10,971 nt of DNA, taken from an uncultured bacterium (GTDB lineage: Bacteria; Abyssobacteria; SURF-5). Where the stretch lies: positions 1 through 10,971 of the forward strand of contig CAZSKP010000069.1 in the NCBI GenBank assembly GCA_964607485.1. The letters are read 5' to 3'. A program made the translations under genes and the position numbers. Position 1 is the stretch's first letter. Each line of letters starts with the position of its first letter. This document shows positions 1-10,971 of this stretch, one piece after another. A model generated the notes under the pieces. The model was not told where the DNA came from and did no database searches. It worked only from the letters and a program-made list of their open reading frames with translations.

Positions 1-16
1 CATTATAGACGGGCAT
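1..16 (-). CDS. iorB: Probable 5' end of indolepyruvate ferredoxin oxidoreductase beta subunit (continues beyond the left edge)
   Basis: The iorA stop overlaps an ATG (TAATG, ATG at 16-14), preceded by GGGGGTG. It reads MPVYN..., consistent with IorB N-termini that lead into a GVGGQG motif. Only 5 codons are visible, so the identity rests on gene order. Confidence 0.45.
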
Positions 17-1947
17 TACTGTTCACCCCCGGTGGCGGCCTTCAGGAGGCGTTCTTTCGTACGCGGCCGGATGCGCGAAAGCACTATCGCCGAATTAGGA
101 CAGACCGACTTGCACGCGCCACACCGCACGCAGAGCTCTTCGTCGATGTAATAATATTCGCCTTCCTCGTCGGCGGCTTCCAGTATCGCGGGACACCCGA
201 ACTCCTTGTAACATGCGCCGCATCTCTGACATCTCTCGCGAACGATCGAGTAGCTTTCACCATATTCGGGCGGAATATACTTCTCCCGGCGATGCGACTG
301 GAGAGAGCACTCGCCCCGTGCGATTATCACGCGCAGCCCGTCGCGCTTGAGCTCGTCGGCGATTACCGACCTCAGCCGCGCGACATCGAACACGTCAACC
401 GTTCGCACCCGCCTCGCGCCGAGGCTCTTCAACAAAGCCTTCAGGTCGATTTCATCCACCGGCTGTCCCCTGACATCCTTCGAGGTCGTCGGGCTTCGCT
501 GGTGGCCGGTCATCGCTATCCATCGATTGTCGAGAACGACAAGCAGCGCATCGGCTCCGCTGGAGACGGCGTTCTGCAGGCTCTGAATGCCCGAGTGAAA
601 GAAGGTGGAGTCGCCGACAAACGTGACGAGCGGCTTGCCTTTGCTCACGTGGCTTATCCCCTGCGCGGCGCTCAGACCGCAGTTCATGCACGTGCACCAT
701 TCGGCGGCTTTGAACGGCGGCAGCGAGGCCATCGTGTAGCAGCCGATGTCGCCCCCGATGATGGCGTTGCGCTCCGTCGCGGACAGGACGGCATACACGG
801 AGGCGCGATGCGGACAGCCGATGCAGAACGTGGCAACCCGCTGCGGAATGGCGGCGGCGATCTCGTCCCCTATCGACGCCGCGCGTTTGATGTATTCCGG
901 AACCTTCTTGCCCGACACCGCGCTGAGGGCTTCGAGCACGATGTCGGGATTGGTCTCGCCCGACGGCGGAATCAATTCCTTGCCGACCACCTCGCACCTC
1001 AGCCCCAGCTCGAACGCGTGACGTTTGAGCTGGAATTCGAGGAATCCCTCGAGGTCCTCGACGACGACAATCCTCTTGAGATTCTTTCCAAATTCTTGCA
1101 GTTGCTCCGACGGGAACGGATACGTCATACCGATTTTGAAGACGGGCACGTCAAACAGCCCGAGAATTTCCAGGGCCTCCATCGCGTACAGGTAATTGAC
1201 GCTCGACGTGACGACGCCCCAGCGCGCACCGCCCCTTATAATCTTATTGAAAGCGCGCGCATCGGCCGACCGCGCCAGCGAGGCGACGCGCTCGATGCAA
1301 TTCTGATGGTTGCGCACCGCCTGTCCGAACAGGTTGAAGTAACGCTGGTAATTCGGCCTGAACTCTCCCCTGCCCTTTCGCTCGGCCACCGGCCCCAGGC
1401 GCAGGTCGCCAATGTTATGACACAGACGGGAGGGCGCATTTATCACAAATGGCAGGCTGTATTTTTCCGACAGTTCGAAGGCGGCAACGGTGAAATCCTT
1501 GGCCTCCTGTATCGTCCCGGGTTCCAGCAGCGGAAGATGCGTGTGAAGCGAATACCAGCGGTCGTCCTGTTCGCCCGTCGAGCTGGTAGCGCCGGGGTCG
1601 CTCCCGATGACGATCACAAGCCCGGCTCCGACGCCCGTGTAGCCGAGGAAATGGGCGGGCTCGGCGGCGACGTTCATCCCCACGTGCTTCATTGCCACCA
1701 TCGACCGCGCTCCGGCCCACGACGCGCCCATCGCGCCGTTGAGCGAAACGTGCTCGTTGGCGCTGTATTCCATATAGAAATCGGGCAGGCGCGACCTGAG
1801 GTTCTCGAAGGTCTGACCGATTTCGGTGGCGGGCGTGCCCGGATACATCGAGAAGTAGCCGATTCCCGCCTCGATGCCGGCGCGCGCGATGGACTCGTTG
1901 CCCATCGCGAGGATTACACCGCTTTCATTTTGCAGTAATGCTTCCAT
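16..1947 (-). CDS. iorA: Indolepyruvate (2-oxoacid):ferredoxin oxidoreductase, alpha subunit
   Basis: 643 aa. N-terminal MGNESIARG...YPGTPATEI and MKHVGMNVA motifs, FCIGCPHR and GDIGCY, TPP-binding GDSTFFHSG...LDN, and C-terminal ferredoxin-type Cys motifs (CQRCGAC...GCP; CVRCGAC..VCP). Confidence 0.92.
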   Translation of the reverse strand: MEALLQNESGVILAMGNESIARAGIEAGIGYFSMYPGTPATEIGQTFENLRSRLPDFYMEYSANEHVSLNGAMGASWAGARSMVAMKHVGMNVAAEPAHFLGYTGVGAGLVIVIGSDPGATSSTGEQDDRWYSLHTHLPLLEPGTIQEAKDFTVAAFELSEKYSLPFVINAPSRLCHNIGDLRLGPVAERKGRGEFRPNYQRYFNLFGQAVRNHQNCIERVASLARSADARAFNKIIRGGARWGVVTSSVNYLYAMEALEILGLFDVPVFKIGMTYPFPSEQLQEFGKNLKRIVVVEDLEGFLEFQLKRHAFELGLRCEVVGKELIPPSGETNPDIVLEALSAVSGKKVPEYIKRAASIGDEIAAAIPQRVATFCIGCPHRASVYAVLSATERNAIIGGDIGCYTMASLPPFKAAEWCTCMNCGLSAAQGISHVSKGKPLVTFVGDSTFFHSGIQSLQNAVSSGADALLVVLDNRWIAMTGHQRSPTTSKDVRGQPVDEIDLKALLKSLGARRVRTVDVFDVARLRSVIADELKRDGLRVIIARGECSLQSHRREKYIPPEYGESYSIVRERCQRCGACYKEFGCPAILEAADEEGEYYYIDEELCVRCGACKSVCPNSAIVLSRIRPRTKERLLKAATGGEQ

Positions 1948-2611
1948 CGAGCACCTTGTCCGGCGTGTTCACAATCAGGTTCACTCCGTCCGCCCCGGCC
2001 GATTCGGCTTCGCGCAGCGTTTTTGAAATATCCGTCACTTGTTCTTTCGGAACCGACAGGAATATCTCCTTGTCTGTCAGCCACCTGAGCTGAGGCACGG
2101 CGTCGAGAGAACCTGCGAAGAACAGGTCGGCCCCGGCTTCGAGGAACCTTTTCGCTCGCGTCACGTCCGCTTTAGTCGAGCCGCCGACGCACACCCCAAC
2201 CGTCCACGACAGCGAGGTCAGCGCCTGGGCGGTCTCTTCGCCGAAGCCGAGCGAACCGCCCTTTATCATCCGCAAGAGGGTCACCGAATCGAGCTCGTAA
2301 ACCGGTTTCGCCGCCGGAAATCGCGTGTAAAGCGGGTACGCTCCATCGGCGAGAACTACGTTCAGCAGTCCGAGGGAGGCGGCCGTGACGAGTTCCGAGT
2401 AAAGCGCGATTCGGTTCCTGTCCCTGCAGGAGACCTTCAGAAAAATCTCTTTGTCGCAAGCTTTCTTCAGCATGCCGGCAAGGACAACCGAGCTGAGCCC
2501 GCCGCTTTCCTCAAGAATCACTCCGTTAAAGTCCTCCAGGCGCGAGAGGCTCTCCACGTAACTCTCGACATCGGGCTGCAACGGAGTCTGGACTTCCACC
2601 ATCATTTTCAT
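1925..2611 (-). CDS. Methylenetetrahydrofolate reductase (MetF)-like flavoprotein, short and divergent (228 aa)
   Basis: Likely start is ATG at 2611, overlapping the metV stop (ATGA), not the ORF-track start at 3178. Contains SCRDRNRIALYSEL, AKPVYELDSVTLL, EAGAD and DGVNL, matching the MetV-associated MetF pattern (TCRDRNRxALQSDL...AKPVFDLDSVQLL). Its 3' end overlaps the iorA start by 23 nt. Confidence 0.75.
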   Translation of the reverse strand: MKMMVEVQTPLQPDVESYVESLSRLEDFNGVILEESGGLSSVVLAGMLKKACDKEIFLKVSCRDRNRIALYSELVTAASLGLLNVVLADGAYPLYTRFPAAKPVYELDSVTLLRMIKGGSLGFGEETAQALTSLSWTVGVCVGGSTKADVTRAKRFLEAGADLFFAGSLDAVPQLRWLTDKEIFLSVPKEQVTDISKTLREAESAGADGVNLIVNTPDKVLDGSITAK

Positions 2612-3276
2612 CTTTGCTTCTCTGCCTTCCGAGGAGCGCCGTCCGTTACCGGAATCCTGCGAGGCCGGACGCGCTTTCCCCAGTCCATGGGAGCGAATTC
2701 TGAATCCGAGCCGGACAGTCCCAGAGCTTCCGTGCGGTTGGCGATGCTGACCCAAACGCATTCCAATTCCGGGTCCACACTGCACTTCTCGTCCAGCTTC
2801 TCCGAGCACGGCCCGTTGAGGATTCCCTTGGGACACCGAGTCCGGGGACAGATGCCCGCCGTCCGGTTGAGGACACACTCGCCGCAGGCGTCGCAGTTCT
2901 CCAGATAATTGCCGGAGTGAATCACCGTGCCGGGGAACACGGTATCCAATCCCGTAAGGCACGGGACATCGACAGCCGACGCCACCACCTGCACGCCCGT
3001 GCCGCAGGCGAGCACGAGCACGGCCTCCACCTTTTCCAGCCGGTCGGACACGCGGCGCAGCTCGCGCGCGAGTATCCGCTGATCGCACGGCTCGTCGATC
3101 TGGAGCGTGAACACGATCTCCTTGTCGGCGAGTTCGCGAACCATTTCCTCGACCTGTTTTGTGCCGCCCGTCTGGCACACCGCCGCGCAGCCGCCGCAGC
3201 CGAAAATCGCCAGCCTGCGGTACGGCGCGACGGAAGCCCTGATCTCCTCCAGCGGTTTCTGCACAGAAATAATCAT
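2608..3276 (-). CDS. metV: MetV-type Fe-S subunit (methylene-THF reductase C-terminal domain, MTHFR_C)
   Basis: ATG at 3276 with AAGGA upstream. N-terminal MIISVQKPLEEI...GCGGCAAVCQTGG, internal ACGTGVQ, and a Cys-rich C-terminus CDACGECVL..TAGICPRTRCPKGILNGPC...C...ECVW, all typical of MetV. Confidence 0.85.
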   Translation of the reverse strand: MIISVQKPLEEIRASVAPYRRLAIFGCGGCAAVCQTGGTKQVEEMVRELADKEIVFTLQIDEPCDQRILARELRRVSDRLEKVEAVLVLACGTGVQVVASAVDVPCLTGLDTVFPGTVIHSGNYLENCDACGECVLNRTAGICPRTRCPKGILNGPCSEKLDEKCSVDPELECVWVSIANRTEALGLSGSDSEFAPMDWGKRVRPRRIPVTDGAPRKAEKQR

Positions 3277-3320
3277 GGTCGCGTCCTTAATGCTCTGGCG
3301 TACAAACAAGCGTGGTATGG

Positions 3321-3366
3321 AAATCCCCCCTTCCCCCTTTGAAAAAGGGGGACTTGAGGGGGATTT
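3321..3366. repeat. REP-like nested palindrome (AAATCCCCC...CCCCCTTT-GAA-AAAGGGGG...GGGGGATTT)
   Basis: Outer stem 3321-3329/3358-3366 and inner stem 3332-3340/3344-3352 are both perfect 9-bp inverted repeats. Confidence 0.75.
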
Positions 3367-3384
3367 TGAAAACTGCCACGACTC

Positions 3385-3401
3385 ATTGATATAACGTCAA
3401 T
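3385..3401. promoter_or_regulatory. Possible transcription-factor site upstream of metV (ATTGA-N7-TCAAT)
   Basis: Dyad ATTGATATAACGTCAAT in an AT-rich patch about 110 bp upstream of metV. FNR-like half-sites, but the spacer is 1 nt longer than canonical. Confidence 0.2.
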
Positions 3402-3451
3402 TTCCACGATTATGCAATAATGGTTTTTCAACTTTGTTTTCGCGGGCGCTT

Positions 3452-3479
3452 GTAGGGGCGCACAGCCGTGCGCCCCTAC
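3452..3479. repeat. GTAG-type REP palindrome
   Basis: GTAGGGGCGCAC-AGCC-GTGCGCCCCTAC: a perfect 12-bp stem with GTAG/CTAC ends, the hallmark of GTAG-family REPs. Confidence 0.8.
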
Positions 3480-3538
3480 GTATCATATGTCTCTATGCAC
3501 AAATACGATTGTGACCATTTCCTAAAATGCCTGCGGTA

Positions 3539-4165
3539 TCAATCGAGCAATCCGAACAGCGTGCGAAGCTTGTCAACGAAGTATTCCGGTTTTTCCTCTT
3601 CAACTCGTCTGATGCGGCCCTGCGCAACCGTCCACTCGTCTCCGCGAAAGACAGACGTCTTGGTGACGTCGAACGTCGAGCTCTTGAGGTTCCATTTCCC
3701 ATCGTCAAATACATAAACGTCCTTCTGAATTCCCTCGTCTCGGATGAAATCCGTATCCGCCGCCGCTCTGCCCTTTGACCTCGAATAGCGGGTCTGTTGA
3801 CGCACCTTCCGGTATCGCGCCTCGGCCTTGTAAGGAGGCCGAAACGTGTCGGTAGGGGTGATGGTTATGGTCACATTGTCCGGCCCCTGGGGAAACATAT
3901 CGTAATACTTATAGTAATAAGTGACGTCACCGGAGGGCAGCGCCACCACCTGGTCTTTGTACCGTTCGCTGTTCTGGTCGAGAAATTCTATTTGCTTGGC
4001 CAACTTCATCTCCAGCGCGCGCTGGGCCTTGTCCTCGGTTAAATCCCCCTTGATGATCGGGTCGGGATTATTCGGAATGCGAGCCTTGTTGGCCGACGAG
4101 CAGCCGATGGCCAACCCCAGCAGAAGTACGACCGAGCTTCTTCGAATCGTTGCAGTAAGAGCCAT
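3539..4165 (-). CDS. Hypothetical lipoprotein
   Basis: 208 aa, ATG preceded by GGAG. The RR plus hydrophobic stretch ends in lipobox-like LAIG-C. It starts 13 bp after the kinase stop. No recognisable catalytic motif. Confidence 0.75.
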   Translation of the reverse strand: MALTATIRRSSVVLLLGLAIGCSSANKARIPNNPDPIIKGDLTEDKAQRALEMKLAKQIEFLDQNSERYKDQVVALPSGDVTYYYKYYDMFPQGPDNVTITITPTDTFRPPYKAEARYRKVRQQTRYSRSKGRAAADTDFIRDEGIQKDVYVFDDGKWNLKSSTFDVTKTSVFRGDEWTVAQGRIRRVEEEKPEYFVDKLRTLFGLLD

Positions 4166-4178
4166 TTTCTTTTCTCCG

Positions 4179-5189
4179 CTACGACGTGCGTTCCACCCTG
4201 ATTCCTTCGCTCACTATTCTGAACGGCAGCACCTCCGCCCCTGCGGCGGTCAGTGCCGCCTCGACGCCGGGCCGGTCGTCCGGCTCGATGCACGTTATCA
4301 TGCAGCCGCCCCCGCCCGCTCCGCACAGCTTGTTCGCGAGCGCTCCGGCATCGCGCGCGGCGCGCATGATGTTCTCCACCGTCTCGTTCGTGACACCCTC
4401 GGCCAGCGTGCGCCTGTTCTGCCATTCCCGGTCAACCAGCGAGGCGAATTCGCCCCAGTTGCGCTCCAGGAGACAGGCGCGCATCGCGGCGGCAGTCTCG
4501 TTGATCCGCCTCATTCCCGCGACGGCATTTGTTTCGCCGTCGATGTAATTCTTCGTCATGCTCCAGTTTGTGGCGCCCGAGAACCGTGGCTCGCCCGCGT
4601 AGGAGAGGACGAGCCGTCTCTTCAGCTCGGCTATGTCGGCCTCGTCAGAGAGCAGGCACTCGCGCCTGTCGCCCGCAACTTCGAACCACAGCGCGTTCAC
4701 GCCTCCGAATGTGGCCGCGAAATAATCCTGCTTGCCGGCCGGGACGCGGATGCATTGCGTCTCCAGGTTGCAGGCGATGTCGATCAGCTTTTCGGGAGAA
4801 TACCTCTCCCCCGCCATCACGTTCAGCGCACCCAGAATCGCCACCCACAGCGACGACGAGGCGCCCAGCCCCGACCCCTTTCTCACCCGGTTCTCGGTGG
4901 TGACGTTCAATCCGGTCGCCGGACGGAAGAACCTGACGGCCCTCGACACAATTTCGAGCGCTCCGTCGGCGGCAATCGAATCGACGCTGTCGTAGCGCTC
5001 CTCCACGCCGAGGTCGATGGAGGACAGCCGGATTTCGGCGTCGCTCCTCGATTCCATCGTGACGGTGCAGTACGTGTCGATGGCGCAGTTGACCGTCAGC
5101 CCGCCGCCCTCGAACAGGTAGATCGGATAGAGGTCGAGCGTGCCGCCCGCCAGGTCGATGCGCGTCGGCGCCGTCGCCGTAATCCTCAT
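4179..5189 (-). CDS. GHMP-family sugar kinase (HddA / heptose-7-phosphate kinase-like)
   Basis: 336 aa with APTRIDLAGGTLD, the GHMP ATP loop KGSGLGASSS, GKQD and KLCGAGGGG. GGGGAG SD upstream. Confidence 0.88.
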   Translation of the reverse strand: MRITATAPTRIDLAGGTLDLYPIYLFEGGGLTVNCAIDTYCTVTMESRSDAEIRLSSIDLGVEERYDSVDSIAADGALEIVSRAVRFFRPATGLNVTTENRVRKGSGLGASSSLWVAILGALNVMAGERYSPEKLIDIACNLETQCIRVPAGKQDYFAATFGGVNALWFEVAGDRRECLLSDEADIAELKRRLVLSYAGEPRFSGATNWSMTKNYIDGETNAVAGMRRINETAAAMRACLLERNWGEFASLVDREWQNRRTLAEGVTNETVENIMRAARDAGALANKLCGAGGGGCMITCIEPDDRPGVEAALTAAGAEVLPFRIVSEGIRVERTS

Positions 5190-5326
5190 GGCACTCCCCT
5201 GCCCCCTTATTGCCGTCCGGAGAAGCGATATTCAACTCATGTTATTGAGACCTGCCTGCATCACCAATGTCCTCATGAGGCAAACCGGCACAGGCCGATC
5301 GCTGCTTGGCTCTGCCTGCAACAGCC

Positions 5327-5405
5327 GTCATTCTGAGTGTAGCGAAGAATCTCATGCAACCCCATACTCTTGCGAAAAGAGATCCTTCGCTTTGCTCAGG
5401 ATGAC
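5327..5405. repeat. Long REP-like palindrome (GTCATTCTGAG...CTCAGGATGAC)
   Basis: 27-nt arms 5327-5353 and 5379-5405 match at 22/27 as inverted repeats, around a 25-nt spacer. Three of the five mismatches are G-U pairs on the + strand. Confidence 0.8.
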
Positions 5406-5552
5406 ACGCTTTAGGACATTGTCTTGCCGATTTCAATAAATCATATCACGAAGGGCGGAGACATTGCAACGAAAATCGGCCCAAAAGGGCCGGTGGATGG
5501 GGGATTTGGCATTCGGGCGGTTGCAGGGGCTTACATCGGTCAGAATGTTAAC

Positions 5553-5577
5553 CGCAAAGACGCTAAGAACGCAAAGG
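5553..5577 (+). repeat. CGCAAAG-type short repeat, left copy
   Basis: CGCAAAGACGCTAAGAACGCAAAGG is 23/25 identical to the reverse complement of 7207-7231 and has internal CGC(A/T)AAG periodicity. Confidence 0.7.
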
Positions 5578-5661
5578 ATCGTAGTGGTGTTCCAGTTCTG
5601 CCTGCCTCGTGTCATCGGCAAAGCAAATTCTGCATTCCATAGATATACTAATGAACAGAAG

Positions 5662-7005
5662 TTACTCTTCCGGTTCGGTCTCCGTCGAAGCGTCGGCGCC
5701 CAGATAGGCTGAATAGATATCTATTCTTCTGGCGATCCAATCGTTGGGCTTGTGTTCATTCATTCTCTTCATGAGATCGAAGAATTGTCTGGCCTCTGCT
5801 ATGTTTCCTTGCTGACAGGCATACTTAAGCGCCCATTCCAAGTCGCCATAAGAGCAGGCTCTGCCGCTCGTCCACTCCGATGCTCCCTTGTCTGTGACGA
5901 TCCCCCTTAATAGAGCATAGGCTTTGGGTTCATCATAGCTTCTGTAATCACAGAATAAGGATCTTGTTAGGTTCTGTTTGATAATGGGCGAATGTTCTTT
6001 CTGAATAAACCGTTCCTTTTCTTCGATTGTTCTCAGAACATCTTCTTTTGGAATGAGGGCCTTTTCATATGAATTGTCGGTCACGCCGTATTTCATATAT
6101 TGCTGCAGCAAGGAATATTTCTCCTCAAAATCCTCCCTGTCTGCGAATTTCTCCCTGAACATTTCAAGCACTCCTTGATGGATTTGCCTGATCAGTTCGT
6201 TGTTTGTATTGCCGGACATCTTTTCGTGAATTTTCGCTTGAAGAGATTCGACGTCGGAATATTCTTTCACTTGCCCGCCTTCAATGCATCTGTAGAGGGA
6301 ATAGTTCAGCGCGATCGAATATTCACTGGAAAAATATGTGAACATATAATCATGATTCAAATGTCCATAGGGACTTGAGCAAAGAATAACGTATCCCAAA
6401 TCTGGGTCGAGATACATCAGAGCCACTATAGAATCGATCTCATTCAGCTCAGCGGGGCATTCTATCCGGTCCAGATTCCCCCTGATTTTTGCATTCAGCC
6501 ATGTAACGAGTTGTACGGTTGGCTCTATGCTTGACCGGGGGAATCCATGGCCAAGCTCATGAAAGGAGATTTGCAGGAATCCCGGCATGCTGCTACAGTA
6601 TGCTGATTTCGCTATGTATATGTCGCCATTGCCCCAGTTCAAGCCGGCTATTCTGAAACCTCGGGCATTCTTACCAAGCAAACCAAACAGCTTAATCACA
6701 CTTTCAGCCACGCGGACTCTCAGGGGCTTGTTGTCTTTGTCATATAACGTGAACCTAAACCGCCCTATGTCTTCCCCATGAGTCAGGTAATGAACCTCGG
6801 CCAGCAAATCGGCGACTTCCGAAATGTCATCTATCGTCGCATCCTCAACTAGTAGTGAGTAATAGTATTCCTTGTCTATCTTGCCATCCATGTTTCCCGA
6901 TATCCGTTTACCCTGTCTTGGGTAAATGAGGAGCCCCATACCCACAGCTCCTGAGAGCAAAAGGATACCTGCCGCTATGCCTATTTTTTTGACATTCTTT
7001 CTCAT
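5662..7005 (-). CDS. Hypothetical membrane-anchored or exported protein with HExxH motif (putative zinc metallopeptidase)
   Basis: 447-aa ORF. Basic N-terminus followed by a hydrophobic helix (IGIAAGILLLSGAVGMGLLIY), SFHELGHG motif, and a downstream Glu (PAELNE) as candidate third ligand. Visibly AT-richer than flanking genes (6001-6060 counted at 24/60 GC). Confidence 0.75.
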   Translation of the reverse strand: MRKNVKKIGIAAGILLLSGAVGMGLLIYPRQGKRISGNMDGKIDKEYYYSLLVEDATIDDISEVADLLAEVHYLTHGEDIGRFRFTLYDKDNKPLRVRVAESVIKLFGLLGKNARGFRIAGLNWGNGDIYIAKSAYCSSMPGFLQISFHELGHGFPRSSIEPTVQLVTWLNAKIRGNLDRIECPAELNEIDSIVALMYLDPDLGYVILCSSPYGHLNHDYMFTYFSSEYSIALNYSLYRCIEGGQVKEYSDVESLQAKIHEKMSGNTNNELIRQIHQGVLEMFREKFADREDFEEKYSLLQQYMKYGVTDNSYEKALIPKEDVLRTIEEKERFIQKEHSPIIKQNLTRSLFCDYRSYDEPKAYALLRGIVTDKGASEWTSGRACSYGDLEWALKYACQQGNIAEARQFFDLMKRMNEHKPNDWIARRIDIYSAYLGADASTETEPEE

Positions 7006-7153
7006 ATGAAAGAGGTCAGGCCTTCATTTCAATGAATTCAGAATCCAGCGATGTACCACCTGCTTCCTATCTCTCAGGCGATCATGGAACCATGTAACAC
7101 AACGCGGCGAGGCTGCTGCCAAAGCGCAGATGATTCAGCCTCATTCATCGAAT

Positions 7154-7182
7154 AGTATATCATAAGGCAACGATATTTTCAG
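7154..7182 (-). promoter_or_regulatory. Putative sigma70 promoter for the HExxH gene
   Basis: On the minus strand: CTGAAA-17 nt-TATACT with an extended -10 TGn (TGATATACT), about 150 nt upstream of ATG 7005. Confidence 0.35.
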
Positions 7183-7206
7183 TAGATGGAAAAGGTCACG
7201 AGGTTC

Positions 7207-7231
7207 CCTTTGCGTTCTTTGCGTCTTGGCG
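7207..7231 (-). repeat. CGCAAAG-type short repeat, right copy (inverted relative to 5553-5577)
   Basis: Minus strand reads CGCCAAGACGCAAAGAACGCAAAGG and begins 9 nt after the radical SAM stop codon. Confidence 0.7.
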
Positions 7232-7240
7232 TGAAACTTT

Positions 7241-8845
7241 CTATTTTTGGGTGGGCGTGGGGATGCGGGCGACTTCGTCGATGAAGCAGAAGGGGTCGCG
7301 CTGGCTGAAGATGTCGAGGCCGAAGCTGTGGGATATGGAGAGGCAGCCGCCGCACGCCGCGCGTATGGAGCAGCCACGGCACGCGTCGCTCCCCATGCGG
7401 TAACGATTTGCCGCCTCGGAATCGTACACGCCTTCGATGCCCTGCTCGAATACGTTGCCGATGGGCGAGGGAAATTTCCTGCACGCGTGCGCCTCGCCGT
7501 CGGAGAGCACGGTGATGAAGTTGAACGCCGCCCCGCAGCCGTAGCCGGTGCAGCCGTCGAAGAGGTCCATGCCCCGCGAGCGGAGCAGTATGTTGAAGAG
7601 GTTGTCTTTGAGGCGCATGTGCGGATGCTCCTCCGAAGCGCGGAGATATTCGTCCAGAAACGAGATGAACCGTTCGCGCTCGGGAAGGTGGAGCTTCGCG
7701 CCTTCGCCGACCATCGAAAGGCGATTGAAGTTGAACGACTTCGTGAGTCCCTCAAGCTCAAGCGCGAGAGGGATGACGTCGTCGATGTTGTCTCTGGTGA
7801 CGGTGACCATCACCATCGAGTACACTCCCAGCTCCTTGAGGAGCCTGAGAAACCGCACCGCCCGCCCGTGATATCCCTTGCCGCGTATTCTGTCGTTTTC
7901 CGGCTCGAGGCCCTCGAAGCTTATCTGAAAAAACGACGGCACGCTGATGGCGAGTATTTCCTCAAGCCTCTTCCGCGACGTGGGGTTTCCGAGGATGCCG
8001 ACCTGAAACCCCATATCCACCGTACGGCGGTACAGTTCGTTGAAACGGGGATACAGGAGCGGATTCCCGCCGGAGAACGTCACCTGGCCGGAGACGTTCA
8101 GCTTCCTGCAGAAAGTTTTGAGGTCATCCAGCACGGCGAACGCCGTTTCGAGGGGCATCGGCGCGCGGTCGCTGCGGTCGTAGCAGTGCAGACACCGGAG
8201 GTCGCACGTCTGCGTGATGTGCCACTGAATTGTAAAGACGCCGACGCTCAAGAACTCCTCGCGCGCGCCTTCCACCGTTGTAAACACGGCAGGGTCGCGC
8301 CGAATGAGAGACGGAGGCGTCAGGATGAGTCCCATTTCCTCGCCCTGTGCAATGATGTGTTCCACCGTATCCACAGGGAGTCCCCCGATACGAGCCGCCT
8401 CCTCTGGCGCAATCTCCTCCACCGCCATCTTCAGCACCAGCAGGTCTTCGTCGGTGGCCGGACGGATGTAAACCTCGCCCGATTTCGGTCCCTTCCACAC
8501 GAGGACCCTCTCCGCTCCCTCCTCCGGCCCTGCGGCCACGGAGCCGCTTTCAGAAGGAAGCAGCGAGCACAGGTTTTTCCAGGAAAGTTCCAGCAGCCTG
8601 AGGGTTGGATTCACCTCAGGCGCCTGCGCTTCTGCATTGGCGGGCGCGTCGGAGGTCTTCACCTCGTGATACGCCCATTCGAGGCGCGCAAGCTCTGCGG
8701 CAAACCCGGGCGCTGCTTCGATTGACGCCAGCGCTTCGGGAAACCGCTCCGGCCCACCTTCGCAGAGCGCGACGGCCTTCTTCCAGACGTTCTCCTTAAT
8801 TATGGAGCGACAGGCGGGATACACCTCTTCAATCGTGTCATTCAT
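7241..8845 (-). CDS. sbtM: Radical SAM/SPASM peptide maturase, SbtM (selenobiotic / thio(seleno)oxazole) family
   Basis: Likely start ATG 8845 (534 aa; in-frame start at 8899 is possible). QWHITQTCDLRCLHCYDRS (CxxxCxxC), FSGGNP, and SPASM cysteines GCTGYGCGAAFNF...ACRKF...CRGC...CGGC...DPFC. About 200-aa N-terminal extension. Directly downstream of an SbtA-like peptide. Confidence 0.88.
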   Translation of the reverse strand: MNDTIEEVYPACRSIIKENVWKKAVALCEGGPERFPEALASIEAAPGFAAELARLEWAYHEVKTSDAPANAEAQAPEVNPTLRLLELSWKNLCSLLPSESGSVAAGPEEGAERVLVWKGPKSGEVYIRPATDEDLLVLKMAVEEIAPEEAARIGGLPVDTVEHIIAQGEEMGLILTPPSLIRRDPAVFTTVEGAREEFLSVGVFTIQWHITQTCDLRCLHCYDRSDRAPMPLETAFAVLDDLKTFCRKLNVSGQVTFSGGNPLLYPRFNELYRRTVDMGFQVGILGNPTSRKRLEEILAISVPSFFQISFEGLEPENDRIRGKGYHGRAVRFLRLLKELGVYSMVMVTVTRDNIDDVIPLALELEGLTKSFNFNRLSMVGEGAKLHLPERERFISFLDEYLRASEEHPHMRLKDNLFNILLRSRGMDLFDGCTGYGCGAAFNFITVLSDGEAHACRKFPSPIGNVFEQGIEGVYDSEAANRYRMGSDACRGCSIRAACGGCLSISHSFGLDIFSQRDPFCFIDEVARIPTPTQK

Positions 8846-8928
8846 GGCGTGTCTTCTATGGCATTCTGGTGTCGGGGCGGAAGCGCTACCAGATGTCACA
8901 GGTTATACTCATCATTTTCCCACAGAAA

Positions 8929-8967
8929 TCACCTTTTGTCAGAGTTATCTGACGCTGGTGAAGCGTC
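8929..8967 (-). other. Overlapping hairpins between precursor and maturase
   Basis: Stem 8938-8943/8948-8953 (extendable by 8929-8933/8957-8961) and alternative stem 8951-8956/8962-8967. No U-tract follows on the minus strand. Confidence 0.45.
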
Positions 8968-8976
8968 CGGCAAAGA

Positions 8977-9204
8977 CTATTTTCCCTTACAGGAACTTCC
9001 GGAGCAGGAACCTGCGGAGCAAGAGGTCTTCGCAGGGTCGGGAGTCTTCCCCGTACAGGAGGTCTTCTCCTGAGTCTTTCCCGTGCAGGAGGTGCACGAA
9101 CTCTTGCGGTGAGTTGCACAGCCGCTCGTGGTGAGCGAGGCGCCCGCAAGCAGGCCCACAATGCTCACTCCGGCAAGAATCTTCTTCAGGTCTTTCGTAT
9201 CCAT
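8977..9204 (-). CDS. sbtA: SbtA-family RiPP precursor peptide (radical SAM target), all-Cys form, 75 aa
   Basis: GGAGG SD 7 nt before ATG 9204. MDTKDLKKILAGVSIVGLLAGASL leader typical of the family, a core with six Ser-Cys dipeptides, TAG stop, adjacent to an SbtM-like radical SAM gene. Confidence 0.88.
   Translation of the reverse strand: MDTKDLKKILAGVSIVGLLAGASLTTSGCATHRKSSCTSCTGKTQEKTSCTGKTPDPAKTSCSAGSCSGSSCKGK
9042..9093. repeat. Intragenic direct repeat (30-nt period) encoding TSCTGKT twice
   Basis: 9042-9063 and 9072-9093 are 20/22 identical, with both differences synonymous. A third partial KTSC unit follows. Confidence 0.8.
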
Positions 9205-9375
9205 CCACAATCCTCCAGAATTTCGTCACTTCAGACTGGCACTTCCGCCCTTCAACACCATAAACCGAACTTTAGCATCAAGAAGGTGCTTCCGCTAGGC
9301 GGATTCGTGCAGCGGCATAAATGATGAGGGCCTGTTGTCTAAACGATTCCCCATGCAACAACGTTCCCCTGCCTC

Positions 9376-9489
9376 GTCATTGCGAGGAGCAAAGAGCTGC
9401 AAGCTCGGGCGACGAAGCAATCCCGAGACTATTGGGAAGACGCGTCCGAGATTGCTTCGGTCGAGTCTGTGACTCTCCCTCGCAATGAC
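9376..9489. repeat. Branched palindromic element (GTCATTGCGAGG...CGAAGCAATC / GATTGCTTCG...CCTCGCAATGAC)
   Basis: Perfect 12-bp outer stem (9376-9387/9478-9489), perfect 10-bp inner stem (9413-9422/9450-9459), and side hairpins GAGCT-GCA-AGCTC (9394-9406) and GAGTC-TGT-GACTC (9463-9475). Confidence 0.85.
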
Positions 9490-9553
9490 TTCAAACCATT
9501 TTCGCAATAAGCCGGTGAGCGTTAAGACTGTCACAAGAGAGAGACAGCCCGAA

Positions 9554-10971
9554 TCATTTGGGCGGGACGGGATTGTGGCAGGCGAAGAAGTGCGCGGGCG
9601 TGTGCTCGATCAGCCCGGGGACGACGCTGCTGCAAACGGGCAGCGCGTTGAAACAACGGGGGTGGAAGCTGCATCCGGGCGGCGGATTTATCGGAGAGGG
9701 AACGTCGCCGGGCAGCAGTATTCGTTTGCGTTTGTGCTCGGGGTCGGGCACCGGAATGGCCGACATCAACGCGACGGTGTACGGATGCCGCGGGCCGCTA
9801 TAGAGCTCCTCGCTCGCCGCCAGCTCCACGATTTTTCCCAAGTACATGACGGCCACGCGGCTGCTGATGTTCTCGACGACCCTGAGATCGTGCGCTATGA
9901 ACAGATACGAGATTCCGTACTCGGTCTGCAGGTCTTTGAGCAGATTGATTATCTGCGCCTGAATCGAGACGTCGAGCGCAGAGACGGGCTCGTCGCACAC
10001 GATGAAGCGCGGGTTCAGCGCCAGTGTGCGCGCTATCCCTATGCGCTGTCTTTGGCCGCCGCTGAATTCATGCGGATACCGTTCCAAGTGTTCGCCCGAC
10101 AGGCCCACTCGCTCGAGCAGTTGTGCGACCCGTTCGCGCCGCTCCCTGCCCTCGGCGAGCTTGTGGACCGTCATCGGCTCGCCGATTATGTTCTCGATGT
10201 TCATGCGCGGATTGAGCGAGCCGAACGGGTCCTGGAATATTATCTGCATCTCCTTGCGCATGACGCGCAGTTCGCTTTCGGAGAGCGTCTCGAGGGGCAG
10301 CCCGTCGAAAAAGACGCGGCCGTCGGTGGGCGGAATCAGCCGCAGGATTGTTCTTCCGAGAGTCGTTTTGCCGCAGCCGCTCTCGCCGACAAGCCCCAGC
10401 GTCTCGCCCGGCTTGACGAAGAGGCTGATGTCGTCCACCGCCCTGACGTATTCCTTCACCCTCGAAAACACTCCCGCTCGAACCGGGAAATATTTCTTGA
10501 GGTCGTCAACGCGCAGCAGAACGTCGTCGAGCGGTTCCAGCAGTTTCTGCTCCACATAGCGCTCCTTTATCGAGGCAACCGTTATGGTCGGACTTTTCAC
10601 CGGCGACCTGACCAGCACATAGAAAATCTGGAAGAGCAACCACGGGACGAGCGCCGGAAGGGCGAACACCAGCGCCGCCGCGGGCCACAGCACCGCGTTC
10701 ATGCCCCTCGACTTGCAGTCGTCGTACGTGTAAAACGCGATGTACCCCGGCACCGACAGCACCGCGCAGAGAATCGGCCAGAATATGCGGCAGTGTCCCC
10801 TCTCGATTGCCCGGTAGTAGGCATAGTAGCAGAGGAGTCCGTTGAGCGCTCCGAAGAAGCCTCCGACAAGAAACGCGACGACTGCCCATTTGATGTGCGG
10901 GCGGCGGTTGTGCCGCGCATCAACAAGCACCCAGTAGGCAAACGCCATCGCCAGAGCGGAGTTGACGCTCA
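9554..10971 (-). CDS. Oligopeptide/dipeptide ABC transporter ATP-binding protein (OppF/DppF/AppF type) with in-frame N-terminal membrane region; 5'-partial
   Basis: Walker A GESGCGKT, Q-loop IFQDP, signature FSGGQRQR, Walker B IVCDEP, H-loop AHDL, and a C-terminal HPYT...GCSFHPRC...C...ACH domain. The frame stays open to the window edge. A possible internal start is GTG 10555, after AAGGAG. Confidence 0.9.
   Translation of the reverse strand, partial: SVNSALAMAFAYWVLVDARHNRRPHIKWAVVAFLVGGFFGALNGLLCYYAYYRAIERGHCRIFWPILCAVLSVPGYIAFYTYDDCKSRGMNAVLWPAAALVFALPALVPWLLFQIFYVLVRSPVKSPTITVASIKERYVEQKLLEPLDDVLLRVDDLKKYFPVRAGVFSRVKEYVRAVDDISLFVKPGETLGLVGESGCGKTTLGRTILRLIPPTDGRVFFDGLPLETLSESELRVMRKEMQIIFQDPFGSLNPRMNIENIIGEPMTVHKLAEGRERRERVAQLLERVGLSGEHLERYPHEFSGGQRQRIGIARTLALNPRFIVCDEPVSALDVSIQAQIINLLKDLQTEYGISYLFIAHDLRVVENISSRVAVMYLGKIVELAASEELYSGPRHPYTVALMSAIPVPDPEHKRKRILLPGDVPSPINPPPGCSFHPRCFNALPVCSSVVPGLIEHTPAHFFACHNPVPPK

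Follow-up and report, generated by a model that had tools for sequence, protein, structure and literature searches.

Layout and recurrence of the gene module

The window analysed here, a stretch of 10,971 nucleotides from an uncultured Abyssobacteria genome, carries four genes on the minus strand at its start. We give these genes and their proteins names with an asterisk (metV*, metF*, iorA*, iorB*), which mark the members of the module.

2608-3276, minus strand: metV*, 222 aa; PF12225 at 88.8 bits (cut-off 23), E 1.9e-25
1925-2611, minus strand: metF*, 228 aa; PF02219 at 18.1 bits, below the gathering cut-off of 24
16-1947, minus strand: iorA*, 643 aa; TIGR03336 at 579.7 bits, below the cut-off of 650.9
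2-16, minus strand: start of iorB*, first five codons MPVYN
Contig C21, L006:14374-14997: putative continuation of iorB*, a 207-aa IorB-like frame; PF01558 at 86 bits, TIGR03334 at 122.9, below the cut-off of 205.8

The consecutive overlaps described in the initial annotation are borne out by the coordinates: metV* and metF* share 4 nt, metF* and iorA* share 23 nt, and the iorA* stop and the iorB* start have one base in common (TAATG at 14-18). Since the window and contig C69 are identical in extent, only five iorB* codons lie inside the window. The end of contig C21 consists of the same 19 bases as the window start, and from this overlap and the same gene order in eight relatives we infer that the two contigs join, which would supply the iorB that had been regarded as probable. 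Downstream of iorB* on C21 follow a histidine kinase and then a sigma-54 response regulator. Upstream of metV* lie a 208-aa protein without a Pfam family and a GHMP kinase, in agreement with the earlier remark that folate, Wood-Ljungdahl and hdr/mvh genes are missing there. An Rfam scan of the window gave no match, and a promoter scan upstream of metV* found none on the minus strand.

The order metV-metF*-iorA(-iorB) was found in 43 distinct loci, which belong to five lineages and have differing flanks, and is therefore not due to chance. Thus, the proposed pairing of metV and a metF-like gene with iorA is found well beyond a single genome and is confined to one IorA branch. The hosts are several groups of mostly uncultured bacteria. 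When 20 loci were picked by IorA similarity alone, all 20 had metF* directly upstream and 19 also metV; the remaining locus (L181) begins at a contig end. None of 83 other iorA loci had metV or metF nearby, and iorA lies downstream of metF in 15 of 15 loci with the degenerate motif vs 0 of 65 with the GD motif; these counts apply to loci other than those of Deferrisoma, Dadabacteria, Helarchaeota-labelled and further Chloroflexota IorA (P0265, P0304, P0310, P0341-P0347, P0442, P0444). Each of MetV*, MetF* and IorA* falls into a branch of its own, and the same five sub-groups appear in all three trees. Among 44 flanking proteins, neither a fifth gene common to the loci nor an acyl-CoA ligase or acyl kinase was found. 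At E 1e-130, a search of 401 genomes from the G043 phylum did not detect IorA*, and it was not found in genomes G002 (77% complete) and G010 either; it occurs in 2 of 61 genomes of the class of G1330, and in 401 Chloroflexota searched, a score in the module range was reached only at the known locus of G042.

The source genome has two ordinary metVF pairs apart from the module, which answers the earlier question of a separate canonical metVF, and its C60 locus is of the hdrA-folD-metV-metF-cooS-acsB kind (translations read by eye). Recent duplication of the genome's own metVF was rejected on the basis of identities of 35-39% and 28-32% and placement in different branches. Separate full-length MTHFRs are encoded by the source genome, which has two, and by 28 of the 29 other hosts, and in 15 of 17 Spirochaetota hosts MetV* is the sole MetV found. 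Of the 17 Spirochaetota hosts, 15 have the acetyl-CoA synthase domain PF03598 (13 of them as strong matches), and it was found in 0 of 12 other hosts searched; with just 15 of 29 hosts positive, a general link to the Wood-Ljungdahl pathway was rejected.

Residues of MetV* and MetF*

The window proteins carry the following residues:

MetV*, N-terminal alpha/beta domain: Cys27, 30, 34, 64, 91
MetV*, PF12225 domain: Cys128, 131, 134, 143, 148, 157, 165, 173
MetF*, changed: Ala91 for Asp120, Phe156 for Lys172, Gly167 for Gln183; Gln219/Phe223 segment absent
MetF*, kept: Glu6 (equivalent to Glu28), Asn66-Arg67, Gly90, AKPVYELD loop at 101-108, Arg152

All 44 module rows with coverage of these positions retain the listed MetV* cysteines; 12 are common to 31 ordinary MetV, and Cys34 is additional. 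In the tree with these 31 sequences, the module MetV are grouped on one side of a branch (SH-aLRT 97), and they show the motif GPC(E/S/D) where ordinary MetV have NGPCGG. The dN/dS of metV* is 0.02-0.26 (19 computable pairs). The MetV* model had no Foldseek match at E 0.001, residues 5-142 gave generic alpha/beta structural matches only (best Z 10.2) with the Cys-rich part barely covered, and PDB sequence searches returned no MetV relative. MetV has been described as an electron-transfer module that is also found fused to RnfC (PMC8515935).

The AlphaFold2 model of the window MetF* (pLDDT 89.5) has eight strands, and VIA-align placed MTHFRs first (8uy1: Z 18.8, rmsd 2.8, 209 aligned residues) and unrelated barrels next (Z 16.6-17.3), a match obtained with the 228-aa form. 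An isocitrate-lyase-type barrel, ranked beside MTHFR by Foldseek, was rejected given the VIA-align order and motifs that are those of MetF; a PDB sequence search with the MetF* profile gave no MTHFR match. On the E. coli MetF map, with alignments at 13-18% structural identity, the equivalents of Asp120 and Lys172 are each found in 0/43 MetF* vs 66/66 ordinary MetF, that of His273 in 0/43 vs 65/66, Gln183 in 1/43 vs 65/66 and Glu28 in 10/43 vs 65/66 (9/9 in the family of the window, as Glu6). The Phe223 segment, present in ordinary MetF, is a gap in all 43. Four C1-carrier positions of E. coli MTHFR, including Asp120, Gln183 and Phe223, have been tested by mutation (PMC11094777), and because of the residue losses ordinary MTHFR activity of MetV*F* appears very unlikely.

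FAD contacts in E. coli include Gly119, Tyr131 and a basic residue at 168 (PMC11271092). In MetF*, Gly119 and Tyr/Phe131 occur in 43/43 and the basic residue in 42/43, with Asp at position 62 in 1/43 and Lys172, also of the flavin-contact set, in 0/43. The surviving Gly119, Tyr131 and basic 168 fit a retained flavin and an interface with MetV equally. On the barrel face, Gly119 and the Tyr131 loop are the sole residues common to all lineages; Glu6, Lys59, Asp89, His92, Asp149 and Arg152 are invariant within the family of the window. As several flavin-contact positions are lost and the barrel is shortened in one lineage (173-189 aa in 16 Spirochaetota loci, with a stop after about strand 7), a flavin in MetF* seems doubtful. 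Of the Fe-S/flavin pair suggested by the initial annotation, the Fe-S half is thus upheld by the intact cysteines, whereas the flavin half is made doubtful by these losses. Ordinary MetF without a metV match within the fetched flanks likewise carry the NR and AKPVYDxD motifs (30 of 65 loci, in a set chosen on the AKPVYDxD motif), which are therefore not proven MetV contacts. All 43 metF* loci have open frames of lineage-typical length, and a dN/dS of 0.11-0.33 (20 pairs) indicates purifying selection. MetF* evolves two to three times faster than IorA*, with 44-55% identity among relatives vs 82-91% for the ordinary MetF of the same relatives.

The IorA*B* branch

IorA* has the domains PF01855, PF02775 and PF00037, with ThDP domains, the proximal cluster cysteines and a 2x[4Fe-4S] C-terminal domain. 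Together, IorA*B* carry POR_N, TPP_enzyme_C, ferredoxin and POR gamma domains, which places them in the 2-oxoacid:ferredoxin oxidoreductase superfamily. The cluster cysteines, the Glu of the NE motif and GDSTF are invariant in 39 IorA* module rows. The IorA* branch has a support of 100, and IorA* and IorB* miss both IOR equivalog cut-offs (TIGR03336 and TIGR03334), a weak test since an unrelated paralogue on contig C13 also falls under the TIGR03336 alpha cut-off (580.7).

Systematic differences from other IorAB were found in 53 IorA and 12 IorB columns. Other IorA have Asp116 (63/63), Gln124 (62/63), Arg170 (62/63), Thr173 (63/63) and Gly422 (63/63), where IorA* has Ser, Thr/Ser, Asn/Met, Ser and Asn. 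IorA* reads GSDPGATSSTxEQDDRWYSLH, NxPS and CMNCG vs ADDPxMHSSQNEQDNR, RxTT and CMGxx in other IorA, and IorB* reads ERRGGAQRE vs EVHGMAQRG; the motif of the iorB* frame on C21 is GSERRGGAQREG vs xEVHGMAQRGG in other IorB, plus an insert of about ten residues. The Chloroflexota IorA (L063) retains several ordinary IorA residues. IorA* maintains 52-54% identity although the MetF* barrel is truncated in Spirochaetota. PDB sequence searches found no IorA structure for pocket mapping. Judging from these residues, the 2-oxoacid preference of IorA*B* probably differs from that of classical IOR. The oxidation of aryl 2-oxoacids, which the initial annotation took over from known IorAB, is thus no more than a putative activity here, given the low IOR scores and the changed conserved positions.

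A proposed redox unit and its alternatives

Our best reading, which we hold at about even odds (roughly 0.5), is an oxidoreductase derived from IOR, to which MetV* is dedicated as an Fe-S relay, with MetF* as a dead scaffold. The four genes would form one functional unit, in which electrons might pass in either direction between the ThDP site of the 2-oxoacid oxidoreductase IorA*B*, the three [4Fe-4S] clusters of IorA*, the MetV* clusters and a cellular carrier such as ferredoxin, flavodoxin or a membrane complex. MetF* would be a pseudoenzyme that no longer reduces methylene-THF and is kept as a structural partner or adapter of MetV*. A folate reductase would thus have contributed its electron-input part to the wiring of a different enzyme. 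Against this reading, consecutive enzymes, chaperones and regulators can be found together in operons as well, which means that exclusivity is no proof of the electron path, and a relay is not obviously needed because IorA* has its own ferredoxin-like domain. A complex prediction for trimmed MetV*, MetF* and IorA* of a Spirochaetota locus (L196), run without IorB* and with IorA* as the scored chain, gave no answer (0.08, mark 0.32) and counts neither for nor against a complex. More tentatively, the locus may encode an undescribed four-subunit redox enzyme with its own 2-oxoacid, whose MetV module, with or without a MetF* flavin, would link the oxidation of the oxoacid, or a reductive carboxylation, with a second electron pool (e.g. 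a membrane complex or bifurcating partner) and bypass free ferredoxin; MetF* would then represent a bacterial MTHFR pseudoenzyme that is eroding step by step, from about 290 down to 175 residues.

The version of the initial annotation, in which FMN is still bound by MetF* and the electrons of IorA*B* pass through MetV*F*, as a flavin-ended module, to an acceptor other than methylene-THF, draws on ordinary MetVF, reported to bind FMN and take ferredoxin electrons (PMC8515935, PMC8760232, PMC9430772). MetF* retains equivalents of Gly119, Tyr131, Asp/Glu132 and Arg/Lys168, its long forms are modelled as full eight-strand barrels, and loss of the Phe223 segment would expose the flavin face. However, we consider this version rather unlikely, as Lys172 is gone in 43/43, position 118 is Asp/Glu in 22/43, positions 62, 88, 171 and 273 vary by lineage, strand 8 is absent in the 16 Spirochaetota loci and MetF* is far less conserved than the ordinary MetF of the same relatives. 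MetV*F* might also help IorA*B* to mature, protect it or regulate it without being part of the catalytic electron path, with cluster assembly or repair and redox or oxygen sensing as candidate roles. This would explain the strict co-occurrence, the intact cysteines and the fast-evolving dead barrel equally well, and it suits hosts of very different metabolisms, as the PF03598 counts indicate; but most IorAB function without MetV*F* (0/83) and the literature passages on MetV that were consulted mention no such role, which makes it unlikely.

A separate enzyme that does not bind IorA*B* but converts a new substrate upstream or downstream of it in a short pathway would accord with the changed IorA*B* residues and with lineage-internal invariants such as Glu6, Lys59 and Asp89, yet these invariants are not common to other lineages and IorA* stays 52-54% identical where the barrel is truncated, so that we regard it as quite improbable. 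Hitch-hiking, in which a superfluous metVF copy came to lie next to iorAB on a single occasion and is now decaying, has been largely refuted: trees compatible with one origin and a shortening, fast-evolving MetF* agree with it, but frames are open in 43/43, dN/dS indicates constraint on both genes and the module was retained while all flanking genes were replaced. Family origin, fold and the Glu28 equivalent in the family of the window speak for an ordinary MetVF-type MTHFR that receives its electrons directly from IorAB, but this version is hardly credible at all. Three of the four mutation-tested C1-carrier positions are lost (PMC11094777), Glu28 is Gln, Cys or hydrophobic in 33/43, with E. 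coli Glu28Gln nearly inactive, and the hosts have other MTHFRs.

Compared with known systems, the module shares with the MetVF-type (type II / 2S) MTHFR of acetogens such as Clostridium ljungdahlii a metV directly upstream of a metF homologue (43/43), the MetV Cys pattern, the MTHFR barrel and the NR and AKPVYDxD motifs (PMC8515935). It differs in its MetF* of 173-276 aa (about 290-310 aa in MetVF-type MetF) that lacks Asp120, Lys172, His273 and the Phe223 segment, with Gln183 in 1/43, in its separate branch, and in having iorAB instead of Wood-Ljungdahl genes as neighbours. Type III (MetVF-RnfC2, Acetobacterium woodii) and type IV MTHFRs (MetVF-HdrABC-MvhD, Moorella thermoacetica and Sporomusa ovata) likewise encode, next to the MetVF core, a redox module that acts as electron donor or acceptor (PMC9430772, PMC8760232). 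In the present module, by contrast, a ThDP 2-oxoacid oxidoreductase takes the place of this partner and MetF is apparently inactive, so MetV would serve the partner and not MetF. Two subunits, domain order, ThDP motif, cluster cysteines and the IorB GxGGQG loop are as in IorAB (TIGR03336/TIGR03334), unlike the scores under both cut-offs, the own branch and the altered conserved motifs. Acyl-CoA ligase or acyl kinase neighbours, as reported for arylpyruvate enzymes (PMC13285125), are absent from the module flanks. Short archaeal MTHFR-domain proteins (clusters of 223-246 aa, mostly Thermoproteota) resemble MetF* in length and are nearest to it by language-model features alone, where a score of 0.87, below 0.9, is a lead only. 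The metV*-metF*-iorAB unit was not found in the open literature searched; a 2026 PFOR review and PMC13290082 have no mention of MetV, and the Abyssubacteria description mentions neither metF nor indolepyruvate.

What MetV does, and which electron donor MetVF reductases truly use, have been named as open questions in acetogen bioenergetics (PMC8760232). In the module, MetV has stayed intact over long evolutionary times with its catalytic partner dismantled, which isolates the role of MetV itself and marks those MetF residues that are required for nothing but holding MetV. Moreover, the IorAB of the unit, in which conserved motifs are altered, constitute a new branch. The proteins of the unit are labelled 'indolepyruvate oxidoreductase', 'MTHFR' or 'hypothetical' in databases, and metabolic reconstructions of several uncultured lineages may thus misread it. 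Cultured Deferrisoma species, among them Deferrisoma camini with WP_025321989.1, fall in the IorA* branch and may make the unit testable.

The four-gene module in the window

The window comprises contig C69 end to end, from a 4.7-Mb genome with a completeness of 97.5%. Three genes of the module and, last in the list, a neighbour upstream of metV are relevant here:

2608-3276, minus strand: metV (222 aa; PF12225, 88.8 bits)
1925-2611, minus strand: MetF-like gene (228 aa; PF02219, 18.1 bits, below the cut-off of 24)
16-1947, minus strand: iorA (643 aa; POR_N, TPP_enzyme_C and Fer4 domains)
3539-4165, minus strand: lipoprotein-like protein (208 aa; without Pfam family)

The consecutive overlaps read in the initial annotation hold at 4 and 23 nt, followed by a 1-base overlap of the iorA stop with an ATG. 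IorA scores 579.7 bits with TIGR03336, below the cut-off of 650.9. Only five codons of iorB lie in the window; the terminus of contig C21 has the same 19 bases as the window start and carries a 207-aa IorB-like frame, followed by a histidine kinase and then a sigma-54 regulator. Upstream of metV, a 262-nt intergenic stretch contains two inverted repeats (3322-3367 and 3451-3480). It measures only 15-30 nt in several relatives, so the module there is probably co-read with upstream GHMP kinase and lipoprotein-like genes; the 208-aa lipoprotein-like protein keeps its position in seven relatives (57-66% identity).

The same genome has two separate full-length metVF pairs, on contigs C60 and C7, which answers whether it holds a canonical metVF elsewhere. 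Read from their translations, the C60 pair appears to lie within a Wood-Ljungdahl cluster and the C7 pair among glutamate-synthase-like genes; identity to the window pair is 35-39% (MetV) and 28-32% (MetF, partial). The C7 pair, with orthologues in eight relatives (79-91% identity), is another unusual MetVF context, preceded by an MvhD-like frame and surrounded by several glutamate-synthase-domain genes (L008:8207-16041, from translations). Two more iorAB pairs, on C13 and C20, lack metV and metF. Immediately upstream of the C13 pair (L009:9340-12410) sits an FrhB-like gene, of the F420 hydrogenase beta type; here too an IorAB has an additional redox gene beside it. The C20 iorA (C20:69704-71739) is broken across two frames, by frameshift or assembly error.

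Distribution and phylogeny of the module

Close relatives of the window MetF (44-55% identity) occur in eight of nine same-family genomes, always ordered metV-metF-iorA-iorB, and no module IorA was found in the ninth (completeness 77%). Named homologues are labelled Ca. Abyssubacteria, Hydrogenedentota, Lindowbacteria or Poribacteria, and we call the window's group the Abyssubacteria-like family. Among the best 80 of 583 metF-type loci on genome contigs, all 15 MetF without the Gly-Asp motif have metV upstream and iorA downstream, among them records of Ca. Acidulodesulfobacterales and a single one of Chloroflexota; none of the 65 Gly-Asp MetF has iorA (51 with at least 2 kb downstream). A metagenome pattern scan gave 12 loci, two ordinary and ten of module type, six reaching iorA and four hitting a contig edge before it; most fall in a clade of which one member bears the label NC10. 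Searching Spirochaetota with IorA only, 17 of 401 genomes matched at E 1e-130, with four genes in 16/16 loci fetched and the 17th beginning at a contig end with metF, then iorA. Twenty further iorA loci were picked by score and length: both above 1000 bits on the module IorA profile carry four genes, and all 18 below 500 bits lack metV and metF. One more four-gene locus came from the class of genome G1330, and neither metV nor metF was found near 65 other non-module iorA (for 62 of these, 1.4 kb or more of upstream sequence was available).

The arrangement of MetV, MetF-like protein and IorA is hence no peculiarity of a single genome, recurring in 43 different loci (once a duplicate is removed from 44 rows) that are relatives in five groups rather than 43 independent events. 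All four genes are found in 40 of them, counting the window's C21 continuation. Flanking genes vary from group to group, and no fifth family was common to the groups among 44 neighbours scanned out of 125 listed. An RraA/HMG-aldolase-family gene downstream of iorB in three loci (L130, L133, L138), all of the NC10-labelled clade, possibly hints at a 2-oxoacid substrate and is absent from other lineages.

In quick IQ-TREE phylogenies with 24 module rows each (LG+G4, midpoint root, SH-aLRT as the only support measure), a branch set the module rows apart from 31 ordinary MetV (support 97), 26 ordinary MetF (100, a value that long branches could inflate) and 30 other IorA (100). The same five sub-groups were recovered in all three, and the module appears to have one origin. 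The IorA branch also takes in ten proteins sampled without their gene neighbourhoods, and includes Deferrisoma camini and D. palaeochoriense proteins bearing every signature motif.

The module proteins and their possible roles

Module MetV retains the 12 cysteines common to ordinary MetV, plus Cys34, in every row covering them and is intact; in 15 of 17 Spirochaetota hosts it is the sole MetV found. For ordinary MetV, one or two [4Fe-4S] clusters are reported and zinc binding is predicted (PMC8515935, PMC8760232). Sequence and structure searches found no solved structural relative of module MetV.

Across 39 rows, module IorA shows no variation in its ThDP motif, NE glutamate or any cluster cysteine, and IorB retains GxGGQG. 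Comparison of 40 module rows with 61-63 others shows systematic differences at 53 IorA and 12 IorB columns, several of them within motifs invariant elsewhere: Asp116, Gln124, Arg170, Thr173 and Gly422 in IorA and, in IorB, EVHGM, which is replaced by ERRGG and has an insert close by. Tyr599-Tyr600 and Asn618 in the IorA ferredoxin domain are branch-specific. By analogy with the family, the changed positions presumably line the substrate pocket; PDB sequence searches found no IorA structure. Acyl-CoA ligases or kinases are reported alongside arylpyruvate enzymes (PMC13285125), whereas none occurs among the 44 scanned module neighbours. Judged by these residues, module IorAB would be a distinct enzyme.

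That the MetV-MetF pair is an ordinary MTHFR is scarcely credible. The confident MetF model (pLDDT 89.5) is a barrel of eight strands; MTHFRs match it best, at Z 18.8 and rmsd 2.8 over 209 aligned positions, ahead of other barrels at Z 16-17. The C1-carrier positions given for E. coli MTHFR are Glu28, Phe223, Gln183 and Asp120, and Glu28Gln and Asp120Asn leave almost no activity (PMC11094777). Mapped by alignment in 43 module versus 66 ordinary MetF, equivalents are present in 0/43 versus 66/66 (Asp120), 1/43 versus 65/66 (Gln183), 10/43 versus 65/66 (Glu28), 0/43 versus 66/66 (Lys172; kept in 2/17 of a smaller set that took in other Chloroflexota-type proteins) and 0/43 versus 65/66 (His273), and the Phe223 segment is missing from all 43. 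Full-length MTHFR occurs apart from the module in 28 of 29 other hosts, and module MetF is apparently no longer an MTHFR. Decay of a surplus copy, also very improbable, would fit its shortening: ordinary MetF has about 290-310 aa, module MetF 222-276 aa in four groups and, in Spirochaetota, where the last strand is missing, 173-189 aa (module starts were chosen automatically, some too long). Identity among the same relatives is 44-55% for module MetF, versus 82-91% for ordinary MetF, 63-74% for MetV and 75-85% for IorA. Nei-Gojobori dN/dS, with some dS close to saturation, is 0.11-0.33 for metF (20 pairs) versus 0.03-0.14 for iorA (19 pairs); selection on metF is relaxed but purifying.

Conserved in 43/43 module MetF are Asn66-Arg67, Gly90 (Gly119 in E. 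coli), Pro103-Val104, Asp108 and Gly160. A separate new enzyme is improbable. Because the E. coli FAD-contact list (PMC11271092) includes some residues that module MetF keeps, flavin binding is only doubtful; a flavin-ended acceptor, close to the electron-accepting partner of the initial annotation, is an unlikely though not negligible reading, and a maturation or regulatory role, which a retained but inactive MetF would also suit beside an intact Fe-S protein, is slightly less likely again. We favour, at a probability of about one half, module IorAB served by a MetV relay with MetF as a dead scaffold. MetV would pass electrons for IorAB, where we infer binding, electron path, direction and substrate alike, and MetF would be kept as its structural partner. 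Catalytic IorAB and Fe-S MetV conserved, with MetF stripped, shrinking and never lost, is the pattern expected of a relay plus structural partner. MetV has been described as an electron-transfer module, and the MetV domain fused to RnfC in A. woodii RnfC2 sets a precedent for its re-use.

The module parts belong to known families. In the open-access text searched we found neither the metV-metF-iorAB combination nor the MetF pseudoenzyme series or the IorA branch; 'indolepyruvate' occurs once in PMC9430772.

Additional observations

Acidulodesulfobacterales-type hosts carry a full-length metF and, about 5 kb further along the same contig, a second metV (G045:C2:109662-115911; equivalents in genomes G1405, G1506, G1508, G1510-G1513). 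The ESM Atlas contains clusters of MTHFR-domain proteins from archaea, mostly Thermoproteota, that are 223-246 aa long and resemble module MetF with a score of 0.87; these may form an independent group of shortened MTHFR homologues. The window further contains:

5662-7005, minus strand: 447-aa frame (weak PPR match, otherwise no family)
7241-8845, minus strand: radical SAM maturase SbtM (TIGR04082, 693 bits), SbtA-family precursor gene upstream
8977-9204, minus strand: SbtA-family thio(seleno)oxazole RiPP precursor (75 aa; TIGR04081, 45.9 bits, above cut-off)

The 447-aa frame looks inserted, with a G+C of 0.46 versus 0.61 in its neighbours and palindromic intergenic repeats on its flanks. The SbtA-SbtM pair is a known system, its precursor having Ser-Cys repeats and no in-frame TGA.

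Follow-up and report, generated by a model that had tools for sequence, protein, structure and literature searches.

The locus and its family

What do a small Cys-rich precursor and a radical SAM enzyme, encoded side by side, make for their host, and where in the cell would the product act? The earlier note had read the pair as an SbtA/SbtM RiPP locus with a lipoprotein-like precursor. The window analysed here is the 10,971-nt stretch of contig CAZSKP010000069.1 (GCA_964607485.1, Abyssobacteria SURF-5), and all coordinates refer to it. The contig is assigned to the host genome because it shares repeats with other contigs of that genome.

The precursor gene sbtA (75 aa) is located at 8977..9204 on the minus strand and is single copy in the genome. 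A Shine-Dalgarno-like GGAGG, read off the sequence at 9212..9216 (minus strand), stands seven bases ahead of its ATG. According to the ORF positions, sbtA lies 131 bp upstream of the maturase gene sbtM (534 aa, 7241..8845) on the same strand, and sbtM is directly downstream of sbtA in every locus studied. Both proteins pass their family models in the HMM search that had been proposed: SbtA obtains 45.9 bits against TIGR04081 (cut-off 30.5) and SbtM 693 bits against TIGR04082 (cut-off 350). The pair is a true SbtA/SbtM system, a member of a known two-gene family.

The hosts of sbtAM are mostly Desulfobacterota and Nitrospirota, together with a Spirochaetota, and in the class of our host the genes are patchy, present in 1 of 11 genomes. 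No SbtM match was found in the plasmid collection at E 1e-40. For 30 of 127 loci no precursor was found; many of these loci are short, some have 4-5 kb upstream. The 447-aa gene downstream of sbtM (5662-7005) was rejected as a part of the system, since it has no homologue in 124 SbtM loci.

The precursor and its core sites

The leader of SbtA is a predicted lipoprotein (signal peptidase II) signal peptide, residues 1-28 (9121..9204, minus strand). In keeping with the note, a Lys-rich N-terminus (K4, K7, K8) is followed by 20 uncharged residues ending in LTTSG-C29, with a best 7-residue hydropathy of 2.76. The TIGR04081 match spans residues 1-26, and the leader architecture is common to all relatives. 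Cys29 (TGT, 9118..9120, minus strand), which is matched by a Cys in a part of the relatives, is the predicted diacylglyceryl-Cys anchor. The predicted mature 47-mer is cationic, with a net charge of +6.

The core, residues 30-75 (8980..9117, minus strand), contains exactly six Cys (C37, C40, C50, C62, C67, C72), each after a Ser, as the note had counted; six Ser-Cys pairs were reached in 2 of 100,000 shuffles of these residues. They are predicted to become 5-thiooxazoles. In the two nearest relatives, L010 and L011, every core site is Ser-Sec. In these three precursors Ser stands before all core sites and Gly only before the lipobox Cys. The window sbtA has no TGA, none of its six core Cys is followed by a Sec-insertion motif, and the GGUG/SGUG motif with insertion hairpin of the characterised SbtA type is absent. 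Sec is not required for the family, because Cys members carry the name SbtA at NCBI (e.g. WP_319394983.1). The host has selA, selB, selD and tRNA-Sec, so absent machinery was rejected as the cause of a Sec loss.

Across the family, core sites lie in a small-residue context, six Ser-Cys here and Gly/Ser/Ala-Sec in relatives. In the 31 all-Cys forms, 112 of the 145 core Cys follow a Ser, and Ser-Sec is common among relatives (31 sites). At least one Sec is kept in 84 of 85 locus-derived precursors, and 131 of the 204 UGA codons have their own insertion motif. The all-Cys forms pack their sites 3-6 residues apart; in the Sec forms nearly all sites are at least 14 residues apart, with three closer pairs. 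CGxGxCG, the spacing of the oxazolin repeat, occurs in six of the 31 all-Cys forms. In these forms spacing 5 shows a borderline enrichment (16 observed against a shuffle mean of 8.1 and a maximum of 17), in a shuffle that takes no account of repeats. In most relatives the spacers are of low complexity, acidic or mixed, and differ greatly in length.

Conservation of the lipobox

The strict lipobox pattern is [LVI][ASTVI][GAS]C, and TSGC fails it by the Thr at -3. SbtA fits the relaxed lipoprotein pattern (basic n-region, uncharged h-region, Cys at 15-35), but so does the first Sec of many relatives that lack a lipobox, and the relaxed pattern alone therefore proves little. The support for a lipoprotein comes from the homologues.

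The proposed comparison of homologues found a lipobox Cys in 25 of 85 distinct SbtA precursors, at offset 21-25 from the leader KK and in 23 of them at offset 22. Its codon is always TGT or TGC, never TGA, and no Sec occurs before offset 27, whereas the cores of 24 of these precursors, the window's left out, contain 56 Sec and 5 Cys. Of 141 parsed representatives, from a query biased toward the lipobox class, 99 have a Cys at the same offset 22. The offset of the lipobox is thus fixed, whereas the core sites wander. Gly is found at -1 in 95 of 108 lipobox-type representatives; the -3 residue is L, V, I or M in most and Thr in 12 of 108, and 4 of the host's 55 lipoprotein-like N-termini also have Thr at -3. 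Twenty-four relatives combine a lipobox with an all-Cys core, and the type is common. The lipobox is kept across lineages with SbtM only 43-57% identical to the window's. In a quick-type tree the lipobox label needs only two to three changes, which is compatible with one origin, and the 25 precursors are not independent. Two precursors with Cys at offsets 22 (L048) and 24 (L053) were placed by rule in the non-lipobox class, and where Sec-bearing precursors end was decided by a rule of thumb.

In the non-lipobox class the same columns read LPGA, VPGA or LPSA in 28 precursors, and an Ala-x-Ala signal-peptidase-I site lies at the lipobox place in 37 of 58, so that a single substitution switches between two export signals. 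In the LPGA-HA signal-peptidase-I region, it is the small residue that the lipobox Cys aligns with. One locus (L111) has two precursors, one of each class, before a single sbtM. Folding energy does not separate Sec codons from lipobox Cys codons (mean z -1.78 vs -1.62), and only the insertion sequence motif tells them apart.

The host has the enzymes needed for lipidation: lspA, lgt and lnt were found above cut-off, as were BamA and LolA. The prediction that SbtA is exported by a signal peptide, and that its lipobox Cys29 is distinct from the core sites, holds up well in these comparisons, as does the proposal that the leader doubles as a Sec/SPII signal.

The maturase and its N-terminal domain

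The radical SAM core of SbtM (PF04055, residues 210-360, 7766..8218, minus strand) has the CxxxCxxC motif (C214, C218, C221), and the SPASM region (PF13186, TIGR04085, 7286..7552, minus strand) has eight invariant Cys (C432-C520). All 11 cluster-type Cys are invariant in 51 of 51 aligned rows.

The N-terminal domain (about residues 1-190, 8276..8845, minus strand) is modelled with pLDDT 92 as a helical part and an RRE fold, and is homologous to MNIO partner proteins of the NGO1945/HvfC/BufC type. The closest fold is 3DEE (NGO1945), with a Foldseek E of 3e-6 and a TM-score of 0.63; the VIA comparison gives Z 14.1, rmsd 3.4 and 164 aligned residues, and TglI comes next with Z 11.7. A search of the PDB with the N-terminal sequence profile found nothing significant. 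Using HHalign, the domain aligns with 14 DUF2063 proteins at 98.7% and E 3e-16 over 187 columns, while column-shuffled controls remain below 1%. Eleven of the 14 are beside or fused to an MNIO; two wrong-frame rows (of 16) and one short row were left out of the template. However, Pfam DUF2063 touches only 2 of 49 SbtM N-terminal domains (best E 0.12), and with this signature nearly absent they are not type-1 partners by the cited definition.

PMC12668002 describes 3DEE as the partner of gonophorin, a thiooxazole peptide. Partners of the NGO1945 type are described as accompanying precursors that carry a signal, which they may mask (PMC12452194), and type-2 partners such as TglI are described as serving precursors without a signal. 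A complex prediction of the N-terminal domain with SbtA 1-45 obtained a score of 0.49 (best of three controls 0.02), with at least 91% of contacts agreeing between runs and a partner pLDDT of at least 54; no interface is given. The mark used is reached by 116 of 157 solved pairs and 2 of 215 mismatched pairs, and at scores up to 0.60 by only 18 of the 157 solved pairs and by both mismatches. Because RRE-leader complexes have already been solved, the predicted complex may reflect likeness to them. The model hints, weakly, that the N-terminal domain may bind the SbtA leader.

Neighbourhood and host

The note had seen no dedicated RiPP exporter. Neither an exporter nor a protease or immunity gene is present in the window or conserved across 80 related loci. 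In a clustering of the 503 ORFs of these loci, antisense shadow frames of sbtA formed the largest clusters, and genuine neighbour families occur in at most 9 of the 80. Among the 94 of 503 neighbours scanned with Pfam at E 1e-12, we found housekeeping and unrelated genes and no copper ATPase, Mer protein or metal regulator. Redox genes are likewise not conserved near sbtAM in the 80 clustered loci and 94 scanned neighbours. A dyad search of 53 independent upstream regions found no conserved operator; the words it returned, close to the shuffle maximum, were all of Shine-Dalgarno or -35-like type. A single sigma-54-like match occurs in 81 upstream regions. The proposed metal binding and metal induction thus gain no support from the surroundings of sbtAM, where neither a metal-resistance gene nor an operator is conserved.

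PF05114 (MNIO) was not found in the host genome, which is 97.5% complete, and an MNIO is present in 1 of 44 SbtM-bearing genomes. Read by eye, the single MNIO-like match adjoins aminotransferase- and dehydrogenase-like ORFs.

Proposed mechanism

SbtA would be synthesised in the cytoplasm, where the partner/RRE domain fused into SbtM would hold it by its leader, which is also its signal peptide. The radical SAM/SPASM part would then oxidise core Ser-Cys to 5-thiooxazole, with a loss of 4 Da each at up to six sites, a chemistry shown for another SbtM on Gly-Cys/Sec. We hold these two steps as very probable. SbtM thio(seleno)oxazole chemistry was reported in 2021 (Lewis et al., via PMC9204691), and Gly-Cys is the motif described there as modified. 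Gly-Cys29 itself matches this known target motif, an observation that speaks against the anchor.

Cys29 would be spared, and after Sec export Lgt would add diacylglycerol, LspA would remove residues 1-28 and Lnt would N-acylate the Cys; with Ala at +2, Lol transfer to the outer membrane would probably follow. This step, to which conservation and the host genes point, we consider likely. Most likely the tethered 47-residue product would use paired thiooxazoles to bind Cu(I) and perhaps Hg or Ag. Given the rest, soft-metal binding by analogy to bufferins and oxazolins is an evenly balanced proposition; thiooxazole peptides are described as binding Cu (PMC11626156, PMC12668002). Against chelation, Sec-form sites are nearly all at least 14 residues apart, a distance at which they form no pre-organised chelating pair. 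In the niches of many sbtAM hosts, free Cu is kept low by sulfide. Taken as a whole, it is plausible, if somewhat short of probable, that the two-gene cassette makes a lipid-anchored poly-thiooxazole metal binder without O2.

Alternative explanations

A serious rival to metal binding keeps the same biosynthesis and anchor and makes the product an envelope redox agent, scavenging peroxide, oxygen or polysulfide in anaerobes. Sec is usually retained for redox chemistry, and azole-ring aromatic thiols and selenols can be compared with ovothiol and selenoneine. The near-universal Sec with its insertion motifs, the wide spacing in Sec forms, the mainly Desulfobacterota and Nitrospirota hosts and the lack of metal genes near sbtAM all favour it, as does a tie of MNIO/partner clusters to oxidative stress (PMC12668002). 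On the other hand, redox genes are not conserved nearby either, the all-Cys forms pack their sites closely, our host keeps six Cys despite its Sec machinery, and all characterised 5-thiooxazole peptides with binding data in the sources covered bind Cu. We regard a redox role as unlikely, though well worth keeping in mind. Alternatively, the lipoprotein might act un- or partly modified as a metallothionein-like Cys-rich binder, if export outruns SbtM or Ser-Cys is rejected. The modification described in PMC9204691 is only on Gly-Cys/Sec, and a signal peptide competes with cytoplasmic modification. However, SbtM is intact, none of its 11 cluster Cys is missing, it is directly downstream in every studied locus, Ser-Sec is common in relatives, and the lipidated DybA and NedA are described as modified in time (PMC13056109); this reading is quite improbable.

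The anchor itself could be doubted if Cys29 were a seventh modification site, or if signal peptidase I cut the signal to give a soluble periplasmic product. Ser-Gly-Cys fits both the family SG[U/C] core motif and the modified Gly-Cys motif, Thr stands at -3, and 60 of 85 relatives lack the lipobox, which makes the anchor dispensable for the family. Against this, the place of Cys29 is never Sec in precursors with Sec-dominated cores, its distance from KK is fixed, it aligns with the signal-peptidase-I region, and in SbtA, L010 and L011 it alone follows Gly. We find this reading improbable. A bacteriocin or signalling peptide released once the leader is removed would suit the small cationic core and patchy distribution, and is implied by the old name 'selenobacteriocin', which is used in PMC13188914. 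Such a peptide is very unlikely here: no gene for immunity, export, proteolysis or sensing is conserved, the relatives have mostly acidic or mixed, variable spacers, and a lipid anchor would tether the product.

Comparison with known systems

The characterised SbtA/SbtM shares both models, the gene order and the intact radical SAM and SPASM Cys with the window pair. Its substrate has Gly-Cys/Sec (GGUG) with two Sec; the window SbtA differs by its six Ser-Cys, its lack of Sec and its lipobox. In the SbtM passages of PMC9204691 and PMC11002830, neither a signal peptide or lipid anchor nor a partner-type domain or biological function is mentioned.

Lipidation of RiPPs was shown in 2026 for the DAG-RiPPs lipo-DybAH and lipo-NedABC, including the oxazolin-type NedA (Chen et al., PMC13056109). 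They are encoded next to a maturase and have both a signal for signal peptidase II and an additional conserved Cys, as predicted for the window SbtA, and are described as modified in the cytoplasm before their export, as we propose for SbtA. NedA is described with three -4 Da Cys sites. The DAG-RiPP enzymes are oxygen-using MNIOs, whereas the window maturase is a radical SAM enzyme; their lipidation is shown whereas that of SbtA is predicted, and many SbtA relatives would be selenium lipopeptides. A term search of the main text of PMC13056109 found no 'SbtA', 'SbtM' or 'radical SAM'. In the literature covered, we found no lipid-anchored RiPP from radical SAM enzymes; prior mention of a signal peptide, lipobox or partner domain may stand in Lewis 2021, in Haft and Basu 2011 or in the PMC13056109 supplements, which lie outside this scope.

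The captophorins (bufferins, oxazolin, fontiphorin, gonophorin, bulbicupramide) are described with the same 5-thiooxazole ring as is predicted for SbtA (PMC11626156, PMC12668002, PMC12452194, PMC12538549). With SbtA they share a signal-bearing Cys-repeat precursor, a minimal gene set and a homologous partner/RRE domain, and some, about 16% of Buf2, are predicted lipoproteins. Captophorins use an MNIO, a separate DUF2063 partner and O2, whereas SbtM is a radical SAM enzyme with the partner fold fused, in a host without PF05114. The SbtM domain has the fold and homology of NGO1945 and HvfC but lacks the Pfam signature of type-1 partners. In the sources, captophorin motifs are Lys-Cys/EGKCG and those of SbtA Ser/Gly-Cys/Sec, and Cu binding and induction are shown for captophorins, whereas Cu binding by SbtA is proposed by analogy.

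The kinship of logic with oxazolins and bufferins is thus strengthened by the shared partner domain. Of the idea of an anaerobe's counterpart of oxazolins, the assignment, export signal, lipobox, lack of an exporter and shared logic are supported, and the metal role is a proposal by analogy. Nor is the idea without precedent, given the DAG-RiPPs and the common lipobox all-Cys SbtA. With rather more doubt than confidence, we propose that SbtA/SbtM is the anaerobes' branch of the captophorins, in which an ancestral signal-peptide-binding partner/RRE module, joined to a radical SAM enzyme in place of an oxygenase, would yield the same ring in the absence of O2. Much of the family, including this locus, would then be the first radical-SAM-made lipid-anchored RiPPs, and the Sec relatives would be membrane-anchored selenooxazole lipopeptides that capture Cu or Hg at the cell envelope in sulfate reducers and related bacteria.

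Significance

The analysis gives a testable model of an exported SbtA, lipid-anchored in a large subfamily, with the partner module of copper-binding thiooxazole peptides. The all-Cys window SbtA needs no selenium machinery and is therefore a convenient copy to express. If true, the model would take lipid-anchored RiPPs outside the MNIO enzymes, a step that PMC13056109 only anticipated, and would be an exception to the view, given in PMC12668002, that partner proteins serve MNIOs almost only. The predicted anchor would point to metal binding or oxidant handling at the cell envelope of anaerobes, and the model may matter for how metals, mercury among them, are handled in anoxic sediments.

The SbtA/SbtM pair and its surroundings

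The precursor gene sbtA (8977-9204, minus strand, 75 codons) is followed downstream, after a gap of 131 bp, by the maturase gene sbtM (7241-8845, minus strand, 534 codons). The assignment of the two genes made in the earlier note holds against the NCBIfam models: SbtA scores 45.9 bits with TIGR04081 (cut-off 30.5, residues 1-26 matched) and SbtM 693 bits with TIGR04082 (cut-off 350). The precursor anatomy is also exactly as described there: the N-terminal lysines prove to be residues 4, 7 and 8, the next twenty residues are uncharged and end in LTTSG before Cys29, and six Ser-Cys sites follow; six such sites in the core were matched by just 2 of 100,000 shuffles. SbtM retains three radical SAM and eight SPASM cysteines, invariant in 51/51 aligned rows. 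The pair is a real, ordinary-looking member of its family. Both genes have one copy in the host genome, and among the 11 genomes of the host's class sbtM is present in the host alone, therefore the distribution of the cassette is patchy.

The neighbouring genes (an OppF-like ATPase, a low-GC 447-aa gene, a GHMP kinase, MTHFR-like and IOR genes) do not belong to the system. The 447-aa gene (5662-7005, minus strand) has homologues at 0/124 related loci and was rejected as a member. It has an N-terminal hydrophobic stretch, a single copy in the genome, no clear family and a GC of 0.458 (genome 0.574). A short repeat that occurs about ten times in the genome brackets it as inverted 36-nt copies (83%) at 5542-5577 and 7207-7242, and the gene looks like a foreign insertion directly after sbtM. 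Three palindromic intergenic repeats, one of them just upstream of sbtA, are located at 9376-9490, 5325-5407 and 3452-3480, with approximately 34, 25 and 71 genome copies, respectively. A hairpin directly past the sbtA stop (within 8914-8970, minus strand) and a sigma-70-like site with an extended -10 between the two genes (8942-8914, minus strand), weak since 2 promoter-like matches were found against 0.7 expected, may set a high precursor-to-enzyme ratio.

In the OppF/DppF-type ATPase frame (9554-10948, minus strand) about 130 hydrophobic residues precede the ATPase, a fusion or read-through from the upstream gene. The split MTHFR-like pair (1925-3279, minus strand), a DUF5981 Fe-S subunit and a divergent MetF-like subunit, is directly followed by an indolepyruvate oxidoreductase alpha gene. 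Behind the HddA-like GHMP kinase lies a 208-aa lipoprotein-like gene (LAIG-C, 3539-4165, minus strand) of no family.

A partner-type domain in SbtM

Residues 1-190 of SbtM match the HvfC model NF050145 weakly (E 0.0012), and this model is matched by 4 of 49 SbtM members, at best with 8e-6. The closest folds to the predicted model of the domain (pLDDT 92) are, in order, NGO1945 (3DEE), TglI and plain RREs; 3DEE is described as partnering gonophorin, a thiooxazole peptide (PMC12668002). The domain was also compared, profile against profile, with a set of 14 DUF2063 proteins of other genomes, of which 11 adjoin or are fused to an MNIO, an oxygen-using enzyme making such peptides; across 187 columns the comparison reached 98.7% with E 3e-16. 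Both the initial helices and the DUF2063 signature of Pfam are missing from the SbtM domain, which makes it a relative and not, by definition, a type-1 partner. Partners of the DUF2063 type are reported to accompany signal-bearing precursors and may mask the signal until modification ends (PMC12452194). The predicted complex of the domain with SbtA 1-45 is weakly supported, scoring 0.49 against 0.02 for the best control and yielding no interface; a pass at so low a score is usually wrong when the pairing is not already likely.

MNIO genes were found in 1/44 SbtM-bearing genomes, many of them incomplete, and not in the host; this scarcity fits anaerobes, as expected. At one related locus (L164, 433-2193) an MNIO is fused in one frame to its own DUF2063 partner, mirroring the fusion in SbtM.

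Cys29 as a predicted lipid anchor

A leader profile, in which TGA was translated as selenocysteine (Sec), was run on 127 SbtM loci (45 from genomes, 80 from metagenomes, the one in the window and one further locus). This yielded 98 precursors, 85 distinct, from 97 loci, all of them with a basic N-terminal region and a hydrophobic segment; the profile found no precursor at L022, L029, L045, L050, L086 and L113 despite 4-5 kb upstream. The earlier note had proposed testing whether the lipobox Cys is conserved, and a Cys 21-25 residues past the leader KK is found in 25/85 distinct precursors (offset exactly 22 in 23), never replaced by Sec, in boxes including LSGC, LTGC, MTGC, VAGC, LPAC and TSGC. 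The equivalent columns of the remaining precursors often read LPGA then HA, and an Ala-x-Ala site lies there in 37 of 58.

Selenium provides an internal control. The boxed codon is always TGT or TGC, and the earliest Sec of any precursor is at offset 27 at least. Leaving the window's aside, the lipobox precursors, 24 in number, carry 56 Sec and five Cys in their cores, all five Cys being one clade's terminal Asn-Cys. Lgt requires a Cys thiol, which explains why the boxed residue is always Cys while the cores are mostly Sec. In the SbtM tree the lipobox class is spread over deep branches, needing 2-3 changes and compatible with one origin, so the 25 precursors are not independent. A search of 1.84 billion representatives gave 292 matches, the best 150 of which were taken and 141 parsed. 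A boxed Cys occurs in 108 of the 141, a share biased by a query that was 11/13 lipobox-type. The Cys lies at offset 22 in 99 of the 108; 95 have Gly at -1 and 12 have Thr at -3. In two, where the offset is 26, the Cys is probably a core site.

Genes for LspA, Lgt, Lnt, BamA and LolA are present in the host, and Thr is at -3 in 4/55 of its lipoprotein-like N-termini. The Cys29 box fails the strict lipobox pattern, and the relaxed pattern fits but discriminates poorly. Gly-Cys is reported as the motif that SbtM attacks (PMC9204691), which counts against a spared Cys29. Judged from sequence, we consider it likely that Cys29 is a lipid anchor. Tandem precursors precede a single sbtM at L111, one lipobox and one signal-peptidase-I type (1037-1226, 1537-1850), natural material for testing the anchor.

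Core sites and selenium

The nearest SbtM relatives, at L010 and L011 (56-57% identity), have Ser-Sec at all core sites, thus the Ser-Cys sites of the window correspond to these with sulfur in place of selenium. Of the 204 UGA sites, 131 are followed by a hairpin motif of the GCAGGT type; for the core Cys codons of the window the count is 0/6. With selA, selB, tRNA-Sec and a selD that itself contains a TGA, the host is not forced into the all-Cys state. The window precursor is the only Sec-free one among the 85, but such forms are not rare overall: counted together with the representatives, 31 all-Cys peptide sequences, candidate SbtA forms, have at least 3 core Cys, and 24 of them have a lipobox. 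For one, the RefSeq cluster includes a protein that is named SbtA and comes from an uncultured Desulfobacter. Sites are spaced 3-6 residues apart in all-Cys forms and at least 14 in nearly all Sec forms, closer packing being allowed as no insertion hairpin is needed. In 6/31 all-Cys forms CGxGxCG resembles the oxazolin repeat.

At L010, L011 and L013 the last UGA is one codon before the stop and the insertion hairpin lies in 3' untranslated DNA; this resembles eukaryote-like Sec placement, however here the hairpin is directly past the UGA codon. Gene callers put Trp at the Sec codons of six public proteins (P0011, P0016, P0027, P0049, P0130, P0132), and many others end at the first UGA.

Possible function

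Across the related loci neither neighbouring genes nor metal genes nor an operator were found to be conserved. This bare context argues against a bacteriocin, fits a cassette relying on general export and lends nothing to a metal role. The proposal that the product chelates metal rests on analogy, since the predicted ring, the partner module and the signal logic equal those of Cu(I)-binding peptides; thiooxazole peptides with such a ring are reported to bind Cu(I) very tightly (PMC11626156, PMC12668002). The product may instead have a redox role or capture Hg, which would be compatible with how often the family uses Sec and how far apart its sites lie.

SbtM chemistry is treated in PMC9204691, PMC11002830, PMC13188914 and PMC12538549. 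In our literature search neither SbtA export or lipidation nor a partner domain in SbtM was described, provisionally, as the 2011 and 2021 primary papers lay outside its scope. Lipid-anchored RiPPs are demonstrated by lipo-NedABC in PMC13056109, a study that mined MNIOs as well as autoinducing peptides and says that further ones may exist. The window SbtA is probably such a DAG-RiPP and would act as the captophorins do, although it is not one of them. The anatomy supports a reading that our search did not turn up in print, a radical-SAM-made, lipid-anchored thiooxazole peptide on a captophorin partner module.
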